DNA from: a virus
Lineage: Duplodnaviria > Heunggongvirae > Uroviricota > Caudoviricetes
DNA: 64,000 bases
Reading direction: 5' to 3' (one strand)
Virus record (IMG/VR): IMGVR_UViG_2576861193_000004
Coordinates: 1-64,000 of that record
The notes under the pieces were generated by a model. That model searched no databases, had not been told where the DNA came from, and saw nothing but the letters and a program-made list of their open reading frames with translations. Positions 1-64,000 of this stretch are shown here, piece by piece (positions within the stretch are counted from its first letter, which is position 1; every line of letters starts with the position of its first letter). Position numbers and translations under genes: made by a program.

Positions 1-53
1 GCCAGTAATGGGTTAAGTGATAACAGGTGTCTGGAAATATAGGGGCGAATCCA

Positions 54-767
54 ATGAAATTTGTTAAAAAAGCTTTAACGTTTATAGCTGTTATTTTAAT
101 CTTTAAAGCTGTATTTTACTTTTTTTACAAAGTCAATCGGTACGACAATAAGAATCTGTTAACAGAGAGTTCGTCTGTACAGACCTCGCACACAGAAAGA
201 ACCACATCCTCTGCACTGCCTGCACCAGGCTATCATAGGTATGTTATAGGATACGATATAAGTGTTGAGTTGCCTGAAAAATGGTCTTTATTGTCTCATA
301 CTGAAATCAGTGAGATAAAGAATAAATCTGCTACTATCGCGGGTTCTCCAAGCTCCACAACACTTGCAGCAAACGCTAACAAAGATGCCAAATTTAATGA
401 TGGCATTTTTAGAGCAAGCATCACTGATGCTAATTTCACTTCTGACGATTTAAAGTCGGCAAGCCCGGCTGAGTTGGACTCTGTTTGCAAGGAGATAAGC
501 AATAATATGAAGGTGTCCTTGCCGAAGATAGGGGCACGTTTAGCAAATGAAGCAAAATGTTCAATCTCAAAAATATCCGGCAAAGATGCTTTTTTGATTA
601 ATTATCAGCGTATAAATGCAGATAGTAATACTGTGTGGGATGTTTCTATCTATCAGGTTCCCATTAATGGGAAGTCGTTTATATTTACAGCATCGCGCAG
701 TACAGATGCACGTAAGGAAACCATAGAAGAACAAGAGCATATCCTTAACAGTATTAAATGGGATTGA
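54..767 (+). CDS. hypothetical membrane-anchored protein (moron-like)
   Basis: ORF 27..767; ATG at 54 preceded by AGGGG Shine-Dalgarno; the track start at 27 is GTG. N-terminal hydrophobic helix (ALTFIAVILIFKAVFYFFY), Ser/Thr-rich remainder, followed by a hairpin terminator. No recognisable family. Confidence 0.5.
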   Translation: MKFVKKALTFIAVILIFKAVFYFFYKVNRYDNKNLLTESSSVQTSHTERTTSSALPAPGYHRYVIGYDISVELPEKWSLLSHTEISEIKNKSATIAGSPSSTTLAANANKDAKFNDGIFRASITDANFTSDDLKSASPAELDSVCKEISNNMKVSLPKIGARLANEAKCSISKISGKDAFLINYQRINADSNTVWDVSIYQVPINGKSFIFTASRSTDARKETIEEQEHILNSIKWD

Positions 768-773
768 TTCTAA

Positions 774-806
774 GGAAAGCCTACTTAACAAGTGGGCTTT
801 TTTATT
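774..806 (+). terminator. rho-independent terminator candidate after the first gene
   Basis: Imperfect GC-containing stem (agcctac / gtgggct) followed by a T-run (tttttatt) immediately downstream of the stop codon. Confidence 0.45.
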
Positions 807-916
807 CTGGTTCCGCTGACTAATAAATTTATCAGCAGTAATGATGCGACTTCATTCTTCCTGAATATGCAGATCATTTTCGATCTTCCACAGATCTATG
901 AATCGCCACGGATAAT

Positions 917-1111
917 TTAGACACTTCCGAGCCGTTGATAATACTGGTTTTCATATTCTGTCGGTGACATCTGATCGCTGGAACCATGCCGACGCTTACT
1001 GTTATAAAACATTTCGATGTAATCAAAAATATCGCTGCGGGCTTCTTCCCGCGTTCCGTAGATCTTTTTCTTTATCCGTTCGCGTTTCAACCAGCAAACA
1101 GTAGATGAAAA
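917..1111 (-). mobile_element. IS3-family transposase (OrfB) C-terminal remnant
   Basis: Minus-strand translation gives ...GTREEARSDIFDYIEMFYNSKRRHGSSDQMSPTEYENQYYQRLGSV*, matching the conserved C-terminal pattern of IS3-family DDE transposases (iFdYIE-FYN-RRHs-SP-E); the frame is closed just upstream, so only about 65 codons remain. Confidence 0.5.
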
Positions 1112-1210
1112 CTACAGATATACCTGTAGCCACTGCCATCAGATAGAGTTTGATCATGTGTTTTCCTATGTGGCTATTGTGTGTAGATGATAAGTAGGTG
1201 CTTATATATT

Positions 1211-1245
1211 TTCAAGGTATAAAGGCGTCCATTCGGACGCCTGAA
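1211..1245 (-). terminator. terminator candidate downstream of the recombinase gene
   Basis: Hairpin aggcgtcc-attc-ggacgcct (1223..1242) just after the minus-strand stop at 1248; only a moderately U-rich tail on the minus strand. Confidence 0.4.
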
Positions 1246-1247
1246 AA

Positions 1248-3587
1248 TTAATCTTCTAATTCATCTGTCGGTGATGTCTTCTCGCGCCTGTCATCTATTG
1301 CCTGTAACGCAGCAATGATTTCAGCTAATGGCTTCTCCCGGTACATCTCGACGATCTGTGATTTGGTGTATTTCTTCTCGCCAATTTCCACACGCCCGCT
1401 GGCGCTCTTGGGCAGGTATCCTTCCTCCAGCATGTATTCGACCAGAGACTCGACGACGTCCAGCCCGCGAGTCGGGTCGAAGTAGAATTTCCATGAGCAT
1501 TTGCCAAACGGAGGCGCGACTTTGTTTTTAATGCACTCGGCGCCAACGTCCTGTCCGATCTTCTCTTTGCCATCCTTCATGACGGATGCACCCAGACGGA
1601 TGCGCACCGACGCGTAGAACTTCGGAGAGTCGCCACCCGGAGACGTAGTCGGATCGCCAAACATCACACCAATTTTGGTACGCACCTGGTTCAAGAAGAT
1701 GATGCACGCGTTGTACTTACGCGCCCAAAGCGCCAGAGTAGGGAAGTTCGCACTTGTCGCGCGCGCCAGCGCCGTGTTGTCGTTCATGTTCAGCTGATCT
1801 TTGTCCTTCGCAGTGCCTTCTGCCATCTTGTCGAACTTCTCAGCCTTCGAGTTCGGAACCATCGACGCCAGAGAGTCGGCTACGATGCAGATAGGGGCTG
1901 TTTCCGGAATAAGCTCTTCGTCGCGCACCAGCTTGAGGATTGTGCCGATCAGCTCTACGGAGTCTTCGAAGGTATCCGGCTGTTTGTAGACCCACTGACC
2001 GTCGTCTTCGTCGGCGTTCAGTCCGTTCGCTACCGCCAGACCAACGTCGAAACTGTTTTCGTGGTCAAGGAATACGGCCAGACCATCCTGTTTTTGTGCT
2101 GACACCATCGCAGCCGTCGCGAGGAATGTGTTGTGGCTGATAATCCCGTTAGACCAGAAAGAGTGTGTTTCCGGCATCGCTACGTCGAACGTTGGTGCTT
2201 CACCTTCCTCAATAGCCACGACTTCGTCGTAGAACAAGTTAGAGTCAATTACCGCTGCCAGTTGTGCAAACAGATGCTCGTTAAAACGATTCTTTCTGCC
2301 AATGAAGGAGACATAGATTTCTCGCAGTTTGTCTATTCCGACACGATCGCCGCGGCCAATAACGTGATCTACCAGAACGTAGTCTTTACGAGAGGTCTTG
2401 GTGAGTGACTCGTAGAGTGATTTCACTAAGCCGCTGATGTGCGGAACGTAGCCTAAATAAGTGCGGTCAAAACTAATGTCCCGTTTGGTTGCCACTGCTA
2501 AACGAGCCGGAGACTCGAACCCAATCGTTGACAGGAAAAGGTCGTAGTTAGAGCCACTGAATGACAGCCGGTAATATATGTTTTTATAACCTGCGACGTG
2601 TTTTTCAGAGATAGTTGACGTAATCCCCAGATTCAGGAGCATGAGGCGAATTTGCTGTAGCAGCAGCCCACTCGCGCTCACAACCTCAATGCAGCGACCA
2701 TCATTGACGTGGCATTCCAGCTCAAAGTAGCCGCGAAGGAATGCAATTTGAGCCTCGCTATTGGCGCGACGCACACTCAACGGAACCTGCTTGCCAGCAG
2801 CTTTCTCATACTCCAGACCATATTCTTTAAAAAGCAGCGAACGCACCTCTTTGCTAAACAGCACATGGTCTTCCGAGCCGTTATGTTTTCTCGTAACTGG
2901 CATCTTGTCTGATACCAGCGAAATGAGGCGGTAGTACTCATCCTTGATGAATGGATCTGTGTTAGAAACATGCACAGAATTTTCAGAGGCCACGTATCCG
3001 TCAGCAATTAAATAGCCCATCAGTTTTGCGATATTGGCATCCAAGTGCTGATCGCCGAATTGATGTGTGCCAACCATTGAAGGAATCGTGTCGCCTACAC
3101 TGATTTTTTCAGCATGTCGCCAGACGACATTACCTAAGTCGTCAACCACACGGATTGGGTGACGGAACGTAGCCTCGATATAACCGCCTGATGCCAGCTT
3201 AATACGCTTGAATTTGCGACGGTTGTTCCATGTCAGGTGTGAGGTCTTCTCTATCACGCCATTTTCATTGATGAGTCCAACGTTATGCTCTACATCGCGA
3301 GTAGTGCATGTCGCTTTGTACCCTTCAATCTCAAACAACTCTTTCACTGTTACCATTCCACGCTCCGTCAGCAGCATGGTGTCTGCGGTAACACATTTCC
3401 CCGCGCTTGGTGGCCCGAATACTTCTACGATACGACCACATGGGAAACCGCCATCGTAACGACCGGAAATAGCTTTGTTTAACGGAGGAAAGCCTGTGTC
3501 AATCCAATGAGTTACTTTCTGAATTTCGTCGTTGCTACCGATTTTCTTTTTCAGAGCAAGTGCCAGTGCGGATTTTCCTTTTGCCAT
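1248..3587 (-). CDS. RecA/UvsX-like recombinase interrupted by an intein
   Basis: N-extein ...GRIVEVFGPPSAGK then C-extein TFLATAAMVSAQKQDGLAVFLDHENSFD... reconstitutes a RecA P-loop and core (compare E. coli RecA [20 protein letters not shown]...). Spliced length about 357 aa. Confidence 0.9.
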   Translation of the reverse strand: MAKGKSALALALKKKIGSNDEIQKVTHWIDTGFPPLNKAISGRYDGGFPCGRIVEVFGPPSAGKCVTADTMLLTERGMVTVKELFEIEGYKATCTTRDVEHNVGLINENGVIEKTSHLTWNNRRKFKRIKLASGGYIEATFRHPIRVVDDLGNVVWRHAEKISVGDTIPSMVGTHQFGDQHLDANIAKLMGYLIADGYVASENSVHVSNTDPFIKDEYYRLISLVSDKMPVTRKHNGSEDHVLFSKEVRSLLFKEYGLEYEKAAGKQVPLSVRRANSEAQIAFLRGYFELECHVNDGRCIEVVSASGLLLQQIRLMLLNLGITSTISEKHVAGYKNIYYRLSFSGSNYDLFLSTIGFESPARLAVATKRDISFDRTYLGYVPHISGLVKSLYESLTKTSRKDYVLVDHVIGRGDRVGIDKLREIYVSFIGRKNRFNEHLFAQLAAVIDSNLFYDEVVAIEEGEAPTFDVAMPETHSFWSNGIISHNTFLATAAMVSAQKQDGLAVFLDHENSFDVGLAVANGLNADEDDGQWVYKQPDTFEDSVELIGTILKLVRDEELIPETAPICIVADSLASMVPNSKAEKFDKMAEGTAKDKDQLNMNDNTALARATSANFPTLALWARKYNACIIFLNQVRTKIGVMFGDPTTSPGGDSPKFYASVRIRLGASVMKDGKEKIGQDVGAECIKNKVAPPFGKCSWKFYFDPTRGLDVVESLVEYMLEEGYLPKSASGRVEIGEKKYTKSQIVEMYREKPLAEIIAALQAIDDRREKTSPTDELED
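2130..3395 (-). mobile_element. intein (about 422 aa) with LAGLIDADG homing-endonuclease domain inserted in the recombinase P-loop
   Basis: Begins with Cys right after GPPSAGK, ends with HN followed by Thr (+1); internal LMGYLIADGYV motif; boundaries computed from residue positions 65 and 486. Confidence 0.8.
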
Positions 3588-3589
3588 GA

Positions 3590-3862
3590 TCAGGCTCCTT
3601 TTGTTTCGTTGATTCGTTTTAAAGCGGCGGATTCGTCGAATACAATCGCATCGTGATTAAGGAGTCTGGATACACGAGCGAGGATTTTTACGACCTGCTC
3701 GCTGACTAATCCAAACTCGCGATCTGTCGCTTTCATTCCGGCAGCGCCTAGAATTGACGGCAGTGCGATGACAGCGTACTCACCGTGATAAAAGACAATC
3801 TCTTTTGCCAGTTGGGTGGGGGTGGTTGTAGCGCCATTAATAATCGATTTAAGCATTAGCAA
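3590..3862 (-). CDS. hypothetical protein
   Basis: 90-aa ORF between the flap endonuclease and recombinase genes on the same strand; no recognisable motif. Confidence 0.4.
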   Translation of the reverse strand: MLMLKSIINGATTTPTQLAKEIVFYHGEYAVIALPSILGAAGMKATDREFGLVSEQVVKILARVSRLLNHDAIVFDESAALKRINETKGA

Positions 3863-4800
3863 TACCTTTCGAATGGAAGAACAAACACTTCAAGGTCTTC
3901 AAGGAACGAACGGAAATTCAGCTCGTAGCACAGTTGCTCGAATGCTTTCACGTCACGATTGCCTTTGATTGTTTCGATTTCGGTAGGCGGAAACTTCGTC
4001 TCAATCAGGTTCATTAGCGTGATGTTTCTCTTGAACGCTTCGAGCATTCGACAGCCTGTTTTCTCGTTGAAGGCATTCTTCGCTAGTTTGTTGAAGGCGG
4101 TCTTATGGCGTCCTTTGTCAACCACGATTGAGCCGTCGTTGATGCCGCGTACCATCGTTGCGACACTTCCCCATTCATGCAGCAGCTCTTTCGCACCGCC
4201 AGCACCAATGCCACCAACACCGCTAATGTTGTCCGATTTATCGCCTTGTAATGCTTTTGCTTCCAAAAATGCGCGAGGAGTAGCGAATCCTGTCAGCTCC
4301 GCAAATTGCTCAAAATTAACCTGCTTGTTTTTGGCGTCTTCGCGCAGGCTTACCCAGCTTACGTTTTCGCGAACTAACTGAAGCCAGTCGCTATCGCCTG
4401 TTAACAGATAGATGTGTTCAACGGTTGGCTGCGGTGCCATGCGGGATACCAGCAGCCCGGCCAGATCATCCGCTTCTGCATCTTTTGCAATGAGTTGGGT
4501 AACTCCAAGCGCGGTCATCATTTTGAGGATGTATGGCTTCTGGATAGCAAAGCCTTCCTTCATCTTTTTCATATCAGGATCGTCGTCGCGATTTGCCTTG
4601 TAGTCCGGGTAAAAGTCGCGACGCTTGTCACTAAATCCATCCCAAAGAATCATAGGTCGGGCATGGAGGATGGAGGCATAACGACGGACGTTCTTAACAA
4701 AGCCGAAAGCAGCCTGTACTTCCATTTCGCCGTTGTGCAATTTGTCAGATTGTTGGTGGTAATAACCCAGGCTATTGCCATCTACGAAGAGATAATTCAC
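3856..4800 (-). CDS. 5'-3' exonuclease / flap endonuclease (FEN, T5 D15 / RNase H-like)
   Basis: VDGNSLGYY N-terminal motif, GDSDWLQL, and H3TH motif GVGGIGAGGAKELL. Start moved to GTG at 4800 (GGAAGG Shine-Dalgarno 9 nt upstream) because the track start at 4851 overlaps the upstream terminator hairpin. Confidence 0.85.
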   Translation of the reverse strand: MNYLFVDGNSLGYYHQQSDKLHNGEMEVQAAFGFVKNVRRYASILHARPMILWDGFSDKRRDFYPDYKANRDDDPDMKKMKEGFAIQKPYILKMMTALGVTQLIAKDAEADDLAGLLVSRMAPQPTVEHIYLLTGDSDWLQLVRENVSWVSLREDAKNKQVNFEQFAELTGFATPRAFLEAKALQGDKSDNISGVGGIGAGGAKELLHEWGSVATMVRGINDGSIVVDKGRHKTAFNKLAKNAFNEKTGCRMLEAFKRNITLMNLIETKFPPTEIETIKGNRDVKAFEQLCYELNFRSFLEDLEVFVLPFERYC

Positions 4801-4815
4801 CGGTACATTCCTTCC

Positions 4816-4850
4816 AAAAAGTAAGGCGTCCGTAGACGCCTTACTGGTCA
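4816..4850 (-). terminator. rho-independent terminator after the SSB gene
   Basis: Perfect 10-bp stem gtaaggcgtc / gacgccttac with a 4-nt loop, followed on the minus strand by TTTTT. Confidence 0.7.
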
Positions 4851-4860
4851 CGTAATGGGA

Positions 4861-5889
4861 TTACAGAGAGTCCAGCTCTCTCAGTAGGTCATCCAGACCT
4901 TCATCTTCCGTCGCAGATGCGGTTGCTACAGATGTCGCTGCGACTGCTTCAGACTCTTTGACTGATACGGCAACGGCAGCGGAACTTGCCTCTGGTTTAA
5001 ATTCAGTTTCAACGGCACGGAGGATTTCTTCATCAACCAGACTGGTTGGTTCAGAAGCCGGTGTGTGCGCGGTTGCTACAGCCGTCGCTCCTTCTGTATG
5101 ACCAGTGACAGAGCCAAATCCAGGTAGTGCCGCAGCCGATGTTTTCGCGGTTGAGGAAATTGCTGGTGCAGATGCTGCGGCAGTTGGTGCAGCGATGCCA
5201 ATCAGACGACCCATAGTGCGAACTGTCGACAGAAGACGAGTTTCATCAGCCTGATTTGCGTATGCGATCAGATCATGCTGGGTGTTCCAGAATTTATCTT
5301 CGATATCGCCTTTGTAGACTTTACGCTTAGGCGAGACGTCATATTTGGTATCGCGACCAGAGCCAGTACGTTTAATCAGGAATGCGTAGCCTTCCTCTTT
5401 GCTCAGTGGATTGCCGATATCATCAGCGATGTCTTCGGTGATTGCTTTGCAGATATCATCGAATACAGTAGACGGCAGCTCGATTAACTGGCATTTCTCA
5501 GCATCTGCGAAATCCTCACGAGCAGAAAGAATGCCGTTGACCAGGTAGCGAGGAGTGGCACGCATTTGACCGATGCGTTCTTCCATTGCTTTGTTACCCT
5601 TGTGACGAGCGCGACCTTCCATCACCATTTCGCATAGCTGACAAGCGCGACCATGAGTATGTTGCTCACAAATATAAGCGATGGTTGCTTCTTTACCTTC
5701 CTCGTTCTGATACTTAACGTAGTGCATACCGAAAGTCTGGAAGAACTTACCGTTTGGGTCGTCCTTATTCGGGAAGATACGGATATAGTTGACGCCATCT
5801 TTTAAGCGAGTCAGATCAACGTTGTTACCACGTTTGGCGGCAATGTCTTCACGAGTTTTGTTAAGCAAATCAAGTAATGTCTTAGACAT
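4861..5889 (-). CDS. single-stranded DNA-binding protein, T4 gp32-like (putative)
   Basis: YIRIFPNK resembles the gp32 IRFLPSK region; Cys/His cluster CEQHTHGRACQLC (possible zinc site); Ala/Ser-rich linker and acidic C-terminus DEGLDDLLRELDSL typical of SSB tails. By-eye similarity only. Confidence 0.5.
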   Translation of the reverse strand: MSKTLLDLLNKTREDIAAKRGNNVDLTRLKDGVNYIRIFPNKDDPNGKFFQTFGMHYVKYQNEEGKEATIAYICEQHTHGRACQLCEMVMEGRARHKGNKAMEERIGQMRATPRYLVNGILSAREDFADAEKCQLIELPSTVFDDICKAITEDIADDIGNPLSKEEGYAFLIKRTGSGRDTKYDVSPKRKVYKGDIEDKFWNTQHDLIAYANQADETRLLSTVRTMGRLIGIAAPTAAASAPAISSTAKTSAAALPGFGSVTGHTEGATAVATAHTPASEPTSLVDEEILRAVETEFKPEASSAAVAVSVKESEAVAATSVATASATEDEGLDDLLRELDSL

Positions 5890-6006
5890 GTGTTTCTCCT
5901 TGTTGTGATTTGGCCGATGGCGCTATGCGCGTTGGGCTTTCGTTCATTCGTGGCTCTTTCGAGCTGTTAAATGATAGATCAGCACTTACTTATTATCTAT
6001 CAAAAA

Positions 6007-6438
6007 TCAACGGGGAGTAATAAAGCGTTCAGAGCCTAATCGCTCTAATTCAACGATGGCCATCTTTGACGCCTGAACGATCATGTCTCGGCGATGCGAA
6101 AAGGCGGCGACAGCATGTTTGTATATGTCTGCGATGTGCCGTGCTTCATCCAACTTCTGCCGTTTAGACAGATACTGTGGGTTTGTTTTAACCTTAGCGT
6201 CCAGTACAGACTCGTTGAACTTAATGCCGTTCATACTCAAGTTCTTACGCTCTGTGTCGTATAGCTTTGCTTCAACAGCTTCAAGGTTAAGTTTTGCCTC
6301 TGCGACATCTCGATCTGCCTGCGCTAGTTTTGACCCATACTCCATTAAAAGCCGTGGCTGTTTACGCCATACTTCCTCAAGGTTGTCGCGGTCGAACTCC
6401 AGATCGGCCATGATTTTAGAAAAAATATCAGTGTTCAC
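6007..6438 (-). CDS. hypothetical protein, possible UvsY-like recombination mediator
   Basis: 143 aa, predicted helical; position next to the recombinase, FEN and SSB genes and weak pattern resemblance to T4 UvsY (137 aa). Not verified. Confidence 0.35.
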   Translation of the reverse strand: MNTDIFSKIMADLEFDRDNLEEVWRKQPRLLMEYGSKLAQADRDVAEAKLNLEAVEAKLYDTERKNLSMNGIKFNESVLDAKVKTNPQYLSKRQKLDEARHIADIYKHAVAAFSHRRDMIVQASKMAIVELERLGSERFITPR

Positions 6439-6645
6439 TCTAATAGGTTCCTACTTATAAAATCTGTATCAATTATATCAAACAGAGAACGGGTTTATGG
6501 CGTCATGTCAACTTTGTTCAGGGGAAGATATTGAGATCACCGAAGATAATTAGTTGTCTTATTTTGGTAAGCTGTGCTGACCATCTTTAGGTCACATACA
6601 TGAGATGGATGGGGTGTGGCATGAACGGATGAAATTCAGTCGCCG

Positions 6646-6674
6646 TTGACAGATGTCAACACTGTGAATAGAAT
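6646..6674 (+). promoter_or_regulatory. sigma70-type promoter with a palindromic overlap (TTGACAgaTGTCAA)
   Basis: TTGACA (6646..6651), 17-nt spacer, TAGAAT (6669..6674), then GGAGG Shine-Dalgarno and ATG at 6692; the -35 lies within a perfect 6-bp inverted repeat that could be an operator. Confidence 0.5.
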
Positions 6675-6691
6675 ACCATTATCGGAGGCGA

Positions 6692-6916
6692 ATGAAGCAA
6701 CATCCGAATAAGCATATTCAAGCAGCCATTGACTATGCATTAAGTAAAGGCTGGATCTGGGTAGCTGCTGGTGGTGCTGCACATTGTTTTTGCAGACTGC
6801 GATGCGGTAATCCAGAAGGTGAACACAAAACTCACCAAATGAGCGTATGGTCGACTCCGGGTAATCCCGAAAACCATGCCAAACAGATCAAACGAATGGT
6901 TGATCGTTGTAAATGA
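6692..6916 (+). CDS. small moron protein, weakly HicA-like (YcfA family?)
   Basis: 74 aa with KGW...GGAAH...P...IKRMV pattern loosely resembling HicA toxins; has its own promoter and terminator. Family assignment is tentative. Confidence 0.3.
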   Translation: MKQHPNKHIQAAIDYALSKGWIWVAAGGAAHCFCRLRCGNPEGEHKTHQMSVWSTPGNPENHAKQIKRMVDRCK

Positions 6917-6920
6917 TTTC

Positions 6921-6945
6921 AAGGCGGCATTAGCCGCCTTTTGCA
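6921..6945 (+). terminator. rho-independent terminator
   Basis: Hairpin aaggcggc-atta-gccgcctt followed by TTTG, 5 nt after the stop of the 74-aa gene. Confidence 0.55.
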
Positions 6946-6976
6946 GAAACTGTCCAACTATCTTCAAAGGAAAACT

Positions 6977-7540
6977 ATGGCGCTTTATAACTTCACTCTG
7001 ACGCTCTCAGGCGTATCGTATGAGACGGAAGGACTGGAAGACGCGCTGTACCAAAACGGCTGTGACGATGCGCTAATTTGCGCATATGGAAACTCCGTCT
7101 ATGTAGAATTTGACCGCGAAGCACAATCACTTGATGCAGCTATCGCATCTGCGGTCGACAATATTGAATCAGCCGGTATCGGTGCAATTGTTGAATCCGT
7201 CGACTCGGCTCTTGTGGGCTTAAGCGATATCGCGGAACTGACAGACCTGTCTCGCCAGGCAGTGGCGTTGCTCAAAGACGGTAAGCGCGGAAGCGGCGAC
7301 TTCCCTTGCCCTGTACAACGCATAAAAGGCCAGTCTCCTCTCTGGGATTGGGCTGATGTGGCTGAATGGCTCATGAATAACGGACGACTTAAAGAGGGCG
7401 ATCAAATTGTCCAAAATGCCCGAACTTTGAGTAAATGGAATCTGGCGCTTCGAAACAGCGTCTCGAAAGATTTCAACGAAATAGAGCAAATTGCGGAGAA
7501 ACTGATTAAACGCCGCAAAGATATTGCGAAATGCGCATAA
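6977..7540 (+). CDS. putative DNA-binding protein with central helix-turn-helix
   Basis: ATG at 6977 with AAGGA Shine-Dalgarno (track start 6941 is TTG); segment GLSDIAELTDLSRQAVALLKDGKRG looks like an HTH; N-terminal domain of unknown fold. Confidence 0.4.
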   Translation: MALYNFTLTLSGVSYETEGLEDALYQNGCDDALICAYGNSVYVEFDREAQSLDAAIASAVDNIESAGIGAIVESVDSALVGLSDIAELTDLSRQAVALLKDGKRGSGDFPCPVQRIKGQSPLWDWADVAEWLMNNGRLKEGDQIVQNARTLSKWNLALRNSVSKDFNEIEQIAEKLIKRRKDIAKCA

Positions 7541-7656
7541 TGATGCCCGCCAATTGGCGGGCATCTGTTCTCTGTAAAGGTGTCTGGCATCGTCTGGTTC
7601 GTTAACGTTTACTAAACCAATGGTGACAAAAATTAGTTATCTTTGAAAAATAAAGG

Positions 7657-7685
7657 TTGCATGAAAAGAAGGGGTATGCGTTAAT
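7657..7685 (+). promoter_or_regulatory. cspA-type promoter
   Basis: TTGCAT -35 and GTTAAT -10 separated by 17 nt, AT-rich upstream element; closely resembles the E. coli cspA promoter (TTGCAT / CTTAAT). Confidence 0.5.
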
Positions 7686-7691
7686 AGCATC

Positions 7692-7869
7692 GTTGGTTTG
7701 CAAGACAGACCTTATGTAAGCAGTTTTAGTAAAGCAGTCTCAGTTCAGTGTTATCTTCTGATTTCCCTTCTTCGTGAGTCTCCTCCTTAAGTGCCTAAGT
7801 AAGTCCCAATCTATACAGATCAAATTCTCGCCGCACTATGTGGCTCACAAAATTAAGAAGGTAATATCT
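7692..7869 (+). promoter_or_regulatory. long cspA-like 5' untranslated leader (candidate RNA thermosensor / cold box)
   Basis: About 178-nt leader with segments resembling the E. coli cspA leader (CAGACC, AAAGCAG, GTAGTAA, AAGGTAATA before the ATG). Compared from memory. Confidence 0.45.
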
Positions 7870-8085
7870 ATGTCTAATAAAATGACTGGTTTAGTAAAAT
7901 GGTTTAACTCTGATAAAGGCTTTGGCTTTATTTCTCCTGCTGATGGCAGTAAAGATGTTTTTGTACATTTTTCGGCAATTCAGAGTAATAATTTCCGCAC
8001 TTTGGAAGAAGGCCAGCAGGTCGAATTCTCTATCGAGAATGGGGCTAAAGGCCCAGCAGCAGCAAATGTCGTTGCTCTAAGCTGA
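7870..8085 (+). CDS. csp: cold-shock protein, CspA family
   Basis: 70 aa [38 protein letters not shown]... with RNP1/RNP2 motifs, near-identical in pattern to E. coli CspA/CspB/CspG; AAGAAGG Shine-Dalgarno 7 nt upstream. Confidence 0.95.
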
Positions 8086-8173
8086 TTCAACGCTGATGAT
8101 CCTCATTTCTACAATAACGAAGACGGTGTAAGCCTGAGTGGATAGATTTGTAGGATTGTACAAGTTGAATAAA

Positions 8174-8203
8174 TTAGCATGGTAAGGCCATGCTAATTAA
8201 ATC
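8174..8203 (+). terminator. hairpin terminator candidate after csp
   Basis: Stem ttagcatgg / ccatgctaa with taag loop, followed by TTAAAT. Confidence 0.4.
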
Positions 8204-8357
8204 GACACAACGGCCAGTTTATTCCATAAAAGTGAATTGCCCATTGTGGCGAAATGCGGGGTTGCCGCATGAATAGTCAAAGGCAGAAGCTAACTGCCGG
8301 CATGGCAAAACAAAGTGCGTAAGAGGAGTGACTTCCTCAACAAGCGCCATAATTCTT

Positions 8358-8390
8358 TATAAACCCGCCAACAGGCGGGTTTTCTTTATT
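8358..8390. terminator. bidirectional rho-independent terminator between csp and the polymerase gene
   Basis: Hairpin cccgcc-aaca-ggcggg flanked by an A-run upstream and ttttctttatt downstream; serves the plus-strand csp unit and the minus-strand polymerase gene ending at 8389. Confidence 0.6.
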
Positions 8391-11300
8391 ACTTATTTAT
8401 TGTCTCCGCGATATCAGCCAGAATGGCCTCCAGTCGCTCTCCTTCTTCCGGTCGGAAGTACAGGATATTCGGGTTAAATCCGTAGAAGACGGTTGCATCA
8501 AGCTCTGGGAAGTACTCCTTACGACCAATCAGATCTGATGGTTTACTCTTATTGTTAAATAGTGCGGTTGAACGACTACCACACGTCAAAATGTAGGTTG
8601 GTCGTACAAGATTAATTTCTTCCCGCATAAAGTCTGTGAACTGGCCTATCTCGTCTTTGGTATAGTCTTTCTCTTTGTCCTTAACCTTCTTACAAACACC
8701 CGTGACATAAAGATCGCCCATGCGCAGATCTCCAACTGTCAGTAGTTTTGCCTTAAAGTCGTCGTATCCGTTCTCCATGAAGTAGCCGGTACGAGCGTCA
8801 TTGCCGTTCGCATTGTCCAGAATGATCATGATTTTGGGTTTAATACCAATAGTCGGGCGTATCAACTCCTCACCCAAGCCCATTTCAGCCGCCATACGTG
8901 TCATGAGTACGTTGATTTCGGCAGAACGCTTAGGATTCATTTCGAACGGACGTGATGCTTTAACAGCGTCAATGATGAGATTGCCCATCAGCTCAGCCTG
9001 GTCGCGCAGTCGTTCAGGATCAGTTGCTGGCAGACTGCCTGGCTCAATTGACGCAAAAGCCCCTACTTTATGAAGCGACTCGCGTACACGACTGTTACAT
9101 GCACGCTTCTCGACCGCTTCATCGAATTGTGCCACTGACTCGAATTTGCCACCAACTTTCTCACGCGCACGCATAATTGCCTGACAACCATTTTCAGAAC
9201 AGCCTTTCACAGCAGAGAATGGCGCATACAGTGCCTGACTGCCGTCTTCGAGTGTGCGGATCTCAATTCGGTTAGATGACACATTAACGTCTGGTGGCAA
9301 TACGCGAATGCCATAGGTCAGCGCATCCTTCACCAGCCCCTGATGCTTATCCTCGCCCAGAATGGTGAGCGCAGCTGCGAAGAACTCAGCAGGGTAGTGC
9401 GTCTTTAGCCACATAGACTGATAACTGATTAAAGAATAAGCAACGGAGTGTGATTTATTGAAGGCATATCCACCGAACTTCTCAAAGGCGTCCCATATTT
9501 CTTGGGCTTTTTCCTTACTGAGACCTTCTTGTTCAGAGACGATCTCCACGTAGTCTATGCCGTCACTAATAGCCTCGCTGTAGCTTCTACGCTTACCGTC
9601 TGAGCAATCCAGTTTTGCGTGTTTGTGAACCTCTACAGTACCTCCATTTTTGAGTGACAGTGTCACCCAGCCTGCTTGTGCTCGTTCTACAAAATCGCTG
9701 CCGATCGCTTTCATCTTATCCATGTTCTTTTTACCGATAGCGGAACGCAGAGCGTCTGCTTCGGCCATAGAGAACCCGGCAAGTACTCGGGAACTTTGCA
9801 TGATTTGTTCCTGATAGAGCAAAACACCATTAGTCTCCCGGGTGACTTCCTCAAGACGCGGATGAATTGAATGTGGAGCCATGAAGCCTTTGGCCACGGA
9901 GACATAGTCGTCCAACATGCCGGATTGGATCGGGCCAGGTCGGAAGAGTGCGGTCGTGGCGACAACGGTTTTAAAGCTCATTGGCTCAATGCCACCGCCT
10001 AGATCTTTAAGCAGCTTGCGCATGGGGCCGGACTCCAGCTGGAATACGCCCTGTGTATACCCTGCAGCAAAACCATCCAGCACCTTGCGATCTTCAAGAG
10101 AAATGGCATCAAGATTGATATCTTCACCTGTGTTCTCTTTTATGTAGCGTTTTGCACTATCGAGCAAATCGAGAGTTGCCAGGCCAAGCACGTCCAGCTT
10201 AATTAGGCCCATAGCCTCGCAGTAACGCTTATCAAATGCGATACAACGCGCGTCACCACGGCGCTCAACCGGTGTACGTTCTGTCAGAGGAACACCTGCT
10301 ACAATCATCCCTGCCGCATGTCTACCAAAGCCACGCATAAGGCTTTGTAACTTGCAGGCTGCATTGAATGCATCAGGATATTTTGTTGCGTATTTGTCGA
10401 GACTTGCCAGTTGTTCGCGCAGCTCTTCCAATGGAAGGCTATCATCCTCGACGTTCTTCAGTTCTTTTGATACCGCCATATCTGCGGACTCCACACCATA
10501 AATACGAGCGGTGTCACGTAGTGCAGAGGCTGCGCCCAGGTAGGTGAAGTTCGGAATGCCTGCAACGTAATCTTCGCCGTAGCGTTCATTCAGATACTCG
10601 ATCACCTCATGGCGACGTGCCTGGCTGAAGTCCAAATCCGCATCTGGCAAGTCGAGACGCTCAGGGTTGATGAAACGTTCAAACAGAAGACCGTGACGGA
10701 TAGGGTCGACGTTGGTTATGCCTATGCACCATGCCACCAAAGAGCCAGCGGAGGAACCACGACCAGGCCCGACAGGAATGCCAGTTTCACGGCTGTGATT
10801 CATCAGATCGCGTACCATCAGGAAGTAACCACAAAATCCCAGGCGAGTAAGCGTGTCCATTTCGTACTTAAGTCGCTCAACATAAACCCTGTTCTCAGAA
10901 GCCGGTGGTGTGTATCCAAACTCTTTTGTGGTAAGACGTTTACGCAGCCCTGCAACAGCCAGTTTCATCAGCGTTGCAGGTTCGTCGTCTGCCATCTTGG
11001 GCAGTGCTGGTGGCAATTCATGCCAGCGCCATGTACAGGCTTCGATAATGGAGTCCTGCGTTGTTGAGGCCATTGCAGCTGTTACCGGCACATCCATGCG
11101 AACGGAGAAGGCTTTAAGCGCCTCAAGGAGATGGCGGCGACCATTGACGGCGTTATCTCGCTGGTGGGGTATACGCAGACGATGCGGCTGGTCGATTTTT
11201 ATGTTGTTCGTAACCATGTGCGCAATGTCTTTAATGTCTGCATCGTCGATCGATTCGTAATAAGCGGGATAGAACGCTACTGGCTCTATTTTCAGTGCGC

Positions 11301-11895
11301 TGGCTACTTTCATCGCTCGGACGTTAATCTGGTCGTAGAATGGGGTAGGGTGCGGATAAACCACGCTATAGAAGTTGTCTTTCCCGCCCGCTGTAATCAG
11401 TGAGCTTATGATTTTTGCAAAATCGTTGCGTTGGAACACGCTACCGATGTCGGAAGTGAGCAGGATGATGTTGCCTTTGGCATATGTAGAAACCAACTGT
11501 TCGAGCGAGAGACGCGGTACAAAGTAGAACTGTTCTCGTGTGTTGGCCACCGTCATTAGTTCGCAGATGTCGCGATATCCTTGCTCATTTTTAATTAGAG
11601 CGGTAAACGAGTAGTTACGTCCCCGCTCTAATGATTCCATACATCTCATAGATTCTTTAGCAAGTTTAGCCCGGTGCTCGTATGTGGGATCATCAACGAT
11701 ATTTAGTTTCACACCACAAATAACCGCCATGTCGTCACCAGCGGCACGTTGTAGTGGAATAACACTCGCAATATTCATGCTATCTGCTGAAATTACAGCG
11801 GTGTAGCCAGCTTCTCTGGCAATCTTCACCGCGTTTTCTGCTTTTAGAGCCGACTCCCCAAGTGAGAAGTCAGTTCGAACCATCAGTGCTTTCAT
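8389..11895 (-). CDS. dnaE: DNA polymerase III alpha subunit (DnaE-type replicative polymerase)
   Basis: 1168 aa; N-terminal PHP-like region, polymerase core motifs (e.g. GYAFNKSHSVAYSLISYQSMWLKTHYPAEFFAA) and a C-terminal OB-fold region aligning by eye with E. coli DnaE. Confidence 0.9.
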   Translation of the reverse strand: MKALMVRTDFSLGESALKAENAVKIAREAGYTAVISADSMNIASVIPLQRAAGDDMAVICGVKLNIVDDPTYEHRAKLAKESMRCMESLERGRNYSFTALIKNEQGYRDICELMTVANTREQFYFVPRLSLEQLVSTYAKGNIILLTSDIGSVFQRNDFAKIISSLITAGGKDNFYSVVYPHPTPFYDQINVRAMKVASALKIEPVAFYPAYYESIDDADIKDIAHMVTNNIKIDQPHRLRIPHQRDNAVNGRRHLLEALKAFSVRMDVPVTAAMASTTQDSIIEACTWRWHELPPALPKMADDEPATLMKLAVAGLRKRLTTKEFGYTPPASENRVYVERLKYEMDTLTRLGFCGYFLMVRDLMNHSRETGIPVGPGRGSSAGSLVAWCIGITNVDPIRHGLLFERFINPERLDLPDADLDFSQARRHEVIEYLNERYGEDYVAGIPNFTYLGAASALRDTARIYGVESADMAVSKELKNVEDDSLPLEELREQLASLDKYATKYPDAFNAACKLQSLMRGFGRHAAGMIVAGVPLTERTPVERRGDARCIAFDKRYCEAMGLIKLDVLGLATLDLLDSAKRYIKENTGEDINLDAISLEDRKVLDGFAAGYTQGVFQLESGPMRKLLKDLGGGIEPMSFKTVVATTALFRPGPIQSGMLDDYVSVAKGFMAPHSIHPRLEEVTRETNGVLLYQEQIMQSSRVLAGFSMAEADALRSAIGKKNMDKMKAIGSDFVERAQAGWVTLSLKNGGTVEVHKHAKLDCSDGKRRSYSEAISDGIDYVEIVSEQEGLSKEKAQEIWDAFEKFGGYAFNKSHSVAYSLISYQSMWLKTHYPAEFFAAALTILGEDKHQGLVKDALTYGIRVLPPDVNVSSNRIEIRTLEDGSQALYAPFSAVKGCSENGCQAIMRAREKVGGKFESVAQFDEAVEKRACNSRVRESLHKVGAFASIEPGSLPATDPERLRDQAELMGNLIIDAVKASRPFEMNPKRSAEINVLMTRMAAEMGLGEELIRPTIGIKPKIMIILDNANGNDARTGYFMENGYDDFKAKLLTVGDLRMGDLYVTGVCKKVKDKEKDYTKDEIGQFTDFMREEINLVRPTYILTCGSRSTALFNNKSKPSDLIGRKEYFPELDATVFYGFNPNILYFRPEEGERLEAILADIAETINK

Positions 11896-12075
11896 GTGTT
11901 TTTACCTTTATGGTTTTTTTGATTTTGTCATTGGGGAAGCCTACGAACTTCCCATACATCGAAATCGCAACTTCTTTTGCTGATTGGTGACAATCGGGCT
12001 TGTCTGGACATACCAGACAAGCCTTACCAGTTTCAGAAGCAGCGATAAGAGAGCCGAAACATCCTTTACGCACGA

Positions 12076-13311
12076 TCAACCAAATATTTTTTGAACAACT
12101 TCACGAGCCGCTTGTGCAGAAGCTGAAGGGAGTTTGTTAATGAAAGAACGCTCAATACCTGTCACAAAGTCGCCTCGCATCATTCCAATCTTGGCCGACA
12201 ACAAAAGTTCACGAGGGCCAATTGGCTGACTGATAAGGTGTTCTTCGTATCCATCGCGAACGATACCGGCAAACTTAACCATCTTTTCTGCGTATTCATC
12301 CACGATACCGGCATTTATCAACATGTTGATCTCTGCCTCTTTGCTCATGTATTTCACATTCGAAACGATGCCAAAACGCGAAAAGTTCGCGGCGTTCTGG
12401 ATGTTTGTACCCTGGTACAAGCCGGTTTCATCACCAGATCCGTTCGTGTTGCCAGTGCCAATGAAAGCAAACCGTTCATGCGGAGTAATGCGACGCCATT
12501 CTGGAGTCGCCTCTTTGATGACCAACGCTTCACCTTCCAGCACTGGCTGATACACGCCAAGAATCTGTGGAAACGCAAAGTCGTATTCATCCGCGAGGTA
12601 AACCCAGCCATGCTTCATTGCGAGCGCAAGCAAGCCAGGCTCGAAATACGTAGAGCCATCACGCGCCAGAATTTGCCCCGTAACATGTGCCTCTTCCATT
12701 GATGCTGTATGTTGGGCACGGATCAACGGACGATTGAGCAAAGCACATAGTTGTGTAGGCAATGACGATTTGCCTGTTCCTGCATGACCCCACAAATAGC
12801 CAGGTATGCCAAGTTCAAGCATCATGAAAATATCTTTGATCAGTTCGAAGTCGCCATATACGTAGCCTTTCTTCACTTCGGGAACGAACTCTGGATACGG
12901 CGTATTGACGTTGACGCTAACCATGAGCGGCGTCCCACGTTTTGTTCCGAGTTCTTCCACCGTTACGTTTAGCAGTTCGTGAGCTGCGACCAGATCTGTC
13001 TTGTACTCAACTGTGCCTGTGTAGCCAGGGCTACTGGTCAAGCCAGAAGATTTGGCCATTTCGCTTTTTTGCTCGGCACGTTTAGCTTGAATTGCATCAA
13101 GTGCCTTTTTCGATAGCGTTGGTTCATCTGGAAACTGCGTTGTGTACATTTTCAGTACGGTGTCAGGATCGGCATCTTTTACTGACTCAGGAATGCCCTC
13201 GCAATTACCATTGGCTACATGGGACTTAAAATAGTGAAATGATTTTCCGCACCACTTGCAAACAAGGTAATCAGAAGGATTTTTTTCATTTTGCAGTGCA
13301 GTAGTAGTCAT
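12076..13311 (-). CDS. CobS-like MoxR-family AAA+ ATPase with N-terminal zinc-ribbon
   Basis: Walker A GHAGTGKS, Walker B VYLADEYD, sensor region FAFIGTGNTNGSGD; N-terminal CKWCGK...C. Confidence 0.8.
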   Translation of the reverse strand: MTTTALQNEKNPSDYLVCKWCGKSFHYFKSHVANGNCEGIPESVKDADPDTVLKMYTTQFPDEPTLSKKALDAIQAKRAEQKSEMAKSSGLTSSPGYTGTVEYKTDLVAAHELLNVTVEELGTKRGTPLMVSVNVNTPYPEFVPEVKKGYVYGDFELIKDIFMMLELGIPGYLWGHAGTGKSSLPTQLCALLNRPLIRAQHTASMEEAHVTGQILARDGSTYFEPGLLALAMKHGWVYLADEYDFAFPQILGVYQPVLEGEALVIKEATPEWRRITPHERFAFIGTGNTNGSGDETGLYQGTNIQNAANFSRFGIVSNVKYMSKEAEINMLINAGIVDEYAEKMVKFAGIVRDGYEEHLISQPIGPRELLLSAKIGMMRGDFVTGIERSFINKLPSASAQAAREVVQKIFG

Positions 13312-13406
13312 GCGTTTTTCCTTTGTTTTCTAATGAGCGTTCAACTTCTTATATAAATATATCATTATCTATCGTAAGTGGTTACTTATCGTTAAGGCTG
13401 TTTTGT

Positions 13407-15515
13407 TCACTTTAAAATGATACGAGATAGTTCAGTAACTACAGATGAACCAAGACTATCAACGCTCGTTACCAGGGCATGATTTGAGTAAAATCTCTCC
13501 GGTGCGTCAGTCATGATGCCAATTGCCATCAAATCAATGTCAGTCTGCGTTTCAATTTGCTTCGCAACCGAACGCAAATGAGCGTCAAAACCTCTCCCAA
13601 CAGCCCACGGCTCGCCATCGCTCAGAACAAGCATGATCTTCCTGTCCTCCATGCGACCGGAAAATAACGATGCAAGGCTGGCTATGCTTTCACCATCCAC
13701 GTTATTAAGAAGTGGGAATGTGTAGCCTACGCACCCCATACGTGAGCGAACTTCGCGAGAATTTACCTTTTCATTCCAATTTTTGATGATAGGTAGCATT
13801 AAAGATTCAAAGCGAGAGAACTCATACTTGACAGCCTTAAGTTCTCCTGCCGCCATATGACTACCAAATGTAGTGAAGCCGGTGATAATGTTGGGAACAT
13901 TTATTCGATCAAGGGCATCGGCGATGGTATATGCACTTGCAAGAGCCAATTGTATCGTTATACCCCTCATTGAACCTGATAAATCAATCACTTGTTGAAC
14001 ACAGGCGTTAACGGCTTTAGATTCTTCTTTTTTACGAAACACGCGATCATCATTCATTGCTAATCTGTAGATACTAGAACCATGAATGCGCCCCCGACGC
14101 TGGCCCGGTATAAACTGAACTCTGTTTCTGCTTGCTATTGCTCGCTCCAGGTCTTTTGCCAGCGTCGACGAAACACCTGACGAAAGATGCTTTTCAATAT
14201 ATTTGTCGAAGAGCTGGTTGCCTTCAGGAACGATGCGATAGCGGCTGATTGGACATCCTCCTAAATCAATATCGGAGAATGTTTTAATAAGCCGTTTGAT
14301 ATGGGCTTCTGCCTGATCAATCGAGCCGATGAAGTCGTATGAGCGATTGTATGGCCTGTATTCGCTTTTCGAGCTTTCTGTTAACTCGCTTTTAATCGTT
14401 TCGGATAGAGCATCTTCTGTCATGCCTCCGACTTCATCTTCTATGCTATCCAGCTCCTCTAAAGCCTCTTCCAGACTCATTTTTGACGGAGTTGGAATAT
14501 CTGAAGAGCCGTCTTCTGTCGTTTTTCTTTTTTCGTGGTCAGCGGTTAATGATTCTGACGCCGCGTTATCAGAAGCATCAGAATCTGATACCTCTTTATC
14601 ATTTTCTGTATCATCGAATATTGTTTCTGATGATTCAGAATTATCTGAATCATCGCTGTCGTTATTATCATGTTTGTGCTTACTGTGTGATTCTGATTTG
14701 ATAGATTTGTGATTATCTAACGCTGAGGGTGTCTCATGATCTTCGTTGTCTTCATTGTTTTCTCCAGAGGCATCCGTCTGGTCAGCGTCTGAAGGATCGG
14801 AAGTTTTTCCCGGAGCTGACTCCTTACCTTTGCTTTCACTTTCAGTGTCTTTGAGGATCTTAGCTATGGTCGCAGCCACCTTTACACAATCCTCGGTGCA
14901 AGACATGTTACGCACGGCCACATCGATACCATGTTCTTTTAATAATGAAATTGGTTTCTCAATGACAGGCCAATATTCATCCATGAAATCTACGAACGGT
15001 GCTTGGCCATCCCAGGCTCTTACAACCGGACAGAGAAAGAAGTTTAGAAAAAGCGCGCGCTGATCTTTGCCACAATAAGCAATAGCCTCTGAAGCCTTTG
15101 GTTTAAAGACTTTTTCGATTATAAGGCGCTGAGTTGCCATCAGATTACGTCTTGTTCCGTTAAAGATCTGACCCATTTTTCGCTCGATGAACACGTCTTC
15201 TAAGGCATTCCATAGCGACCAGGAAGGAACGCGTCCTTTTTCTCTCATTTTGTTGGACACACGAATATCGGTAAACAAAATGTGAGCAACCTCATGATCG
15301 AGAAATCCGCGCACAGCATTCATCAATGCCGGTGTTGCGTTATCCGGGATTGATGGGATGTTTACGAGAATTGGCTCTCCATCATCGTTATAGCGTACAT
15401 AAGCGTCGTCCCCTCGTTCTGCAACAGGGATGTTTTTACCTGAAAGGAGAGCGACTACTCGTTTTACACTGTCACGGAAGTCCTGAACCTCTTTGATGGA
15501 ACGTTTTTTAGACAT
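13407..15515 (-). CDS. CobT-like von Willebrand factor A (VWA) domain protein with long acidic disordered linker
   Basis: C-terminal VWA-like region (VIDLSGSMRG ... LVLSDGEPW); central 150-aa stretch extremely rich in D/E/S; gene immediately downstream of the AAA+ partner. Confidence 0.75.
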   Translation of the reverse strand: MSKKRSIKEVQDFRDSVKRVVALLSGKNIPVAERGDDAYVRYNDDGEPILVNIPSIPDNATPALMNAVRGFLDHEVAHILFTDIRVSNKMREKGRVPSWSLWNALEDVFIERKMGQIFNGTRRNLMATQRLIIEKVFKPKASEAIAYCGKDQRALFLNFFLCPVVRAWDGQAPFVDFMDEYWPVIEKPISLLKEHGIDVAVRNMSCTEDCVKVAATIAKILKDTESESKGKESAPGKTSDPSDADQTDASGENNEDNEDHETPSALDNHKSIKSESHSKHKHDNNDSDDSDNSESSETIFDDTENDKEVSDSDASDNAASESLTADHEKRKTTEDGSSDIPTPSKMSLEEALEELDSIEDEVGGMTEDALSETIKSELTESSKSEYRPYNRSYDFIGSIDQAEAHIKRLIKTFSDIDLGGCPISRYRIVPEGNQLFDKYIEKHLSSGVSSTLAKDLERAIASRNRVQFIPGQRRGRIHGSSIYRLAMNDDRVFRKKEESKAVNACVQQVIDLSGSMRGITIQLALASAYTIADALDRINVPNIITGFTTFGSHMAAGELKAVKYEFSRFESLMLPIIKNWNEKVNSREVRSRMGCVGYTFPLLNNVDGESIASLASLFSGRMEDRKIMLVLSDGEPWAVGRGFDAHLRSVAKQIETQTDIDLMAIGIMTDAPERFYSNHALVTSVDSLGSSVVTELSRIILK

Positions 15516-15613
15516 GGCTAATCCTTTGTTATGAAAACAAATTATTTACTAGTGTGTTTAATGTAGCACTGCGCGAACAGGGAACTAAGCCATTCGCGCA
15601 GGGAGAAGAGGGG

Positions 15614-15826
15614 TTAACAGATTCTGACGGCTAAAGACCCGGAGCCGGTATTGAGAAGCGTGAAGCGTTTGTTGTTAAGTTCGAATATAAATCCAGTTGT
15701 GTCATTCACACCAACCTGAATCTGCTCATTCGGTAGATCGGTGAGGATGTCAGCTACACACTCATCAGCTAATTTCTGTACGTGTCCGATCTCAAGAGCG
15801 ATTAGGCTGGAAATAGTGGTGTTCAT
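15614..15826 (-). CDS. hypothetical protein
   Basis: 70-aa ORF downstream of the VWA gene on the same strand; no motif. Confidence 0.35.
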   Translation of the reverse strand: MNTTISSLIALEIGHVQKLADECVADILTDLPNEQIQVGVNDTTGFIFELNNKRFTLLNTGSGSLAVRIC

Positions 15827-16077
15827 TCAATCAATCCATTCTAACTTATACTATGGTAAGGAATACTACTAAAATTTGTATCAATACTGAATACATTCAT
15901 ATCATATGCAAGTTGATTTTCTTACCTGTTTTGGGCTAATTTTTCTCCGTGCAATGGCCTTTAACCGGTCTTTTAAGTGCCTATCGAAAAAAATGATAAT
16001 AGCTTTACAACCCTAACCTTTGATGTAATATCGGTAAGCACTTACCAGAGAGAATTGAACGCGCAAAGGTTGTAACC

Positions 16078-16464
16078 ATGTCTGATAACAAGATTGAATT
16101 TATAGAAAGTCGCTACGCTGCTTTTATCGCAGGGTTGATTGAATCCTCACCTATGAGCCAGGCCCAGATAGCCAAAACAATTGGGTATAAAAACGCCAAC
16201 AACCTTTCTTTAATTAAAAGCGGCAAAATTCCTTTGCCTATCGATAAGGTTCGTCCGCTGGCGCTGGCACTGGGTATTGAGCCAAGTCGTCTTATGATGA
16301 TGGTGCTGGAAGAACGCCAACCCGAACTCGCAGCATTTTTATACAAAGAAGGCACTGCTCCTCTTAACGAGGACGAAAAACAGGTTCTTGCTGCATATAA
16401 CGAGCGATTCGGTAAAGAGAAAGGCGCATCACAAAAGGTTGTTGAGGCCATAAAGTCTCTATGA
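16078..16464 (+). CDS. XRE-family helix-turn-helix transcriptional regulator
   Basis: HTH segment MSQAQIAKTIGYKNANNLSLIKSGK; 128 aa; convergent with the recombinase gene. Confidence 0.7.
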   Translation: MSDNKIEFIESRYAAFIAGLIESSPMSQAQIAKTIGYKNANNLSLIKSGKIPLPIDKVRPLALALGIEPSRLMMMVLEERQPELAAFLYKEGTAPLNEDEKQVLAAYNERFGKEKGASQKVVEAIKSL

Positions 16465-17562
16465 AAAATTTACACGAATAAGCTCTGTTGATAGACGATC
16501 TCCCTTAAATTTGTGGTCAATTTCGTCTAAATCCGGTTGCTCTACGATTGATGCGATGTACGTCGAGAAACTTTCTAAGGCGTCTCGCATCTCGTCCATA
16601 TAATCGTGCCGGTCGTAGACCCGATCTATCCCCTCAAGACTGTGGTTCATGATTTTACGTGATACCTCCTGGCTTATGCCTAATGCTGGGAAGTAACTAC
16701 GCGCAGTACGGCGCAAATCTCGGGGTGTAAATGGCTCAAGCTCCATCAGTTCTGGTCGTTCCAGAATACGACGTAATGCCTGGGCTATTGCCACTTTAGA
16801 CATAGGAAGGTCTTTCCCGATTTTTTTATTCGAAGGCACGAGCCACTGGCTGTCTTTACCATATTCGAACAACTCTTCAATACAAGTGCGCATTAATGAG
16901 CTTAAAGGCAGAGAATGCTCACGGGCAGATTTGTTCCTCTTGCCTTGATTCCAAACCCCACGCTTAAGATTGAACTCACTTTTTTTAGCCCGCAGTACTT
17001 CGTCAGGTCGTCTTGCGGATACAAGACATAGCCTGGCAGCCCATTTTGTACCAGCACACACATTGAAGTAGTCCCATATATTCCAGAACACCCATACCTC
17101 TGCGTCGGTCAGCTTCCGCTCGCGAGGTGTGGGCTTTGCGCCACCGGCAACTTTGTTAAGTGACATATCGTTTAACGGTGACACGTCTATCATCCCCTGG
17201 AAGGCGCACCAGCTAAGGAACTGCTTCATCAGAGAGAAAACGCGGCGGCCCATAACAATTTTGCCATCCAGTATTAGTGGGTTGACCAGTTGGTTCACCA
17301 TGAACCTATTAATGTCACTTACTTTTACATCGGCAATGTGCGGCAAAACATGTATCAAAATACAATGAACAGCGATCTCTGGCCGACGTCTGGTTATCAG
17401 CAGAGATAAGCGAGTGAATAACATGAATGCGTCCGAGAATCTCATGTCATTGCTAACCTGCGAGATCATAACGGCCTGCATTTGAGATGCTCTTTCGAGA
17501 TACTCTATCGCCTCTTTTGAGGTGTTCTCCGCAGCGCGTGCTCTGTCAAAGCTATTTTTCAT
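16459..17562 (-). CDS. int: tyrosine site-specific recombinase (phage integrase family)
   Basis: Catalytic-domain residues in order: ARRPDEV (Arg), PRDLRRTA, MNHS, RVYDRHDY (Tyr). Could be an integrase or a multimer-resolution recombinase. Confidence 0.8.
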   Translation of the reverse strand: MKNSFDRARAAENTSKEAIEYLERASQMQAVMISQVSNDMRFSDAFMLFTRLSLLITRRRPEIAVHCILIHVLPHIADVKVSDINRFMVNQLVNPLILDGKIVMGRRVFSLMKQFLSWCAFQGMIDVSPLNDMSLNKVAGGAKPTPRERKLTDAEVWVFWNIWDYFNVCAGTKWAARLCLVSARRPDEVLRAKKSEFNLKRGVWNQGKRNKSAREHSLPLSSLMRTCIEELFEYGKDSQWLVPSNKKIGKDLPMSKVAIAQALRRILERPELMELEPFTPRDLRRTARSYFPALGISQEVSRKIMNHSLEGIDRVYDRHDYMDEMRDALESFSTYIASIVEQPDLDEIDHKFKGDRLSTELIRVNFS

Positions 17563-17660
17563 ATGACAATCACCGAGTTACGCCGATGCACTGTATAAGT
17601 AAACAGTATATTAGGCATAGATTCTTATAGGATCAAGAGTAAAAGTAACTCATTTTCAGC

Positions 17661-17693
17661 AATGATTCCATACATAGTAGGTATGGAATCATT
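17661..17693. repeat. perfect 13-bp inverted repeat AATGATTCCATAC / GTATGGAATCATT with 7-bp spacer
   Basis: Read directly; the right arm recurs as single copies at 19434..19446 and 20446..20458. Confidence 0.8.
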
Positions 17694-17772
17694 TTGACGT
17701 TGTTTTTTGAATTTTAAGGGAAATGGGAGTGAGTTTGGTGGGAATAAAAACGGCTCCTGTGAGCCGTTAAAA

Positions 17773-18018
17773 TCAGAGGGTGCTGACGTATGCAGCCAGT
17801 TCTGTGTATCCGCCAATCGGCTGGCCATCGATCAGCACCTGGGGGATAGTCTCTACCGGTTTACCAACAATTTCACTTAGTTTTTCCTTGTCGATACCGG
17901 CAGTGGTGATGTCGATGTACTCATAATCACCGTAGCCATGTCCCTTTAGTTGCTTCGCCAGCTCGACCGCACGTTTGCAGTATGAGCAGTTATCTCGTCC
18001 GTAGATAGTGATCGTCAT
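17773..18018 (-). CDS. glutaredoxin-like protein (NrdH/GrxA type)
   Basis: 81 aa with CSYC active-site motif near the N-terminus and glutaredoxin-length fold. Confidence 0.8.
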   Translation of the reverse strand: MTITIYGRDNCSYCKRAVELAKQLKGHGYGDYEYIDITTAGIDKEKLSEIVGKPVETIPQVLIDGQPIGGYTELAAYVSTL

Positions 18019-18365
18019 TGCTTTGCCTCATGCCACTTTTGCTTCAGGAGATAGCCTTCCAGGGGCCAGATTTGATCGATAGCATCTTTTCGAGCGTACT
18101 CGCGACCAACATCAAAGTTGAAGATTTCTGGTCTTACGCACGCAGATTTTCCCGTTACGGTATATCCATTTTTGAGAACCATAACGCAGAACGTTAAGAG
18201 TTTTAACGACTCATGACCTTTGTCGATATCTGTTTTTGAATTGTAAACAGAGATGAAGTTATCCCCGTGGCTGGCATCATATGCAGTGAAATAATGTTCA
18301 CTTTGAATGAGTTGTTCAATGTGTTCAGGGGTGACTTTTAGTGGTGTGTTATCTTTGCTGGTCAT
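18015..18365 (-). CDS. hypothetical protein
   Basis: 116-aa ORF whose stop overlaps the glutaredoxin start by 4 nt (coupled); no motif. Confidence 0.45.
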   Translation of the reverse strand: MTSKDNTPLKVTPEHIEQLIQSEHYFTAYDASHGDNFISVYNSKTDIDKGHESLKLLTFCVMVLKNGYTVTGKSACVRPEIFNFDVGREYARKDAIDQIWPLEGYLLKQKWHEAKQ

Positions 18366-18406
18366 TATTTCTTCCTACAAAGTTCGTAGACTTGACTCTT
18401 TCAGTT

Positions 18407-18438
18407 GCAAAAAAGGGGCCGAAGCCCCTTTGAATTTT
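18407..18438. terminator. bidirectional hairpin terminator candidate
   Basis: aggggcc-ga-agcccct stem flanked by an A-run upstream and T-rich sequence downstream. Confidence 0.5.
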
Positions 18439-18586
18439 GCGCTGAAAAAAAGTGTTGCTAGGATGTTAGCAAGCTATGGTTAAGAACGTCTGCCGTAATT
18501 GTCTATCACAGCGTTGAGCGGTCTGGTTTATGTTAGCGGAGTCTTAATCTGGGTGATTAAAAGGCCAAACCGCTCAACGCTGTGTC

Positions 18587-18673
18587 TGGCGGAGAGTAAT
18601 GGAATCGAACCATCATCGCTTGCGCAATGGGACGGTTTTCAAGACCGCTTGAGCACCATGCTCCCTACTCTCC
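18587..18673 (-). tRNA. tRNA-Ser: tRNA-Ser (anticodon UGA), type II with long variable arm
   Basis: Manual fold of the reverse complement: 7-bp acceptor stem GGAGAGT/ACTCTCC, discriminator G, encoded CCA, T-loop TTCGATT, anticodon loop CTTGAAA. 87 nt. Confidence 0.8.
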
Positions 18674-18772
18674 AGCTATTGTGATGGTCGGTGCTGAACT
18701 CCGACACAGGGTTGTAGCAAGCCCCGCAAAGCGCGCACTACTGTAGTTGCGGCACATCAGCCTGTGCATTCA

Positions 18773-18862
18773 TCACAACGGTAAGATCACTACCTTTCGA
18801 CCAGTCATTGTGCACATGAACGACGATTAACCGTAATGATCTTATCGTTGTGTTGTGAAGCC
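18773..18862. repeat. long stem-loop 1 in tRNA spacer (arms CACAACGGTAAGATCA / TGATCTTATCGTTGTG)
   Basis: About 17-bp inverted arms with one mismatch, separated by about 50 nt; paralogous to stem-loop 2. Confidence 0.6.
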
Positions 18863-18900
18863 AGATGCTTATCTTCTGGTTGCTTCAAAGAGCTGCACTT

Positions 18901-18996
18901 CCTCACAACGGTAAGAGCACTGGTCTGACTCTATCGATTTACGGGCTTGTGGGTCAGTATCGCCGATTCGCCCAATGCTCTTACCTGTTGTGTTGG
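18901..18996. repeat. long stem-loop 2 in tRNA spacer (arms CACAACGGTAAGAGCA / TGCTCTTACCTGTTGTG)
   Basis: About 17-bp inverted arms separated by about 50 nt; right arm abuts the 3' end of tRNA-Thr. Confidence 0.6.
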
Positions 18997-19069
18997 TGCC
19001 GGTTAACGGGATCGAACCGCTGACATCCTGCTTACAAGGCAGGCGCTCTACCAACTGAGCTAAACCGGC
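18994..19069 (-). tRNA. tRNA-Thr: tRNA-Thr (anticodon UGU)
   Basis: Reverse complement GCCGGTTTAGCTCAGTTGGTAGAGCGCCTGCCTTGTAAGCAGG...GGTTCGATCC...AACCGGCACCA: D-stem GCTC/GAGC, anticodon stem CCTGC/GCAGG, loop CTTGTAA. 76 nt. Confidence 0.85.
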
Positions 19070-19073
19070 AATT

Positions 19074-19160
19074 TGGTGGGGAGTGATGGAGTCGAACCAC
19101 CCGAGTCGCAATGACAGTAGATTTACAGTCTACCCCGCTGCCCCTACGGACTAACTCCCC
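19074..19160 (-). tRNA. tRNA-Tyr: tRNA-Tyr (anticodon GUA), type II
   Basis: Acceptor GGGGAGT/ACTCCCC, anticodon arm GTAGA-CTGTAAA-TCTAC, long variable arm, T-loop TTCGACT, CCA encoded. 87 nt. Confidence 0.8.
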
Positions 19161-19165
19161 TAAAT

Positions 19166-19240
19166 TGGCGATGGTGGGTGGATTCGAACCACCGACCAGT
19201 TGGTTAACAGCCAACTGCTCTACCGCTGAGCTACACCATC
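19166..19240 (-). tRNA. tRNA-Asn: tRNA-Asn (anticodon GUU)
   Basis: Acceptor GATGGTG/CACCATC, D-arm GCTC-AGCGGTA-GAGC, anticodon arm GTTGG-CTGTTAA-CCAAC, T-arm GGTGG-TTCGAAT-CCACC, CCA encoded. 75 nt. Confidence 0.85.
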
Positions 19241-19506
19241 AATTCAGCACTGCCAGTATTTATTACTCAACAGTGCCAATCGCGACGGTTTAGTTTCTGC
19301 CAGGAAACGCACCGCTACTTGCACTTTTCGTTAGTGCCAGACGCTTTCGACTTCGCTCAATAGTAGAAGGCAAAATCTTTAAGTAGATGATGTTTCTGAG
19401 GACAGCACCTACTTTGTAATTTATACAATGTGATGTATGGAATCATTTGTTGTGAAAACAGGCACCAATGGCAACAGTGGTTAAACCTACACAACAATCC
19501 TGTCTT

Positions 19507-19628
19507 CACAACGTTGAGGCCACTACTCCGATTGAATGTTTGCCCAACATGTTACATATCAACGCTCGCCGGTATCTCTGTGAATAGAACCTTAGAATTG
19601 ATAAAAATGTAATGGCCTCAACGTTGTG
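19507..19628. repeat. perfect 15-bp inverted repeat CACAACGTTGAGGCC / GGCCTCAACGTTGTG separated by 92 bp
   Basis: Read directly (arms 19507..19521 and 19614..19628); shares the CACAACG core with the tRNA-spacer stem-loops. Confidence 0.7.
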
Positions 19629-19789
19629 TGCTGGCTAACCATACCAGCCGGGCTACGTCGCCGCTTTTTAACCCAGTATAAACGACATAATTGAACAAAA
19701 TGACGTAACAGGATGGGCGGTCAGTGGCTAAGAATCCGGGAGTCATATGGAGTTGAAAATATACCAACCGCCCATTCTGTTACTTCATC

Positions 19790-19813
19790 GGAGGGAACAT
19801 GAATGTTCCCTCC
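19790..19813. repeat. strong palindromic hairpin GGAGGGAACAT-ga-ATGTTCCCTCC
   Basis: 11-bp perfect arms read directly, in a 780-bp stretch without convincing ORFs. Confidence 0.7.
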
Positions 19814-20018
19814 TGCGTTCTGCAATCACACTCGCTCAGTGTGTCCCATTTCGGTAACGAGGCTGGAAACTGACCTCGCTGGTGTTTGGCTTATTAGGCT
19901 ACTGCCAGATAGACTTCTTCGTTTGCACTTGTATTTAAGTTCAAACAGTCGCGTCTCAACGAAAACAAAGTCATCTTATACATAAAAGATAAGTAAGTAA
20001 ATACTTATCACCATGTTT

Positions 20019-20309
20019 TTATTCGGTTGTGACTTTTTTGATCAAGGCCACTCTACGACTAGGTGTTCTTGTGATGGTGGCAGTGAATCGTTTCGCTTGG
20101 ATAGTAATGGTTTCGTTCTCCTTAAGTTGCCCGTAGCGAGTTTCCACCAGGGTGCCAAGACGCCACAGACCATCATCGATACGTTTATGACTGGCAAATT
20201 TAATCAGCAGCAGTTTTACGACTAACTGACCTACGTAAAAGGCGAATGCGACTCCGGCCGCTAAGAAATAGGTGGCCAACCACCAGTCCCAAGAAGTTAA
20301 ATTGCTCAT
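20019..20309 (-). CDS. hypothetical membrane protein
   Basis: 96 aa with N-terminal hydrophobic segment WWLATYFLAAGVAFAFYVGQLVV; AAGG Shine-Dalgarno before the ATG. Confidence 0.45.
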   Translation of the reverse strand: MSNLTSWDWWLATYFLAAGVAFAFYVGQLVVKLLLIKFASHKRIDDGLWRLGTLVETRYGQLKENETITIQAKRFTATITRTPSRRVALIKKVTTE

Positions 20310-20458
20310 TTTCTAACCTTTGTTTCATGAACTACCCGATACACACGCTTTCCGATGCACAGTGTTTTGGTTTTAAGTTCCTGCTTAATTAAATCACGAC
20401 AGATGCCGAAGCCGATAAGGAAGCCACCCATAAAAGCTAATGAGATGTATGGAATCAT
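20306..20458 (-). CDS. small hydrophobic protein (50 aa), not in the ORF track
   Basis: MIPYISLAFMGGFLIGFGICRDLIKQ...; its stop overlaps the ATG of the downstream gene; its start lies inside a copy of the GTATGGAATCATT motif. Confidence 0.25.
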   Translation of the reverse strand: MIPYISLAFMGGFLIGFGICRDLIKQELKTKTLCIGKRVYRVVHETKVRK

Positions 20459-20670
20459 TTTAACGCTCCTGATTCTACTAATTGCTGTAGCAATACTTTC
20501 CCTTTATCAGTTAACTGGTAGTTGGCCGAACACCACGTTTCAGAAACGTTTGCAACCAACCCTAACCGCTCTAACTTAGCTCGCGTTTTAGGCTTCCAGT
20601 ACTCAGGGAACTCCGGCCACTTACTTATTTCATGAAGCGTTTCTTTCTCCCGTTTACTTAATACGATCAT
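20455..20670 (-). CDS. hypothetical protein
   Basis: 71-aa ORF whose start overlaps the ligase stop by 4 nt (coupled). Confidence 0.45.
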   Translation of the reverse strand: MIVLSKREKETLHEISKWPEFPEYWKPKTRAKLERLGLVANVSETWCSANYQLTDKGKVLLQQLVESGALK

Positions 20671-21989
20671 TCTTTATCTCCGATTCGATCTTCGGTATCG
20701 CGTAAGCAACGCGGCCATTTCAGTCGTGGGTGGCGTAAGCTGCCATCCGGCGTTTTCTCGTGACAATGAACCTCGACAATACGACCACGGTACTTCTCTT
20801 TGTTGTTCCAGATCTCGTCCAGATATTTATGCTTAATGCCGCTCGCACGAACAATCACACCGTTTTCAAGGCGAATAACAATTTTTCCAAGCGTGTTGGC
20901 AAAACCAGAGTCCGGGTCGCCAGGCTCAAAGTCGATAATTTCACCATCTTCTGAATCTTCGTCTTTTAACTTCCACCAGCTGCGGGTACGTTTAAACTCG
21001 TAAACAGAGTTCGGATCTTTGCCCATCTCCCCTTCTTCGTTATCGTCCAGGCGTTTCATGAAGCGTTCGATGAAGTCTTCGTGGCTATGGATGATATAGA
21101 ACGGATGCAGGTGAATGTCTTGTGCGTAGCCTTCACTGCGATCGTTTTTAAACAACGCCACCAGCATAGCCAGGCGCTCTTTCAGCTTCATACCTGTCTT
21201 TGCATACTCTTTGGATTTAGCCTGTGCCCGCCATTCCGGTAGGAAGAAGTCGAAAACATGATAAATAGCGCCAATTGCCTGCACGTTCTTTTTGCGCAAT
21301 GCAGATACGGACTGGTTAAATGAACCGGCTGTTCCTTCACCATCGAAGAAGATGTGTTTGTGGCCTGAAAGTTTGCCTAATTCGAGCATTGCTGGCTTTA
21401 GGTGATCGAGAGACGTGATTGGATTACCAGTACGAGAAAGGAAGTTAACCTCTTCCTCGTCAACAATAACCTCACAAATTACTCGCAAACCATCGAGCTT
21501 AAGGCTGCCAATCATCGGCCATTTGGCTTTAGGATTTGGCTTGAAGGGGTATTTGTCGCCTTTTTCTTTATACGGTGACGCCAGCTGCACCTCGAATTTC
21601 GGAATGGGATTTTCAAAAACCTTGTTGCATAGGCTAATCCCAACACCTGCTTTCGGGTCTTTTAAGAGGAAACGACGGAACACGTCCTGCCCATCGGCGC
21701 ACATTGACGCCACGATAGACTCAACAGCTGCTATTGCTGCGTTCCCCGTCAGCTCGCGAGAGGCCAGCTTATTCAGTATATCAATGGCTTTTTCGTCACT
21801 TGGGACGGACTCACTAAGCGGCTCTGCCACTTTGTATTTCTTTACCCCAAAACGGATGAAAGGGTTGAGCATCAATGAAACCATGCTTTGCTCGAAGTCA
21901 TCCATGTTGGCCAATGCCTCTTTTTTTGCATTGGTTCCCATAGCTTTCATTTCGTCCAGCTTATGCTTAAGTGCGATCAACTTTTTCAT
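20667..21989 (-). CDS. ATP-dependent DNA ligase
   Basis: Adenylation motif I KLDGLR (catalytic lysine), nucleotidyltransferase-superfamily layout, 440 aa. Confidence 0.85.
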   Translation of the reverse strand: MKKLIALKHKLDEMKAMGTNAKKEALANMDDFEQSMVSLMLNPFIRFGVKKYKVAEPLSESVPSDEKAIDILNKLASRELTGNAAIAAVESIVASMCADGQDVFRRFLLKDPKAGVGISLCNKVFENPIPKFEVQLASPYKEKGDKYPFKPNPKAKWPMIGSLKLDGLRVICEVIVDEEEVNFLSRTGNPITSLDHLKPAMLELGKLSGHKHIFFDGEGTAGSFNQSVSALRKKNVQAIGAIYHVFDFFLPEWRAQAKSKEYAKTGMKLKERLAMLVALFKNDRSEGYAQDIHLHPFYIIHSHEDFIERFMKRLDDNEEGEMGKDPNSVYEFKRTRSWWKLKDEDSEDGEIIDFEPGDPDSGFANTLGKIVIRLENGVIVRASGIKHKYLDEIWNNKEKYRGRIVEVHCHEKTPDGSLRHPRLKWPRCLRDTEDRIGDKE

Positions 21990-22468
21990 TGTTGTTTTGC
22001 CTCCATATGTTGATCGATTTGCTCATGTGTTTCTTTTGTTGTTTCTTCAAGCAACGCCGCATACACGTCAGTGATCGCTGTTTGTGATGTGGTGCTCTTC
22101 TTAACCATGCTATTAATCGTTACACTGTCACGTTTTCGTTTTATAGTTCTGGCTTGTTTATTCCGTTCTTCAACCTCCTTAATGAGCGCGGTCATATCTT
22201 CGAAATACAGAGATTCTCCTTTACGAATCTCTTCAACCATCATTTTTAACGCCTTGCATTTGCCTGCTTTAATAGCGGTTGCGCACGACTGGAAAGAAGT
22301 TCGAGGAAGACGGTTTTCTTTGAAGGCAAGAATGGTGTGCTGGCAAACGGAATAGCTGCAATATGCCGACTCACCGTTTATCTTTACTTCCTCACAACGA
22401 AGTGAATAACCGTTATTTCCTGAAATAGAAGGGATTTTTGACAAATCAGCTTTCACAACTACCGCCAT
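21986..22468 (-). CDS. hypothetical protein (Cys-containing)
   Basis: 160 aa with several Cys (possible metal site); stop overlaps the ligase start. Confidence 0.45.
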   Translation of the reverse strand: MAVVVKADLSKIPSISGNNGYSLRCEEVKINGESAYCSYSVCQHTILAFKENRLPRTSFQSCATAIKAGKCKALKMMVEEIRKGESLYFEDMTALIKEVEERNKQARTIKRKRDSVTINSMVKKSTTSQTAITDVYAALLEETTKETHEQIDQHMEAKQQ

Positions 22469-22523
22469 AAATAATCTTGTACTTACCTATCGTTATTTGC
22501 GTAAAAAACGACGCGCGGAGAGA

Positions 22524-23300
22524 TTACCAACTTCCCCAGCTAACCATCTTGCGCTGATTGCTTTCTAAGCGATAGGGGACAAGAAGCTCTGTGACATGAT
22601 TGGTGGCGTATGATTTGGCCTCTTGCTCTATCATCGGTAATTCGTTAGCAATCCTGACCACCTTCCAAGCAAATTCCGCCATTACGCCATCACATGCCTT
22701 CCCAGCATCAATAACGATATGCACCAGATCCAACTGGCTTTTGCACATGTCGCAAAGAGACGCATACTCACTCTCTCTGATTACATTTACGGCATCATTA
22801 GCCCCTTTATTAAGCAAGACTTCCAACAGGTTTTTCGGGGTAACGAAATCTGCTTTCAGAGATAATGTCTTTTCACCACTTATCGAACGCAAGTACTCTT
22901 CGTAGTTATTCTTCATCAAACCGCTGCTGCGCATTGCTAGAACTGCTTCTTGAATGGCCGCTTCAATAGTTTCGTCGTTTGAAAGACAAAAAACGGTATT
23001 TGTGTAGATCACTTTGCCATCCATCCATGCACCAACCTGCACTTTAAGACTGAGCGGGTTTTCTTTGCTAATAAAAACAACTAATGCAGAACGCCGTGCA
23101 CAAGAAGGTTCACCCCATACGTGTAACTCAACTTTCAGATAAGGTAGCCCTGGTAGCGGGATCTCAACCAAACGAGTGGCGATATGATCCATTGCTGTTT
23201 TTACCGCTTTTTCAATGATGTCTAGTCGATTGCTCTCGCTGATTTCTAAACCAGTTTTATCAATGATGTCGCAGGCTAATTTCTGAATTTCGTCTTTCAT
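22524..23300 (-). CDS. hypothetical protein
   Basis: 258-aa ORF in the replication operon; no motif. Confidence 0.45.
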   Translation of the reverse strand: MKDEIQKLACDIIDKTGLEISESNRLDIIEKAVKTAMDHIATRLVEIPLPGLPYLKVELHVWGEPSCARRSALVVFISKENPLSLKVQVGAWMDGKVIYTNTVFCLSNDETIEAAIQEAVLAMRSSGLMKNNYEEYLRSISGEKTLSLKADFVTPKNLLEVLLNKGANDAVNVIRESEYASLCDMCKSQLDLVHIVIDAGKACDGVMAEFAWKVVRIANELPMIEQEAKSYATNHVTELLVPYRLESNQRKMVSWGSW

Positions 23301-23375
23301 ACCAACTCCTAGCTAACAGATGAAAGTATTCTTACAGAAAGATAAGTAATCATCTACTTATTTTAGCGGCACTTG

Positions 23376-24629
23376 TTACGATAGCGCCTTAATGCCCAAA
23401 ACCTTGCTTTGCAACTCCAACTGTTTGGTATACGGTTTTGCCCGATAATAGGCTTTGATAATTTGTTCTGGCGTTGCATCGCCTGGGTCGAGTCCTTCCT
23501 CGCCCAAACATGCTACTTTGACATTAAGACCAATACTGGTCAGTCGCCTGGCTGCGGCCATAGTGTTGCGTATAGCTTGCTTTTCACTATCCCACATCAT
23601 GATCACATTACGTAATCCACGCGCCTTGAGCGTCAGGAACGCGCCCAACTGATCTTCTGCATCCTGAGTGGTGTTACCAGATAGATGCATCCCGAACGTT
23701 CCTATCGGTTCCACGTAATCACGTAATGTTTCTTCATCAAAAATAGCTCGTTTAACTCCCATAACATCGAACGCCCCCTCACAGACAACTACAGTCTGTT
23801 TGCCGACCGCATTATGGCCGTTGTAGAGAAACTTACCTGAAGCTGGAAGCTGCATAGGAAAGAGGTAGCGACGTTCAGCTGTACCGGTAATGTCTCGCCC
23901 CTGAAATGTCTTCATTACCCCATCCAGATCGTAAACCGGTATCAGTATTCGCATATCGAATATCTGTCCTTTAACCTGATCTGTATACGGATCTACATAA
24001 GCGTGCTTGCCTTCGACGCAGTATCGTAGGTCAAAATACTTTGCCATTTCAGGCGATATGTTTCGTTCAACCAGATAGTCTGGAAGACGGCCATCTATAG
24101 GAAGTTCGTAATGACGAGGGAGTGCAAGTGGTCCCTCTAACTCGACTGTGCTTGCAAGCACTATCTCTTCTTTCTTTGGTGCCCACCCCTGGGAAAGAAG
24201 GGCGTTCTGCACATATTCCTCGAACTGTCGTCGTGATTTGCCGCTGTAGTGCTTGAGGAAGACCAGCTTATTGAACTGAATCTCTTCGGGATGATCACCA
24301 GCGAAGCATTTACCGACGCCACTGGTCAGATTGAAATATACCTTCCAGTTGGAGCTGCCACATACCGGACACTCCTTGATATTCACTTCACGACCGCGAG
24401 TACTCACGCCTCCACGTCGATAAACGATACCTTCAGTATCCAACCATTGTTCAAAATCTAATTCGGTAATTAGCTCTTTCAGCTCGCTCACGATAATTCC
24501 ACTTTTAACAGGCAATATTGTGACCAACCTAAATGTTGATATAACATAAAGGCTCATGTGTTTTTCTTTTGTGGTTTGGCAAAAGAAAAGTTGTTTCACC
24601 AATGAATCAAGCGTGGAGGTGTTCTCCAC
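23376..24629 (-). CDS. dnaG: DnaG-type DNA primase (zinc-ribbon + TOPRIM)
   Basis: Zinc ribbon CPVCGSS...C..GDH, TOPRIM-like VVVCEGAFD; located directly downstream of the helicase gene. Confidence 0.8.
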   Translation of the reverse strand: MENTSTLDSLVKQLFFCQTTKEKHMSLYVISTFRLVTILPVKSGIIVSELKELITELDFEQWLDTEGIVYRRGGVSTRGREVNIKECPVCGSSNWKVYFNLTSGVGKCFAGDHPEEIQFNKLVFLKHYSGKSRRQFEEYVQNALLSQGWAPKKEEIVLASTVELEGPLALPRHYELPIDGRLPDYLVERNISPEMAKYFDLRYCVEGKHAYVDPYTDQVKGQIFDMRILIPVYDLDGVMKTFQGRDITGTAERRYLFPMQLPASGKFLYNGHNAVGKQTVVVCEGAFDVMGVKRAIFDEETLRDYVEPIGTFGMHLSGNTTQDAEDQLGAFLTLKARGLRNVIMMWDSEKQAIRNTMAAARRLTSIGLNVKVACLGEEGLDPGDATPEQIIKAYYRAKPYTKQLELQSKVLGIKALS

Positions 24630-24638
24630 GCTTATTTT

Positions 24639-25979
24639 TTAGGTAACGTCTAAGATTCGCTCAATGAAGCGCATTTGTTCGAGGTTTTGTTTAACGCGAA
24701 TGCTGATCCCTCCCTGCTGGTTACGTGAACCAGCAAAGTAGAGACGAGCCTCTCCTTTCGCTTCTTCTTCTTCTGTTTTGTTGATCGTTATTACCAGGTC
24801 AGCAATACGTACTTTTTCGATGTTGTCGGCAGCGTGCATCATTGTGGCAACTTCTGACGCGCCACCTTCACGGTTTGTCTGCGATGCCGTGATCCCAGCA
24901 ACGTTATGCTTGTCATAAAGAGCACGTAAATCGGTGTAGATACTACGAATGTTGGCGCGATCATCACGAAGGTCATAACTGGCACGCATCAAATCTGCGT
25001 AGTCGACAACAACCATGTCAGGTACCATGCCGTTGGCTTTCATGCTGTTAAGCATACGGTCCAGATCTGCCGGTGACATACTTCCTGACGGACGCTCAAC
25101 CACCCACAAACTACCAATCCCCTTCGTGGCTCCCAACTCTGCCAACTTACGATGAACCTCATCGCGCCGTTCCACCAGCTTGGACATTTCTGTCTCCGAC
25201 AATCTTGCATCAAAACGGTCGGATAAAATGGTGGTGTGAACCTCCAGCGAGAGATACAGAACATTGTAGCCAGCAAGCGTTGCGTTTATGGAAAACTCAC
25301 CCATTGCGGTCGATTTACCGGATTTAGCGAACCCCATGAAGAGCACCATTTCACGCTTCGCCCAGCCTTTTTGGTACAGCAACCTATCGAGCAGAGGGAG
25401 TCCAGTTGTAATGCTGTTTGGCACATACTCCTCTGAAGCCTCATATTCACGCGCTTTCAATCGCTCACTTGCGGAGGTGTAGTAGTCATAGATTCCGGTC
25501 GCTTCGTTCGATCCAATCTGCTGAACCTTGGCCATGATTGCCATCGCCCCCTGAAAGTCGCCCTTCTCTTTCAGTTCAGCAGCCTTAATCAGAGCATCAT
25601 CAAACGCTACGCTTTTTGCGAAGGTTGATACCTGGTCAACCATGTACGAGGTATCAGACAATTTTTCTGCAAGGATGCGCTTAAACGCAGCAACAACATC
25701 GGCGAATAGTTCCTCACGGATAGTCTTATCGCGTTTCGCACGCTTAAGCATATCCAGAATCGCAGATGAAGAGGGCGCGCTCTTGTACATACGGTAATAG
25801 CCCGAAACCATATTAACCAATATGGCATTGGCCGCATTGGCAAATTGGCTAGGTACAACCAGATCTCCAGCACGAGTAAGAAACTCGTGATCACGACAAA
25901 AATAGGCCGTCAATCTGTTCTGAAAATCTTCATCAAACTCTTCGGACAGCCCGCGTCCTGTATGGCAAAGTTCGGTCAT
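24639..25979 (-). CDS. dnaB: DnaB-family replicative helicase
   Basis: RecA-like C-terminal domain with Walker A GFAKSGKST and hexameric-helicase motifs; 446 aa. Confidence 0.85.
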   Translation of the reverse strand: MTELCHTGRGLSEEFDEDFQNRLTAYFCRDHEFLTRAGDLVVPSQFANAANAILVNMVSGYYRMYKSAPSSSAILDMLKRAKRDKTIREELFADVVAAFKRILAEKLSDTSYMVDQVSTFAKSVAFDDALIKAAELKEKGDFQGAMAIMAKVQQIGSNEATGIYDYYTSASERLKAREYEASEEYVPNSITTGLPLLDRLLYQKGWAKREMVLFMGFAKSGKSTAMGEFSINATLAGYNVLYLSLEVHTTILSDRFDARLSETEMSKLVERRDEVHRKLAELGATKGIGSLWVVERPSGSMSPADLDRMLNSMKANGMVPDMVVVDYADLMRASYDLRDDRANIRSIYTDLRALYDKHNVAGITASQTNREGGASEVATMMHAADNIEKVRIADLVITINKTEEEEAKGEARLYFAGSRNQQGGISIRVKQNLEQMRFIERILDVT

Positions 25980-26022
25980 GTGCTTTCCTTTGTTTTTTAA
26001 ACAAATTGTTTTCTAGTATTAG

Positions 26023-26772
26023 TTAATTAGATAGGGGATCAATAAACCGCCGTGCTTCTTCCAGTTCTTCTGGAAAGTGGGCGGAAATAAGGCGCTCTGG
26101 AACGATTTCCATTAGCCAGATAGCGGAGAAAATTGCGCGTATGCGCTTGCTGCGGGGGATGGTGCGTAAACGCTCCAGAATCCACTCAAAATAGCTTTCC
26201 TGAATCGGGTTGAACTGCATGTCTCCCATATGCTTAAAGCTAACCAGAGAGTCATCCAGACGGGTTGTTGCGCGTCTGGCTAATTTCTCTTCAAATATCT
26301 CAATCAGTTCTGGCTGCCACAAATGCTGTGGGCGCGGCAGCTTGTCCCACAGCCGTCGTGCAGCTGCGGAAAGAACGGTGGAGATAAAGTAGTCGTATGA
26401 GCAGCAATAGCGATCCGCAAACTGGCGTGCTTTCCATAGCGACGTTTTATTGGCAGTCGACAACTCCTGATAAGGCAGGCGTTTTAACCCGGTGGTGAAC
26501 GGAGCTGTTTCAAAGTGTTCGCGACCGTGCGTCAGCATGATATTTGAGTACTGACGTTTGTATGCCTCCGTAAAAAGACAGGTGGCCATGAGAGGATGCA
26601 TGTCGCGGTAATCAAACCACTTCGTCTCGAAGAGTTCAGCCTCGTCTTTACAGCGCGACAAACCAATGTTATCAGCGACCCACTTGTCCATAACAGCGGT
26701 ATTCCACTCTGTCATGAAGTCGTACTGGTCGTTGTCGATGGTATCGAAAAAGATTTGGCTCATGTGGCTCAC
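26023..26772 (-). CDS. hypothetical protein, first gene of the replication operon
   Basis: 249 aa, no P-loop; position upstream of dnaB suggests a replication accessory role. Inference only. Confidence 0.45.
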   Translation of the reverse strand: MSHMSQIFFDTIDNDQYDFMTEWNTAVMDKWVADNIGLSRCKDEAELFETKWFDYRDMHPLMATCLFTEAYKRQYSNIMLTHGREHFETAPFTTGLKRLPYQELSTANKTSLWKARQFADRYCCSYDYFISTVLSAAARRLWDKLPRPQHLWQPELIEIFEEKLARRATTRLDDSLVSFKHMGDMQFNPIQESYFEWILERLRTIPRSKRIRAIFSAIWLMEIVPERLISAHFPEELEEARRFIDPLSN

Positions 26773-26879
26773 CTGGTAGGTAGTTACTTACTTATCACAA
26801 TGAGCGGATGATAGCGACTGGTGGCAGTTTTTGGAAGTGGAAACGGAAGGGAGTTGTTCTGGTGGTGTCTTTTAAAAGA

Positions 26880-26934
26880 CCTGCTTCCGTATATATTTAA
26901 TAAGTTACTTATTATTTATATATACAGAAGCAGG
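26880..26934. repeat. 55-bp imperfect palindrome, copy A (CCTGCTTCCGTATATATTTAATAAGTTACTTATTATTTATATATACAGAAGCAGG)
   Basis: Identical 55-mer also at 58829..58883; 17-bp arms with one asymmetric position around an AT-rich palindromic core AATAAGTTACTTATT; flanked by perfect palindrome GTCTTTTAAAAGAC. Confidence 0.9.
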
Positions 26935-27045
26935 CATAACTTGTCGTCTTAGACGCCCAGAAGCTCTACACTTTGAGCCTGTTAAATTGATTAAAAACTT
27001 ATGTGTAAAATAGAACGCATTAGTCAGTAGCAAAGAGATGCAATA

Positions 27046-27813
27046 ATGGACGATTTATCGGTATACGCGAGATCATTGGATAAGGCTAAATACTATGTTT
27101 ACTGTCTCTATGATACAGAAGACAAGATGAAAAGACCGTTTTACATAGGAAAAGGCAAATCGACTCGTTGTCTCGATCACATCAAGTATCCCGATGACTC
27201 TCCCAAATCCATGCGGATCAAAGAACTTTTGGCTAATAAAAAATTAGGCATAGATATACTTCGTCATGGTATGGATGAAACCACAGCCAAACTTGTTGAG
27301 GCGACATGCATCGACCTTATGGGGGTCGGAGAGCTTACGAATAAGGTACGAGGAAGTGGTTCCATGATGGGCAGAATATCACTGGACGCCTACCATCACT
27401 TAGTGCTGCAAGAGGAAACTGAAATTGCTCCTGAGCACGCCGGTCTTGCCTTCCTGCTAAACAGCACCTACAAGTCAGGAATGTCCGCTCTGGCATTATA
27501 TGAAGCTACGCGTGGCGTATGGGCAAAGGTTCCAAGAGACGAGAATCTCAAATATGCCTACGCTACATATGGTGGGCTGATAATGGAAGTTTATCAGATT
27601 GAATGCTGGGTCAAAGCCGGTTCTCAGCAGTACTTTACAAGGGATATAGCTCTTGGCCCCGACACAAAACGTTATGAATTTGTTGGCAGAATAGCCGATG
27701 AGCATATTAGAAAACTGTATGTAGGCAAATTAATCAAGAAGCCACCAAGCTACGGTAGCCCTTTTGTGAAGGTTGGGGTGGTTAGGACTGAACATAGTGT
27801 TAGCGCGGCATAA
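27046..27813 (+). CDS. GIY-YIG domain nuclease
   Basis: N-terminal YYVYCLYD...PFYIGKGKSTR (GIY-YIG core); 255 aa with uncharacterised C-terminal half. Confidence 0.7.
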   Translation: MDDLSVYARSLDKAKYYVYCLYDTEDKMKRPFYIGKGKSTRCLDHIKYPDDSPKSMRIKELLANKKLGIDILRHGMDETTAKLVEATCIDLMGVGELTNKVRGSGSMMGRISLDAYHHLVLQEETEIAPEHAGLAFLLNSTYKSGMSALALYEATRGVWAKVPRDENLKYAYATYGGLIMEVYQIECWVKAGSQQYFTRDIALGPDTKRYEFVGRIADEHIRKLYVGKLIKKPPSYGSPFVKVGVVRTEHSVSAA

Positions 27814-27829
27814 AGCTGACACTGTAGTT

Positions 27830-27867
27830 ATGCATTGGCGCAATGTACGCGCCAATGCATGATTTTT
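27830..27867. terminator. bidirectional terminator between convergent genes
   Basis: Perfect 12-bp inverted repeat ATGCATTGGCGC / GCGCCAATGCAT with 7-nt loop, followed by gattttt. Confidence 0.6.
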
Positions 27868-28225
27868 AACCTTTCTTCATCAACTCTCGTTTGATTTCAT
27901 CGGTACGCATCGTGACATCGGCAGCGGTGATCGCCTCATTCAATTTCACGATGTCCTCGATTTCCTGCGGTGACTTCTCTGCCAGATGGAAAATGGCTGC
28001 TCGAATCACGTCAGAACGAGTGAACTTCTCGAAGCGAGGGATGAACTTCATCATCTCCAGCAGTTCGAAGTATTCGTCCTCCAGTGACATTGTGCGGCTT
28101 TTAATTTTCTCTTTGCCACGAGTCGGGCGTCCCTGTGGTCTGACTGGTTGGCGCAAAGGAGTTGTGTTCTTAGCCGGTGCATCAGGCTCTTTGCGCTTTG
28201 CTAGGTCACCCATTTTCATGGACAT
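27866..28225 (-). CDS. small basic partner of ParA (ParG-like, putative centromere-binding protein)
   Basis: 119 aa, basic N-terminus; gene start abuts the parA stop. Role inferred from position. Confidence 0.4.
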   Translation of the reverse strand: MSMKMGDLAKRKEPDAPAKNTTPLRQPVRPQGRPTRGKEKIKSRTMSLEDEYFELLEMMKFIPRFEKFTRSDVIRAAIFHLAEKSPQEIEDIVKLNEAITAADVTMRTDEIKRELMKKG

Positions 28226-28893
28226 TATTCTTCTTCCTCCAGACTCAACAGATAATCTACAAATTCTTCAAACTCGGCTTCCGCCTTTTTGTCGCGCTCG
28301 CTACCGGTCATTTCAAAGATAGAACGACCAGACTCTTCCGCATCATCATAGACGTTGCGGTTATACAGATTGACTGGCGCAGACTCGATTCCAAACGTCT
28401 CAACAATCTCTTTAGCCGCCAGAATGCGAGACACTTGTGATGGCAAAGCCGGACACTGGTTCATGACCGCGCGGACCTTCACTTTATCGTTTACATTGCG
28501 AACATTGTCGATAATAGGATCGATGTCACGTAAAGATTTCAAATCACGACGCTTAGGACGCAGCGGGATAATGATAACGTCAGCCATCAGCATCGCTTGT
28601 CGCTGAATTTCGGAGTCGAAGCCACCAGCATCTACCACTACAAACTCAGCTCTACCCTGAAGCGATTTTAGGTGCTTAATGATGTCATCCTGAACGTATG
28701 CAAAAGGAATCAGCTCAAGGTCTTCGTTCTGTCGACGGTCTTCACACCAGCTCGTTGTCGTGCGCTGAATATCTATATCGGTAATATAAACCTTCTTCTT
28801 CTTTTTGACTTTCAGGCAAACGGCAATTTGCTGGGCAACGGTGGATTTGCCAGGCCCGCCCTTTGTGCCGCCAACCACAAAGATCTTGGTCAT
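28225..28893 (-). CDS. parA: ParA-family partition ATPase (small type Ib)
   Basis: Deviant Walker A KIFVVGGTKGGPGKST at N-terminus, 222 aa. Confidence 0.85.
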   Translation of the reverse strand: MTKIFVVGGTKGGPGKSTVAQQIAVCLKVKKKKKVYITDIDIQRTTTSWCEDRRQNEDLELIPFAYVQDDIIKHLKSLQGRAEFVVVDAGGFDSEIQRQAMLMADVIIIPLRPKRRDLKSLRDIDPIIDNVRNVNDKVKVRAVMNQCPALPSQVSRILAAKEIVETFGIESAPVNLYNRNVYDDAEESGRSIFEMTGSERDKKAEAEFEEFVDYLLSLEEEE

Positions 28894-29211
28894 TGGAGAG
28901 TTCCCTTTGCGTATATAATTATCGTCTGAAACAACTTGTTTTCTTATATGTGATATAGCCTAAATGCCTACGGCTGCGGTGTAAAGGTTAAATGGTAGGT
29001 TGTGATTAACAATTGGCAATCATAGCTTGTATTTGTCTGTTGAAAAAAGTAACAATGACCTCTATATTACAAGTACGGTGATATGCCGTACACAATTTGA
29101 TAATGCACACGTAATGGGCTATAGCCTTTTAAAGTAATTTTTGAGTCGAAAACTCAGTTTGAACAGAGGAGATTGATGGCCTTCCTACATCACGGCCATC
29201 AGGAGGAATAC

Positions 29212-29481
29212 ATGTCAGCACTAAAAAAGCAGCGCATCGATTTGAGATTAACCGATGACGATAAAAGCATCATCGAGGAAGCTGCCGCAATGTCTAACCA
29301 GAGCATTACTCAGTTTATGGTTAGCAGTGCATCTGAACGTGCCGTGAAAGTTATAGAGCAACACCGTAGACTAGTTCTGAATGAAGAATCCTGGAATCTG
29401 GTTATGGACGCTATAAGCAATCCTCCGGCACCGAACGACAAGCTGAAACGAGCTGCTGATCGTCTGAAAAGCATGGAGTAG
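29212..29481 (+). CDS. DUF1778 (TacA/AtaR-family) antitoxin
   Basis: 90 aa MSALKKQRIDLRLTDDDKSIIEEAAA...NPPAPNDKLKRAA; AGGAGG Shine-Dalgarno 6 nt upstream of ATG 29212 (track start 29173 is TTG). Confidence 0.85.
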   Translation: MSALKKQRIDLRLTDDDKSIIEEAAAMSNQSITQFMVSSASERAVKVIEQHRRLVLNEESWNLVMDAISNPPAPNDKLKRAADRLKSME

Positions 29482-29488
29482 TTTACTC

Positions 29489-30010
29489 GTGAGCAATACA
29501 ACGATAGAGATTTTCTCTGGAGAGAAAGATTATGATCTAAACGGTTTTGATTGCGGCGAAGAGTCACTAAACGCCTTTTTAGCCAACCACTTAAAAAGGC
29601 AGCATGAGGGAAAAATTCTTCGTGCTTATGTGCTTTGCACTCAAGAAGAAAGGCCAAAAGTGTTAGGATATTACACTTTGTCAGGTAGTTGTTTTGAAAA
29701 GGAGTCCTTACCTTCAAGAAGCAAACAAAAGAAGGTTCCTTATCGGAATGTTCCAAGTGTTACTTTGGGTAGGCTGGCTTTGGACAAGTCCCTTCAAGGT
29801 CAAGGATTTGGCTCAATGCTTGTAACACATGCAATGCGCGTTGTGTACAATGCATCTCTTGCTGTAGGCATTCATGGACTTTTCGTTGAGGCGTTAAATG
29901 ACAAAGCCAAGGCGTTTTATAAAAGTTTAGGCTTTATCCAGCTGGTTGGTAACAACGAGCGTTCTTTGTTCTATCCTACAAAATCTATCGAAAAATTGTT
30001 CGAAGAATAA
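29489..30010 (+). CDS. GNAT-family acetyltransferase toxin (TacT/AtaT-like)
   Basis: 173 aa, GNAT motif A LQGQGFGSMLV; starts 8 nt after the antitoxin stop. Family members acetylate aminoacyl-tRNA. Confidence 0.85.
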   Translation: MSNTTIEIFSGEKDYDLNGFDCGEESLNAFLANHLKRQHEGKILRAYVLCTQEERPKVLGYYTLSGSCFEKESLPSRSKQKKVPYRNVPSVTLGRLALDKSLQGQGFGSMLVTHAMRVVYNASLAVGIHGLFVEALNDKAKAFYKSLGFIQLVGNNERSLFYPTKSIEKLFEE

Positions 30011-30042
30011 TGTGTTCCCCTCATTTGAGGGGAACTTCGACA

Positions 30043-30258
30043 TCACCAACCACAAACCCTCTCTCCCATCGTATTGTGAAAAAGGATTTGGCGTTCGGTT
30101 TCTTCAGTCATTACATCATTATTGCTGATATAGATAGGCTCAGCCCCATCGCAGAACAACACGCTGGCTGTTTGTGGTTTAATGACGCACCCACTTATCA
30201 TACAACTCACGATGAACGGCAGAAGCATCTTTCTGACGTATTTTACTGCTCGTCTCAT
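30043..30258 (-). CDS. Rz1-like outer-membrane lipoprotein spanin candidate (overlapped in Rz)
   Basis: Signal-peptide-like MLLPFIVSCMISGC with lipobox-like ISGC; overlaps the 3' end of the Rz-like gene in another frame. Confidence 0.35.
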   Translation of the reverse strand: MRRAVKYVRKMLLPFIVSCMISGCVIKPQTASVLFCDGAEPIYISNNDVMTEETERQILFHNTMGERVCGW

Positions 30259-30430
30259 TCACCACTTTCACTGTGTTTTGAAGTCGTTTTCTGTCTTCCT
30301 GTTTTGCCTTCTCTTCCATTGCTCGTCGCGCCGCATTCCCGCCCATCGTGTAAGCGCCGACAAGAACGAAAAGAACGGCAGCCAGCGTAATCAAAGCAAC
30401 TTTTAGCTTTGTCATCAGGCTGCCTAGCAT
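30179..30430 (-). CDS. Rz-like inner-membrane spanin candidate
   Basis: 83 aa: N-terminal TM (VALITLAAVLFVLVGAY) followed by charged helical region; located downstream of the putative lysin. Confidence 0.45.
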   Translation of the reverse strand: MLGSLMTKLKVALITLAAVLFVLVGAYTMGGNAARRAMEEKAKQEDRKRLQNTVKVVNETSSKIRQKDASAVHRELYDKWVRH

Positions 30431-30431
30431 A

Positions 30432-31151
30432 TTAGACCATCCCTTTCTGGTGTTTTCTTACCTGCGACCAGGCAATGAATCCTGCCACAACAATAGTGGC
30501 AATACCGAAGATGATGCGTACTGTATCCCCGCTAGAGATATGACCTTGTGCTTTATCCATAGCAGCGGAAACCTGCGGCATAACATCGGCCAGCTGCGCC
30601 AGACCAATACCTGCTGTAACAGTTGCGCCTGCGGTTTCTTTAGTTACAGGAACAGCCTTCACGGTTTTCACCGGCTTAACAACGCCAGCTCGACGCAGAC
30701 CTTCCTCAATAACTTCTGCCGCATACCAGGTGTTCAGCGTTTTTAGCGGGCCTCGGCCATTCTCGTGGCGAATGATTGCCTCAACCAAAGGTCGAAGGAT
30801 GTCGTAATCATGCAGATCGATGATCATGTCTGCGGTTACACCAACGGCTTTAGACACCTCATTAATGTAGGCGTCAGTATTGTTTTCATTCGGCGGTGCC
30901 CAGCGTTCAATAACTTCACGAATGGTATCGATACTTGTGCCGTCTTTTGCGCGACGTTTATCGTGGTAGGTAATTAGAGTCACCGCCAGCGCACGAATCC
31001 CCCAAACAGGGTCTTTAAACGTGCAAAAGCGCGGTTCGTCTGGATTCGCAACCAGACCTTGCCACGGTGATCCTTTATCAAGATTACCGGGGTTATTATT
31101 ACGAATGCCTCTCGGAGTTTTCATCCTTGATCTCCTGTTATTGCAGTCCAC
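30432..31151 (-). CDS. putative cell-wall hydrolase / endolysin with C-terminal transmembrane helix
   Basis: 239 aa with GIRNNNPGNL motif near the N-terminus and C-terminal hydrophobic segment IIFGIATIVVAGFIAW; assignment rests mainly on position between holin-like and spanin-like genes. Confidence 0.35.
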   Translation of the reverse strand: MDCNNRRSRMKTPRGIRNNNPGNLDKGSPWQGLVANPDEPRFCTFKDPVWGIRALAVTLITYHDKRRAKDGTSIDTIREVIERWAPPNENNTDAYINEVSKAVGVTADMIIDLHDYDILRPLVEAIIRHENGRGPLKTLNTWYAAEVIEEGLRRAGVVKPVKTVKAVPVTKETAGATVTAGIGLAQLADVMPQVSAAMDKAQGHISSGDTVRIIFGIATIVVAGFIAWSQVRKHQKGMV

Positions 31152-31473
31152 TTTTTACGCCATACGCGGCTAACCCCAAAAGCAGTGCGGTAATAATGAA
31201 CGACGTTATTTTAGAAACAATGCCGCCAAAGAACCCACTGGAGATGGTGTCGAGCCGGTTAAGAAGTTTGTCCAGATTGGAGTGCTGAATGCTGTGTTGT
31301 GCGGGCGTCATATCGCCAAAGTAGGTTTTGAGCTGGTCATTGACCTCCTGACCAATTTCCTCGCGTATTTCTTTACCTAATTTGCCTACGACTTCCCGAG
31401 CAACGATTGAGGCGATGCGCTCAACCTGTTCAGTTGTGACTCCCGCCATCTCGTTCGACATGTTTTCCTCCAT
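31138..31473 (-). CDS. tail-anchored membrane protein (holin candidate)
   Basis: 111 aa, hydrophilic N-terminus and single C-terminal TM (ITSFIITALLLGLAAYGV); first gene of the lysis cluster. Confidence 0.3.
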   Translation of the reverse strand: MEENMSNEMAGVTTEQVERIASIVAREVVGKLGKEIREEIGQEVNDQLKTYFGDMTPAQHSIQHSNLDKLLNRLDTISSGFFGGIVSKITSFIITALLLGLAAYGVKSGLQ

Positions 31474-31594
31474 GAAAAGTCAAATCGGGATGGCGTGTTT
31501 ATATCATATTTTAACCATTTGTAGTAGGTATGTACTTACCTACTATATATCTTGCAAACTAATCGTTGTTAATAATGCAGATATAATCTGCCCC

Positions 31595-32176
31595 TTACTC
31601 TGCTGGTATTGTTGGCCACTCAATATCAGGTGCAGTTGATGTATCAACACGGTTCAGCAACACCCGATACTTTTTCCAGGCTTCCAGCAATGAGTTTTCT
31701 TCCTCCGTTGCGATTTCCAGATCTACAGCATCCTGAAGTGGCGCAATATGCTCACTGGCTACCTGCATCAGGTTGTTTTTTGTTTCTTCCGCCTCCCGGA
31801 TCCGGAACAGTTTTTCTGCTTCCGTATCCTTCAACCAGGCTGTGCCGTTCCACTTCTGATATTCCCCTTCCGGCGATAACCAGGTAACATTTTCCGGTAA
31901 CGGACCGAGTTCAGAAATAAATAACGCGTCGCCGGAAGCCACGTCATAAACCGTTTTACCCCGATGATCTTCAACGAGATGCCACGATGACTCATCACTG
32001 TTGAAAACAGCCACGAAGCCAGCCGGAATATCTGGCGGTGCAATATCGGTACTGTTTGCAGGCAGACCTGTATGAGGTGGAATATATGCGTCACCGTCAC
32101 CAATAAATTCATTAGTTCCGGACAACAGATTATAAATTTTTATGGTCCGTGCTTGTTCACTCATTCTGAATGCCAT
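31595..32176 (-). CDS. tfa: tail fiber assembly protein (Tfa, lambda Tfa / T4 gp38-like)
   Basis: 193 aa; start overlaps the stop of the fiber gene; typical Tfa layout and sequence character. Confidence 0.8.
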
Positions 32177-35100
32177 TATGCAAGCCTCACAATATAGTTA
32201 AATGCGATGTTTTTGACGGTGTTTTCCGCGTTACCAGCAGCGTTAACGGTGATGGTGTGTCCATGTGAGCCAATCGCAACCGAGTGCGTATGCGCACCAA
32301 TACCTACAGTATGTGCATGTGCGCCAGAACTTGCTGCAGTACCAGACAGCGAGTGGGTATGAGCACCTGCTGACTGTGTCTGAATACGTTGATAATACGA
32401 TCTACTGGAAGAAGTCCCCGGGCTTACTTGATACTGTGAATCCTGGACATAAGTGAACCCACCGCCATCATAAAATGCTAACGCAGAACCGCCGCCTCCT
32501 GGCCAACGAATACCATTACCATGAGTATGAGCACCGGCAGCCCCCGTAGAGCCACTCAGACTGTGCGTATGCGCCCCGGTGTTATTCGTGGATTTAGTGC
32601 CGTAATCAAACGACGATGTGGTTTTCGTCCCCAAATCCGTACTGGATGCGCTGGCGCTGTGGGTGTGCGATTTAATGCCGTCCTGTTCCTGAGACAATAC
32701 GGCGCGACCACTGGCAGGTTTGCCCTTAATCGTCCAGCCACGCATATCAGGGATCACGCCTGACGGATAAGCGGCTGCAAGTTTCGGGTAAGCAGATTTG
32801 TCAAAAGTCTGCCCCTGCATCAGGGCATAGCCAGACGGAACGGTATCTGATGGCCACGGGATTGGTGCACCGACTGGATAAAACTCTGCAGGAGGATGAG
32901 CCGAGGTGTAAAGCTGCGCCCACGGCGACCAGTTTGCGTCGGTCGTATCCCGTCGTGAACGAATAAATGCCGGAGCATGAGCACCGCTTGTACCACTCCA
33001 GCCAATTAGCAACTCTCCCTCACCAGCAACTCTCGCACCTTTCATGTGCAATACGTTGCCATACGTGGTCGGGTAGCTATTGTTGTACGCCTCGTACATT
33101 TGAATGCCAGCAGTGCCTTGAGTAGAGCCGCTTAACGCCGTAACTTGGCCACGAGATACCAATGTATTAATGTTGATATCGCCTGAGCCATCAAACTTAA
33201 CACCATTGATGTTTCTCGCTGTTTGCAACTTCGTAGCTGTTGAAGCATTACCGTTCAAACTACCATTTACGCCACCAGTCACATTTAGTCCATTACCGAT
33301 CGTAACAGCACCATTGGCATTGTTAATGATAAGCGGCCTTAAACTATTCCATGATCCAAGATTGTCACCCGAGGCGGTCAACATGAAGTATGTGTTTGAA
33401 CCATCGTTTCGGATAAAGAATCCGTAGTTTCCGCAGACAATGCGCAGACCATTCGCCGATTTTGAAATGATCTCACCAGAAGATGTCAAACCTCCAGATA
33501 ATGTACCACCGGTAAGAGGTAATGCACCGACATCAGAGGCTGTTGGTTTGTTTTTCGTGTTATATACTCTTCGCCATCCTGGAGAATAATCTGTGCCATT
33601 AAATACATAGATAAACTCCGCATTAGTGAGAGCACCAGAGACACTCGTCGTTGTGGCCGTTGTTATACGGATCGTATAATTGTTTGAGCTACTACCGTTA
33701 TTAAATACCTCTATAACAGCTCCTGCCAATGGAATAACGCCACAACCAGTTTCACTATTTGGTATGGTTGCACTATTGGCATAGGCCCACGCACATCGAG
33801 CAATCCATGACCTTGTGGTAAACGCGCCGTTATTTTGCAATAACGTCACTAACTGTGCTGTTGTTATTGCTCCGCCATTACTTCCTGTAGTTAACCAACC
33901 AGTAGGAGATGCCGGGCAACCTATATCGGCAGGCCCCAACGATATATTTCTTGTGCCATCAAACGCAATACCGTTGATGGTTCTTGCGGTTTGCAACTTC
34001 GTAGCAGTAGCCGCGTTGCCCGTTGTATTCTGATTACCAGTCGTATTAACACCTGGCAAATTAATATTCGCAGTACCATCAAAGCTCACGCCGCCGATAG
34101 TTCTTGCCGTCTGAAGTTTTGTAGCAGTTGCAGCATTACCAGTGGTGTTCTGATTACCCGTAGTATTTACACCTGGAAGGTTGATATTTGCAGAACCGTC
34201 GAAACCAACTCCACCGATAGATCTTGCCGTCTGCAATTTCGTTGCTGTACTTGCATTACCATTTAATGTTCCGGTGATCCCACCAGTAACAGACAACGGA
34301 CCTGAAACTGTTCCTCCGGTTGTTGGCAGTGCACCAATATCTAACGGCGTCGGTTTCTTATGTGTGCTATACATCGTATAAACAACACCATCGGTAACGC
34401 TGGAAGGCTTACTCGCTGAATATGTTGGCGATGTATAAATAGAAACTGTCGCATTTGCAGTACAATCCCAATGGATATTTACACTAGTCGCATAATTGCC
34501 AATCTCAACGTAAATATCATATGTATCGCCGGATGTGTTGATCCAGGCGAAATTCGTTAATCCGACGGCTGTACGCTTCCACAAAGCCCCGGTAATTCCT
34601 TTGGGCATTCCATTGCCTGCTCGTAGAACCAGTTCTGAAATGCCTGCCTGTTGAGGTGACCCCACGTTAAATCCCGCGCCACCAATCAATGCGATGTAAA
34701 CGATGGAACTATTTTGTGGCATGGTAACCGTAGCCAGTTTGAACCACCCAGCCCCGCCAGAGAAAGACATCGTTATTGAATTTAAAGTACCAATATCTTT
34801 CGGCGTTAATGTGATATCCGCAGTCAGTGCTTTCCCGTTAATTTTTCGGTTAGATGGCACCCTGCTGTTCGCATTGTCATTGACTACTTTAACTGCTTTT
34901 GGCGTTGCGGCCAGCGATTCACTGGTGCTGTCGACAGCACTGCTAAGTTTCACAACACCTTTAGTTGTAAGGCTTGCGTCTTCCATCGCAACTGCACCGG
35001 CAATCTCTTCAGCACGATCAGCAGCAGCTTCCGCACGGGTCGCAGCGGATTCAGCAGCAGTTTTGCTCTGAGATGCTGCCGTCGCACTGCCAGCTGCCTC

Positions 35101-36348
35101 TGTCGCCTTCGTGGATGCCGTCGTGGCGCTGCTCTTCGCTGCTGACGCCTGTCTGGTCGCCTCATCTTTTGAAGCAGACGCCGATGATGCCGATGACGCC
35201 GCCGAACTGGCGGACGATGCGGCTGCCGTTTTTGAGGATTCTGCACGGGTTTCCGACGCTTTCGCGTTCGTTTCGGATGTCTTCGCTGCGGAAGCAGACC
35301 TCGCTGCTGCGCTGGCCTGTTCAGTGGCTTGGCCAGCCTTCGTTGTGGCAGTTGAAGCAGACGATGCGGCACTTTCTGCCGATTTTCCGGCGGCGGTGGC
35401 ACTGGCTGAGGCCTGCCCGGCACTTGTTGACGCGGCACTGGCAGACGACGCAGCCGCTGTTTTTGAGCCTGCCGCAGCCGAGGCGCTCTGTCCCGCTGCC
35501 GTTTCAGAAGACCTGGCGTTCGTCTCGGACGTTTTTGCCGCCTTCGCGGAATTTCCTGCCGCCGTTGCCGAGGAAGCGGCATTACTGGCGCTCGAGGCTG
35601 CGCTCGTTTCTGATGATTTCGCTGCCTCTTTTGAGGCCGCCGCATCCCGGGCTGAGGTGGCAGCTTCTGACGCCTTCGTGGTCGCGGTGGATGCAGAAGT
35701 GGCTGCAGATTTTTGTGACGCTGCAGCATTCGTTTCAGATTTTTTCGCATCAGTTGCACTCGCACTTGCGGCACTTTGTGAGGATGCCGCAGCGGATGCA
35801 CTTTGAGACGCTTGAGAGGCTTTTTCTCCAGCGGCATTGGCGCTTTTTGCTGCTGCGGCAGCACTGGCCGCCGCCTCACGAGCTTTGTCGCCAGCAGCAT
35901 CAATCGCGTCAGTGTTATTTTTATACCACTCAACGTTTTCGTTGTGCTCGTTGACGATCTGCATTAGCGGCTTAACGGTCACTTCTGTACCGTCTTCACG
36001 CTCGATTGTCACCTCATCCAGCGCAGTCAACCAACTGCGTATGGACTTGGAATCAGCCGACATACGCGACATTAGCGCAGTAAAGCGCGCGCTAAACTGT
36101 GTTAAGTCGCCTTCATAGGTCGTAATGATTCGGCACGGAACTTCAGACTGAGTTTCGCCGGTATAAGGTTCTGAGAGAACAATGTTCGTATCACTGGTTA
36201 CGCGCTTGATCTCATACAGCTTATTGTCGGGGCCAATGACGATCATCCCCGGCAACACACCATTAGCTGTTACGTTCCAGGCTGTCCCTGCCCCAACCAG
36301 AGTATTGCTGCCCTGTGTAAATGTGATAGTACCTTCCCTGTACCACAT
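32176..36348 (-). CDS. stf: side tail fiber protein (Stf-like) with Ala/Ser-rich rod and Phage_fiber_2-type repeats
   Basis: 1390 aa; repeated units [40 protein letters not shown]; C-terminal His-rich GAHTHS repeats typical of T4 gp37 / lambda Stf distal regions. Confidence 0.85.
33930..34330. repeat. tandem DNA repeats (about 111 bp units) encoding fiber repeat motifs
   Basis: Three near-identical consecutive units visible in the DNA within the fiber gene. Confidence 0.7.
34990..35900. repeat. low-complexity GC-rich region encoding the Ala/Ser/Thr-rich fiber segment
   Basis: All six frames are open here (spurious ORFs 34950..35933, 34974..35954, 35111..35806) because of biased GCN/TCN codon composition. 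Confidence 0.8.
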
Positions 36349-36440
36349 GTTGAATATGCTCCTTGATTTGGCGGGCTATCCTTGCCCGCCATTAAGTATA
36401 TACTTACCTATTTTTACCGATATAAAATTTTTTTCCACCA

Positions 36441-39400
36441 TCACAGACGGCCAATTCTTACTCGTAAGACGTTGTTATCGTCATAAACGTCAATCCGCTG
36501 ACCATTTATAACCAATCGCCCATTGCCGCCGCTATTACCGTTGATCTCCAGCGTTCCATTTTTGCCGAACCGCCATCCAGATCTACCGCTAACAAAATTG
36601 GTAGATTGCAGATCGCCTACTTTTGCATTGGTGATTGTGCCATCCTTGATATACGCTCCATTCATATAGGCGATACTGTTTTCGATAACAAATGGCGTTG
36701 TGATCTTCCCGTTAACAGAGTTGACCAAACCAAACCTGTCCGCCTGAACCAAAAACTGAGATAGCCCAGTGGTGTCAATACCAAGCGCAATACCGGCAAC
36801 ATACTTCTGCCCTCCGCTCGTTGAAGTCTCCATTTTCAACGTCCACGCGGTTGATACTTTTTTGTTGGTATCAGCAATAGCTGTTGCCTGCTGTTGAATT
36901 GTCGCGGTATTTCCATCCACCTCTGCTTTCAGAGTATCGATTCGCCCACTCAGAGCATTATCTGCCTGCGTTCTCGCTGTCGTTTCAGTTGTTACCGCCG
37001 CGGAAATGTTGGCTGCCGTTTGAGACTCTAAGTTTGTGATTTGAGTCGCCAATGCAGCATCTTGCTCTGTACGCGTTTTCGTTTCGGTTGCTACAGCCGC
37101 TTTAATATCCTCTTTGTATTGAGAGGTCAGCTTGGTGATCTGAGACGACAACGCCGAGTCAGCATCAGTTCGAGCCTGCGTTTCAACTGCAACGGCCGCA
37201 CTAATATCTTTCGCTGTCTGTGCTTTTAAACTTGAAACCTCTTTTGTTAAAGCGGTATCACCATCTGCACGAGCCGTTGTTTCTCTGGCAAGAGACGCCT
37301 CGAGATCATTAGCTTTTGCTGTAAGAGACGTAATCTGGGTAGACAATGCACTATCGGCATCAGTCCTTGCTTTTGTCTCTACAGCAACCGCTGCGGCAAT
37401 ATCAGTTCCGGTTTGTGCTCGCAGGCTGTTAATTTCTCGTGAGAGCGCCTGGTCAGCACTTGCCCTGGCCTCCTGCTCCTGAGTGATGGCAGCGGATATA
37501 TCACCGTCAACCTTTGACTGAAGCTGGTTTATTTGTTTGGCTAACGCAGAGTCCCCGCTTGCTCGAGCCTCCTGCTCACTACGTATTGCAGCAGAAATAT
37601 CATCATCAACCTTTGCCTGAAGTTGGGTGATCTGGCTTGCCAGAGCCGAATCTTCCGTTGCTCGGGCTTCTTGCTCTTCCTTAATAGCTGCGACGATATC
37701 GTTGCTTACTTTCGACTCAAGCTGAGTGATCTGTGTCGTCAGAGCTTCATCGGCAGATGTACGAGCCTCCTGCTCTGTACTAATCGCCGCGCTGATATCT
37801 CCTTCAAACTTAGATTGCAGCTGAGTGACACGCTTTGCCAACGCTTCATCGCCATCGGCACGAGCGGTGGACTCTTCCAGAATACTGGCCTTAATGTCTT
37901 CGCCAATTTCTACGCGAATTTCCTCAACCTTCGTGGCCATTGCAGACATATCATCAGCAAAGGTTTTCTGTGTTGTTGCGATCTTCGCGTTATTGACCAT
38001 CTGCTTGTGCTGGTCTTCATCTTGACGAAGAGCCAGGTCAATATTTGTTTTGGCTAACGCCTCAATGTTCGTAGTCAGTTCTGCACTGGCACGATCGACC
38101 TCTGCAACCGTCTTTTTCATTTCTTCAACGGCAGCGGAGCTTTCCTCTACCGTTGACTGCAACACTTCCAGTTGTTTAGCGTTTGCAGCATCGCCTTCAA
38201 CACGAGCCTCGCTTTCCTTAGCAATAAGAGCCGCCGCTTCATCTCTTGCAGCCTTTATTGCCTCGACTGTATTAGCGAGAGCTTTATCGTGTTCAGATAC
38301 GGTGTTTTCGATTTCAACAATTGCAGCATCAGTAGCATCAATTTTTTCAAACGCTTCATTGACCTTGTCGATCGTTGCCGAAACCTCACCTTTAAGCTCG
38401 GTTTGTGCGTTCTCCAAAGCATCGCTACGCTCGTTGAATTTTATTTCAAAATCCGCGAGGTTATCGCTGAACTGCTTATCTAATTCAGCTATATCTTCCT
38501 TAACGTCGTTTACCGACCCCTCCAAAGATTCGACGCTCTGGTTGATATGCTCATTTAACTCGTCAACTGCTTCTTGAGAGGCTTTGCTGTTGATGTCCTC
38601 AAGCAGAGCCTGACCAAGCTCGGAAGATGTAATTTTGCCAGTCAGGAACGACAGTACATCGCGAGTTGTCGCCTCTGTACCCAAGTTTGAGTTCGGAGGA
38701 CTTAACATACCTCGCTTGTTCGATGCTCGAACCCAGTAATACCACGTTTCGCTATCCCCAAGACCAGCATGTGTAAAGGTGGTGCTTGCAGACTCTGCGA
38801 TCAGTTTCGCCGTATCCAGATTGTTGGTCTGGGATGCGTAAACATTAATGTGATCAAGGTCTACCGAATCTGGATTAACCCAATTCAGTATCACATTACG
38901 ATAGTCTCCAACGGCCGTTAATGACGTTGGGGAATCCGGCGGTGTCATTGTGCCCAACACCTGATAAACGGTACTGATAATCTCTGTTTTTTTACCGTTG
39001 AATGAAACCGCATACAGCTGGAAGTCGTAGCGTCCATTCTCCGCGACATTAACGATTTCGTATTGCTCTTCGGTTACACGCGCCGATTGCCAGTTCGATA
39101 CATTGTTTTCATCAGAACGTCGCCAACTGATCCAATACTCTGGAGATTTCCCTTCCCATGTTGCAGTCAGTTTTACTGACAGGTTGCCAGGGCTTGAGAG
39201 ATAAGTCCCTTCGGTGATTTGCAAATTAGACGGCTTGGAGTAAGTCGGGTCCAATACCGTCGTATTCTGCGGGATAAGCGTTGCACCATTGTCGATTGCC
39301 TCATATTTAGACGGATTGTTCTCAACAGCGGTGATGTCAAAGCTACCCGGCGTTTCCCCCTGCGCGATGTTAACGATGCGAACGCGCATAGGTTCGAGAT

Positions 39401-41174
39401 CTGGTTCTGTAATAGTCCAGACGCCGTTCAAAACAGGCGTTTCAGCCGAAGACAGGGATTTTGAAAACGTAACTTTTGTTATATTTTCGCCAGTTTCAAG
39501 AACATCGCGTTCAACGATTTTGCCTTCATGATTCAGTATTCGAATAAAGCAGCCGCCTTTGGCTAACGACACCGGCGCATCGAGTGTGACGCTGTTTTTG
39601 GTAAACGCCACAATTCGACCTGAGTTACGTTTGCCTGCGCGATATTTGTTCTGAATCAGAACGGTTTCACCAGGCATCAGAAATGACGCGTCTAAGCCGG
39701 CAGTAAATGTAATTACATCCGACTCCATTCTGGCGGTATATAAAAGCCACAAACCAACTCGGTGAGCCTGCCCTCGGCTTGTACAGCCAAATGCTACGAC
39801 TTCTGTCTTACGCTCACCATAACGGCGCATTGCGTCCTGATCTTCAACGTACTCGATGTTTTGCTTATAACCGTCCTCCTTGTTGTTGTAGGTTACGAGC
39901 GCAACGGATGGGCGATCTTTACGCGCAGAACCTTTATAGGTAAACAATCCATCTTTGACGTTAGAGTTGGTAAACATCATTACCGGATCTGATGGGCTAT
40001 CCTGCATGATGTTAACCATGCCACCAGCCCAAAACACCATACCGCGGAATGCACCGGCAATATCCTGAATTAGTCGGTATGCGTCCTGTCGACTGGTGAT
40101 CTGCGTATTGATTGCAAAGCGTTTCTCTTTGCCACCAAAGCCATCATCGACCTCTTCGTCACAATATCGACCAATCTGGTACAACTGGCCAAGGTCAATC
40201 ATAGATTCCGACACATACTGACCAAGGCCATATCGAGCATTGGTCAGCAAATCAAAGAGAATCCACGCGGGGTTCGAAGAAGACAACAGCTTAAAAGTGC
40301 CATCCCATACCCCAGCGTAAGTGTTACTGGACTCGTTATAGTTTGAAGGTACTCGAATTTTTAGGCCACGCACCAGATAAGAGCGAGATGGCATGGTGCT
40401 GCCGAATTGCTCAGAGTTTACCTTCAATCCAACTAAAACAGAGTTTGGATAGTTCATCGGTGTATCGACAATTTCCCCGATTGAATCCACCCATGTATCG
40501 TTATAGAGATACTGGCTACTGTTATCATCGGTAATACGGACTACACGAACCTTGTATGCGCGTCCAGGCTTAGGCAGCTTCAGCTCGTAGCTACGGTAAT
40601 AAACGCCGGTCTTCTTTGCTGTTAGCTTAATGCCAACGCTTTTTTCACCTTCCGCGACCACATCTACAAATGTTGAGTCGCCATTTGCTATCTGGAACTT
40701 GTACTCAACAGTCGTACCGTTCGTGTCACCAGTTTTTTTATCTATGCTTCGCAAAGAAGGAAACTTCATGATGACACGAACCCGATCAGCTTCATCGTTA
40801 TCGATTGAAACCGTTACATAATGTGTTTTTTTTAACTGGATATTGACGGATTTAGGCGTTTCAACGAAATCAAAGCCAGACATTGGAGTCTGGTCTTGTG
40901 AACCGTCGCGAAAATCCCATGTGATTCCGCTGAAGTTGGAGGAACCGTCTTCATTTACAATCGGCAGATCGTCGATAAAAATAGATCTTGCGCCATTTAC
41001 TAAGCCGCCAATTACCCCTTCCCCAAGAAGATCGAGGATAGCGGCCATTGCACGAGAATTTACGGTATCGTCGGCTTCAACCGGTGTACGGCTGGAGCTT
41101 TTGCTGCTTTTTTTACCACCCGCACCGGCAATAAACAGCGGTAGCTTTTTCTTCTTGAACTGTTCCATGTTCAA
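36441..41174 (-). CDS. central tail fiber / host specificity protein (lambda gpJ-like) with embedded coiled-coil repeat rod
   Basis: 1577 aa; N-terminus resembles lambda J; about 13 tandem 32-aa repeats (ISAAI..EQEAR...D.AL..QI.QL.SKV). Confidence 0.85.
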   Translation of the reverse strand: MNMEQFKKKKLPLFIAGAGGKKSSKSSSRTPVEADDTVNSRAMAAILDLLGEGVIGGLVNGARSIFIDDLPIVNEDGSSNFSGITWDFRDGSQDQTPMSGFDFVETPKSVNIQLKKTHYVTVSIDNDEADRVRVIMKFPSLRSIDKKTGDTNGTTVEYKFQIANGDSTFVDVVAEGEKSVGIKLTAKKTGVYYRSYELKLPKPGRAYKVRVVRITDDNSSQYLYNDTWVDSIGEIVDTPMNYPNSVLVGLKVNSEQFGSTMPSRSYLVRGLKIRVPSNYNESSNTYAGVWDGTFKLLSSSNPAWILFDLLTNARYGLGQYVSESMIDLGQLYQIGRYCDEEVDDGFGGKEKRFAINTQITSRQDAYRLIQDIAGAFRGMVFWAGGMVNIMQDSPSDPVMMFTNSNVKDGLFTYKGSARKDRPSVALVTYNNKEDGYKQNIEYVEDQDAMRRYGERKTEVVAFGCTSRGQAHRVGLWLLYTARMESDVITFTAGLDASFLMPGETVLIQNKYRAGKRNSGRIVAFTKNSVTLDAPVSLAKGGCFIRILNHEGKIVERDVLETGENITKVTFSKSLSSAETPVLNGVWTITEPDLEPMRVRIVNIAQGETPGSFDITAVENNPSKYEAIDNGATLIPQNTTVLDPTYSKPSNLQITEGTYLSSPGNLSVKLTATWEGKSPEYWISWRRSDENNVSNWQSARVTEEQYEIVNVAENGRYDFQLYAVSFNGKKTEIISTVYQVLGTMTPPDSPTSLTAVGDYRNVILNWVNPDSVDLDHINVYASQTNNLDTAKLIAESASTTFTHAGLGDSETWYYWVRASNKRGMLSPPNSNLGTEATTRDVLSFLTGKITSSELGQALLEDINSKASQEAVDELNEHINQSVESLEGSVNDVKEDIAELDKQFSDNLADFEIKFNERSDALENAQTELKGEVSATIDKVNEAFEKIDATDAAIVEIENTVSEHDKALANTVEAIKAARDEAAALIAKESEARVEGDAANAKQLEVLQSTVEESSAAVEEMKKTVAEVDRASAELTTNIEALAKTNIDLALRQDEDQHKQMVNNAKIATTQKTFADDMSAMATKVEEIRVEIGEDIKASILEESTARADGDEALAKRVTQLQSKFEGDISAAISTEQEARTSADEALTTQITQLESKVSNDIVAAIKEEQEARATEDSALASQITQLQAKVDDDISAAIRSEQEARASGDSALAKQINQLQSKVDGDISAAITQEQEARASADQALSREINSLRAQTGTDIAAAVAVETKARTDADSALSTQITSLTAKANDLEASLARETTARADGDTALTKEVSSLKAQTAKDISAAVAVETQARTDADSALSSQITKLTSQYKEDIKAAVATETKTRTEQDAALATQITNLESQTAANISAAVTTETTARTQADNALSGRIDTLKAEVDGNTATIQQQATAIADTNKKVSTAWTLKMETSTSGGQKYVAGIALGIDTTGLSQFLVQADRFGLVNSVNGKITTPFVIENSIAYMNGAYIKDGTITNAKVGDLQSTNFVSGRSGWRFGKNGTLEINGNSGGNGRLVINGQRIDVYDDNNVLRVRIGRL
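36950..37900. repeat. tandem about 96-bp repeats encoding the coiled-coil heptad repeats of the J-like protein
   Basis: Periodic recurrence of near-identical DNA segments; generates spurious antisense ORFs (37041.., 37623.., 38050..). Confidence 0.7.
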
Positions 41175-41185
41175 AAAATCCTTGT

Positions 41186-41779
41186 TTACATTAGCTGGTC
41201 AATCGTGATTGAAGAACTCACAACCTGTGAGCCAACCAGAATTTCCTCGCCATAGATAAGTTGTACTGGGTTGCCCTGGTTTTCTGTATTTTGAGGGCCG
41301 TCGAAATAATAAGAGTTCGAGTTATCTGCCTGTCTCACACTTTCGTTAGTGGCTTGCGGCGATATGATTTGTGATATGCCGCCCATCATCAGTGACAAAC
41401 CGAGAGGTGCTAAAGCAGGCATCACTACCGCCGATACAACCAACAAAGCGGCCCCTACTACCGTCTGAAACCACCCAAAAGCAGATCCACCGCTTCCTCG
41501 CGGAACAGGTGTAATGCGGATTTTGGCAATGTTGTCAGACTGCCCCATCATCTGATATTCACTTTCGTCAACAGACCACTTGTGGCCCTGTTTATTGGTG
41601 ATCTGGATGTGGTAACGGTCATAGGTTTTGATATTGCGCTTCATCCATGCTTTAAACCCAGGCTTGTTGGCCTCAATTAAATCCAGAGCCTGTTTTGTAT
41701 TGCGCACCTTTAGATGCCAGTGGCGGCCAAAATGTTTGGCCATAGGGCCGCCAAGCTGCACATGAACTAACTCAGACAC
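41186..41779 (-). CDS. tail assembly protein (lambda gpI-like)
   Basis: 197 aa with C-terminal hydrophobic/Gly-rich region; position between K-like and J-like genes. Confidence 0.75.
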   Translation of the reverse strand: MSELVHVQLGGPMAKHFGRHWHLKVRNTKQALDLIEANKPGFKAWMKRNIKTYDRYHIQITNKQGHKWSVDESEYQMMGQSDNIAKIRITPVPRGSGGSAFGWFQTVVGAALLVVSAVVMPALAPLGLSLMMGGISQIISPQATNESVRQADNSNSYYFDGPQNTENQGNPVQLIYGEEILVGSQVVSSSITIDQLM

Positions 41780-42591
41780 GTCTCATCTCCCTTGAGCAAG
41801 TCTCTGTGACGCAAGTGATGCGTCGTATGTTTCTGATACATTCCGCCGTAATAAGCACGACAACTAAGACGGTCGATCTGGTGATGAAGAATCATTCCAT
41901 CGCCGATATAAACCGCGCAGTGATCTGGCATTTTCCCGTATTGAATAAAGAAGACGTCCCCACGTTGAGGCTCTGTTCCAGGCGCAAGCCGTACCAATCC
42001 TTCGTTTCGGTAGTTCTGGTCGAGAATGTCGTTATCGCCGGTGTACCACGATGGAATATGCAGGTGTGCGTTCGGGTTTAGTTCGACGTTAAACTCACGC
42101 TTCAAATAGTCCCGACACAACATCCAGCAATCAAATACGCCAAATACATACGGTCTGCCCAGGTATGGCATTTCGAAACCATCAGGTGTGATCACATTCA
42201 TCTCGCTAAAATGGAAAGGGGCATCTCCCTCAACATTCTTGCGAATAGCCAGAATCATCCACGGAACTTCCGTCGTTTCGCAGCCTGCACGATCGGCATA
42301 AGATGCTTCTGCTGATTCATCAGTATGTGAATGCCAGATTGCGATAACATCACCCGCATCCTCTGCCGCCATAATGTCGTCAACGTGCATTACAAAAGTG
42401 TTCTGCGGGTTCTCCGAAACATTCCGCGCTTCCATAAAGCGATATTTGTCGCCATTAGTTCTAACCAGAAAGCCACACGCTTCATTAGGGTAGCGATTTA
42501 TGGCGCAGAGATAGATTTGCTGCATAACGTCAGAGCCAAGCTCAGGGATTGCTTTATTACCCATACCGCGTAGCTCCAATAAATCCGCCAA
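41767..42591 (-). CDS. tail assembly protein (lambda gpK-like; JAB/MPN + NlpC/P60 domains)
   Basis: JAMM-type motif HSHTDESAEASYAD and a Cys/His peptidase-like region (DCWMLCRDY). Confidence 0.85.
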   Translation of the reverse strand: MADLLELRGMGNKAIPELGSDVMQQIYLCAINRYPNEACGFLVRTNGDKYRFMEARNVSENPQNTFVMHVDDIMAAEDAGDVIAIWHSHTDESAEASYADRAGCETTEVPWMILAIRKNVEGDAPFHFSEMNVITPDGFEMPYLGRPYVFGVFDCWMLCRDYLKREFNVELNPNAHLHIPSWYTGDNDILDQNYRNEGLVRLAPGTEPQRGDVFFIQYGKMPDHCAVYIGDGMILHHQIDRLSCRAYYGGMYQKHTTHHLRHRDLLKGDETCLS

Positions 42592-43255
42592 AATGGATCA
42601 CACCGTCGGCAAAATAATTCCGACGCGCATTACAGGCGTCATAACGTTTTGTGCAGTAATCCGCACCAGACATAGACGTCTGCTGGTTATTTTTGTCGAA
42701 ATATGGACCGGTATAGCCGCATTCTGGCCCTCGGTATTTCCACGGGCAGGTGTTTTTAATGATCTGACGATACGGCAGTTGCACCCCCATCAAATCGAAC
42801 ACACTGGACAATTCAAACTCGACAACCTGATGAGTTTCGAGAGTTTTCTGTTCGATAAACCACATTTCATCCGGGAAATGTTGGTTTGGATCTGCTGTTG
42901 GGTTGCCGTCTTTAAAATTAACGGCATCGAGGAAGCGAGCCAGCGTCATCTTGCGAATAATGCGGCAGCCAACAAGATCGTCGTTCGCCTGAACTTCCGC
43001 AGAGACGGTTCCGGCAAAGTTCGATACCTGAATTTTTGGACGTGGCAACGTTCCCTGGCCAGTTTTGTCAAAGCCTGATGCTTTGATTGGCCACGGCTCG
43101 TATGTCACTCCTTGCCAGACGACCGGTTGCATCAGTTCGTTTGTTCCGGCGTGGAAGAATAGCTTCCCCCCTGAAGTTGTGTTCGACATATCCAATACGA
43201 ACAACTCAATGAGTGCAGAGGGAGATAAGCTCTGAATATCAGCTTTAATTCCCAT
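42557..43255 (-). CDS. minor tail protein (lambda gpL-like)
   Basis: Start set to ATG 43255 (AAGGA Shine-Dalgarno 7 nt upstream); conserved Cys cluster CPWKYRGPECGY...C..C as in lambda gpL. Confidence 0.85.
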   Translation of the reverse strand: MGIKADIQSLSPSALIELFVLDMSNTTSGGKLFFHAGTNELMQPVVWQGVTYEPWPIKASGFDKTGQGTLPRPKIQVSNFAGTVSAEVQANDDLVGCRIIRKMTLARFLDAVNFKDGNPTADPNQHFPDEMWFIEQKTLETHQVVEFELSSVFDLMGVQLPYRQIIKNTCPWKYRGPECGYTGPYFDKNNQQTSMSGADYCTKRYDACNARRNYFADGVIHFGGFIGATRYG

Positions 43256-43337
43256 TGTTTCATCCTTGAAATAAGTAGGCGCTAACATCCTGTCAGCGCC
43301 ACAATGATAGTAAATTAGTACTTACTTATCCAGATGC

Positions 43338-43673
43338 TTAAGCCTCAAATACTTGTCTGAATGTAGCAGTTAAGACACAGTACCCCTGATATCGCTTGAC
43401 CGTATGACTGTCACATACAACTACAATCTGCTTGCCTCTTGGATTAACCCAATAGAACGATTCAACACCTGATCGCTCAGTCAGGAAGTCATCGATTGCA
43501 TTAATTTCGTTGTATGATCTGGTAAAGGTTAACGACCATTCTTCTTTAATACGATTAAGACCTTGAGCCTGTCGCTGCTCGTAGTCATCACCAAAATTAA
43601 GTACCGTTACATTCGGTTTTACGCTCTTTTCAGATTCGTAATCTGGATACCAATTAAACGTTTGTCTTTCCAT
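43338..43673 (-). CDS. minor tail protein (lambda gpM-like)
   Basis: 111 aa; position between tape measure and L-like genes. Confidence 0.75.
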   Translation of the reverse strand: MERQTFNWYPDYESEKSVKPNVTVLNFGDDYEQRQAQGLNRIKEEWSLTFTRSYNEINAIDDFLTERSGVESFYWVNPRGKQIVVVCDSHTVKRYQGYCVLTATFRQVFEA

Positions 43674-43715
43674 CTCACATCCTTGTGAGACTGCCCCGGT
43701 CGGGGCAGTCGATAG

Positions 43716-46700
43716 TTAGTTACGTTGAGTGTTTGGGTTGAGTGATCCGCCAGGGCGTTTCTCTTGAGCGATAGTCTCAAGCGCGATTGCTTTCATCCGT
43801 TGAGCGGCATTGTTCCATATGCTTTCTGTATCGCCGGATTCTGTCGTGCTACCGTCACTATGGACGTTGATCTCAATTGATACAGGAGAAAGAACATTTC
43901 CGCCTCCACTCATACCATCGGTACTGAGCGTTACAGGGATTGTTCGGCCATCAGGCAATGGAACATACGCCTCATTCATAGAACCTTCCCCAAACAACGC
44001 TAATTGAGGCGAGTTAGCAATACCGCCTTTCTGGTATGCCCGGAGCGGGATCACGCCGTCTTTTCCGAATATTCCTCCATTTGCAAACTTCGGGATTGCA
44101 GGAATGCCTTTAGTTCCGTCAGCCACACTGCTGGTTGCGGTTTTAGCAGAGCTTGATGTCACGCTGTCGAAACCACCGCCAGCCCAAGCTGAAACAAGAC
44201 CAGATGCAACCGTTGCTCCAAAACTCAACCACTTATTACCAGAGCCGGAAGCATTAGCTCCAAGCATTGCAAACGCGGCAGACAGCGCGCCGGTAACAGA
44301 GCTTAGGTTCTGCATCGAGAAGATGGAGTCCTTCACTGCTTTTGTCTCAGCATCTTTGGCTTCAGTGCTATCAAATAGCCCTGATACCCAGCTACCAATC
44401 GCATTTGTTGCTGTGCCAATTGCGCTGGTGGTCTGCTGTGTTGTTTGCCCCAATCCAGTTACCGAACTGGACGTCTCCTTCGTGGCTTCTCCTACTGACT
44501 TGTCGCCGTTAACAGTGTTACCCATTCGTACACCTTGATTGGCAACTGCGGAAGCAACCCCGGTGAGCAAATTACCACTCTGTAAACTACCAGCTGCGGT
44601 GGTTCCCATCCCCAACATGTTCATTAGAGGCAGCGTGATCTGCGACTTCACGACCATATTGGTGATATCTTTCAAAATGGACTGAGATAGGCTGGAGAAG
44701 CTCATCTTCCCGTTAATAACGAAATCAGTCAGGACATCAGTTAAGCCACTAAACAAATCAGTCCAGGTGCTTTCGATCTGCTCTGCCAGGTTTTCGTATT
44801 CCAGTGCCAACTTCTGCGTCGCAGTCCCCGTCTCTTTAATAAGCGCGGTATTGCCAGCAGCAATCAGTTGATTGATTTTCTTTGTATAAAGCGCCACAAC
44901 TTTAGGATCAGACGCCTTATCACGAAGTTCTATCAACGCTTTGAGATTGCGGTTGTAGGTGTCTTCGAAATCAGCAACTTTCTCTTCACGAGACGGCGTA
45001 TAGCCAGCACTAATAATGGAATCCGACTCCGGTGCCCAGGTGGAGATCATTTGCTCAACATTGCGGCGATTAAACATCTCGCGATATTCAGGTGTCGCAT
45101 TTTTGAGGTCTTCAAGACGTTTTTTCGCCTTGTCGATCATCTCTTGAGTGATGAACTCGTTAGGAACCGCATTAGCCAAATCAGTCAGCGATTTCGTTGT
45201 ATCGCGAAGAGACTGATCAAACGATACCGTAGCCTTAGAGCTTTCACCCATTTGCCCCATAAGCTGATCGGCTTTGTCCAGAGCCTTCTGGTATCCGGCT
45301 GCCAGTTTCTGTTGCGCTGCCTGTTCCTTCTTGGCCGCACGCTGCGAGGCGTTAGCTGATCGTTGGGCTGCTTTCTCGGCTGCTGCTGCATCCTGTTCAC
45401 GAGCTTTAGTCAGTGCGGCAATGGCTGCGGCACGCTCTTCATCGCTCATTTTCTCCAGAGAGCTGGCACTGGATGCTTTCTGCAAATTAAGCTGCGTCTT
45501 GAGTTGTTTAGGCCCAATAATCGGCTTACCTTCGAAGTCCATCATCGGAGTGCCGTCAGGCAAAGTACGTTGATAAGTCGCAGAATCCATCTGGTTTCGC
45601 ATATATTGCGCCAGCGCCTTCTGAGCTGCTTTATCAGTTGTACCTAACCCCAGAACAGTCCCCTGGTTTGACATTACGCCCTTACCAGTTTTGGCCGCGT
45701 TATCTCTCTCGAACTCTGCCTGAGTCAGTTCCTGAGCGACGACTTCCAAATTCTCCTGATAACCACGAATACTGCCTTGCAGTTTCTTGATCTGCTCGGT
45801 GTTTCCTTCCTTTTTCGCTTTTTCAAGCTGATCATTAAGAGTGGCTATTTGCCCCTCGACAGCATTCTTACGAGAAGAAAGTGAATCAACCAGTTTTTGC
45901 GCAGGCTCCAGATAGCTTTTGTTTACCGTTTCACGTAACGGTGCCAATAGTTTGTTCTTTTCGTCATCAGAAAGTGAATCGTCATCATTGATTTTTTGGA
46001 TCTTCTCCAGAGCCTCTTGACGAGCTTTAGCGAATGTTGCCGCAAAGTCTCTATTCTCTTCCCGTATTTTCTCTATCTGTGATTCTGCCGCATCTTTTGC
46101 AAGACGTTTGGCTACAGCAATGTCTCCGCGTTCAATTGCCCCAGTAGTTTTATCGCGTTTCTTACGAAGGTCATTTAGCTCATTTTCTATACGCTTACGT
46201 TCATCCTGATTAATCTTTACTGTAGTTCCGGCCATACCCGGCCCATAAACCACCTTTTCGCCAGATTTTAACTCTTGTTCCTTTTGCGTGATTTGTTGCT
46301 CAAGACGCGCTTTATACTCCGCCATTTGTGCACGTTTGGCCGCTGTCATCGCTTCTGGTATTTTCCTAATCTCGTCAACGACCTTTGAAGTTTCGCTGCG
46401 GAGCATGGTCATGTACGTGATTAGGCCAGCAACAGCTACAGTGGCAACTGTAAATGCTGCCCCTATAGGGTTTGCTGCAATGAACGCCGTTAATCCAGCA
46501 AAAGCGCCTTTAAGCCCCGTAATCGCCCCACGGATGGCGAAAATAAGAGAGGGGATCGGAGCCAGCCCCATACGTGCCGCACGATTGAATCGAGTTACTG
46601 CTGTAGCGCCGAGGTTAAATGGAGTCTGTATGGCGGTCGCCATCGTGGCAAAGGTGCTAACCATCTGGCTGCCTGCGCCAACTACCCCCATGATCCCTGC

Positions 46701-48296
46701 TCGCATCAGTTTGAACGCAACCATCGCGGCCACGACCTTACCGAGATTAATTACCAGCTCTTGGTTCTTTGCTAACCATTGAGCAAGCTGACGCAACCCA
46801 TCGATTGCCGTCGTTAACCCCGAACCTAAAGAATTGGCAAACGAAATCCCTTCGGCGCTATTCATGATTGAAGCCAGTTCTTTCATCCCCTTCGATAGAG
46901 AATCCAGATATCCGGCCTGACCAACCCGATCAGCAAATAACGTGAATGACGTCTGAAGTTGCGCCAGCGCACCTGTGTAGGTTTGCATCATGTCTTTCGC
47001 TGCGTTCTCATTCTCCGCACGCAGACCAACAAACATCAGAGACAACGCCTGTTTTGCCTCAACCGTACCGCTGGCAACGGCTTTAGTCAGTTCCCCCATA
47101 GTGATGCCTGCGGCGTCTGCCATTGCCTGCATCGCGTTAGGAACGGCTTCACCTAATTGCTGACGTAGCTCTTCCATTGACACAACGCCCTTACCGGACA
47201 TCTGCTGAACGGCCACAGCCGCACGTTTCAACAGCTCACTATCACCACCAAAACGAGCAACGGAGTCCACCAGCGCCTTCAGAGAACCATCGGTTGGATC
47301 TAAGCCAGCAGAACGAAACTTCACGAAGGAGTCTGTTAACGCCTGCATCGCGAACGGCGCATTTTGAGCCATGTCTACGATGTACTTCATATCATCAGCG
47401 GCAGCCTGGCCCGGGTTGGACTTCTCCTTATTCAACCCTCGAAGCATCACCCGCATACGTTCCATTTCGGCCGCAGCTTCAACAATAGGCTTCTGCCACC
47501 CAAACATGATGTCAGTAACCGTTCTGGCTGCATCTCCGATCTCGCCAAGCAGGAAAATGTTGCCACGAAGGCCAGAGAACATACCTCCTTCGTTACTTTT
47601 ACCGCTATGGCCAGAAGCGCCGCTACGCCGCCCGCTACCACCATCGCCACTTCCAGATGTACGAACGCGTACCGGCTTGCTAATCAGTTGCTGACGTCCG
47701 ATAACTTCGTCCATCTGCTCACGAACCTTTTTCAGTCCCTCGGCAGCCTGACTCGTTGTGACACCCCAATTACTGAGTCGCTTCGTCGTGGTATTAAGGC
47801 GCGTATTCATGCCACTCACGGACGCAGAGGCTTCTTTGACCTCCGTACCAAAGCGGCTTGCGCTTTTGCTTGCATAGGTCGCCCAATCAGAGAAATCATT
47901 TAGCTCTGATTGCACTTTACGTAATGACGCGGTGAGTTTATCTACTGAAGAAGTTGTCGTATCGACGCGCTCAATCAGGGCTTTAAGACCAGAATTGAGG
48001 CTGGTGATGTTGCCACGCATTTTACGCGTAGCATCTGAAGCAAGCTCAAAACCGGCAGCTACATCCTGTAGTTTATCTGCCGTAGAATCGAGCTTGCTTT
48101 CCAGAACGCCAATGATACGGGCGACCGAACCCAAAGAGCGTTCAAAGGTTTGGATTTTTTGAGCAGGCTTTGTTACCTGCTCACCAAATCGAGTAAGCAG
48201 TTTCCCCGCACGATCGATTGACGCTGTAAACTGTTTGTCTTCCAGCGACAGGATAAACTCTACGTTTTGTGACATTCCCTTGTCATCCTCTGCCAA
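43716..48296 (-). CDS. tail tape measure protein
   Basis: 1526 aa, long helical regions, internal hydrophobic segments and Gly/Ala-rich stretches; directly downstream of the G/T chaperone genes. Confidence 0.85.
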   Translation of the reverse strand: MAEDDKGMSQNVEFILSLEDKQFTASIDRAGKLLTRFGEQVTKPAQKIQTFERSLGSVARIIGVLESKLDSTADKLQDVAAGFELASDATRKMRGNITSLNSGLKALIERVDTTTSSVDKLTASLRKVQSELNDFSDWATYASKSASRFGTEVKEASASVSGMNTRLNTTTKRLSNWGVTTSQAAEGLKKVREQMDEVIGRQQLISKPVRVRTSGSGDGGSGRRSGASGHSGKSNEGGMFSGLRGNIFLLGEIGDAARTVTDIMFGWQKPIVEAAAEMERMRVMLRGLNKEKSNPGQAAADDMKYIVDMAQNAPFAMQALTDSFVKFRSAGLDPTDGSLKALVDSVARFGGDSELLKRAAVAVQQMSGKGVVSMEELRQQLGEAVPNAMQAMADAAGITMGELTKAVASGTVEAKQALSLMFVGLRAENENAAKDMMQTYTGALAQLQTSFTLFADRVGQAGYLDSLSKGMKELASIMNSAEGISFANSLGSGLTTAIDGLRQLAQWLAKNQELVINLGKVVAAMVAFKLMRAGIMGVVGAGSQMVSTFATMATAIQTPFNLGATAVTRFNRAARMGLAPIPSLIFAIRGAITGLKGAFAGLTAFIAANPIGAAFTVATVAVAGLITYMTMLRSETSKVVDEIRKIPEAMTAAKRAQMAEYKARLEQQITQKEQELKSGEKVVYGPGMAGTTVKINQDERKRIENELNDLRKKRDKTTGAIERGDIAVAKRLAKDAAESQIEKIREENRDFAATFAKARQEALEKIQKINDDDSLSDDEKNKLLAPLRETVNKSYLEPAQKLVDSLSSRKNAVEGQIATLNDQLEKAKKEGNTEQIKKLQGSIRGYQENLEVVAQELTQAEFERDNAAKTGKGVMSNQGTVLGLGTTDKAAQKALAQYMRNQMDSATYQRTLPDGTPMMDFEGKPIIGPKQLKTQLNLQKASSASSLEKMSDEERAAAIAALTKAREQDAAAAEKAAQRSANASQRAAKKEQAAQQKLAAGYQKALDKADQLMGQMGESSKATVSFDQSLRDTTKSLTDLANAVPNEFITQEMIDKAKKRLEDLKNATPEYREMFNRRNVEQMISTWAPESDSIISAGYTPSREEKVADFEDTYNRNLKALIELRDKASDPKVVALYTKKINQLIAAGNTALIKETGTATQKLALEYENLAEQIESTWTDLFSGLTDVLTDFVINGKMSFSSLSQSILKDITNMVVKSQITLPLMNMLGMGTTAAGSLQSGNLLTGVASAVANQGVRMGNTVNGDKSVGEATKETSSSVTGLGQTTQQTTSAIGTATNAIGSWVSGLFDSTEAKDAETKAVKDSIFSMQNLSSVTGALSAAFAMLGANASGSGNKWLSFGATVASGLVSAWAGGGFDSVTSSSAKTATSSVADGTKGIPAIPKFANGGIFGKDGVIPLRAYQKGGIANSPQLALFGEGSMNEAYVPLPDGRTIPVTLSTDGMSGGGNVLSPVSIEINVHSDGSTTESGDTESIWNNAAQRMKAIALETIAQEKRPGGSLNPNTQRN

Positions 48297-48665
48297 ATAT
48301 TTGCATCAGTTGCTCTTTGGCGTCAGGGTCTGCCTTATCCTGGCTTGGATCGTAGACTTTATCTGTTACGACTGGTCTTCCAATCCTGAGTTGCAAACCC
48401 TCCATGAACGCCTTCACAGCCTCGCCATCCGCCTGGGACGCACGAGCGACTTGTAAGTTGCGGACATCCTCTTCCGCACGCAGACGGTCTATATTGCGAC
48501 TGAGCATCCAGAACATCGTGAGAGGAACGTTCAGTAGCTCTAATGGCGACACGGCGTAGTGAGCAACTACACGACTGAAATAGAATCCGAGATCTATTGA
48601 GACGGTCCTTGTCCCGGATTCATCGCGGGAAATTACTTTGCCCCTTCGCCAGCCGCTTTTTCGTT
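48283..48665 (-). CDS. tail assembly chaperone T-frame segment (expressed as G-T fusion by -1 frameshift, putative)
   Basis: Open frame overlapping the last 12 codons of the G-like gene in the -1 frame and continuing to 48283; synteny with lambda G/T. Confidence 0.55.
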
Positions 48666-48950
48666 TTCTTCATCAATCACTTCCATAGCGAAGGTGAAGA
48701 TCTGCTGGAGTTGCGGAACAGTCAGTTTTTCAAGAACTTCGTCAGGTACTGAAGGGATAACCTTACGAACCAGATCTGCATAAGCTGTCACTTGCTCAAC
48801 AGGAGACATGTTCTTGAGATCTTTGCCTTCCATCTGCTTGATGGAAACAAAGAGGCCGACGGTCATTTCAACGATGGGATATTCTTTGCCACCAAATTTG
48901 ATGCTTTTTTTCGGCGGCAGAATGGAGTCGAGATCGAGTAATTTGGTCAT
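48633..48950 (-). CDS. tail assembly chaperone (lambda gpG-like)
   Basis: 105 aa acidic protein immediately downstream of the major tail gene, followed by the overlapping T-frame. Confidence 0.75.
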   Translation of the reverse strand: MTKLLDLDSILPPKKSIKFGGKEYPIVEMTVGLFVSIKQMEGKDLKNMSPVEQVTAYADLVRKVIPSVPDEVLEKLTVPQLQQIFTFAMEVIDEENEKAAGEGAK

Positions 48951-48960
48951 GGTTTAAATC

Positions 48961-48997
48961 CTTTTAAACTCATACAGAGGCCCATCCATGGGCCTCT
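48961..48997 (-). terminator. hairpin (attenuator/terminator candidate) between major tail and chaperone genes
   Basis: Perfect 10-bp stem agaggcccat / atgggcctct; weakly U-rich tail on the minus strand. Confidence 0.4.
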
Positions 48998-49011
48998 TGG
49001 GTTATCACAAT

Positions 49012-49758
49012 TTAGCTTGCGGCAGTTACAGAGACGGCTTTGGTCGCCTTCTTGGCACCGTCATTAGTTGTGAAGGTGATATTGGCTGAACCGACAGCTT
49101 TACCAGTTACCAGTCCGTTCTGATCTACGGTCGCTTTATCAGTCGCATCAGAGCTCCACACGCCAGTCTTATTGGTTGCATCGGCCGGGGTGAAGGTTGC
49201 GCTCAATTGAACTTTAGTGCCCACTTTTACGGTCGGTGAAGACGGGGTCAGCGTGACGCTCTCAACCGGCTTTGGGAGGCTCATTTTCCCCAACACGCCA
49301 GCGTCGTCCGGGTAAGCGGAAAACTCAACTGAGAACACGCGAACGTCGTCAGACTGGTAGGTCATGGTGAAGTTACCCGCGGTTGCTGCTTTAGGGATGG
49401 TCAGAACATAATCCGTCGCATCCTGCGGGGTCAGCACCAACTCTTTCGCAACGTCGATCAGGTTCACTCCCTGCGCAGACGTGATGGTTACGGTATCTTC
49501 GCCAGAACTCAGCGTGGAACCTGGCATCAGATCGACCATGTTTTTCAACACGGATTCAGCCAGCGGCGCAGTAATGGTGATGTTGCGGCCCTGGATCAGC
49601 TCGGAGATCGTGGTCTGGCCCAGCTGGTCTACGGTCACTTTCAGCGTTTCGGTTGCGATTTCAACCTGAACACCACCTTTGGTGTAACCCAAATCCACAC
49701 CACCAAACGACACCTTACAGGCACCAAGTTTGATGTTTTTTACATGGGTATTAGACAT
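49012..49758 (-). CDS. major tail protein (lambda gpV-like) with C-terminal Ig-like (Big_2) domain
   Basis: Start at ATG 49758 with AAGGAG Shine-Dalgarno 9 nt upstream; C-terminal region shows the Big_2-type pattern (TVKVGTKVQLSATFTPADATNKTGVWSS...). Confidence 0.85.
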   Translation of the reverse strand: MSNTHVKNIKLGACKVSFGGVDLGYTKGGVQVEIATETLKVTVDQLGQTTISELIQGRNITITAPLAESVLKNMVDLMPGSTLSSGEDTVTITSAQGVNLIDVAKELVLTPQDATDYVLTIPKAATAGNFTMTYQSDDVRVFSVEFSAYPDDAGVLGKMSLPKPVESVTLTPSSPTVKVGTKVQLSATFTPADATNKTGVWSSDATDKATVDQNGLVTGKAVGSANITFTTNDGAKKATKAVSVTAAS

Positions 49759-49832
49759 TGATGGAAAACTCCTTTTTCCGTTAATTCTACGCATTCATTG
49801 CGCTAATAGTAAGTATATACTTACCAATTGAG

Positions 49833-50216
49833 TTAATTCAATAAATAGCCAGCAAATTCAACAGGAATGCCTGCTTCTATTAATGCCCCATCATTTTTGG
49901 GATAAATGATTGGCATCGCCATCGGTCGTACAAGTCGAAAATACACACCACCAGATTCCGTTTCCTCTACTGGAAACATCTCAATGATTTTATTGGCTTT
50001 CTCAACCGTCGTAGTAATTGACGAACCACGCACAATGATTGTGAATGATTCGTGATAAAAGCCCTGTAGCTCATGATCGATGCTGATGCCGGTATTTGGA
50101 TTAATAAGCAGGACGCCAGATTTCACATTGGCAGGCAAGTAGTGACAGAAAATGTCAGTCCCGACCGTGCCAATCTTTGCCTTCTGCATCAAACTTGCAA
50201 ACGCTTCAATAAACAC
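49833..50216 (-). CDS. tail terminator candidate (gpU-like by position)
   Basis: Start placed at GTG 50216 (GAGAGG Shine-Dalgarno) because the track start overlaps the upstream gene; about 128 aa. Confidence 0.4.
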   Translation of the reverse strand: MFIEAFASLMQKAKIGTVGTDIFCHYLPANVKSGVLLINPNTGISIDHELQGFYHESFTIIVRGSSITTTVEKANKIIEMFPVEETESGGVYFRLVRPMAMPIIYPKNDGALIEAGIPVEFAGYLLN

Positions 50217-50217
50217 A

Positions 50218-50691
50218 TTAACCTCTCGTAAATCCGGCTTTTCTGGCAGCCTCAAGAATCGCTTCTGAGAACTGCTTCTCGCTAATTTCCACCGCTCTTT
50301 CCAGAAAGTGTGGCCCAACACGGGGTTTAACACCGGCAATTGGTGGGTTTGTCACGTTCTTCATTCGAGAAAGATAACCGAGTCGGTATTTACCCAGCTC
50401 CATGTACTTAGCATAGTCACCTACTTCTACACCCGGATGCCCCTGACGTGGTTTTGCTCCAGACACAGAAAGCTCAATGCGCAGCCCTGAATAACCTTCT
50501 TTAATCACCCTGGCAAAGATAGCTGTCTCCAGAGATCCGGTTTCCAGCGGGGCCATTGCACGGCTGAGGCGCTCAACCAAACGCGCCAGCTTTTCCATGT
50601 CCCGAATAAGATATCGCTTAAATGCTTTCTGGCTGTTATTGAGTCTATTCCCCGCACGTTTGAACTGATGCGCATCGTATTTCAGACCCAT
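50218..50691 (-). CDS. head-tail joining / tail completion protein candidate (gpZ-like by position)
   Basis: 157-aa ORF in the neck gene block; assignment by synteny only. Confidence 0.4.
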   Translation of the reverse strand: MGLKYDAHQFKRAGNRLNNSQKAFKRYLIRDMEKLARLVERLSRAMAPLETGSLETAIFARVIKEGYSGLRIELSVSGAKPRQGHPGVEVGDYAKYMELGKYRLGYLSRMKNVTNPPIAGVKPRVGPHFLERAVEISEKQFSEAILEAARKAGFTRG

Positions 50692-51026
50692 ATATTCGCC
50701 CCTACTTCAAGATGCCCAGGTCTTCCTCGTAGCCCCCAGCGGCGATGAACACTGGACACCTTTAATTTTTGACCTTCAAGGATCAGTACATCATCAAGTT
50801 GTACAGCCGCTTCTAAAGGGACAACTAACACAGCATCAAACAGCTCCAGACTCGCCTTACCACGACTACCAGAGCTATCAGCACGAACTGACGATTTCTC
50901 ATTACTCTGTTCGAACTTAACCACGCCGACATTCGTCTTCCTGACGAATTGTAATTGCGCCTCACCGTAAACGTTCTTTGCGCCAAAGCGGTAGATCGCA
51001 ATTTCTGTTTGCCATGAAATATTCAT
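50682..51026 (-). CDS. head-tail adaptor candidate (gpFII-like by position)
   Basis: Start at ATG 51026 with GGGAGAGAG Shine-Dalgarno; about 114 aa. Confidence 0.4.
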   Translation of the reverse strand: MNISWQTEIAIYRFGAKNVYGEAQLQFVRKTNVGVVKFEQSNEKSSVRADSSGSRGKASLELFDAVLVVPLEAAVQLDDVLILEGQKLKVSSVHRRWGLRGRPGHLEVGANIWV

Positions 51027-51105
51027 GCTCTCTCCCTGTTGTTGTCGGTCGCTCTCATTACTGGCCAAAAACCCTTTAGACCAAAAGTAAATAATGCGAC
51101 TGGCG

Positions 51106-51939
51106 TTACGCACGGCGAACAATCATACGGTTGTTGATGTAACTGACCAGCAAGCGCCAGGTGCTACGAGCCACATGCACGTTTGCAGCTTTACCGGTAC
51201 GGTACATGTTGGTTGTTTCACCGATGGACTCTGACAAAATGCCATCCTCTCGTGCTGCGGCTACATCATTGCCATTTGCGATCTCACACGCTTCGTTGAC
51301 AACGGCAAGCATCAACGCTTCTTTGAAGTAGTCAGGGAACTCTTCAAACTTCTCCTGCGTCATCTTTTCCCAATCGACTAAATCATGCCGGTACGCTCCA
51401 TCTGCTCCCCACGGAATATCATACACATTCAGCATATTTTGAGGGCGATCGTATCGGTCAAAGTCGATACGTAGAATTTTGCGGATTGAGAACGGTAAAG
51501 TTTTAATTCGTCTGGTAGCCTCAATGAGACGCTTGCGCATTAAGCCTTCACCATCCGACAGCAAAGTGTCCCCATTCAGCATATCGATCGCCTGCATTTG
51601 AGCATCAGCGACAGTTGCAAACGACTGTTCTGGTATCGACAGTTCAAAACTATTCAGCAGAACATACATTTGCCGCTCTTCATGCGTCAGACCCGATGCA
51701 ACAGCCTTCACAATGACGTACCGCAGATCTCGCTCTTTCTCAGAGAGCTGGTTATATTCAGCCGACACGACAACCGGAATCGACATTTGACCGTTGGTAA
51801 TTTCTAGCGGCTCGCCATCAACGAGAATAGCCCCGGTGCTGTCCTTTACTGTGTAGGTGGCAGATTCGATATCCAGCACGTTGAAGGCAAATGAAAGAGA
51901 AACAGCTTCACCGCTACGATACGAGTCGATCTGCGCCAT
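51106..51939 (-). CDS. structural protein of unknown role (head completion / connector candidate)
   Basis: 277-aa ORF between capsid and neck genes; no motif. Confidence 0.4.
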   Translation of the reverse strand: MAQIDSYRSGEAVSLSFAFNVLDIESATYTVKDSTGAILVDGEPLEITNGQMSIPVVVSAEYNQLSEKERDLRYVIVKAVASGLTHEERQMYVLLNSFELSIPEQSFATVADAQMQAIDMLNGDTLLSDGEGLMRKRLIEATRRIKTLPFSIRKILRIDFDRYDRPQNMLNVYDIPWGADGAYRHDLVDWEKMTQEKFEEFPDYFKEALMLAVVNEACEIANGNDVAAAREDGILSESIGETTNMYRTGKAANVHVARSTWRLLVSYINNRMIVRRA

Positions 51940-52373
51940 TACTCACCACCTTGTGCTTTCAGGATGCCGTCAATCATTTCGACAATTCCTTTCGCTTTGA
52001 CACCAACCTGATTACCAATAACTCGTAGACCGGCAATACCTTCGTTGTCTGCAATTGACTCCAGTTCTTCTCGTGTGAAAGTCTGGATCTGTTTGGCCGG
52101 TTCATCTGGTGTCCCACGTTTCATTGGCACAATGTCAGGCGCTGCTGGCTCGGTAATCAGGTCTGCTGTCAATTCACCACGATCACTGTATGCGGCAGAC
52201 GGAGAAACATTTTTGCCCTCTACTGTTGACGCTCGCATTGAAGCACAAATCCTCTGCTGATCGATAAAAGGCAACTCCGCTACGGATACCCCGTTCTCGA
52301 ACTGAACGCCACACAGCATTCCCGAATAACCGGAAAATTGCGGTTCTAATAAAACAATTTTTGCTGGTTTCAT
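51939..52373 (-). CDS. hypothetical structural-module protein
   Basis: 144-aa ORF whose stop overlaps the downstream start. Confidence 0.4.
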   Translation of the reverse strand: MKPAKIVLLEPQFSGYSGMLCGVQFENGVSVAELPFIDQQRICASMRASTVEGKNVSPSAAYSDRGELTADLITEPAAPDIVPMKRGTPDEPAKQIQTFTREELESIADNEGIAGLRVIGNQVGVKAKGIVEMIDGILKAQGGE

Positions 52374-52417
52374 AACGCTTTCTCTCCACTTGGGCGGCGA
52401 AAGCCGCCCAATATCGG

Positions 52418-53338
52418 TTATTCCTGTGCGGCAGTAACTTCTACAGTTGCTGTCGCTTTGTGGCTACCATCTTGGGTAGTAACCTCGATTGTGGCAGTAC
52501 CAGCCGCAACGCCAGTTACAACACCGGTTTCGCTATCCACCGTTGCAAACTCGGTATTTTTGGATTCCCAAGTAACGGTTTTATTTGTGGCTCCTGCCGG
52601 CTCGACATTTGCGGTCAGCTGAACAGTTTTGTTTGCCTCAACGGTTGTGCTATTTGGGTCGATTTCGACGGCGGTAACAGCCACAACAGGCGCAGTTACT
52701 TCCACCGTTGCAGTTGCCTTTTTGCTGCCATCTTGGGAAACGATCTCAATCGTCGCAGTGCCAACTTCTACACCAGTAACGTTCCCGCTCTGGTCTACCG
52801 TTGCCTTATCTTCATTTTTGGAAGACCAGGTAACAGCCTTATTCGTCGCATTTGACGGCTGAACATTCGCTTTCAGACTGACTGATTTCCCTTTCTCAAC
52901 AGACGTTGATTCTGGCGTTACCGTTACGGATTGAACGGCTACCGGATTTACGGTGACTTCCACTGAAGCGGAAAGCTGGGTTTCCTGATCAGTTGCAGTA
53001 ATTTTTACTTTGCCTGGTGCTACGCCAGTTACTAATCCAGTGCCGTTAACGGTTGCAATTTGGTCATTTGCTGACTTCCAGGTGAATGAACTGGCACTCT
53101 TACCCATACTAATACCTGCACTAAGTTGAACAGTTTTCCCAACCAAAACTGACGGTGAAGCCGGGGTTATGTTTACGGATTGGGAGAGGGGAACCGCCTG
53201 CAAACAAGCAGATAGCTGACTTTGTTGCCGCTCGGTTAAAGGTTCATCGGAGATAGAATTGGTAAATCCGGCACGGCACATATGCCCCGTAAAATCCGAA
53301 AATGCCTCTTCCGTAATCTTCATCTTTTGTTCTGGCAT
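52418..53338 (-). CDS. capsid decoration candidate with three Ig-like (Big_2) repeats
   Basis: Three tandem about 80-aa units with the pattern V..V.V.P......G..V.L.A.V.P..ATNK.VTW.S......ATVD..G.VTGV..G.A.I. Confidence 0.65.
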   Translation of the reverse strand: MPEQKMKITEEAFSDFTGHMCRAGFTNSISDEPLTERQQSQLSACLQAVPLSQSVNITPASPSVLVGKTVQLSAGISMGKSASSFTWKSANDQIATVNGTGLVTGVAPGKVKITATDQETQLSASVEVTVNPVAVQSVTVTPESTSVEKGKSVSLKANVQPSNATNKAVTWSSKNEDKATVDQSGNVTGVEVGTATIEIVSQDGSKKATATVEVTAPVVAVTAVEIDPNSTTVEANKTVQLTANVEPAGATNKTVTWESKNTEFATVDSETGVVTGVAAGTATIEVTTQDGSHKATATVEVTAAQE

Positions 53339-53349
53339 TTCTCGCTCCT

Positions 53350-53380
53350 ACAAAAAGGGTGGGCGTATAGCCCACCCTTT
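53350..53380 (-). terminator. rho-independent terminator after the major capsid gene
   Basis: GC-rich stem gggtgggc / gcccaccc followed on the minus strand by TTTTT; the next gene's AGGAG Shine-Dalgarno follows immediately. Confidence 0.6.
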
Positions 53381-53411
53381 AACATAGATAACTACTTATC
53401 TACTACACTGA

Positions 53412-54287
53412 TTAAATTTTTACATTGGTCAGTGCAGCGATAGCCTTATCGTGCTTATTCGCCAGAGAGCAGTACCACTTCACACGGGTACGTACTGCGT
53501 CTTTGTTCTGTACAGTACCAATGTTTTCAACAACGATACCTGCGTTGTCGCCGCCATACAGACCAGTAACGCCGTTCTCTTCTGACAGATGCAGGCAGTA
53601 GATGCTTGCTTTGCCAGAATCGGTCGGGATGAAGTCGTTGATGATGAACGGAACGCCGTTATGACACAGCATCGGACGACCGAAGTTCTCCATCATGATT
53701 TCAGACGGACCTACGTTTACTGTACGCAGCAGCGCACGGTAAGCACGCAGGTGCTCTGAACGCATCATGATGCAGTCAGCACCAAGATCTTTCACCGCAT
53801 CGACCAGTTCGTCGAACATAGAGAAAGTCATAGATGCACCGGCGATATCGATCTTCTGATCTGCGTGCATCAGGCGTGGAATGCCGTCAAACGCCTTGTT
53901 GTTGGAGCTGGAGTCACCCAAAATCAGGTTGCGACGGAACGCACGAGCCAGACCTTTAACTTTCTGACGAACCTGAATAGCCAACTGGTTGTTGGTGTCG
54001 GCCATAGTGGTCGCCAGGAATTTATCAACGTCTACGTCACCAGCCAGAATACGCAGTTTCGCAACGCATTCTTCGAAGGTTGCTGCACCTTCAGGGATGG
54101 TGTCGTTAACGTCGATGAAGGTAGCTTCACTCAGCGTTTTTTCACGGTTGTACAGATATGCCTTTGAATTAATTTTCATAAAAGGCAGGATGGCAAACAG
54201 GTCATCGCGATCGATGATAGTTTCGATCACACCCTGTTCAAGTTCGTTGTTAGACAGCTTTTCAGCTTCTTCACGCAGTAATGGCAT
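53412..54287 (-). CDS. major capsid protein (putative)
   Basis: 291 aa; follows the scaffold-like gene and precedes a strong terminator, as is typical for major capsid genes. Fold not verified. Confidence 0.55.
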   Translation of the reverse strand: MPLLREEAEKLSNNELEQGVIETIIDRDDLFAILPFMKINSKAYLYNREKTLSEATFIDVNDTIPEGAATFEECVAKLRILAGDVDVDKFLATTMADTNNQLAIQVRQKVKGLARAFRRNLILGDSSSNNKAFDGIPRLMHADQKIDIAGASMTFSMFDELVDAVKDLGADCIMMRSEHLRAYRALLRTVNVGPSEIMMENFGRPMLCHNGVPFIINDFIPTDSGKASIYCLHLSEENGVTGLYGGDNAGIVVENIGTVQNKDAVRTRVKWYCSLANKHDKAIAALTNVKI

Positions 54288-54312
54288 CTATCAATTCCCT
54301 TTGATTTAGATG

Positions 54313-55200
54313 TTACTTAAGTCCAATTTTCCCCAGACCGGAGGCCAACTTATCCATAGTCGACTTGTTCTTCGGTTGGGATATTGTGTAGGTCGATTTG
54401 GAATGTGAGCCTACACCCTGCTTGGCTTCGCTACGCATCAATGCGTCAGCTTCCGGATCTGCCCGCACAATGCGTTCAATCGCGGATTCAAACGGCAACG
54501 GCTTACCTTCACCGTCAACCAGAACAGCTCGTTCTTTGTGACCTGCCGGTTTGTCATAACCCACTACGCTACCGTCTTCACCCACTTCAAAATGAGAACC
54601 GTAGATCACGCGGGCTTTTGCCGGGGTCATCAGAACTTTGTCACGTAGGAAGAGAGAGTTACTGAAGGAAGCGCCCACGGTCATCTCGACTAATTGAGAT
54701 TTCAGTGATGCGTTTTCACTTTCCAGTGCTGCATAACGTTCGTCACGCTGTGCCAGCTCTGCCTGGTGTGCTTCGATCATCTGTTTTTTAACAGCATCGA
54801 ACTCACCACGACGCTCCAGTTCAGCTTGCTCCGCCTCACGACGTGCGTTTTCTGCGGCCTGTTCAGCTTCTAAAAGCTGGCGAGCACGAGCCGGATCGAT
54901 ATCACCGTACTGAGCAAGCTGATCGGCCAATGTGCGCTCTTTCTCTTTGCGCTTCATGTTCTCCTTCAGCAGTTCAGCACCAGCTTTCTTGGTTTTACGA
55001 AGTTCGGCCAGTAACTCTTCCTGAGTCATGCCAGCGTATTCGTCATCGCCCTTCGGCTGCTCTTTTTGTTCACCCTGTTTGTCAGGATCTTGTGTACTCT
55101 GCTCATTATCAGCAGCTACACCGCCAGCGCCTCCACGCTCATGCGCTTCAGCAACATCCATCAGACCACGACGGGCCAAAAGCATTTGCCACAGATTCAT
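54313..55200 (-). CDS. scaffolding protein (putative)
   Basis: 295 aa, highly charged Glu/Ala/Lys/Arg-rich predicted coiled coil; between portal and capsid genes. Confidence 0.5.
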   Translation of the reverse strand: MNLWQMLLARRGLMDVAEAHERGGAGGVAADNEQSTQDPDKQGEQKEQPKGDDEYAGMTQEELLAELRKTKKAGAELLKENMKRKEKERTLADQLAQYGDIDPARARQLLEAEQAAENARREAEQAELERRGEFDAVKKQMIEAHQAELAQRDERYAALESENASLKSQLVEMTVGASFSNSLFLRDKVLMTPAKARVIYGSHFEVGEDGSVVGYDKPAGHKERAVLVDGEGKPLPFESAIERIVRADPEADALMRSEAKQGVGSHSKSTYTISQPKNKSTMDKLASGLGKIGLK

Positions 55201-55221
55201 AAAAATTCCTTTTGTTACTTA

Positions 55222-56796
55222 TCACTCGTTCTCTTGAGTAGATGAGTCCCCATTCCCTCGGGGTTGATCTTGCCCGCTTTCTTGGGCCGCACCACGATCA
55301 TAAGTAAGTACTGACTTATTTTCAAGGGTATTTAGATCATTTTTTGGAGGAAAATTCAAGAGATCTTTATCAAATTCCTTTTTCATCGCCTCAGTAATGT
55401 TCGGGAAAATCTTCTCAATAAGCATTTCCATCTGGTGACGACGTACAGAGTCCGGTGCCTGAAGTAATGACAGTTTCTCGGCAACAGAAAATTCATCAGT
55501 AAGGCCACGAATATCGAAACTTTCTGGATACGCAATTAAAGAGTGGTCTTCGTCCAGATCTACCCCCATCCATTTCGCAACCAGTAGCATGATTTGGCGT
55601 TCAGCCCTTTCCAGACGCTCTGCTTTTGTGACAAGCAAGCTATTTACACGCTGGAAGTCATACATTTTTGCGGCACCAGATGAATTATCGATTCCCTGTG
55701 CGTTGTCCTGCTTCGTTCGCTCACCAGCTACACCAACTGAATGGTAGATTTCGTTAATCACCGTCTTAATCGTAGTGATGATCATCTGAGCTTGTTTCGG
55801 GTCTGGTGACAGATAAAACGGCTGGTTTCCACCTTCAGAATCGTAGGTGAAGACTCGCTTTGTGCCCATTTCAAGCACTTTAGTGTGGTTTTCATCACCA
55901 GGTAAAAGCGACTGTACCGGTATAGCCAACTGGCTAAATGTCTGATCCTGAATAATGGCATCAAGGTTTGACAGATAGTTTGCAACCGCACGATCAAGAT
56001 AAGCAATATCATCGATCAACGATGGGCTGAAATACGGTGATTCACTTTCTCCAATACAATCAACAGGAAACACAGGAACTACGCCGAGATTATGCGCGCC
56101 GCTGTCCTCTAAAATAACTTTTGCCTGACGACGACCTGCTCCACCAGCCCCCTTCTTCACTTCCTCACGGAACAGATACCACTCGTTTTGTGTCCACAGA
56201 CGATAACGTTGGTATTCCTGACCTGTAGAAGTAAAAGGATCTGCGTCATCGCGAGCGACTTCCACAATTAACGCCCATAACATATTCCCGTCGTCGTCCC
56301 ATGCCACATCCAGCATTTGCTGAGGTGAAATCCAGTAGGCGTAGGCGCGAGCATCTTTCTTTTTCTCGTCAGCTACTGACTCAACATCACCACTCATCGT
56401 GCTATCGACAACAACCCATATGCGACCGTAAATAGACGACTGCAAATCAATAGCGGCCATAAATGAGTCAATAGAGGCATTCTGGCGAGTCGCACGTTTC
56501 CAGAAATTGCGGATCTGCTCTGGTGCCTCTTCGATATTTCTATGAATGTCTTCTTTAAAGAGATATTTGTTGATGAGGTTTACCACCTCACGAGTGTGGT
56601 TGAAGCGATAAGCACGCTCAACTCGCTCCTTAAACTCCTGATCTCCCTCTTTAAAGTAACGAAAGATATTGTCTGTAAACCAACCACGCCCGCCAGCGTA
56701 AGTGCTGGCGAGGAAGTCCCAATGTTCTTTTTTCTTTTCGTATTCCGGGTGGCGTCGCGCCACCAGATCCTTAATTTGTTTGTCGTTCAATTCCAT
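55222..56796 (-). CDS. portal protein
   Basis: 524 aa immediately downstream of the large terminase gene; acidic C-terminus. Confidence 0.7.
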   Translation of the reverse strand: MELNDKQIKDLVARRHPEYEKKKEHWDFLASTYAGGRGWFTDNIFRYFKEGDQEFKERVERAYRFNHTREVVNLINKYLFKEDIHRNIEEAPEQIRNFWKRATRQNASIDSFMAAIDLQSSIYGRIWVVVDSTMSGDVESVADEKKKDARAYAYWISPQQMLDVAWDDDGNMLWALIVEVARDDADPFTSTGQEYQRYRLWTQNEWYLFREEVKKGAGGAGRRQAKVILEDSGAHNLGVVPVFPVDCIGESESPYFSPSLIDDIAYLDRAVANYLSNLDAIIQDQTFSQLAIPVQSLLPGDENHTKVLEMGTKRVFTYDSEGGNQPFYLSPDPKQAQMIITTIKTVINEIYHSVGVAGERTKQDNAQGIDNSSGAAKMYDFQRVNSLLVTKAERLERAERQIMLLVAKWMGVDLDEDHSLIAYPESFDIRGLTDEFSVAEKLSLLQAPDSVRRHQMEMLIEKIFPNITEAMKKEFDKDLLNFPPKNDLNTLENKSVLTYDRGAAQESGQDQPRGNGDSSTQENE

Positions 56797-56822
56797 TTGA
56801 ATAACCTTAGATAATTACTTAC

Positions 56823-58079
56823 CTATCTAGAACCACCAAGAATAACACGGTTTTTGACTGGATACCTACGATGTACTGGATAGCCCAATGCGTCTGCACT
56901 ATGCTCAATGCCACCTGTCTTATCCATATCTCGTGTTCCAGGCTTGTAGATGACTTTTTCCAATGAATCAATCAAATGCTTGCACTTCGGATCGATATAC
57001 AGCCGGATATCTCCAGATGCGGTCATCAGCATTCGGTTAACAGCATTAACACGATCCGCAATTGGCGGGTGCTTTTTCGAATAATCGACACGTAAGAATC
57101 CCTTCTCTTTGAATATGTCGACGTCAGACTCCCCGCGAGCATGTTGGCGATAAGCACCTGCCGGATCTGGAAATACCGTTATCTGTGATTTCCAGCGCCA
57201 GAAGCGTCTCTCAAGCTCATCACAAACCTCTGCCGTGTTAGAGGAAAAGAGCACCAATTCATCAATTGCCCATAGCTCACCATTTGGCTGAGGTTGCAAA
57301 ATTACTGAAGACATCGGGTCAATGTTGAAGTCCTGCCCTACCCATATAGGCAACCGAGGGTTGAACTGAAGCGGTTTTACATGCACGTTACGATCGAACG
57401 GGTAGTAAACGCGCCCGGACATGTTCTCAAAGCTCGCCAGGTACTCCTGAGCGAACGATTTCGGGTCCATATCGTTCTTAGCAGCTTCAATTTCCGCCGT
57501 AGGCACAAACGGAGAATCGGCAGTTACAAACTGCCAGCTCTTCCACTGTCCCTTTCTTTGCAGCTCTACGTTCTGGCCTATAGTCCACAGTTTGTGAAAT
57601 TCCGAGAAGCCTTTTGGCGTACCAATGATCAGTGCACCGCCGCGTGTCGATGAAAGAGTAGGTCGTAACACCTTGTACCAGGTGTCAGCCTTCATATCCT
57701 GAAATTCATCAAGCACTACAAAATGCAACGCTACGCCGCGCAGAGTGTCAGGCTTATCAGCACCTTTGAGGGCGATCTCCGAACCGTTCTTCAACACGAT
57801 TGTCATCGTGGTGTCGTTCTTTTTCCTAACCCACTTACGAGGCAGAACTTCCTGTAGATCGTCCCACAAAATCTGGCGAGCCATCTGGTAAGTAGGAGCG
57901 ACATACCAGACCCTTTGCTTTTTTTCCTTTGCCGCCGCACGAATAATAGTGGAGATCGACAACCGGGATTTTCCCCAGCGTCGACCAGCACAAACAACTT
58001 TAAATCGATGCGGAGACTGGAAGACTTTCATCTGTCCAGAATGCAGTTGCACAAGACTGAGCGAGGACGGGATTGCCAT
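56823..58079 (-). CDS. terL: terminase large subunit
   Basis: Walker A VCAGRRWGKS, Walker B VVLDEFQ, C-terminal nuclease-like region with conserved acidic residues; 418 aa. Confidence 0.9.
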   Translation of the reverse strand: MAIPSSLSLVQLHSGQMKVFQSPHRFKVVCAGRRWGKSRLSISTIIRAAAKEKKQRVWYVAPTYQMARQILWDDLQEVLPRKWVRKKNDTTMTIVLKNGSEIALKGADKPDTLRGVALHFVVLDEFQDMKADTWYKVLRPTLSSTRGGALIIGTPKGFSEFHKLWTIGQNVELQRKGQWKSWQFVTADSPFVPTAEIEAAKNDMDPKSFAQEYLASFENMSGRVYYPFDRNVHVKPLQFNPRLPIWVGQDFNIDPMSSVILQPQPNGELWAIDELVLFSSNTAEVCDELERRFWRWKSQITVFPDPAGAYRQHARGESDVDIFKEKGFLRVDYSKKHPPIADRVNAVNRMLMTASGDIRLYIDPKCKHLIDSLEKVIYKPGTRDMDKTGGIEHSADALGYPVHRRYPVKNRVILGGSR

Positions 58080-58711
58080 TATTCGTCCTCCCCTTCACTT
58101 CCATCATCTGTCGCATCAAATTCGCTTAGAGCTTCTTCTTCCAACGTCTCAAGCAATTCGTCATCGATGATTTCAGGCTCGTCGTCTTCCTGACGTAATT
58201 TCGCCACCTGGGAAGGCGTAAGCTCACCAAATACCAGGTTCGGAATTTCTTCCTCGTCATTTTCCGCATGATCCATGCCCAATGCTTTGGACGAAACTTC
58301 AAAGCATTTTGCAAGGGTATTACTGGCTCTCTGTAAGCTCTTGAGAGAATCCTCAATCGCCCCTAAAGGCCTACCCTCACGTTTGGCCGTAGTGACTTCG
58401 ACCATCACCATCTGCCCCAACGCATACGCCCAGCCGTCATAACGTGTACGACGTTCTTCTATCTTTTCCGCACGGGCTTTAGCGCGAAGCTCTGCGTCAG
58501 ATTTAAGAGACTCACGAACCATCTTCCCAACAGAGTCCGCGCCTTTCTCTAATCCTCGCTTTTTGAAATGTCTGGAGAGTGTTTCACGACGAATGCCGTA
58601 CTCTTCCTCCAGCTTTGAGAGTGTATATTCGCCTGACGTCCATTTGGCTTCAGCTTCGGCCCACTCCGCTGGTGTCAGGCGAGTTTTTACCTCGTCTTTT
58701 TCGACCGTCAT
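58079..58711 (-). CDS. terS: terminase small subunit (putative)
   Basis: 210 aa, N-terminal HTH-like region and very acidic C-terminus; stop overlaps the terL start. Confidence 0.6.
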   Translation of the reverse strand: MTVEKDEVKTRLTPAEWAEAEAKWTSGEYTLSKLEEEYGIRRETLSRHFKKRGLEKGADSVGKMVRESLKSDAELRAKARAEKIEERRTRYDGWAYALGQMVMVEVTTAKREGRPLGAIEDSLKSLQRASNTLAKCFEVSSKALGMDHAENDEEEIPNLVFGELTPSQVAKLRQEDDEPEIIDDELLETLEEEALSEFDATDDGSEGEDE

Positions 58712-58828
58712 AGATCCCTCTAAAACACACAGAGCGCGTCCATGCGCTCTAAAACAACTTGTTTACTGCATCTGCTAACCAACTTGTTTTCTGGGGTGTT
58801 TAATTAGGTCTGGGCATGTCTTATTAAG

Positions 58829-58883
58829 CCTGCTTCCGTATATATTTAATAAGTTACTTATTATTTATATATACAGAAGCAGG
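58829..58883. repeat. 55-bp imperfect palindrome, copy B (identical to 26880..26934)
   Basis: Exact 55/55 match on the same strand; nested inside a larger inverted repeat (GGTCTGGG ... CCCAGACC); 118..172 nt upstream of the terS start. Confidence 0.9.
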
Positions 58884-58907
58884 TCTTTAAATAAGCTCCC
58901 AGACCGA

Positions 58908-59174
58908 TTACATCACCAGTAACTTCGCTTTGGCTCGACCTAAAGTGGTTAACCCAAGAGTTCGGCGGTGATAGCGATTGTCACTGCGTTGGCGCGTATG
59001 CCCTTTCTCCACCAGCCCCTTTTTTATCAGAGCGCGAATTGAGAACTGGATACTTTGCTTGGTTGTCTTGTACGGCAAAACTTCAAGCAATTCGTCCAGA
59101 TCAAGTAAATGACCTCGCTCATAACCGAGATTGAGCGTTTTGATGATGTCCTTTTGTTTATCGGTTAACGTCAT
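58908..59174 (-). CDS. winged-helix DNA-binding protein
   Basis: 88 aa with segment KQSIQFSIRALIKKGLVEK; AAGGA Shine-Dalgarno overlapping the upstream stop (coupled). Confidence 0.5.
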   Translation of the reverse strand: MTLTDKQKDIIKTLNLGYERGHLLDLDELLEVLPYKTTKQSIQFSIRALIKKGLVEKGHTRQRSDNRYHRRTLGLTTLGRAKAKLLVM

Positions 59175-59183
59175 GGCAAATCC

Positions 59184-60074
59184 TTATGCCGGTAAAGCAA
59201 TTTCTAACGGTTTATCCAAAGGTTGTTTGTCGAATGCCAGCAGTGGCAGCGTGTCAGGCAGTCGACGACCAAAGTCAGGGTTTCGGTACACACCATACAA
59301 CGGAGACGTAAAGCTCAGGTTGTGAATGTCCTTGAGCAGCTTCACAATGCTGGCCTCGTCCACCAGACTGTCGGCAATGTCCTGAATCGTCGTGCCACGA
59401 TTCCGCCCAGCTTTTGCCAGGGAACTGTTCTTGTGGTAGTCCGCCACCAGATCACGCAGTGCACGGCGACGACGAGACTCGCTCATTGCGAACAACTCTT
59501 TGACGATCGCCTCGTTATCACCAGGGTCGGAACGGAAATGGCGCTGGAATACACGCAGTGCACTTTCATAGCTCTTCGGTCGCTCAGGGCGGATGAACTT
59601 AAACCCTGCTTTCATGGCGAAGGGATTGTATTTGCTCATCGAGGACTGGATCTCAATGATTGGCCGGTCATGCATCCTGCTAACCAGGTTAATCATTCGA
59701 TAAGAGACGCCTACGCCACGATACTGAGTATCCACAACTGAGCGACTGATCACCGCAAAGTTGTTATTCACGTACCGACCCCAGTACTGGTTAGCCACGG
59801 TGGTATTAGTGGTTGGTTTCAACTTAGGAAACATGCGGTGGCGAGGTGCCAGCAGTAGTTTCGGGTAAGCCATAACCACGACGCCCACCAGACGGTCATC
59901 AAGTTCGCAGCGATAGTAAGTTGGCGCGAAAGGTTTGCCGTCTGTTTTGTAGTGAAGCGACTTAAGAGCGTGCCAGTCCTCTACAGTTCCCTTTGTGACA
60001 GTCATTCGCTCCAGAAAGTCCAGATGACGCGGAAACTCTTCAGGGCGGTAGCGTTTAATGATGATGTCCGTCAT
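59184..60074 (-). CDS. GNAT-fold acetyltransferase domain protein with C-terminal extension
   Basis: GNAT motif A-like VVDTQYRGVGVSYRMINLV and YNPFAMKAGFKF; 296 aa; start overlaps the ABC ATPase stop by 4 nt. Confidence 0.6.
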   Translation of the reverse strand: MTDIIIKRYRPEEFPRHLDFLERMTVTKGTVEDWHALKSLHYKTDGKPFAPTYYRCELDDRLVGVVVMAYPKLLLAPRHRMFPKLKPTTNTTVANQYWGRYVNNNFAVISRSVVDTQYRGVGVSYRMINLVSRMHDRPIIEIQSSMSKYNPFAMKAGFKFIRPERPKSYESALRVFQRHFRSDPGDNEAIVKELFAMSESRRRRALRDLVADYHKNSSLAKAGRNRGTTIQDIADSLVDEASIVKLLKDIHNLSFTSPLYGVYRNPDFGRRLPDTLPLLAFDKQPLDKPLEIALPA

Positions 60075-60736
60075 AAATGAACCTCATCATGACTACCATT
60101 GTGATATTCCACCTTCACGCGTTCTTTGTAGTGCTTGGTGATCTGCATATCCGGGCGCAGCGCGTTCTTCAGGTCTTCGTGAGTCGTCGCCACCATTACC
60201 GTCGCACCAACCTTTCGAGCGGCACGCTGGAGGTTAGATGCCACAACCTGAGCGGTTACACGGTCTAGAACAGCACCGAACTCGTCAGCAGCCCACACTT
60301 TAGCGCCTGACTCAATCAGTTTGGCAATCTTGAGACGATATTTCTGACCGTCTGACATTTCAGAAGGCTTGCGAACAAACAGATATGCATCGTTCAGACC
60401 AGCCATAGATAACAACCCAAGCGCATCGCTGGTCGTTTTGCCCAACTGATCGATGACGTTAACCTCATTATCGAAGGTAAAATCATCGATGGAGGCTACA
60501 GACAGCCCTTCATCCTTCATCTGTCGTTGCAACTCGCGCAGCACAACGGATTTGCCGGAACCGGATTGGCCGGTGATGTACACCACATCGCCCTGCTTCA
60601 CTTCCAGCTCCAGATTGTCGTAAAGCGTCCACTCTTTTTCGTCCAGGCCAAGCCCGAACGACTCAGCGATTTCCAACGTGCGCGTGGTTTTATTTACGCG
60701 TGTCTGAAACGATACGTTGATGATGTATTTGCTCAT
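60071..60736 (-). CDS. single-cassette ABC-type ATPase (no transmembrane partner)
   Basis: Walker A GQSGSGKS, signature-like MSDGQKYRLKIAKL, Walker B VWAADEF, H-loop ATTHED; 221 aa. Confidence 0.75.
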   Translation of the reverse strand: MSKYIINVSFQTRVNKTTRTLEIAESFGLGLDEKEWTLYDNLELEVKQGDVVYITGQSGSGKSVVLRELQRQMKDEGLSVASIDDFTFDNEVNVIDQLGKTTSDALGLLSMAGLNDAYLFVRKPSEMSDGQKYRLKIAKLIESGAKVWAADEFGAVLDRVTAQVVASNLQRAARKVGATVMVATTHEDLKNALRPDMQITKHYKERVKVEYHNGSHDEVHL

Positions 60737-61401
60737 GCAGCCATCTCCCCGGAAGAGATCTTCTCCGCATATGCCACAAATGCGTCTACACCGCTTTCTC
60801 CCGTCATTTCTTCCATATGGGCAAGCAAATCACCAACAACAATGGCAGAGCCAGCAGGGAGCGTTTTAAAGCCCAATACGTCGACAACACGTACTTCTTC
60901 CGCTGCAACTTCATGACTGATCTCGGTGTGTTCATCCTTCTGTCGTTTAGTTTCTTCGCCAAGATCGATAACTAGCGAGTCGGTGTCCATTTCTTCTGTC
61001 ATGCTGCCAACGAGAACATTCAACTCACGCTCTTCAAAGCCGAAAACCTCGATATCGTCCAGAACAAGCGACTCAAGCTCTTTCTGTAGCTTAATTGCAT
61101 CGTAATCAATGCTGGCAAGTCGGTTATCTTCAAGACGCTTCGCACGAACCTCGTCATCACTGAGATCATCGCGAACAATAACCGGTACGCGCTCAAGTCC
61201 AGCAAAAATTGCAGCCTCACGGCGGCCGTGGCCAGTAATAATTACGTCGTTCTTATCGACCGTAATTGGCTGGTCAAATCCGCGCTTTTTAATGGCTGCG
61301 GCCAGATCTCGGATCTGCTGTTCATCATGCTTTTTGGCATTCATCTCATAGGGAATAAGATCTGCCGGGTCGCGATATACGATTTCAAACTTTTTGGTCA
61401 T
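60733..61401 (-). CDS. ParB/Srx-fold N-terminal domain protein (ParB-like nuclease domain) 1
   Basis: Pattern LIPYEMNAKKHDEQQIRDLAAAIKKRGFDQPITVDKNDVIITGHGRREAAIFAGLERVPV; start ATG overlaps the upstream stop (TAATG). Confidence 0.75.
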   Translation of the reverse strand: MTKKFEIVYRDPADLIPYEMNAKKHDEQQIRDLAAAIKKRGFDQPITVDKNDVIITGHGRREAAIFAGLERVPVIVRDDLSDDEVRAKRLEDNRLASIDYDAIKLQKELESLVLDDIEVFGFEERELNVLVGSMTEEMDTDSLVIDLGEETKRQKDEHTEISHEVAAEEVRVVDVLGFKTLPAGSAIVVGDLLAHMEEMTGESGVDAFVAYAEKISSGEMAA

Positions 61402-62081
61402 TACATACGCTCCTTGTAGTAGTCGACCAGCCACACCAGAGCCTCACCAGCGTTTTCCATTTCATTGCCAGTATTAATTGCCTGGTCTTTGATGATGTTT
61501 TTTATGGTTTCTGCAACGCGATCTGACGCATCGAAAGTTACTTTGAAGCGCATGGTCTGATGTTCCGCACCGACACGTTCGGTTTTCTCTCGTTTGTCGG
61601 TATCGACAGGCTCATCACTACCACGAGACAACGCCTCCAGTGCTTCAAGGTCGATTGCCGCCTCTTTTGCTAAAACCATCGAGATTTCGTCGTCATACGG
61701 GGCGATTTCAGACAGTTGATAGTCAAGTTCTGACTGAATTTCTTCAATGAAGCGCTGCAATGCGATTTGGTCGTCTTCACCGTATCGCTCGTTGTCCACC
61801 AGTGACATCTGTTTAGCTACGACATCGCTAATTTTGCCCACAGAAAGCACCGGAACCGTTGAAATTCCTTGCTCAATAGCAGCACGCCAGCGATGTTCGC
61901 CGCCGAGGATTTCAAAAAATCCATCTTCAAGTTCACGAGCCAAAATTGGCTTAAAAAAGCCCAATTTTTCGATAGAACCTTTCAGTTTTTCAAAATTCTG
62001 CGCACCAACCGAATTGGTGTTCCAGGTATTCGGGCGAAGGTTGGCAACATCAACCTGCAAAATCGTGATTTTTACATCCAT
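61401..62081 (-). CDS. ParB/Srx-fold N-terminal domain protein (ParB-like nuclease domain) 2
   Basis: Pattern LRPNTWNTN...KLKGSIEKLGFFKPILAREL..GFFEILGGEHRWRAAIEQGISTVPV; start set to ATG 62081 (track start 62099 is GTG). Confidence 0.7.
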   Translation of the reverse strand: MDVKITILQVDVANLRPNTWNTNSVGAQNFEKLKGSIEKLGFFKPILARELEDGFFEILGGEHRWRAAIEQGISTVPVLSVGKISDVVAKQMSLVDNERYGEDDQIALQRFIEEIQSELDYQLSEIAPYDDEISMVLAKEAAIDLEALEALSRGSDEPVDTDKREKTERVGAEHQTMRFKVTFDASDRVAETIKNIIKDQAINTGNEMENAGEALVWLVDYYKERM

Positions 62082-62163
62082 TTTATTGCTACAATCCACT
62101 ATGTAATCACTTACTTATTATAATAGCCAAATAACATACAAAAGGCACTAAGGAAAGAGGTTT

Positions 62164-63723
62164 ATGACTGTTCGGATTGTATCTAACGCAGTAAATGCAC
62201 TTATTTCTGGCGCAGATGACAAGGTAAAGCAACTGGTGCAACAGATGTTGAGCTACGAAGTCGAGACTGGCGACTGGAAGGGCACAAGCACGATGTTCAA
62301 CTGGAGTAAAAACTCGTTCCCTGCTGGCTTTGCCAAGCCTGTAGCGGCGAACTTGAACAAGGCGGGCATCAAATGTGTTCATATCCGCAAAGACAAAGCC
62401 CCGGCGCTTGGAAAGCCAAATCCGGCGGTCAACCCATTCCCATACAATCCTGATTATGCATATCAGGATCAGACTGTGGAAACACTGGTTCGAGAGGGAA
62501 TGATGATTGCGCAGATCGCTACTGGTGGCGGGAAATCTAATGTTGCCTGCAAAGCAGCTGCACGTATCGGTCGAATGACATTATTTTTAACAACCCGCTC
62601 TGTTCTGATGTTTCAGATGGCCGAAAACTTCCAGAGATCCATCGACTACCGCGCCGAAAATGGCGAACCGTGGTTAAAAGACCAAAAGGTTGGAGTCATT
62701 GGCTCGGGTGAGTTCCAGGTATCACGACATATCAACGTCGCTACAGTTCAAACTCTGGCAAGTTTCCTTGAAGAACCACCACGCGATGCAACTCCAGATA
62801 AGAAGAGCTACCACCTCAAACGTCGGGACTTGGTGAAACGCTTCCTTTCAAGTGTGTCTCTTCTTATTCTGGAAGAGGCGCATGAGTCTTCAGGCTCTAA
62901 TTTCTATGACATCGCCAGATTATGTGCGAACGCAGACTATCGCCTGGCGCTTACGGCAACGCCGTTCATGAAGGATTCTACGGAAGCCAACATGCGTCTG
63001 ATGGCAGTGGCCGGGCGAATTGAAATAAAAGTCACGGAAAAGTATCTGATTGATAGAGGCATTCTGGCAAAGCCATACTTCCTTTATCATAAAGTTGCCT
63101 ACAAGCCGGACGAGGCCAGAATCAAGGCAGAACTTGCCAACAAACACCTCAATTTTAGAGTAGGTATGAGCACTGCCTACCAAAAGGCTTATCAGTTGGG
63201 GATCGTGTATAATTTGGGACGTAATGAGGCCATTGTTCGCGAAGCATTGCTCTATAAGCAACATTCTCTCAATTGTATGACTCTGGTTCGTCTTAAACGC
63301 CACGGGCAAATCCTGATGGAAATGATGAAAGAGTCCGGCCTTAGAGTTGACTTCATTTATGGGGAATCGAACCAGTCGACAAGGCAAGCAAAGCTGAACA
63401 GTTTAGCGTCTGGCGACATAGATGTTTTAATAGGCTCGACTATTCTGGATGTCGGTGTTGATGTGCCAAACGTTGGTGCGGTCATTCTTGCTGGTGGTGG
63501 GAAAGCAGAAGTTGAAATGAGACAACGTGTCGGTCGTGGCTTACGAGCCAAGAAGAATCAGGCAAACGTGTGTTTTGTCACTGATTTCATTGACATTAGC
63601 AACAAATACCTGTTGTCTCACTCTTATGAGCGAAAACACATCATCGACACCACACCTGGCTTTGCAGAAGGTGTATTGCCTGTTGATGGCGCATTCGATT
63701 TTGGAGTTCTGAAACGAGATTAG
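62164..63723 (+). CDS. SF2 DEAD/DEAH-box DNA helicase (UvsW-like candidate)
   Basis: Motif I ATGGGKS, motif II LEEAHE, motif III TATP, motif VI RQRVGRGLR; 519 aa; transcribed divergently from the ParB operon. Confidence 0.85.
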   Translation: MTVRIVSNAVNALISGADDKVKQLVQQMLSYEVETGDWKGTSTMFNWSKNSFPAGFAKPVAANLNKAGIKCVHIRKDKAPALGKPNPAVNPFPYNPDYAYQDQTVETLVREGMMIAQIATGGGKSNVACKAAARIGRMTLFLTTRSVLMFQMAENFQRSIDYRAENGEPWLKDQKVGVIGSGEFQVSRHINVATVQTLASFLEEPPRDATPDKKSYHLKRRDLVKRFLSSVSLLILEEAHESSGSNFYDIARLCANADYRLALTATPFMKDSTEANMRLMAVAGRIEIKVTEKYLIDRGILAKPYFLYHKVAYKPDEARIKAELANKHLNFRVGMSTAYQKAYQLGIVYNLGRNEAIVREALLYKQHSLNCMTLVRLKRHGQILMEMMKESGLRVDFIYGESNQSTRQAKLNSLASGDIDVLIGSTILDVGVDVPNVGAVILAGGGKAEVEMRQRVGRGLRAKKNQANVCFVTDFIDISNKYLLSHSYERKHIIDTTPGFAEGVLPVDGAFDFGVLKRD

Positions 63724-63725
63724 TT

Positions 63726-64000
63726 ATGAGCGAAAAGAAAACAACTTATTGCCAAGTGGCATTGTCTGATAAGGCCAATGAAAAACTTGGAAAATTTCAA
63801 ATAAAACTCAAAGAGAAAAAAATCAAGATGTCTAAGGCTGAAGTTATCAATGCCATTCTGGAGACGATGACTATGGCTGAATTTGACAAAGTCACATCTG
63901 CCGTTGGGGTTTCCGCTAAGACGCGTGAGAAAATCATGCGCATCTATGAGAACTCCAATATGACAAAAAAAGATCTAGAGGAAATACTGAGCAGGTTGCC
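63726..64000 (+). CDS. hypothetical protein, 3' truncated by window end
   Basis: ATG at 63726 three nt after the helicase stop; open to the end of the window (MSEKKTTYCQVALSDKANEKLGKFQ...). Confidence 0.4.
   Translation, partial: MSEKKTTYCQVALSDKANEKLGKFQIKLKEKKIKMSKAEVINAILETMTMAEFDKVTSAVGVSAKTREKIMRIYENSNMTKKDLEEILSRL

Follow-up and report, generated by a model that had tools for sequence, protein, structure and literature searches.

Evidence for a class-1 intein with a LAGLIDADG homing endonuclease domain in the P-loop of an SSU5-type phage-plasmid recombinase

The stretch of DNA analyzed here, referred to as the window, comprises 64,000 nt of an SSU5-like phage-plasmid. It contains an open reading frame (ORF) for a RecA/UvsX-like recombinase precursor of 779 aa in which the RecA sequence is divided by a large in-frame insert (Table 1). 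An upstream ORF of 90 aa (3590..3862) stops only 2 nt ahead of the recombinase ATG, and the recombinase gene is therefore part of an operon. A scan for promoters and terminators around the gene gave sites that were no more numerous than in shuffled sequence. The recombinase gene adjoins genes for a single-strand DNA binding protein and a 5'-3' exonuclease. A UvsY-like mediator is located beside these genes, and the record for Cyrano names the neighboring single-strand DNA binding protein gp32-like.

The precursor matches phrog_9666 (a 779-aa profile) and phrog_97 (UvsX-like recombinase), the extein matching the latter with an E-value of 4e-92. The score against the bacterial RecA equivalog TIGR02012 is below the cutoff (135.7 vs. 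325.3 bits). Judged from these profiles, the recombinase is a phage RecA-like protein and not an ortholog of the cellular RecA. The intein is hosted by a phage-plasmid recombination module rather than by a chromosomal recA, which adds to what has been published. The identical precursor protein is found on 88 public contigs, and its 90% identity cluster has 1496 members. The usual database name is "LAGLIDADG family homing endonuclease" or "recombinase RecA", PHROGs gives "unknown function", and some NCBI (RefSeq) copies are named "intein-containing recombinase RecA". The current names hide the identity of the gene as a phage-plasmid recombinase with an intein inside.

Table 1. Features of the recombinase gene and its intein, with the empty-site sequences of intein-free alleles. 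A slash marks the insertion point.
Feature	Position	Strand	Description
Shine-Dalgarno AAGGAG	3595..3600	minus	7 nt 5' of the ATG of the recombinase ORF; read from sequence
Precursor ORF	1248..3587	minus	779 aa plus stop codon (1248-1250); RecA/UvsX-like recombinase with intein inside (ORF list; Pfam RecA, LAGLIDADG_3, Intein_splicing)
N-extein	3396..3587	minus	Residues 1-64; the last seven are GPPSAGK (first seven Walker A residues; precursor residues 58-64)
Intein	2130..3395	minus	422 aa, precursor residues 65-486; double-motif LAGLIDADG endonuclease domain lying within a Hint splicing domain
Cys1 codon	3395-3393	minus	First intein residue
Block A (CVTADTMLLTERG)	3357..3395	minus	Holds the nucleophile Cys1; TIGR01445 covers residues 65-147
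Block B (GGYIEATFRHPIRV)	3147..3188	minus	T-x-x-H = Thr76-Phe-Arg-His79
Crossover interval inside intein	3044..3087	minus	Codons 104-118; upstream L082-type, downstream L073-type
Block C, first LAGLIDADG motif (LMGYLIADGY)	2994..3023	minus	Putative catalytic Asp132; alignment to PI-PkoII and V-ATPase inteins
Block D (GKQVPLSV)	2772..2795	minus	Conserved K-x-VP
Block E, second LAGLIDADG motif (AFLRGYFELECHV)	2706..2744	minus	Glu227 aligned to the catalytic Asp of PI-PkoII "GDG"
Block H (LLLQQIRLMLLNLGI)	2622..2666	minus	Most conserved stretch among relatives; L253, L254 and G257 invariant in the alignment
Blocks F and G (FYDEVVAIEEGEAPTFDVAMPETHSFWSNG and IISHN)	2130..2234	minus	Penultimate His421, terminal Asn422; TIGR01443
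Asn422 codon	2132-2130	minus	Last intein residue
+1 Thr codon	2129-2127	minus	First C-extein residue
C-extein	1251..2129	minus	Residues 487-779; +1 Thr is splicing nucleophile and Walker A Thr
Empty-site DNA, CMS-2020a type			GCAGGGAAA/ACGTTC
Empty-site DNA, SSU5 type			GCCGGTAAA/ACCTTT
Empty-site DNA, Klebsiella type			GCTGGTAAA/ACCTTC

An earlier sequence-only reading had described the insert as an intein at 2130-3395 that interrupts the recombinase directly after GPPSAGK, with 422 aa and a spliced product of 357 aa. The coordinates and sizes proved exact to the base, with the junction at Lys64 followed by the insert. The canonical ends it had named (Cys1, His-Asn and +1 Thr) are all present, and so is the T-x-x-H motif of block B, which together are the hallmarks of a class-1 intein. 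In an alignment with 10 relatives the blocks A, B, C, D, E, H, F, and G could all be identified, none of the block motifs being missing on careful alignment, and Cys1 is kept in 22 of 22 copies and in all relatives. The Pfam Intein_splicing profile spans insert residues 9-422 (E = 2e-12; 47.5 bits vs. a cutoff of 35.8), and both TIGR01445 (intein_Nterm) and TIGR01443 (intein_Cterm) exceed their cutoffs, the latter with 17.9 vs. 15.6 bits. Pfam RecA matches two separate stretches of the precursor, which become a single stretch (E = 8e-43) when the 422 aa are removed in silico to give the 357-aa recombinase.

The endonuclease domain of the LAGLIDADG type that had been proposed is also present (LAGLIDADG_3, E = 1e-18), but it has two LAGLIDADG motifs and not one. 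These are LMGYLIADG at intein residues 125-133 and LRGYFELEC at residues 220-228, and both have an acidic residue at motif position 8 (Asp132 and Glu227, respectively). The second motif has Cys at position 9 instead of the usual Gly, and going by this substitution endonuclease activity is not guaranteed. An AlphaFold model of the intein (pLDDT 80.9, pTM 0.85) gave as its top Foldseek matches the TliVMA intein (7qss; E = 1.6e-21, TMq 0.69), PI-PkoII (2cw7), PI-PfuI (1dq3), and PI-SceI. The model also fits mini-inteins and hedgehog Hint domains over about 110-125 columns, and Foldseek additionally matched I-DmoI and the endonuclease domains of PI-PfuI, PI-PkoII, and TliVMA. The GC3 of the intein is 0.53 vs. 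0.62 for the exteins.

Comparison with intein-free relatives had been suggested, and such alleles are common. In phage SSU5 and phage CMS-2020a the recombinase is contiguous exactly at the K/T junction and reads GPPSAGK/TFLATAAM, which is the predicted ligation product. The spliced product has ≈95% protein identity to the intein-free SSU5 recombinase and is identical to natural intein-free alleles at the RecA-like P-loop, as expected if splicing restores it. Among 815 PLSDB records the site is uninterrupted in 561 and carries the intein in 248, i.e., about 70% and 30% of the alleles, respectively. The intein is found in 54% of the Escherichia and 45% of the Enterobacter alleles, while none of the 63 Yersinia records has it and 48 of the 49 from Salmonella are intein-free. 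Of 80 IMG/VR loci, 61 are intein-free and 18 intein-plus. True pseudogenes of the recombinase also occur, and two of the loci (L008 and L009) have IS insertions.

The Pfam and NCBIfam scores, the rejoined RecA match and the contiguous intein-free alleles together exclude a chance resemblance. The insert is very probably a class-1 intein with a double-motif LAGLIDADG homing endonuclease, situated at Lys64/Thr65 (GPPSAGK/T) of an SSU5-type phage-plasmid RecA/UvsX-like recombinase, with both splicing and homing deduced from conserved residues and population data. Splicing would start with an N-to-S acyl shift at Cys1, after which the hydroxyl of the +1 Thr would attack the thioester to form a branched intermediate. 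Asn422 would then cyclize with the assistance of His421 and release the intein, and an O-to-N shift would give the K-T peptide bond. The expected products are a 357-aa recombinase with an intact P-loop and a free 48-kDa endonuclease. With its Walker A motif divided, the precursor is expected to lack ATPase activity until it is spliced, and from this it seems reasonable that the recombinase needs splicing to be active. If phage-plasmids with and without the intein meet in one cell, the endonuclease would cut the uninterrupted recA site, and repair of the break would copy the intein along with a short stretch of flanking DNA. No published splicing or cleavage experiment on this intein was found in the searchable literature.

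By its residues, site and host genera the element is the published RecA-c2 intein and is therefore already known. Table 1 of Topilina et al. (2015; NAR 43:6631; PMC4513877) lists it as "c2 (65-486)" for E. coli (M8ZI95 and E9WNB4), Enterobacter cloacae (V3IU74), and Salmonella enterica (V0ELC0). The precursor residues, the K/T site in the P-loop and the host genera are the same, and no differences are seen at the level of the element between that table and the window. The host protein is treated in the paper as bacterial RecA, whereas the gene studied here belongs to an SSU5-type phage-plasmid recombination module. Literature searches narrowed to inteins in SSU5/pHCM2-type phage-plasmids or in E. 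coli RecA gave nothing specific, and the phage-plasmid and pHCM2 matches that were examined only cited engineered toxin-intein papers. The value as a discovery is small: the element is in the literature, some RefSeq records already name it, and its P-loop K/T site represents the best-known intein insertion class. What is added is the phage-plasmid host module, the PLSDB frequency of ≈30%, the homing signature in the DNA and the recombinant copy in the window.

A word-index search for homologs gave 14 proteins and missed the full-length cluster, while an exhaustive search of representatives revealed a wider family. Its closest members (41-47% identity) are all found in RecA P-loops, and relatives with 33-35% identity are located at GK/T in SF2 helicases, UvrD and DnaB-like helicases. 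The "classic" P-loop K/T inteins, i.e., mycobacteriophage TerL1-a, DnaB-b, MCM-a, and RFC-a (PMC5050341, PMC4760082), likewise separate the invariant Lys of Walker A from the nucleophilic Thr but have other host proteins. Among NCBIfam models, the strongest matches reaching into the intein region are those for archaeal intein-containing RFC and aIF2. TliVMA, PI-PkoII, PI-PfuI, and yeast PI-SceI have the same overall layout, with a double LAGLIDADG domain set into a Hint domain. Both LAGLIDADG motifs align, and TMq is 0.61-0.69 for the archaeal inteins, but the identity is only 15-21%. The hosts of the solved endonuclease-bearing inteins are V-ATPase, DNA polymerase, and ribonucleotide reductase, whereas the intein of the window is bacterial, phage-borne, and mesophilic. 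The Mycobacterium tuberculosis RecA intein (PI-MtuI, RecA-a) is likewise an endonuclease-bearing intein in a RecA-family recombinase, but is inserted at residue 252 (as given in PMC4513877) and not in the P-loop. Membership of this Mtu-type family (NCBIfam NF007072) was rejected on both score (94.7 bits vs. a cutoff of 1024) and insertion site, the RecA part of the window protein aligning uninterrupted to model positions 71-253.

The DNA of the alleles shows signs of homing. Between a K. pneumoniae plasmid and the window the intein is 98.9% identical, while the N-extein and C-extein are only 79.7 and 83.9% identical, respectively. In all 18 IMG/VR intein-plus alleles, which represent at least four extein backgrounds, the intein is exactly 1266 bp long with an intact ORF. 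All intein-plus alleles carry the flanks GCGGGGAAA/ACATTC, and in none of the intein-free alleles do the two halves occur together. Sister alleles with and without the intein exist that are only a handful of bases apart. The intein-plus locus L089 and its closest intein-free relative differ at 5 of 1032 nt, and three of the five differences are at -7, -4, and +3, a clustering near the junction with a chance of about 9e-6. These comparisons show a homing signature, in which junction-adjacent synonymous sites appear to travel with the intein, and indicate that the intein has spread horizontally. The description of the insert as a selfish element within a mobile genome thus agrees with both its SSU5-like host and the DNA. 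Some of the synonymous differences could partly represent selected, cleavage-resistant targets in the intein-free alleles and not co-conversion. An intein-free allele with exact donor-type flanks, which would represent either precise loss or a naive target, was not found among the 61 IMG/VR empty sites, and in PLSDB the best empty site among those listed was 91.3% identical over 150 nt.

The intein could also move without an endonuclease, by ordinary homologous recombination between phage-plasmids. Splicing would then be intact and the endonuclease dead, the intein persisting through such recombination and vertical inheritance, since precise deletion is rare and imprecise deletion destroys the P-loop. 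The Cys in the second LAGLIDADG motif fits with this, as do relatives in other RecAs (P0007, P0010, P0013, and P0014) whose degraded or lost endonuclease domains show that this path of decay is in use. Recombination between intein-plus alleles can moreover be demonstrated in the window itself. Of 210 informative sites, the first 40 are A-type and the following 170 B-type with 0 exceptions, and the differences per domain agree. By this pattern the copy is a recombinant with a single crossover within the intein. Yet the endonuclease domain has a dN/dS of 0.14-0.25, even in comparison with the 92.6% identical copy from E. albertii, which points to purifying selection, and the 1266-bp ORF is intact in 22 of 22 copies examined. 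The donor-shared flanks are as short as -7 to +3, which fits repair of a break at the site better than general recombination, and a near-identical intein is found within exteins that have diverged by 16-20%. We therefore regard a dead endonuclease as unlikely.

Slightly less probable still is that the intein serves as a conditional post-translational switch, where splicing, and hence recombinase activity, is gated by the state of the cell, e.g., temperature, redox, DNA damage or prophage induction. The idea comes from the Pyrococcus horikoshii RadA intein (insertion c1; PDB 4e2t), which Topilina et al. (2015; PMC4513877) place at this same P-loop position of a homologous recombinase and for which they describe gating of splicing by the native exteins. 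Its Hint fold matches that of the window intein (Foldseek rank 22). It is, however, an archaeal mini-intein of 172 aa without endonuclease, unrelated in sequence to the window intein beyond the Hint blocks, and the same paper infers that the invasions were independent. Conditional splicing has been shown for the RadA intein, and for the intein of the window it is hypothetical. In favor of the idea, Cys1 is redox-sensitive in principle, and the intein is frequent in Escherichia and Enterobacter. By analogy such a switch might, with the same low probability, tie the activity of the recombinase to the state of the cell, e.g., plasmid-like lysogeny vs. lytic replication, or DNA damage. However, most alleles lack the intein, including all those from Yersinia and nearly all from Salmonella, and its patchy distribution, discordant with the exteins, is what would be expected of a parasite. 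In the E. coli RecA precursor model of Topilina et al. (PMC4513877) an extein-intein packing like that of RadA was also not feasible.

It is very improbable that the insert does not splice, with the recombinase inactivated or the gene in effect coding for a stand-alone endonuclease in fused form, a reading that the RefSeq name of most copies and the label of phrog_9666 might suggest. All splicing residues are intact in 22 of 22 copies, the exteins are in frame and give a product so similar to the SSU5 recombinase, the ORF is continuous with its own ribosome-binding site, and the true pseudogenes look different with their IS insertions. A group I intron with a free-standing endonuclease gene was rejected as well, the ORF being continuous and in frame with Hint blocks.

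More likely than a switch is an intein whose homing among the phage-plasmids of Escherichia, Klebsiella, and Enterobacter continues today. In that case it would offer a tractable E. coli system for following how an intein invades a population. Several hundred SSU5/pHCM2-type phage-plasmids have been sequenced from clinically relevant Enterobacteriaceae, and about 30% of them carry it. This frequency together with the sister alleles makes for a natural system, genetically tractable in E. coli, in which homing of the intein, co-conversion, and immunity of the target site could be measured.

The 422-aa insert interrupting the recombinase gene is an intein. Precursor residues 58–64 (GPPSAGK) are followed directly by a Cys (codon 3395–3393), and 422 residues on the insert ends in ...GIISHN/TFLATAAM (the slash marks the junction), with the Asn codon at 2132–2130 and the Thr codon at 2129–2127. 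Because of the positions of the GPPSAGK, Cys, Asn and Thr codons, the sequence-only reading was exact in its insert coordinates (2130–3395) and, from ORF translation and in silico splicing, in both sizes (422 aa for the insert, 357 aa for the spliced product); the ends are also canonical as it had claimed, with Cys first, His-Asn last and a +1 Thr. An AAGGAG ribosome-binding site, read directly from the sequence, lies 7 nt 5′ of the precursor ATG, and the upstream gene (90 aa) ends 2 nt short of this ATG.

Pfam Intein_splicing covers the whole insert (E 2e-12, above the gathering score), LAGLIDADG_3 matches its middle (E 1e-18), and NCBIfam intein_Nterm and intein_Cterm are both above their cutoffs. 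The Pfam RecA match falls in two stretches in the precursor and becomes a single continuous one (E 8e-43) after in silico splicing. All conserved intein blocks were found and aligned with relatives (see table); the location of both blocks C and E, together with the LAGLIDADG_3 match, bears out the LAGLIDADG motif read from the sequence. The second LAGLIDADG motif ends in Cys, whereas Gly is the usual residue.

Features of the recombinase precursor and its intein
Feature	Window position or motif	Strand	Basis
Recombinase precursor ORF, 779 aa	1248..3587	minus	ORF list
Crossover interval, intein codons 104–118	3044..3087	minus	informative sites vs L082/L073
Block A	CVTADTMLL		alignment with relatives
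Block B	TFRH		alignment with relatives
Block C	LMGYLIADG		alignment with relatives
Block D	KQVP		alignment with relatives
Block E	LRGYFELEC		alignment with relatives
Block H	LMLLNLG		alignment with relatives
Block F	PTFDVAMPETHSFWSNG		alignment with relatives
Block G	ISHN		alignment with relatives

An AlphaFold model of the intein from 11 sequences (pLDDT 80.9, pTM 0.85) had solved endonuclease-bearing inteins as its top Foldseek matches: TliVMA 7qss (E 1.6e-21, TMq 0.69), PI-PkoII, PI-PfuI and PI-SceI. Its splicing part resembles mini-inteins and hedgehog Hint domains and its endonuclease part I-DmoI, and sequence alignment with PI-PkoII and V-ATPase inteins puts the two catalytic acidic positions at Asp132 and Glu227.

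The same recombinase is found without the insert in the phages SSU5 (SSU5_060, 358 aa) and CMS-2020a (357 aa). Both read GPPSAGK/TFLATAAM at the predicted ligation point, so the proposed comparison with intein-free relatives returned the predicted ligation product. The P-loop is indeed split directly after GPPSAGK, and in silico splicing restores GPPSAGK/T. As this sequence is contiguous in intein-free alleles, the +1 Thr is the Walker A Thr (GxxxxGKT), and because the P-loop is split the precursor would be inactive until spliced. For P-loop inteins, Kelley et al. (2016; PMC5050341) term K/T in Walker A the "classic" insertion. Pfam, NCBIfam, blocks, structure and empty site thus agree in confirming the intein and support its earlier interpretation.

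An intein in this phage-plasmid recombinase is already known and published. Topilina et al. (2015; PMC4513877) give RecA inteins "c2 (65-486)", at the same precursor residues as the window intein, for eight E. coli, two Enterobacter and one Salmonella strains. The 779-aa protein is encoded without any change on 88 public contigs, and its 90% identity cluster has 1496 members. In RefSeq some copies are named "intein-containing recombinase RecA" and the majority of the rest "LAGLIDADG family homing endonuclease"; 'recombinase RecA' and 'Protein RecA' also occur, and in PHROGs the precursor is phrog_9666, labelled "unknown function". Most of these names obscure its identity as a phage-plasmid recombinase. 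The extein matches phrog_97 "UvsX-like recombinase" and scores 135.7 bits with the bacterial RecA equivalog model, below the 325.3-bit cutoff, so the host protein is a phage RecA-like recombinase, not cellular RecA.

The evidence for mobility of the published intein is new in the present analysis. Intein DNA was found in 248 PLSDB records and the uninterrupted site in 561/815, and the frequency is strongly skewed by genus. As ratios of intein-bearing to all records with the recA site, combined from two database searches, it is ∼54% in Escherichia (123/229), ∼45% in Enterobacter (41/92), ∼21% in Klebsiella (71/336), ∼2% in Salmonella (1/49) and 0% in Yersinia (0/63). Target-site variants, missing contact between lineages or sampling could account for this skew. 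Among E. coli complete genomes the intein occurs in 120/5426, plasmid-borne in every case.

Intein and exteins have discordant similarities. One K. pneumoniae plasmid shares 98.9% identity with the window in the intein, against 79.7% in the N-extein and 83.9% in the C-extein, and the intein-plus IMG/VR loci (18 of 80) span several extein backgrounds, with all inteins exactly 1266 bp and 97–99% identical to the window copy. All intein-plus alleles share GCGGGGAAA/ACATTC at the junction. Their closest intein-free relatives have synonymous differences at −7 and +3, joined in certain backgrounds by −4, +6, +7 and +9, and none of the intein-free alleles compared has both donor-type halves. Between the intein-plus locus L089 and the empty allele closest to it there are 5 differences in 1032 nt, of which three fall at −7, −4 and +3 (binomial probability of such clustering ∼9e-6). 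Tracts range from this L089-type minimum (−7 to +3 sites) to beyond 100 nt. ORFs are intact in 22/22 intein copies, dN/dS of the endonuclease domain is 0.14–0.25, and GC3 is 0.53 in the intein vs 0.62 in the exteins. Frequency, discordance, junction, selection and composition together favour recent endonuclease-driven homing with co-conversion of the flanks. Plain homologous recombination, and immunity of empty alleles through their target sites, may each explain part of this pattern. Two decayed copies were also seen: in E. albertii plasmid CP043239.1 (1525..3000 of locus L008) an IS3-family element lies in the C-extein with the intein ORF intact, and in E. coli plasmid CP059946.1 (∼3775..4592 of L009) an IS1-like element lies inside the intein, with a C-extein frameshift too.

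The window allele itself is a clean recombinant of two parents, the intein-plus lineages L082 and L073. An unbroken run of 40 informative sites agrees with L082 and is followed by 170 that agree with L073, with zero exceptions. The N-extein and intein codons 1–104 match L082, and intein codons 118–422 and the C-extein match L073. As the crossover lies inside the intein, the intein served as a shared-homology patch joining diverged extein halves.

An exhaustive search with the intein gave 182 representative clusters at E ≤ 1e-30. The nearest relatives (41–47% identity) lie in RecA proteins at the same GK/T point, some of which have a second intein; remoter ones (33–35%) lie at GK/T of SF2 (ResIII/XPB-like) helicases, UvrD and DnaB-like helicases. 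The endonuclease domain is degraded or absent in several RecA relatives, as predicted by the homing cycle. Membership of the Mtu-type RecA intein (NF007072) was rejected (94.7 vs 1024 bits, different insertion site). Two bona fide metagenomic RecA proteins (P0035 and P0045, 1146–1148 aa) carry two inteins each, a P-loop one related to the window's and a second further downstream with a LAGLIDADG_2 domain.

The window belongs to the SSU5/pHCM2 type of phage-plasmids. Its precursor gene has a 100% identical counterpart on the IncFIB, non-mobilizable E. coli plasmid CP142569.1 (122.5 kb) and 92–93% identical ones in phages Cyrano, PhiR41_1 and vB_KpnS_p4727. The genes next to the precursor gene encode a 5′-3′ exonuclease, a single-strand DNA binding protein (T4 gp32-like in the Cyrano record) and a protein annotated in that record as a UvsY-like mediator. 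The first 20.7 kb of the window are 99.7% identical to CP142569.1, the closest plasmid record, while 20666..37345 matches it in blocks of only 80–97% identity with gaps; past the recombination module, the backbone is therefore a mosaic. At 18587..19240 the minus strand has a cluster of four tRNA genes (Ser-TGA, Thr-TGT, Tyr-GTA, Asn-GTT). CP142569.1 also encodes an IS3-family transposase immediately upstream of where the window start aligns to it. The 53 bp at 897..949 are a short dispersed repeat: this plasmid has a further, 100% identical copy at 33636..33688 of locus L004, between Phd/Doc toxin-antitoxin genes and a primase gene.

Follow-up and report, generated by a model that had tools for sequence, protein, structure and literature searches.

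Analysis of the first 64,000 nucleotides of the IMG/VR viral record IMGVR_UViG_2576861193_000004 (positions 1 to 64,000, hereafter the window) confirmed a T4-like recombination operon of five genes in an E. coli SSU5-type phage-plasmid. The five open reading frames are closely spaced, all lie on the minus strand, and run in the order UvsY-like gene, gp32-family SSB, FEN, 88-aa ORF and RecA-like gene, the last of which carries an intein:

6007..6438, minus strand, UvsY-like recombination mediator candidate (143 aa, four helices)
4861..5889, minus strand, gp32-family SSB (342 aa; OB/Zn core, Ala/Ser/Thr-rich linker, acidic C-terminal tip LDDLLRELDSL)
3856..4851, minus strand, 5'-3' exonuclease / FEN (331 aa from a GTG; 314 aa if the start is at 4800)
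3590..3856, minus strand, conserved 88-aa ORF (open to 3862)
1248..3587, minus strand, RecA-like recombinase (779-aa precursor; 357 aa once spliced)
2130..3395, minus strand, intein with LAGLIDADG homing-endonuclease domain (422 aa, within the Walker A motif of the RecA-like gene)

The sequence-only reading had listed a recombinase, a small ORF, a FEN, an SSB and a small helical protein in this order, and these ORFs are present on one strand at the sizes it gave, although the RecA-like ORF (1248-3587) falls beyond the interval in which it named the recombinase (3590-6438). The UvsY-like and gp32 genes are separated by 117 nt and the gp32 and FEN genes by 9-60 nt; the ATG of the 88-aa ORF overlaps the FEN stop, and the RecA-like gene starts 2 nt past the end of the 88-aa ORF. 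A scan for promoters and terminators across 1000-6800 gave no excess over shuffled sequence (6 vs 6.6 and 6 vs 5.5, respectively) and left the operon edges unmarked, so the operon boundaries are drawn from spacing only. The 88-aa ORF most likely starts at the ATG at 3856, and its conserved product, which has no assigned function, is confined to the enterobacterial SSU5-like subset.

The same gene order is found in Escherichia phage Cyrano (OV696614; 96.7% DNA identity over the region), Salmonella phage SSU5 (83% DNA identity over the region) and more distant relatives, and of the related viral loci that extend 6 kb or more downstream, 105/105 (57/57 plus 48/48) strictly keep the order UvsY-like, gp32, FEN and RecA on one strand, in a census of one broad viral lineage whose loci are not independent events. 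Median identities to the window proteins are 28-48% in the 57-locus set, its G+C content ranges from 37% to 66%, and DnaE lies upstream of the cassette in 44/44 of its loci. Because the order is retained in SSU5, Cyrano, distant relatives and all 105 loci, the arrangement is not due to chance. Cyrano is annotated as RecA / Exonuclease / SSB T4 gp32-like / UvsY recombination mediator, with the small ORF left unannotated; its curators arrived at this matching annotation independently. Since RecA, gp32-like SSB and UvsY were already annotated there, we regard the finding as correct and only modestly novel. The UvsY-like gene is "hypothetical" in SSU5 and in RefSeq plasmid records, gp32 is likewise left hypothetical in RefSeq yet named single-strand DNA-binding protein in the RefSeq record of SSU5, and the RecA precursor is mislabelled in RefSeq as "LAGLIDADG family homing endonuclease". 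Literature searches on UvsY, either in phage-plasmids or in the SSU5 group, turned up no paper describing the cassette; in the NAR phage-plasmid survey the only mention is of "RecA-like proteins", counted among the persistent genes of the SSU5 supergroup (PMC7969092).

The element is an SSU5-type phage-plasmid of ~110 kb with a lambda-type tail tip. It had been described as a lambda-like siphovirus, and the lambda-type tail-tip genes M/L/K/J are indeed present; as a classification the term was dropped, the lambda-type genes being limited to the tail tip of an element that is not lambdoid. Clinical and livestock Enterobacteriaceae commonly harbour SSU5-type phage-plasmids, which can carry resistance genes. 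Cyrano is inducible by ciprofloxacin and makes siphovirus virions (PMC9928086). The DnaE and DnaB/DnaG context noted earlier holds for DnaE (8389-11895) and a DnaB-type helicase (24639-25979), and a ligase is also encoded; the primase is known only via the annotation of Cyrano because the ORF at 23376-24629 has no Pfam match.

The 342-aa protein matches the Pfam gp32 profile (PF08804) from end to end (profile positions 1-208 of 208; E 1.4e-66) with 224.9 bits against a gathering score of 26.8 bits, T4 gp32 itself scoring 226.4 bits, and it also matches phrog_1192 SSB (3.7e-115). The SSB call, considered weak when proposed, thus survived the profile search that could have placed the protein elsewhere. 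A phmmer search of the PDB returned no match for it and pairwise BLAST with T4 gp32 gave only E 0.063, so that gp32 family membership rests on the Pfam profile. The structural Zn of T4 gp32 is held by H64, C77, C87 and C90, and the candidate ligands here are H56, C74, C83 and C86, which are kept in all four SSU5-like sequences. In the alignment with T4 gp32, the CxxC and the Cys ahead of it line up, and H56 was assigned by inspection, its position being offset from the T4 His in a MAFFT alignment; a gp32-type site of one His and three Cys is predicted on this basis. In gp32 a basic N-terminal B-domain with the KRKST "LAST" motif confers cooperative binding, and the N-terminus here (MSKTLLDLLNKTREDIAAKRGN) is basic without a clear LAST motif. 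The acidic C-terminus EDEGLDDLLRELDSL aligns with DDTDLDDLLNDL of T4 gp32, with the DD invariant throughout the alignment and LDDLL common to both tips. The acidic C-terminal domain of T4 gp32 is the docking site for UvsX and UvsY (PMC3016280).

The FEN matches Pfam 5_3_exonuc_N (PF02739; 2.2e-24, 86.4 bits, cut-off 34.3) and 5_3_exonuc (PF01367; 5e-12, 46.6 bits, cut-off 40), and its best PDB matches are the T5 D15 exonuclease 1exn (3e-15) and Pol I. The acidic motifs VDG, WD/GD, EADD, GDSD and GDxxDN are kept in the alignment to 1exn, and both the Cyrano and RefSeq annotations start the protein at 4800 (314 aa). The flap endonuclease of the proposed T4-style set therefore stands as a family assignment, and its predicted type is that of the T5/Pol I 5' nucleases, T5 D15 and Pol I being nearer than T4 RNase H, and not specifically T4 RNase H-like.

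The recombinase had been read as UvsX-like. It is a RecA-superfamily recombinase (Pfam RecA, PF00154, 1.1e-36), and against the PDB its spliced sequence matches RecA at 1e-35, far more strongly than UvsX (9gbg, 4.5e-9; T4 UvsX 3io5, 7.4e-6) or RadA (~1e-5), which places it, as judged by sequence, nearer bacterial RecA than UvsX. T4 UvsX as its nearest relative was ruled out by the far weaker PDB matches. With TIGR02012 recA it scores 156.8 bits, under the equivalog cut-off of 325.3, and it belongs to a phage RecA-like clade rather than being an orthodox bacterial RecA. The intein, which is absent from the sequence-only reading, splits the Walker A motif (GPPSAGK|C...HN|T), and in-silico splicing restores GPPSAGKT. 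Its features include C65, a block B TxxH (TFRH) and SHN486 followed by the +1 nucleophile T487, and it matches Pfam Intein_splicing (1.1e-11) and LAGLIDADG_3 (6.1e-18). SSU5 lacks this intein, unlike the window, and the spliced protein aligns with SSU5 RecA at 96% identity, gap-free and with an exact junction. The insertion has the features of a class 1 intein and is predicted to splice. A mainly regulatory role for the protein, such as that of a co-protease acting on host LexA or the phage repressor and thereby controlling induction, with strand exchange secondary, is very improbable: the induction of Cyrano by ciprofloxacin (PMC9928086) and the persistence of RecA-like genes in the SSU5 supergroup (PMC7969092) would fit such a role, but it does not account for why the gene is always linked to gp32, FEN and the UvsY-fold protein, and the genes lie in the replication block, with the Cyrano repressor (CYRAN_45) several kb off.

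UvsY (PDB 4ZWQ) assembles into a stable hexamer or heptamer ring, which wraps ssDNA and brings about recombinase loading on gp32-ssDNA. A fold search with the predicted monomer of the 143-aa protein (four helices, two of them long and antiparallel) found the UvsY protomer fold, and the broad-family alignment (A5) compared with a UvsY alignment in hhalign gave 92.9% probability and E 3.8e-7 over 104 colinear columns, shuffled controls for this comparison scoring 11.1±2.1 (maximum 17.1). The close-family profile reached a probability of only 45% against UvsY, and the single sequence 0.2% against T4 UvsY. None of 15 close family members matches Pfam UvsY (PF11056) at E<=10, a distant member (P0083) gives E 0.038, under the cut-off, the single sequence and close-family profile have chance matches only in the PDB, and the protein has no match in Pfam or NCBIfam. 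Direct searches thus failed, and the relationship is visible only with the fold search and the broader family profile. One of the two weakest links of the proposed set, the UvsY guess has held up through the fold match and the significant profile-profile match. Helical hairpins are common folds, which counts against the assignment, and the protein might instead be a generic hairpin (for example a coiled coil with a structural, scaffolding or regulatory function) resembling UvsY by convergence and without recombinase loading; we consider this quite unlikely.

D13, D17 and L21 of T4 UvsY are colinear with D12, D16 and L20 of the 143-aa protein. In the KARL motif of UvsY the basic residues K58 and R60 serve ssDNA binding (PMC3016280). 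K58 falls on R64, a position occupied by R or K throughout the 15 close homologues, and R60 falls on N66, so only one of the two basic residues is matched; the broad-family alignment has the conserved Arg one position away. The protein belongs to a large family outside the coverage of Pfam UvsY: the family profile matches at least 3,500 clusters (50% identity), and among the profile matches the phage records that annotate the gene all call it "hypothetical" except Cyrano. In many members an acidic extension is present at the N-terminus, and its tip, DDELDALMAELE, is similar to the gp32 C-terminal tail ELDDLLGDL, a likeness that hints at competition for a common docking site. We put at about even odds that the family is a branch of the UvsY superfamily, very large and all but unannotated, that loads RecA-type, not UvsX-type, recombinases onto gp32-coated ssDNA, and that this branch, with gp32, FEN and RecA in a fixed operon beside DnaE, is the hallmark of a wide group of siphoviruses and phage-plasmids, ~100-120 kb in size and forming one clade, in enterobacteria, Pseudomonas, Rhizobium and many uncultured hosts.

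We judge it probable, at roughly 70%, that the operon is the recombination and replication-accessory operon of an SSU5-type phage-plasmid, with a T4-style set of SSB, mediator, RecA-like recombinase and FEN; we infer the following physical interactions, loading activity and biological role for its products. The gp32-family SSB would cover ssDNA from forks or resected ends, and the UvsY-like protein, probably oligomeric, would bind and remodel gp32-ssDNA and load the phage RecA-like recombinase, from which the intein must first be removed by splicing. Loading would lead to presynaptic filaments and strand invasion, and FEN would clear 5' flaps or RNA primers beyond the reach of the phage DnaE polymerase. 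Together with DnaE, DnaB, ligase and the primase named only in Cyrano, the set would most likely serve recombination-dependent replication, fork repair and concatemer formation in lytic growth, independently of host RecFOR and SSB. The cassette could instead be mainly a replisome-accessory module, with gp32 as replicative SSB, FEN as Okazaki primer remover for DnaE, and RecA and the 143-aa protein confined to fork restart and repair, rather than a dedicated T4-style toolkit. This is rather unlikely, and it overlaps the recombination operon rather than excluding it: in the window the cassette follows immediately downstream of DnaE, as it does in 44/44 related loci, DnaB and ligase (and, by the Cyrano annotation, primase) are on the same element, and gp32 and RNase H of T4 are replication proteins in their own right (PMC3016280), but the cassette invariably includes RecA and the UvsY-fold protein. 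Even within the recombination operon, gp32 and FEN may serve mainly in replication. To our knowledge, presynaptic filament assembly is the only known role of RecA and UvsY-type proteins.

Compared with the UvsX-UvsY-gp32 system of T4 (plus RNase H/FEN), the four functional roles are alike: both have a RecA-superfamily recombinase and a FEN-family 5' nuclease, the gp32-family SSB here also has the Zn-type core and the LDDLL acidic tip, and the mediator candidate has the UvsY fold, a length of ~140 aa and a colinear alignment. The core idea of a T4-style toolkit is supported, with its UvsX type, FEN type and lambda-like label amended. Unlike in T4, the recombinase is RecA-like and not UvsX, FEN is of T5/Pol I type, the mediator lies outside Pfam UvsY with K58 as the sole match of the KARL pair, and the genes form one operon, whereas T4 recombination genes are dispersed around the genome; this ~110-kb element is a temperate phage-plasmid of siphovirus type with DnaE, and T4 a virulent myovirus with a family-B polymerase. 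Relative to bacterial RecA with RecFOR and SSB, the recombinase is nearest bacterial RecA yet well under the TIGR02012 equivalog cut-off (157 vs 325 bits), and a mediator loads the recombinase onto SSB-coated ssDNA in the bacterial system and would do so here; the SSB here is gp32-type, not a homotetrameric OB SSB, and the mediator candidate has no relationship to RecF, RecO or RecR.

If this reading is true, UvsY/gp32 mediator logic would extend past T4-like virulent phages and past UvsX, and the operon would offer a second, evolutionarily distant system for testing how a mediator hands ssDNA over from SSB to recombinase. Recombinase loading without host RecFOR and SSB would shape the replication, repair, mosaicism and gene exchange of SSU5-type phage-plasmids.

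The T4-style recombination toolkit that a sequence-only reading had placed at 3590-6438 is borne out by family, fold and linkage results, and the same calls (RecA, Exonuclease, 'SSB T4 gp32-like' and 'UvsY recombination mediator') stand in the ENA record of Escherichia phage Cyrano (OV696614). With that annotation on record, specialists already had the idea, and our result is mostly confirmation. RefSeq and most phage records carry no Cyrano-style annotation of the cassette, and a literature search found no paper describing it. The cassette comprises five tightly spaced ORFs on the minus strand of the window (1248-6438), with sizes of 342 aa and 143 aa for the SSB and mediator candidate exactly as first read; the recombinase exists, but at 1248-3587, just beyond the interval proposed.

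Genes of the cassette (window coordinates, strand, identity)
6438-6007, minus: 143-aa ORF, UvsY-like; UvsY superfamily by profile-profile comparison
5889-4861, minus: 342-aa ORF, gp32-family SSB; Pfam PF08804
4851-3856, minus: 331-aa ORF, 5'-3' exonuclease/flap endonuclease (FEN); start 4800, 314 aa, in Cyrano and RefSeq annotation
3856-3590, minus: 88-aa small ORF; conserved start ATG at 3856, overlapping the stop of the preceding ORF
3587-1248, minus: 779-aa ORF, RecA-like precursor with intein; Pfam

The cassette region is 96.7% identical to Cyrano and 83% to Salmonella phage SSU5, and over its left-end 1.3 kb the window matches ~113-kb E. coli plasmids such as pCP53-113k (typed IncFIB) at 100% identity, so we assign the element to the SSU5-type phage-plasmids. 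Cyrano is plasmid pLF82 of E. coli LF82; ciprofloxacin induces it, and the particles it forms are those of a siphovirus (PMC9928086). As first read, DnaE (8389-11895) and a DnaB-type helicase are present; the primase is named in the Cyrano annotation only, and its counterpart here (ORF 23376-24629) had no match in a Pfam search. An ATP-dependent ligase is also encoded. The description 'lambda-like' holds for the tail tip (lambda-type M, L, K and J proteins), but not for the phage as a whole. Positions 1-1247, shared at 100% identity with pCP53-113k and related E. coli plasmids, look like an IS-mediated replacement: Cyrano has membrane-protein genes there, and in the window the RecA stop is adjoined by a 246-aa hypothetical ORF (27-767, plus strand) and by what is left of the C-terminal part of an IS3-family transposase (917-1090, minus strand).

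The 143-aa protein had no match in Pfam or NCBIfam and matched PHROG 231 ('UvsY-like') weakly (E 1.9e-4). For profile-profile comparison, an alignment was built of UvsY from T4 (100% identical to T4 records) and from seven diverse phages with T4-type UvsY. The close-family profile aligned colinearly (45% probability, E 2.2e-4), and a wider-family profile of 43 members reached 92.9% (E 3.8e-7) with a score of 46.2, against 11.1±2.1 (maximum 17.1) for 100 column-shuffled controls and 8.8 for the reversed alignment. Residues D13, D17 and L21 of T4 UvsY align to D12, D16 and L20, and KARL residue K58 to R64, a position that every close homologue fills with R or K; T4 R60 aligns to Asn. Three independent lines, the fold among them, support the UvsY relationship and place the protein in the UvsY superfamily, outside the Pfam UvsY family, as a candidate mediator that may form rings and load the recombinase.

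When 1.84 billion cluster representatives were searched with a family profile, 3,526 UvsY-like matches passed E≤1e-3, and 557 of these also passed E≤1e-10. A distant family member, P0083, matched 28 records of 84-122 kb (27 above 100 kb) in a phage collection, namely SSU5-likes, Rhizobium phages (RHEph10, B1VFA and others) and Pseudomonas phages (nickie, hairong and others); among these the gene is named UvsY in Cyrano only and 'hypothetical' in all other annotated records. Long forms of the UvsY-like protein (among them P0084, P0088 and P0114) make up roughly a third of the top-ranked representatives (51/147) and are encoded by 58/78 loci of a second set (L094-L171, e.g. L094 6160-7236). They are extended at the N-terminus by ≥100 aa of acidic, low-complexity sequence starting D[DE]EL[DE]ALMAELE. 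The gp32 gene beside the long form ends ELDDLLGDL, the tip found in T4 gp32 and in the window's gp32, and given this resemblance a gp32-tail mimic may be built into the long-form loader.

The 342-aa SSB matches PF08804 end-to-end (E 1.4e-66, 224.9 bits; T4 gp32 scores 226.4 bits on this model), which places it in the gp32 family, as proposed, and not in an unrelated one. Pairwise BLAST similarity to T4 gp32 is weak (E 0.063), so it is a divergent member; a phmmer search of PDB gave no match. A His/Cys3 pattern is present (H56, C74, C83, C86), and the acidic C-terminal tip LDDLLRELDSL aligns with DLDDLLNDL of T4 gp32, whose acidic C-terminal domain is where UvsX and UvsY dock (PMC3016280). No N-terminal cooperativity motif is recognisable in the sequence. 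The flap endonuclease call likewise stands: the FEN passed both Pfam 5'-3' exonuclease domains, is closest to T5 D15 and the Pol I 5' nuclease, and keeps the acidic metal-binding motifs in alignment with 1exn. The 88-aa ORF is conserved in enterobacterial SSU5-like elements only, and family and fold searches gave no family match and no informative fold match.

The 779-aa ORF encodes a RecA-like protein whose Walker A motif (GPPSAGK/C…HN/T) is split by an intein of 422 aa (Pfam; residues 65-486, window 2130-3395, minus strand). The intein contains a LAGLIDADG homing-endonuclease domain. Spliced in silico, the 357-aa protein is 96% identical, gap-free, to the intein-less SSU5 RecA. Its PDB matches are far closer to bacterial RecA (1e-35) than to UvsX (4.5e-9 and 7.4e-6), and it scores 157 bits on the NCBIfam RecA equivalog, well under the cut-off of 325. 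By these comparisons the proper label is 'RecA-like phage recombinase'; 'UvsX-like', as first proposed, fits as a role and fails as a family. The intein is carried by the window, Cyrano, PhiR41_1 and vB_KpnS_p4727, while SSU5 and CMS-2020a lack it. In RefSeq the entire precursor goes by the name 'LAGLIDADG family homing endonuclease'.

The order UvsY-like, gp32, FEN, small ORF, RecA is kept in relatives with ~50% identical UvsY-like proteins. For a wider census, 158 distinct viral loci were fetched with two family alignments; they represent one broad viral lineage rather than independent origins. HMMs iterated from the proteins of the window were run against six-frame translations of these loci. 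Where ≥6 kb lay downstream of the UvsY-like gene, gp32, FEN and RecA followed in order on the same strand in 57/57 loci of the first set and 48/48 of the second, at GC contents of 37-66%. Median first-set identities to the window proteins were 33% (UvsY-like), 28% (gp32), 36% (FEN) and 48% (RecA), and DnaE lay ≤10 kb upstream in 44/44 first-set loci with enough upstream sequence. The cassette order is retained across deep divergence. An unrelated 101-kb phage, Vibrio phage 2.058.O (MG592662, 584-8750; locus L007), encodes a canonical UvsY (Pfam) among comparable neighbours (gp32-family OB protein without Zn cysteines, 5'-3' exonuclease, helicase, UvsY, SF1 helicase). T4-like phages are thus not the sole carriers of UvsY/gp32 modules, and those found elsewhere take more than one form.

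Between the cassette and dnaE lies a divergently transcribed gene pair (6692-6916 and 6941-7540, plus strand), annotated in Cyrano as HicA toxin and HicB antitoxin, respectively. Pfam gave no HicA match for 6692-6916 and no more than a chance-level match for 6941-7540, which PHROGs labels 'excisionase and transcriptional regulator'. A strong sigma-70-like promoter match (TTGACA-17-TAGAAT, 6646-6674, plus strand) precedes the pair. The ~850-nt segment from the HicB-like gene to dnaE holds a CspA-type cold-shock-protein ORF (7774-8085, plus strand); Cyrano has an equal-size, unannotated gap there, and pCP53-113k lacks the segment, with dnaE coming directly after.

What this analysis adds is support for the UvsY call from structure and profiles, the identification of the recombinase as RecA-like and not UvsX, its intein, and a view of how broad the UvsY-like family is and how strictly its synteny is kept. 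By analogy with T4 (PMC3016280), the gp32-family protein would coat ssDNA, and a UvsY-like oligomer would remodel the gp32-ssDNA complex and pass the ssDNA to the recombinase. The FEN would process flaps or primers. Host RecFOR recognises the tail of the host SSB, so the phage's non-bacterial SSB would exclude it and the phage would therefore need a mediator of its own. The position of the cassette beside DnaE suggests that in lytic growth it may serve recombination-dependent replication, fork repair and the formation of concatemers.

Follow-up and report, generated by a model that had tools for sequence, protein, structure and literature searches.

Introduction

HicAB toxin-antitoxin (TA) systems, described in E. 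coli, B. pseudomallei, S. pneumoniae and Y. pestis (HicA3B3), are found on mobile elements and are stress-induced. Their small first gene encodes a protein with an alpha-beta3-alpha, dsRBD-like architecture, their second gene encodes a two-part protein in which an N-terminal partner domain is followed by a C-terminal DNA-binding domain of the RHH or Xre type, and a palindromic operator is located at the promoter. A second two-gene cassette, PDC-M06 (CAS_00046, 497 RefSeq instances), is a predicted defence candidate of PADLOC, picked because it is embedded in BREX, DISARM and type I RM loci (Payne et al., bioRxiv 10.1101/2024.01.29.577857). Cold-shock genes carried by phages are exemplified by cspB (with cspF) of the Qin prophage, by cspI and by the csp genes of lambdoid phages such as Tritos and 2H10, which are sited between Q and the lysis genes; the cspB and cspI cassettes of strain LF82 are expressed as morons (PMC9928086).

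SSU5-like phage-plasmids are common in clinical Enterobacteriaceae and include Yersinia pestis pMT1. Here we analysed 64,000 nucleotides (hereafter the window) of such an SSU5-like element from E. coli, which is 99.8% identical to phage Cyrano/pLF82. The Cyrano authors labelled two of its genes HicA and putative HicB (PMC9928086). The moron status of this gene pair is already published, and most of the analysis reported below refines known things; current views are not overturned by any of these results.

Results

Two cassettes occupy one insertion site

The region of interest, of about 1.9 kb, lies between replication genes carried on the minus strand, the uvsY-like gene being followed on the left by genes for a gp32-like SSB and a 5'-3' exonuclease:

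6007-6438, minus strand: uvsY-like protein gene, left flank
6482-8388, no strand assigned: accessory island of two cassettes, between the uvsY-like gene and dnaE
8389-11895, minus strand: dnaE, right flank

The sister phage PhiR41_1 has just 125 nt at the position of the island, and its similarity to the window ends around 6481 on the left side and with the dnaE stop codon on the right; this empty site shows that the island was inserted. At the same locus other relatives carry either the gene pair alone or csp alone, and the island therefore consists of two separate cassettes, unrelated to each other, that landed in one hot spot, bounded by the uvsY-like gene and dnaE. A preliminary description of this DNA had reported three plus-strand genes amid minus-strand genes (found here at 6692-6916, 6977-7540 and 7870-8085) and had regarded them as a single moron island equipped with autonomous promoters and terminators. 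Its accessory nature is confirmed by relatives in which the site is empty or holds just one of the two cassettes, and the latter relatives divide the supposed unit into two. The gene pair behaves as a moron in that a relative has an empty site, that it possesses its own promoter and terminators and that it is transcribed in the lysogen according to published RNA-seq; for csp, the empty site in relatives and its own promoter and terminator point the same way.

The 74-aa and 187-aa genes form one operon

The first cassette comprises the following features:

6645-6660, no strand assigned: perfect palindrome GTTGAC-agat-GTCAAC, putative operator, overlapping the -35
6646-6674, plus strand: sigma-70 promoter of the two-gene operon, TTGACA-17-TAGAAT, 11/12 consensus matches
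6692-6916, plus strand: gene of the 74-aa HicA-fold protein (PDC-M06A), from its ORF and fold comparison
6921-6940, plus strand: intercistronic GC-rich hairpin AAGGCGGC-atta-GCCGCCTT, 8-bp stem, dG -14.2
6977-7540, plus strand: gene of the 187-aa partner (PDC-M06B), from its ORF and fold comparison
7542-7565, plus strand: intrinsic terminator closing cassette 1, 10-bp stem (8 GC pairs), T-rich tail

In the window the two genes are on the same strand, 60 nt apart, and both match PADLOC models (PDC-M06A, E 1.2e-19; PDC-M06B, E 1.3e-32). PDC-M06 occurs in ~300 species (~700 clusters at 50% identity). Its carriers include prophages, plasmids and integrase islands, and the SSU5-like pMT1 of Yersinia pestis has the same pair. 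Of 83 loci drawn from several phyla, 78 have the two genes side by side in the same orientation; the gap is shorter than 40 nt in 50 of these 78 loci and only 3-15 nt in many, and the genes overlap in Histophilus. No promoter-like site was found between them by the promoter scan.

Published RNA-seq of the near-identical phage Cyrano (PMC9928086) shows that in LB the pair genes are expressed 30x and 14x above the prophage background. From LB to macrophages at 6 h, the RNA of the small gene rises from a log2 fpkm of ~8 to ~14 and that of the partner from ~7 to ~13, i.e. about 60-fold for the pair, while the genes flanking it hold at ~3-5.5. In the lysogen the pair is transcribed independently of the neighbouring phage genes. 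The RNA levels of both genes move in parallel over the five conditions, that of the upstream gene being ~2-4x that of the downstream partner. It should be noted that the induction in macrophages could stem from causes besides loss of a repressor.

Taken together, the lack of an internal promoter in the scan, the conserved adjacency, the PDC-M06 match and the parallel RNA levels demonstrate that the two genes form one operon. All four count against the initial opinion that a terminator sets the small and HTH genes apart, so that they are probably not a classic TA operon.

The small gene had also been credited with its own terminator. The hairpin at 6921-6940 is real, and a similar hairpin, AAGGCGG..CCGCCTT, is present in the majority of the 28 loci whose gap is at least 40 nt. 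Its 8-bp stem is followed by TTG only (TTTTG if the two closing A-U pairs are unpaired), the terminator scan did not call it, and it would be at best a leaky terminator or an mRNA stabiliser. A hairpin that favours the mRNA of the putative toxin over that of the antitoxin is unusual for a TA operon and counts against a TA reading. The variants that carry the pair only end at the 7542-7565 terminator, just ahead of dnaE.

The palindrome at the promoter tracks the DNA-binding domain of the partner

As initially described, the operon is preceded by a near-consensus sigma70 promoter whose -35 is within a palindrome. The promoter scan found 4 sites where 5.6 were expected, a result that by itself is not above chance, and the significance of the 6646-6674 promoter comes from its conservation across species, the same layout being present in Yersinia, Histophilus and Pseudoalteromonas loci, rather than from its scan score. 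The palindrome occurs only once in the 64 kb. Allowing at most one mismatch, GTTGAC-N4-GTCAAC precedes the small gene in 57 of the 64 loci in which the partner has an HTH and in none of the 17 loci in which it lacks one, for a background rate of at most 1.3% of sequence windows. It is mostly positioned 45-55 nt before the ATG, with its left arm forming the -35. Since the palindrome tracks the presence of the HTH, we infer that the sequence at 6645-6660 is the autoregulatory operator of the cassette.

The small protein has a HicA fold and its partner a ferredoxin-like domain

The 74-aa protein adopts the dsRBD-like alpha1-beta1-beta2-beta3-alpha2 fold of HicA, and its best structural matches are HicA toxins. 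An invariant histidine, H31, in a G-x-S-x-H context, directly precedes beta2 and may correspond to the catalytic histidine that HicA toxins have where this strand begins. The Cys/His set conserved in the family suggests a zinc site; the protein probably binds zinc and is possibly a toxin. Membership of HicA/HicB by sequence was rejected, as Pfam, NCBIfam, PDB phmmer and profile searches and hhalign were all negative: neither the 74-aa protein nor 41 diverse relatives matched HicA in Pfam (PF07927), a PDB profile search with the 74-aa protein retrieved no HicA, and hhalign against E. coli HicA gave a probability of 7.5%. The term HicA-like previously applied to this protein therefore holds for the fold and fails for the sequence. 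A likeness to the RuBisCO small subunit was sub-threshold (E 0.2-0.7; best value 0.0023 among 42 relatives) and was dismissed as noise; it probably explains why one NCBI record is misnamed.

The 187-aa partner consists of a ferredoxin-like N-domain covering residues 1-78, a winged HTH of the AlpA/MerR type and a helical tail. Its DNA-binding domain resembles those of the AlpA, Xis and MerR regulators, and PHROG 2620 bears the label 'excisionase and transcriptional regulator'. The N-terminal domain is not of the partial RNase H-like HicB type, and hhalign against E. coli HicB gave a probability of 0.15%. A CagE/TrbE match (16 bits for a cutoff of 21) was disregarded. In Planctomycetes, Verrucomicrobia and Cardiobacteriaceae the partner is reduced to the N-domain alone (83-108 aa), which identifies this domain as the conserved counterpart of the small protein.

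The second cassette carries a cspB-type gene with a cspA-type promoter and leader

The features of the second cassette are:

7657-7685, plus strand: cspA-type promoter with an A/T-rich upstream stretch, -35 TTGCAT, 17 nt and TGcGTTAAT, from alignment with the K-12 cspA, cspB, cspG and cspI promoters
7692-7869, plus strand: csp leader, ~178 nt, with a predicted cold-box hairpin at 7695-7711 (Rfam RF01766, model positions 1-163)
7870-8085, plus strand: cold-shock protein gene, 71 aa, CspB/CspG-like (Pfam CSD, 115 bits)
8243-8353, plus strand: conserved structured core of the csp 3' region (RNAalifold, pair counts)
8243-8251 paired with 8345-8353, plus strand: closing helix of the core (RNAalifold)
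8254-8270, 8282-8298 and 8323-8338, plus strand: hairpins of the core (RNAalifold)
8312-8323, plus strand: invariant AAAGTGCGTAAG of the core (alignment of variants)
8361-8382, plus strand: terminator of the csp transcript (terminator scan)

The encoded protein is a cold-shock domain of about 70 aa in which the RNP motifs KGFGFI and VFVHF, as read from the sequence, are intact. It scores 146.6 bits against the NCBIfam CspG equivalog (cutoff 144) and shares 58 of 71 residues with K-12 CspB and as many with CspG. At the DNA level, the closest chromosomal match is the cspB of Qin, 3' region included. E. coli, Klebsiella and Citrobacter have phage-plasmid lineages that each keep a distinct csp copy; the gene is unannotated in the Cyrano record, OV696614, where its region falls at about 50,263-51,100.

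The cspA-like promoter and long leader announced in the preliminary description are supported by their alignment with those of cspA, cspB, cspG and cspI and by the match of positions 7692-8110 to the cspA thermoregulator (RF01766; model positions 1-428, 185.7 bits for a gathering score of 78). This score comes largely from the coding part, the leader alone reaching 28.8 bits (E 5e-6, truncated match), below the family threshold. Folding at 37 C predicts the cold-box hairpin and a helix between the leader and the coding region; the predicted fold of the leader is not unusually stable (MFE z -1.75). The z-score was rejected as a test of thermosensing, as it cannot discriminate: the genuine cspA leader also fails it (z +0.43). 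Given this homology with cspA-family promoters and leaders, cold-regulated expression of csp is a reasonable expectation.

The csp 3' region contains a conserved structured RNA

Downstream of csp lies a structured region that had been missed in the first inspection. The MFE of positions 8086-8392 has a z-score of -6.5. In alignments of 7 and 19 variants, 97.6% of the cells of the core are paired, with 7-8 covarying pairs compared to 0-2 in slid controls. Rfam has no family for this region, the only hit being a partial sroH match limited to the terminator (17.7 bits), no tRNA or tmRNA was found in it, and a covariance model detected no such element after K-12 cspA, cspG or cspI, nor a second one in the window. 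A conserved small ORF was rejected, because the window and K-12 differ by a 1-nt indel that puts all frames out of register. Pairing of AAAGTGCGTAAG with the csp coding region (dG -14.6 in the window) was attributed to chance, being absent in five other cassettes. The literature yielded nothing on a cspB 3' RNA or on the function of PDC-M06. Qin and other lambdoid phages share the terminator at 8361-8382 in their cspB cassettes; because the dnaE stop codon adjoins it, this terminator may act in both directions.

Discussion

We favour, as somewhat better than an even chance, the reading of this island as two cassettes, one a self-repressing HicAB-like TA or abortive-infection operon and the other a cspB-type cold-shock gene. 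For the first (~6482-7565), this reading builds on the operon structure, the two folds, the conserved pairing, the link between operator and HTH and the transcription in the lysogen. The strong sigma-70 promoter would drive synthesis of the HicA-fold, probably zinc-binding 74-aa protein and, past the presumably leaky hairpin, of its 187-aa partner. The ferredoxin-like N-domain of the partner would bind and neutralise the small protein, and the winged HTH of a partner dimer would occupy GTTGAC-N4-GTCAAC over the -35 and shut the promoter. A stress that removes the partner would then de-repress the operon and free the small protein. Such putative binding and toxicity could benefit the element through plasmid addiction and/or defence against other phages.

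The main alternative, which we regard as unlikely, is that the pair forms a non-toxic regulatory module, the 187-aa protein being an AlpA-type factor that regulates its own and perhaps other phage-plasmid promoters and the small protein a co-regulator or anti-repressor, neither of which would cause killing or arrest. The kinship of the partner's DNA-binding domain with AlpA, Xis and MerR and the regulator label of PHROG 2620 are in line with this proposal, as is the failure to connect the small protein with any toxin family by sequence; moreover, a hairpin giving the small gene more RNA is easier to tolerate if its product is harmless. However, the pair persists in several phyla where the partner has no DNA-binding domain, so that neutralisation fits better than co-regulation. 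The structural proximity of the small protein to HicA toxins, the embedding of PDC-M06 cassettes in BREX, DISARM and type I RM loci and the location of the pair on prophages, plasmids and integrase islands also argue for the TA or abortive-infection operon.

The second cassette (~7640-8388) would be a self-contained unit in which the cspB-type gene, of a sort widespread among lambdoid prophages, has its own cspA-type promoter, leader, structured 3' UTR and terminator, and it most likely supplies an extra RNA chaperone after a temperature downshift. It is improbable that csp is instead a passive piece of a lambdoid prophage or chromosome devoid of any role in the cold, or the phage's own RNA chaperone or antiterminator in lytic growth. 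Either view would accord with a cassette common to Qin-type prophages down to its 3' region, with the related phage-plasmids that lack csp and with the transcription of cspB and cspI of the LF82 prophages, which is high in macrophages and at 37 C and thus not confined to the cold (PMC9928086). By contrast, promoter, cold box, leader and coding sequence have each stayed intact under evident constraint, and distinct copies have been retained in the phage-plasmid lineages named above.

Finally, three independently transcribed genes, with the HicA-like and HTH genes functionally separated by a terminator, would account for the GC-rich hairpin followed by TTTTG and for the ~2-4x excess of RNA from the first gene, but this is very improbable given that the scans yielded neither a promoter for the 187-aa gene nor a terminator call for the hairpin, that pairing is conserved in 78/83 loci, often with gaps of 3-15 nt or overlaps, and that both genes are co-regulated across conditions.

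Beyond this locus, we propose, as a tentative joint reading that is rather doubtful as a whole, that PDC-M06 is a distinct and widespread TA/defence class and that the ~110-nt four-helix RNA after cspB-type genes is an undescribed family. In PDC-M06, a ferredoxin-like domain may hold a zinc-binding HicA-fold effector, while a winged HTH, present as an optional addition, may read GTTGAC-N4-GTCAAC as a nearly universal operator; the module may be strongly switched on inside macrophages. The ~110-nt RNA may control the stability or processing of prophage cold-shock transcripts or yield a regulatory RNA.

If the pair is a working TA/defence module, it would help to explain the upkeep of SSU5-like elements and the exclusion of their rivals, and an orphan PADLOC candidate would gain a first mechanism along with an operator that can be tested. 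Because the RNA of the pair rises ~60-fold in macrophages in a Crohn's-associated strain, the pair is also of interest for studies of persistence. The csp cassette shows that cold-shock genes are exchanged between lambdoid prophages and phage-plasmids together with their complete regulation, and the conserved fold of the csp 3' RNA is a cheap target for RNA biology.

Comparison with known systems

The pair shares with HicAB the small first gene of alpha-beta3-alpha architecture, the two-part second gene, a palindrome at the promoter as putative operator, the presence on mobile elements and the induction by stress. It differs from HicAB by the lack of sequence-level kinship to either HicA or HicB, by the Cys/His set suggesting a zinc site in the small protein, by the ferredoxin-like rather than HicB fold of the partner's N-domain and by the AlpA/MerR-type winged HTH in place of an RHH or Xre domain. 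Another close system is PDC-M06, both proteins matching its models and being encoded adjacently in the same order; the pair of the window is located in the replication region of a phage-plasmid whereas PDC-M06 was singled out in defence loci.

Compared to the cspA thermosensor (RF01766), the csp leader is ~20 nt longer and much diverged (28.8 bits alone), but there is a full-length match, and the Shine-Dalgarno context, the cold-box hairpin and the helix joining leader and coding region are kept. The cassette also differs from those of Qin and the lambdoid phages Tritos and 2H10 by its location between phage-plasmid replication genes instead of Q and the lysis genes, by having no divergent cspF and by another hairpin in the first half of its 3' region. 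With these cassettes it has in common the cspA-type promoter and the long leader, and with the cspB cassettes also a homologous 3' region in which folded core and terminator are the same.

A two-cassette insertion between the uvsY-like gene and dnaE

Positions 5900-8500 of the window share 99.8% identity with Escherichia phage Cyrano (plasmid pLF82 of E. coli LF82) and 99.8-100% with about 60 plasmids from E. coli that are 95-150 kb long; Cyrano and these closest plasmids are SSU5-like phage-plasmids. The preliminary description had recognized here a moron island of three plus-strand genes, all of which are real open reading frames. The locus is organized as follows.

Features of the island and its flanks
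Flank of the island, minus: 5'-3' exonuclease and gp32-like SSB genes
6007-6438, minus: uvsY-like mediator gene
6645-6660: perfect palindrome GTTGAC-agat-GTCAAC spanning the -35, sole copy in the 64 kb
6646-6674, plus: sigma-70-like promoter of the 74-aa gene, TTGACA-17-TAGAAT
6692-6916, plus: 74-aa protein gene
6921-6940: hairpin 3' of the 74-aa gene
6977-7540, plus: 187-aa partner gene
7542-7565: good terminator, end of cassette 1
7657-7685, plus: csp promoter (by alignment), an A/T-rich stretch, -35 TTGCAT (7657-7662), 17 nt, then TGcGTTAAT ending at 7685
7870-8085, plus: csp gene, 71 aa
8243-8251 with 8345-8353: closing helix of the csp 3' core (RNAalifold)
8254-8270, 8282-8298 and 8323-8338: hairpins of the csp 3' core (RNAalifold), followed by the terminator
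8361-8382: good terminator, end of the csp cassette
8389-11895, minus: DNA polymerase III alpha gene (dnaE)

In phage PhiR41_1, the uvsY-like gene lies 125 nt from dnaE, and similarity to the window ends near 6481 and restarts at the dnaE stop codon. At this same locus the 74-aa/187-aa gene pair occurs without csp in E. coli p88COLEC-2 and Yersinia pestis pMT1, csp occurs without the pair in Klebsiella and Citrobacter phage-plasmids, and both are found together in about 63 plasmids. The pair-only match stops at the 7542-7565 terminator, and the csp-only match begins at the csp promoter, near position 7647. The stretch is an insertion composed of two cassettes. The moron assignment was thus borne out, and for the gene pair it was already published for the near-identical phage Cyrano. 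In a Klebsiella phage-plasmid (L006, 3251-5751), the region beside dnaE contains a gene for a NUMOD4 HNH endonuclease and about 1.2 kb that lack annotation; dnaE itself may be split or interrupted in that lineage.

The csp cassette carries a cspA-type promoter and leader

The csp product contains a cold-shock domain (Pfam, 115 bits), passes the NCBI CspG model (146.6 bits, cutoff 144) and shares 58 of 71 residues with each of K-12 CspB and CspG and 51 of 71 with CspA. As anticipated, its promoter could be aligned with those of cspA, cspB, cspG and cspI, and positions 7692-8110 matched the Rfam cspA thermoregulator with 185.7 bits (28.8 bits for the leader alone, 7692-7869). Alignment and folding indicated that the leader retains both the cold-box hairpin at 7695-7711 and the GCC...GGC hairpin, together with the Shine-Dalgarno context and the helix that joins leader and coding region. 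Because leader and promoter are homologous to those of the cspA family, csp is likely to be cold-induced. It should be noted that nothing is annotated between 'HicB' and dnaE in the Cyrano record (OV696614.1, 5642-6489, corresponding to window 7541-8388), and the published moron and RNA-seq tables consequently lack csp.

Among chromosomal sequences, cspB of the cryptic prophage Qin comes closest at the DNA level (71% identity over 7675-8390). The csp cassette belongs to a known type, that of prophage cspB cassettes with cspA-type leaders, here at a new location.

A conserved RNA structure follows csp

The similarity to Qin cspB takes in about 300 nt 3' of the stop codon, the final 140 nt or so being about 81-88% identical, above the coding sequence. 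No conserved ORF, Rfam match or tRNA was found in this 3' region, which as a whole folds far better than shuffled sequences (z -6.5). RNAalifold was applied to 7 cassettes and then to 19 unique variants from phage-plasmids, Qin-type prophages and PHB10-type phages. In the resulting core, 97.6% of cells were paired and 7-8 pairs showed compensatory changes, compared to 0-2 in slid controls, with G-U pairs consistent with the csp-sense strand. Two single-stranded stretches are invariant, the loop AAGCUAA and AAAGUGCGUAAG at 8312-8323. A covariance model located the element solely after cspB-type genes, the four-helix fold and terminator lying at 8243-8382 in the window, on the minus strand at 6035-6187 in K-12 Qin (L010), at 3090-3250 in L006 and at 1184-1330 in L196. 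The obvious options for its function are that it stabilises the csp mRNA or directs its processing, or that it gives rise to a 3'-derived small RNA.

The window also carries a perfect 12-bp hairpin (arms at about 8170-8181 and 8187-8198) inside repeat I1 (8164-8206). In its place, on the stretch that leads from cspB to the conserved 3' core, K-12 Qin (minus strand, about 6190-6260) carries AAGGAGG and then an ORF of 10 codons, MKQWLAYLAKS, which may be an unannotated micro-ORF.

The small gene and its HTH partner form one operon

Cassette 1 is one operon. The small gene and the HTH gene had been proposed to be uncoupled, a view that found no support: a promoter scan detected no promoter-like site between them, a 187-aa relative lies directly next on the same strand in 78 of 83 loci examined, and their RNA levels co-vary. 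The gap is below 40 nt in 50 of the 78 paired loci, and in Histophilus the two genes overlap. The hairpin at 6921-6940, described as the small gene's own terminator, is real (dG -14.2), but its U tract is short and the terminator scan made no call; of the 28 loci with a gap of at least 40 nt, most have a similar AAGGCGG...CCGCCTT hairpin.

The near-consensus promoter with its -35 in a palindrome was confirmed (11 of 12 positions). Promoter-like sites were not enriched in the scan (4 observed, 5.6 expected); weight was placed on comparative evidence. The motif GTT(G/T)AC-N4-GT(C/A)AAC is present in most upstream regions, which are otherwise unalignable. When up to one mismatch was allowed in the 120 nt before the start codon, it was found at 57 of the 64 loci with a partner that retains the HTH region (50 of them exact matches) and at 0 of the 17 with a partner lacking that region, against a background of at most 1.3% of 120-nt windows, true sites included. 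It mostly lies 45-55 nt ahead of the ATG, its left arm being the -35. With this candidate operator, the arrangement is the one classically seen in autorepressed operons.

A second half-site, ATGTCAACtttGT, occurs at 6505-6517, 148 nt upstream of the promoter palindrome, and some other loci (L136, L123) carry two full or partial palindromes. On the plague plasmid pMT1 (L007, L124), where IS100 lies near the same pair at the same locus, the palindrome is degraded (GTTGACACGCGCTCAC, 3 mismatches to GTTGAC-N4-GTCAAC); the 3-mismatch window listed for L124 in the operator count is a different site.

Published RNA-seq data place CYRAN_51 (74 aa, 'HicA') 30-fold and CYRAN_50 (187 aa, 'putative HicB') 14-fold above the prophage background in LB (Misson et al. 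2023, PMC9928086). The pair's RNA rises about 60-fold between overnight culture in LB and 6 h in macrophages, neighbouring phage genes staying near background (PMC9928086).

Log2 fpkm values (PMC9928086, S1 table)
CYRAN_51: LB 8.4 / 7.9; macrophage 1 h ~12.9; macrophage 6 h 14.1 / 14.3
CYRAN_50: LB 7.1 / 7.2; macrophage 1 h ~11.0; macrophage 6 h 13.0 / 13.3
uvsY-like and dnaE flanks: ~3-5.5 in all conditions

In these data the two RNAs move in step, the first about 2-4 times above the second, which fits a leaky intercistronic hairpin or stabiliser. Such strong de-repression under stress is typical of toxin-antitoxin operons, an analogy rather than a proof.

The pair matches PDC-M06 and resembles HicAB

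The PADLOC models PDC-M06A (E 1.2e-19) and PDC-M06B (E 1.3e-32) match the 74-aa and 187-aa proteins, respectively. PDC-M06 is one of 145 'phage defence candidates', predicted only, collected among genes that sit within BREX, DISARM or type I RM loci; it corresponds to cassette CAS_00046, with 497 RefSeq instances (bioRxiv 10.1101/2024.01.29.577857). Searching one genome per species, relatives of the 74-aa protein were found in 303 species, among them members of Gammaproteobacteria, Neisseria, Cardiobacteriaceae, Planctomycetes, Balneolales, Verrucomicrobia and Latescibacterota; an exhaustive profile search yielded 698 clusters at 50% identity.

The 74-aa protein had no sequence match in Pfam, NCBIfam or PDB. 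Its AlphaFold model (pLDDT 88.5) has the order alpha-beta-beta-(short helix)-beta-alpha, and H4, K7, W21, H31, C38, S51, W53, T55, P56, H62 and C73 are invariant in 37 close relatives. H31, just ahead of beta2, would occupy the position of the HicA catalytic His. The wider family shows the pattern C38 ... GC ... C73-x-H, with His as the middle ligand in the window subfamily, and this Cys/His swap among subfamilies suggests a structural zinc site. One relative, P0039 from Shewanella sp., is called 'ribulose bisphosphate carboxylase small subunit' in its NCBI record, probably from sub-threshold RbcS similarity, seen here as well.

The partner model (pLDDT 87.2) has three parts, of which the first, the N-domain (beta-alpha-beta-beta-alpha-beta), best matches HMA, ACT and AsnC-RAM domains and the third consists of two long helices. 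Since partners in Planctomycetes, Verrucomicrobia and Cardiobacteriaceae consist solely of the N-domain (83-108 aa), this domain is the conserved counterpart of the small protein.

New in this analysis are the operator-HTH link, the minimal partner that consists of the N-domain only, the probable zinc site, the division of the island into two cassettes, the csp gene left unannotated in Cyrano and the structured csp 3' RNA.

The first protein's fold, the gene order, the two-part partner, the candidate promoter operator and the stress induction are HicAB-like, and by analogy the pair would work like a HicAB module. By contrast, sequence tests for HicA and HicB failed (hhalign probability, 7.5% for the 74-aa protein against E. 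coli HicA and 0.15% for the partner against E. coli HicB), as did the HicB fold test, HicB being absent from the partner's top 60 structural matches. The earlier term 'HicA-like' holds for the fold of the 74-aa protein but not for its sequence and, because of these failed tests, the pair is filed as PDC-M06, a HicAB-like variant rather than a member of HicAB.

Follow-up and report, generated by a model that had tools for sequence, protein, structure and literature searches.

The two adjacent minus-strand genes described here encode, with a probability that we place at roughly one in two, the AAA+ motor and the adaptor of a CobST-type machine which would function as an ATP-driven, MIDAS-guided protease or remodeller rather than as a cobalt chelatase. 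Both lie within the window, the whole 64,000-nucleotide stretch of DNA that was analysed, and come from an SSU5-like phage-plasmid of E. coli that shares 99.5% identity with phage Cyrano. The two open reading frames of the original prediction, 12076-13311 (411 aa) and 13407-15515 (702 aa), were confirmed on the minus strand, and the features of the locus are as follows.

8389-11895, minus strand: DnaE-type DNA polymerase III alpha subunit gene (Pfam PHP, DNA_pol3_alpha, finger, HHH_6)
11870-12079, minus strand: small conserved ORF of 69 aa with four Cys, between cobS and dnaE (phrog_6337, E 2e-44)
12076-13311, minus strand: CobS-like AAA+ ATPase gene, 411 aa (ORF; AAA_5, phrog_249 and Brucella CobS matches)
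12079-12888, minus strand: AAA+ module, aa 142-411 (residue alignment to Brucella CobS)
13087-13269, minus strand: N-terminal zinc-finger domain of the ATPase, aa 15-75 (C18, C21, H26, H31, plus C37)
13407-15515, minus strand: CobT-like gene, 702 aa (zincin-like N-domain, acidic linker, shaft, VWA/MIDAS domain)
13413-14042, minus strand: CobT_C / VWA domain, aa 492-701 (Pfam CobT_C, profile positions 1-219 of 220)
13971-13985, minus strand: MIDAS D511-x-S513-x-S515 (with N605 at 13701-13703 and D633 at 13617-13619)
14007-14126, minus strand: shaft-like segment, aa 464-503 (phmmer alignment to 9uka_G, CobT Q373-R413)
14361-14849, minus strand: acidic Ser/Thr-rich disordered linker, aa 223-385 (composition)
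14853-15515, minus strand: N-domain, aa 1-221, with a predicted M48-like gluzincin fold
15183-15200, minus strand: EDVFIE, aa 106-111 (invariant E106, D107 and E111, candidate third zinc ligands)
15282-15296, minus strand: HEVAH, aa 74-78, zincin catalytic motif
15614-15826, minus strand: conserved 70-aa ORF upstream of cobT (phrog_2627, E 9e-41)

An AAGGA Shine-Dalgarno sequence precedes both the cobT-like and the cobS-like gene. The pair had been described as an ATPase gene followed by a VWA gene; the two are indeed adjacent, but the VWA gene is transcribed first and the ATPase gene second. Transcription runs from cobT through cobS and the 69-aa ORF to dnaE with overlapping junctions, the start of the 69-aa ORF overlapping the cobS stop (TTGA) and its end overlapping the dnaE start by 26 nt, and translation is probably coupled across cobS, the 69-aa ORF and dnaE. 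The last gene of the transcription unit is dnaE, with a hairpin after its stop at 8361-8382, and the 70-aa ORF is probably the first; a gene for a repressor-like HTH protein begins at 16078 in the divergent orientation. A counterpart of the 69-aa ORF is annotated in SSU5 as SSU5_051, and no relationship was detectable between this ORF and the sigma70_r2-like proteins found at the same position in distant relatives. Gene context bears out the replication-region setting proposed for the pair, and on the map of the window the structural genes lie more than 15 kb away.

The assignment of the 411-aa protein as an AAA+ ATPase was borne out by matches to Pfam AAA_5 (E 2e-15) and phrog_249 (E 2e-106), and the protein is CobS-like with a complete set of catalytic elements. 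Its best match among PDB sequences is Brucella CobS 9ujv (E 2e-25), with CbbQ and NorQ also among the matches. The Walker A (G175-S182), Walker B (D241/E242), sensor-1 (N288), Arg finger (R312) and sensor-2 (R367) elements are all intact, occupy the same positions as G71-S78, D141/E142, N186, R210 and R271 of Brucella melitensis CobS (PDB 9ujv and 9uka series; 10.64898/2026.07.21.739949) and are 100% conserved among homologues. Genuine CobS encoded beside CobT consists of CobS_N plus AAA_5, whereas AAA_5 is the sole Pfam match of the phage protein at E<=0.01; CobS_N (PF12556) is absent from it and a zinc-finger extension stands at the N terminus instead. This extension had been taken for a zinc ribbon, a description that did not hold, the motif C18-x2-C21-x4-H26-x4-H31 (plus C37) being of C2H2 type and not a four-Cys ribbon. 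Convergent observations hint that a C2H2-type zinc finger resembling Ros/MucR is the more fitting description. Of 23 homologous N-termini, 13 matched the Ros/MucR profile PF05443 with E-values under 1, the best being 2.8e-4 and none reaching the Pfam gathering score; two homologues carry a precomputed PF05443 match and the N-terminus of the ATPase in the window has none; the Ros/MucR ligand pattern is C-x2-C-x9-H-x3-4-H, that of the phage protein C-x2-C-x4-H-x4-H.

The 702-aa protein matches Pfam CobT_C (276 bits) and CobT (96 bits) as well as phrog_1576 (E 1e-300), and reproduces the CobT architecture, in which an M48-like N-domain is followed by an acidic disordered linker, then a shaft and finally a VWA domain bearing a D-x-S-x-S...N...D MIDAS motif. 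Its CobT_C / VWA domain aligns to the solved CobT C-domain with an E-value of 1e-17. The MIDAS motif, which the original prediction had singled out for checking, is complete, with D511, S513, S515, N605 and D633 corresponding to D422, S424, S426, N518 and D546 of CobT, and these five residues are 100% conserved in homologues. Within the shaft-like segment G471, G475, position 482, D489, R491 and F493 are 87-100% conserved; in the solved CobST complex the CobT shaft (Q373-R413) inserts into the pore of the CobS ring, and by analogy the phage segment may do likewise. The hyper-acidic linker is real and, at 163 residues (223-385), slightly longer than the 150 aa first proposed, with 51 D/E, 14 K/R and 44 S/T. 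Across 147 homologues it ranges from 79 to 340 aa and keeps its acidity (median D+E 37%). The equivalent linker of genuine CobT is approximately 90 aa and disordered in structures, indicating that a linker of this kind is ancestral to the family, and the idea that it serves as a DNA mimic or bait was set aside on the same grounds. The linker, the shaft and the E..E motif do not discriminate, as genuine CobT has all three.

The N-domain is where the phage protein and genuine CobT part. HExxH is present at the aligned position in 143 of 146 full-length homologues, scored as 50%-cluster representatives that share 30-57% identity with the query, and also occurs in ICP2, Syn9 gp150, RHEph10 and CRP-810; it has been lost in the other three representatives and in Pseudomonas phage nickie. 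D73, H74, E75, H78, E106, D107 and E111 are invariant in alignment A1, and conservation of E106, D107 and E111 was 98-100%. A zincin HExxH and a downstream acidic residue are both present, from which zinc binding and hydrolysis are predicted, the third ligand presumably being one of these acidic residues. At the HExxH position genuine CobT has S[MI]AL[RK] in 69/69 Hyphomicrobiales (alphaproteobacterial) species, and Methylorubrum CobT has SMALR; the search with the Brucella CobT C-domain listed only truncated proteins, and the N-termini of genuine CobT were recovered from genomic DNA. The link between the phage N-domain and genuine CobT_N comes from Pfam, from an identical topology and from hhalign (E 3.9e-4 but 36% probability), and a search of PDB sequences with the phage N-domain profile did not reach the CobT_N of 9uka. 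The same search gave a match to AcrIIA26 (E 0.0086) over the N..ED..IE motif, which was rejected as chance because AcrIIA26 is a DNA mimic with a novel fold, in which the residues of this motif contact Cas9 arginines. The VWA protein had been proposed to act as an adaptor or chaperone. The remodelling part of this proposal is supported but the proposal is incomplete, since the N-domain keeps the zincin motif lost by genuine CobT, and the conserved site suggests that proteolysis, not remodelling alone, is the likely output of the pair.

A remodelling mechanism of the motor-adaptor kind follows from the solved cobaltochelatase, whose architecture is CobS6:CobT:CobN. By analogy, the CobS-like protein would form a hexameric ring with the conserved shaft of the CobT-like protein occupying its pore, and the CobT-like N-domain would dock against the small AAA+ subdomain, mirroring the solved complex. 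A client protein would be gripped between the MIDAS site of the VWA domain and the N-domain, and ATP-driven movement of the adaptor would either remodel it or present it for cleavage to the HExxH site that the N-domain of the phage family still has. Placement of the machine on DNA is probably the task of the Ros/MucR-like zinc finger that each ATPase subunit carries. Given the co-transcription of the genes and the probable coupling of cobS, the 69-aa ORF and dnaE, the client is most likely a DNA- or replisome-associated protein of phage or host. Midasin/Rea1 resembles this machine in its AAA_5 modules (PDB matches at E ~1e-11) and carries a D/E-rich linker ahead of a MIDAS domain that takes hold of substrates for their ATP-driven removal, but is a single giant eukaryotic polypeptide acting on pre-ribosomes and has no peptidase domain.

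Related-locus searches, queried with one protein or with alignment A1, yielded SSU5-like loci only, and wider context was obtained by tblastn against isolate phages. Three phage lineages that use different polymerases, namely the DnaE phages, the PolA podovirus ICP2 and the T4-like Syn9 (between gp46 and gp45), have the pair inside or next to their replication module; in CRP-810 the stretch examined has no annotated replication gene, an endonuclease V gene of DNA repair being the one exception. An AAA_5-type ATPase gene adjoins a VWA-MIDAS gene here and in every related locus examined, and the hosts of phages with the pair include cyanobacteria, Vibrio, Rhizobium and E. coli. CobS-like matches occur in 694 phage records, and cyanomyovirus cobS behaves as a core gene, with about one copy per genome whatever the environment, which lends independent support to the motor-adaptor protease or remodeller. 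Shared ancestry rather than function may account for the synteny within the DnaE phages, and proximity to replication genes may mean only early or middle expression. In the literature no experiment on any phage CobS or CobT was found.

Early-class placement beside the divergent repressor-like HTH gene, together with a zinc finger from a family in which the known members are DNA-binding, would suit a protease of host takeover or anti-defence that seizes a host protein and cleaves it (for instance a silencer of the nucleoid, a factor in restriction or defence, or part of the host replisome) without directly serving the phage replisome. We consider this unlikely. Known defence and anti-defence models were unmatched, PADLOC giving no defence-system match on the locus apart from a trivial DrmE match on the linker, the similarity to ArdC and SPRTN is a general feature of the zincin fold, and chance accounts for the borderline AcrIIA26 match. 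Conservation of the pair across cyanobacterial, Vibrio, Rhizobium and E. coli hosts also argues for a conserved target and not a fast-evolving one. The vWA-MoxR ternary conflict systems need a third component, which is VMAP, iSTAND, FtsH or a beta-propeller (Kaur et al. 2020), and none was found here, the neighbours being the 69-aa ORF, the 70-aa ORF, DnaE and the HTH protein.

A narrower form of the motor-adaptor protease, which we regard as distinctly unlikely, is a metalloprotease driven by AAA+ and tethered to DNA, which would strip off or cleave DNA-bound proteins and so clear the way for the phage DnaE replisome, with host nucleoid silencers, stalled replisome parts and roadblocks as candidate targets. 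The comparison with SPRTN/Wss1 and p97/Cdc48 is offered as a functional analogy and a hypothesis, no homology being evident beyond the zincin fold and the AAA+ clade being a different one.

Pairing of a metallopeptidase-vWA protein with a MoxR-type ATPase is already known from jumbo phages (Iyer et al. 2021, PMC7824862), and the phage pair described here adds to it. For the pair of group 2.2 jumbo phages those authors proposed a role in virion assembly, and such a chaperone with a processing protease would be in keeping with the shared domain composition (a metallopeptidase N-terminal to the vWA domain, with a MoxR-type ATPase partner) and with the analogy to the MoxR/VWA pair of Acidianus two-tailed virus. 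The group 2.2 jumbo and T4-like modules, including the 'cobS' and 'peptidase' genes of cyanophages, have the same two genes and domain order, and Syn9 gp150 and gp153 share the HExxH (at about residue 64-70) and the MIDAS motif, but the ATPase of cyanophages has no zinc finger and shares only about 29% identity with the 411-aa protein, and the cyanophage linker is less acidic. In contrast to the published proposal, context here points to replication; the pair is found among early or replication genes, outside the structural module, in every lineage examined, and in the window it is coupled to dnaE with the structural genes more than 15 kb distant on the map. Virion assembly is accordingly improbable as its function.

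There is also little reason to expect a purely non-proteolytic chaperone or adaptor, in which HExxH would bind metal or a peptide without cleaving and the client would only be remodelled or metallated. Characterised MoxR-type/VWA pairs (NorQD, CbbQO, CobST) do remodel or metallate and do not cleave, many inactive peptidase domains are fused to vWA proteins (Kaur et al.) and a few lineages keep the gene after loss of HExxH. The losses in nickie and in 3/146 representatives indicate that some lineages can do without catalysis, and the core function of the pair may lie in the adaptor role. However, ~98% of representatives, including those as low as 30% identity, and distant lineages too, keep HExxH and the downstream acidic residues, a pattern difficult to account for unless the site is catalytic or at any rate binds metal. 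NorQ/NorD, CbbQ/CbbO and RavA/ViaA resemble the phage pair in that a hexameric AAA_5-type motor acts on a client through one VWA/MIDAS adaptor, but their adaptors lack a peptidase domain, their clients are metabolic enzymes and they have no zinc finger.

The doubt already expressed about the cobalt-chelatase annotation was justified. Homology to CobS and CobT holds, including adjacent genes and the domain order of Brucella melitensis CobT (M48-like N-domain, disordered acidic linker, shaft, and VWA domain with an identical set of five MIDAS residues), but the phage proteins are only ~25-30% identical to their cobaltochelatase counterparts and miss both NCBIfam equivalog cut-offs by a wide margin (CobS TIGR01650, 84.9 bits against 558.55; CobT TIGR01651, 67.5 bits against 759.05). 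The absence of a cobalamin pathway was likewise upheld, with no CobN or other cobalamin gene annotated in the near-identical Cyrano and no CobN-sized ORF of unassigned function in the window, where the only ORFs above 1,000 aa are DnaE and three whose size and map order match the tape-measure, J and tail-fibre genes of Cyrano. For ribonucleotide reduction the phage has the B12-independent NrdAB type of enzyme. Some hosts of related phages make B12 aerobically, Rhizobium among them; E. coli, Salmonella and Klebsiella are known to have no aerobic CobN route. One study reports that this route had to be engineered into E. coli (PMC6249242). The auxiliary-metabolic-gene hypothesis (Liu et al. 2021, PMC8651126), by which viral CobS and CobT replace or supplement host subunits, use host CobN and boost cobalamin synthesis, suits the full-length homology with shaft and MIDAS included but is very improbable for a pair that scores 85 versus 559 and 67 versus 759 bits against the equivalogs, has no CobS_N, keeps under purifying selection an HExxH missing from genuine CobT, belongs to a dnaE operon and comes from a phage without the CobN partner of cobaltochelatase.

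Phage 'cobS' and 'cobT' are among the most often reported auxiliary metabolic genes and are routinely taken as viral B12 boosting. This label is called into doubt by the retained protease site, the failed CobS/CobT thresholds and the company of replication genes across three polymerase types; it is probably wrong for the present pair and for enterobacterial phage-plasmids at least, and probably more widely. For the motor-adaptor protease or remodeller preferred here, the recent CobSTN structures provide a concrete mechanical template for phage cobS function. Should the pair prove to be a DNA-tethered metalloprotease, it would represent a bacterial-virus counterpart of the eukaryotic SPRTN/Wss1-p97 arrangement, and the 'cobS' counted in marine viromics as a B12 auxiliary metabolic gene would be a core replication accessory.

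Two ORFs fill exactly the interval 12076–15515 in which the original prediction placed a CobS/CobT-like pair:

13407–15515, minus strand: ORF of the CobT-like gene (702 aa)
12076–13311, minus strand: ORF of the CobS-like AAA+ ATPase gene (411 aa)

Both genes are preceded by an AAGGA ribosome-binding site. The window represents an SSU5-like E. coli phage-plasmid. The 4.1-kb CobST region of the window is 99.5% identical to that of Escherichia phage Cyrano (record L001), where the counterpart lies at 14277–17716, 97.5–98.8% identical to those of CMS-2020a and PhiR41_1, and approximately 75% identical, over the aligned part only, to that of Salmonella phage SSU5. Both genes are annotated as 'porphyrin biosynthesis' proteins in SSU5, whilst the Cyrano pair is labelled 'cobalamin synthetase' and 'dimethylbenzimidazole phosphoribosyltransferase'. 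We take the latter to be functions of the unrelated enzymes named CobS and CobT in Salmonella nomenclature, and the Cyrano labels look like an annotation error by name collision. Neither CobN nor any other cobalamin gene was found in the full Cyrano annotation, and apart from DnaE the window has just three very large ORFs, which match Cyrano tail genes by size and map order, in agreement with the earlier claim that no cobalamin pathway is present here. The Cyrano ribonucleotide reductase is of the NrdAB type. Enterobacterial hosts are known to lack the aerobic CobN route, and E. coli had to be engineered to gain it (PMC6249242). On these grounds the proposal in PMC8651126, in which viral CobST would commandeer the CobN of the host, cannot apply to this phage. 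In the cyanophage literature cobS behaves as a core gene and its function is described as unknown.

The CobS-like protein matched Pfam AAA_5 (E 2e-15) and phrog_249 (E 2e-106), and its closest solved relative was Brucella CobS (E 2e-25), followed by Midasin, CbbQ and NorQ. The motifs listed in the CobS structure paper can all be placed in the protein: Walker A (G175–S182), Walker B (D241/E242), sensor-1 N288, the arginine finger (R312) and sensor-2 R367. These five elements are 100% conserved across 112 homologues. The protein scored 84.9 bits against the NCBIfam CobS equivalog, for which the cut-off is 558.6, and its Pfam matches lacked the CobS_N domain of genuine CobS, in place of which there is an N-terminal extension of approximately 140 residues. 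The core of this extension, C18-x2-C21-x4-H26-x4-H31, is at least 91% conserved in CobS-like homologues, with a typical motif resembling K-I-T-C-x-I-C-G-A-x-V-H-S-I-Q-x-H-L-x-x-x-H-P. Sub-threshold matches to Pfam ROS_MUCR were obtained for 13 of 23 diverse CobS-like N-termini (best E 2.8e-4), and none for the N-terminus of the window's own protein. Given the ligand core, the homologue consensus and these sub-threshold matches, we call the motif a putative Ros/MucR-like zinc finger, a name that replaces the 'zinc ribbon' proposed initially; it would be expected to bind DNA. The finger is restricted to the DnaE-type phage group, and the CobS-like ATPases examined from ICP2, Syn9 and CRP-810 are without it. 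An AAA_5 ATPase approximately 25% identical to the CobS-like protein was also observed in Kayvirus- and P100-like myoviruses (132 Staphylococcus and 68 Listeria records).

The CobT-like protein matched Pfam CobT_C (276 bits) and CobT (96 bits) as well as phrog_1576, but fell far short of the cut-off of the CobT equivalog (67.5 versus 759 bits). Solved Brucella CobT aligns with its C-terminal half (E 1e-17). The VWA domain, whose MIDAS had been singled out for checking, carries a complete site: D511, S513, S515, N605 and D633 correspond to Brucella CobT D422, S424, S426, N518 and D546 and are invariant in 147 homologues. The stretch aligned with the CobT shaft, the segment that enters the CobS pore according to CobS/CobT structure work, is strongly conserved at G471, G475, position 482, D489, R491 and F493. 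The hyper-acidic linker is real, spanning aa 223–385 with 51 D/E in 163 residues; among CobT-like homologues it varies from 79 to 340 aa with a median D+E content of 37%, and it is a family trait, as genuine CobT carries the same kind of linker.

The original prediction overlooked an HExxH motif, HEVAH, at residues 74–78 in the N-domain of the CobT-like protein. A search of 1.8 billion 50%-cluster representatives, from which the best 150 matches were kept (30–57% identity to the query), placed HExxH at the equivalent position in 143 of 146 full-length representatives. In a 26-sequence sample, D73, H74, E75, H78, E106, D107, E111, G120, N124 and R166 are invariant. The AF2 model of the N-domain (pLDDT 92.5) predicts one helix, a three-stranded sheet and a helical bundle, the same topology as reported for CobT_N, which its authors compare with peptidase family M48C. 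The motif also occurs in Rhizobium phage RHEph10, Roseobacter phage CRP-810, gp41 of Vibrio phage ICP2 and Syn9 gp150, the last annotated as 'peptidase'. In contrast, the phage L-D-H-E-V-A-H reads G-D-S-M-A-L-R in Brucellaceae and Methylorubrum CobT, each adjoining cobS, and all 69 CobT loci that were parsed, each from a different Hyphomicrobiales species, have S[MI]AL[RK] at the HExxH position; both groups share the downstream E..E and G...N positions. From this contrast, the phage family has kept a predicted zincin active site that genuine CobT, sampled here from Alphaproteobacteria only, has lost. HExxH has been lost in the CobT-like protein of Pseudomonas phage nickie (locus L091, 8974–11058; SEISK) and in three of the 146 representatives (P0294, P0319 and P0342; KEVAN, HQVAL and QQVAR). 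All four retain the MIDAS and, judged by sequence, are putative natural catalytic-dead variants.

A borderline profile match of PDB 9zq6_B (AcrIIA26) residues 42–94 to aa 99–150 of the CobT-like protein (E 0.0086) falls on the invariant N..ED..IE...G...N motif. The match was judged a chance likeness of acidic helices: the fold of AcrIIA26 is a novel DNA mimic, and its N46, E49 and D50 touch the PAM-reading arginines of Cas9. A tblastn match (33% identity) to aa 1–187 only, the N-domain, was found at 31364–31855 of AB571791.1 (Salmonella Typhimurium, 'conserved hypothetical protein') and may be the peptidase-like domain encoded on its own. Genuine cobT is frame-shifted at approximately codon 175–190 in two unrelated assemblies, of Brucellaceae (L089, 3460–5380) and Methylorubrum extorquens (L090, 3420–5329), and called there as a 442–459 aa product; these loci came up because truncated proteins were listed first in the search. 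The frame shift could reflect sequencing error, pseudogenisation or something regulated; most other genuine CobT loci have an intact ORF of approximately 644 aa.

Within the window the pair lies in an operon with dnaE, as expected from the replication-region setting proposed earlier. The transcription order is a 70-aa ORF (phrog_2627), the CobT-like gene, the CobS-like gene, a small ORF and dnaE, the small ORF being:

11870–12079, minus strand: conserved 69-aa ORF (phrog_6337) with four cysteines, C7, C21, C24 and C30

The cobS stop and the start of this ORF overlap as TTGA, and 26 nt of the ORF are shared with dnaE. Within the phrog_2627-to-dnaE unit the coding strand showed no terminator-like site, and a hairpin lies 3' of dnaE. 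The 69-aa ORF is annotated in SSU5 but missing from the Cyrano annotation, and its product could be a partner or client of the CobST machine. A divergent HTH repressor-like gene lies upstream of the CobT-like unit; together with a tyrosine integrase it occupies 16078–17562, between the cobT operon and a tRNA cluster, whereas in SSU5 neither gene is at that place and tRNA-Asn directly follows cobT. Four tRNA genes (Ser-TGA, Thr-TGT, Tyr-GTA and Asn-GTT) were observed at 18587–19240, compared with Ser, Thr and Asn only in the Cyrano annotation. At 1248–3587 (minus strand) a RecA-like recombinase owes its length of 779 aa to an intein with a LAGLIDADG homing endonuclease at approximately aa 73–486, whilst the SSU5 homologue is uninterrupted (approximately 358 aa).

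Beyond the window a recurrent order of ligase, cobT, cobS, (sigma70_r2-like), dnaE, SSB, 5'-3' exonuclease and RecA was seen in SSU5, nickie and RHEph10, in marine/environmental contigs with a CobS-like ATPase approximately 45% identical to the query, and in a further contig that encodes a 33% identical CobT-like protein. The podovirus ICP2, which is unrelated, has the pair just upstream of primase, helicase and family-A polymerase. In Syn9, a T4-like cyanophage, the pair is flanked by gp47/gp46 on one side and by the clamp and clamp-loader genes gp45/gp44 on the other. Phages with three different replication systems thus have the pair within or next to a replication or recombination module; replication gene annotation was absent from the stretch examined around the CRP-810 pair. 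Distant relatives (loci L085–L088, L093 and L173) encode 204–224 aa sigma70_r2-like and 160–200 aa proteins between cobS and dnaE, and their DnaE carries a fused uracil-DNA glycosylase domain, for which no match was found in a Pfam scan of the window DnaE.

Alongside the homology, motifs, conservation and gene arrangement observed for the pair, we infer the geometry, activity and client of the phage complex. The template is the CobS6:CobT:CobN structures, in which the motor forms a ring with the shaft in its pore, CobT_N sits on the small subdomain, and CobT_N and the MIDAS face grip the client from either side. In the simplest model, a protein client would take the place of CobN in the clamp formed by the phage pair, which, if the N-domain is taken as catalytically competent, would use ATP to control its cleavage or remodelling. 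A DNA- or replisome-associated client is suggested by the putative zinc finger and the dnaE operon. The pair may instead act as a non-proteolytic adaptor, or may serve host takeover or anti-defence. The pair falls outside the vWA-MoxR ternary conflict systems, since these have a third component and none was found at the window's pair. Group 2.2 jumbo phages have a MoxR-vWA pair with a metallopeptidase at the N-terminus, for which a virion-assembly role was proposed (Iyer et al. 2021, PMC7824862); the replication-module context makes such a role less likely for this phage family. The module is already known in phage families (PHROGs, Pfam) and the peptidase-vWA architecture has been noted before; what is new here is the clear-cut difference from genuine CobT at HExxH, the putative Ros/MucR-like finger on the CobS-like ATPase, and the cross-lineage link between the CobST pair and replication modules.
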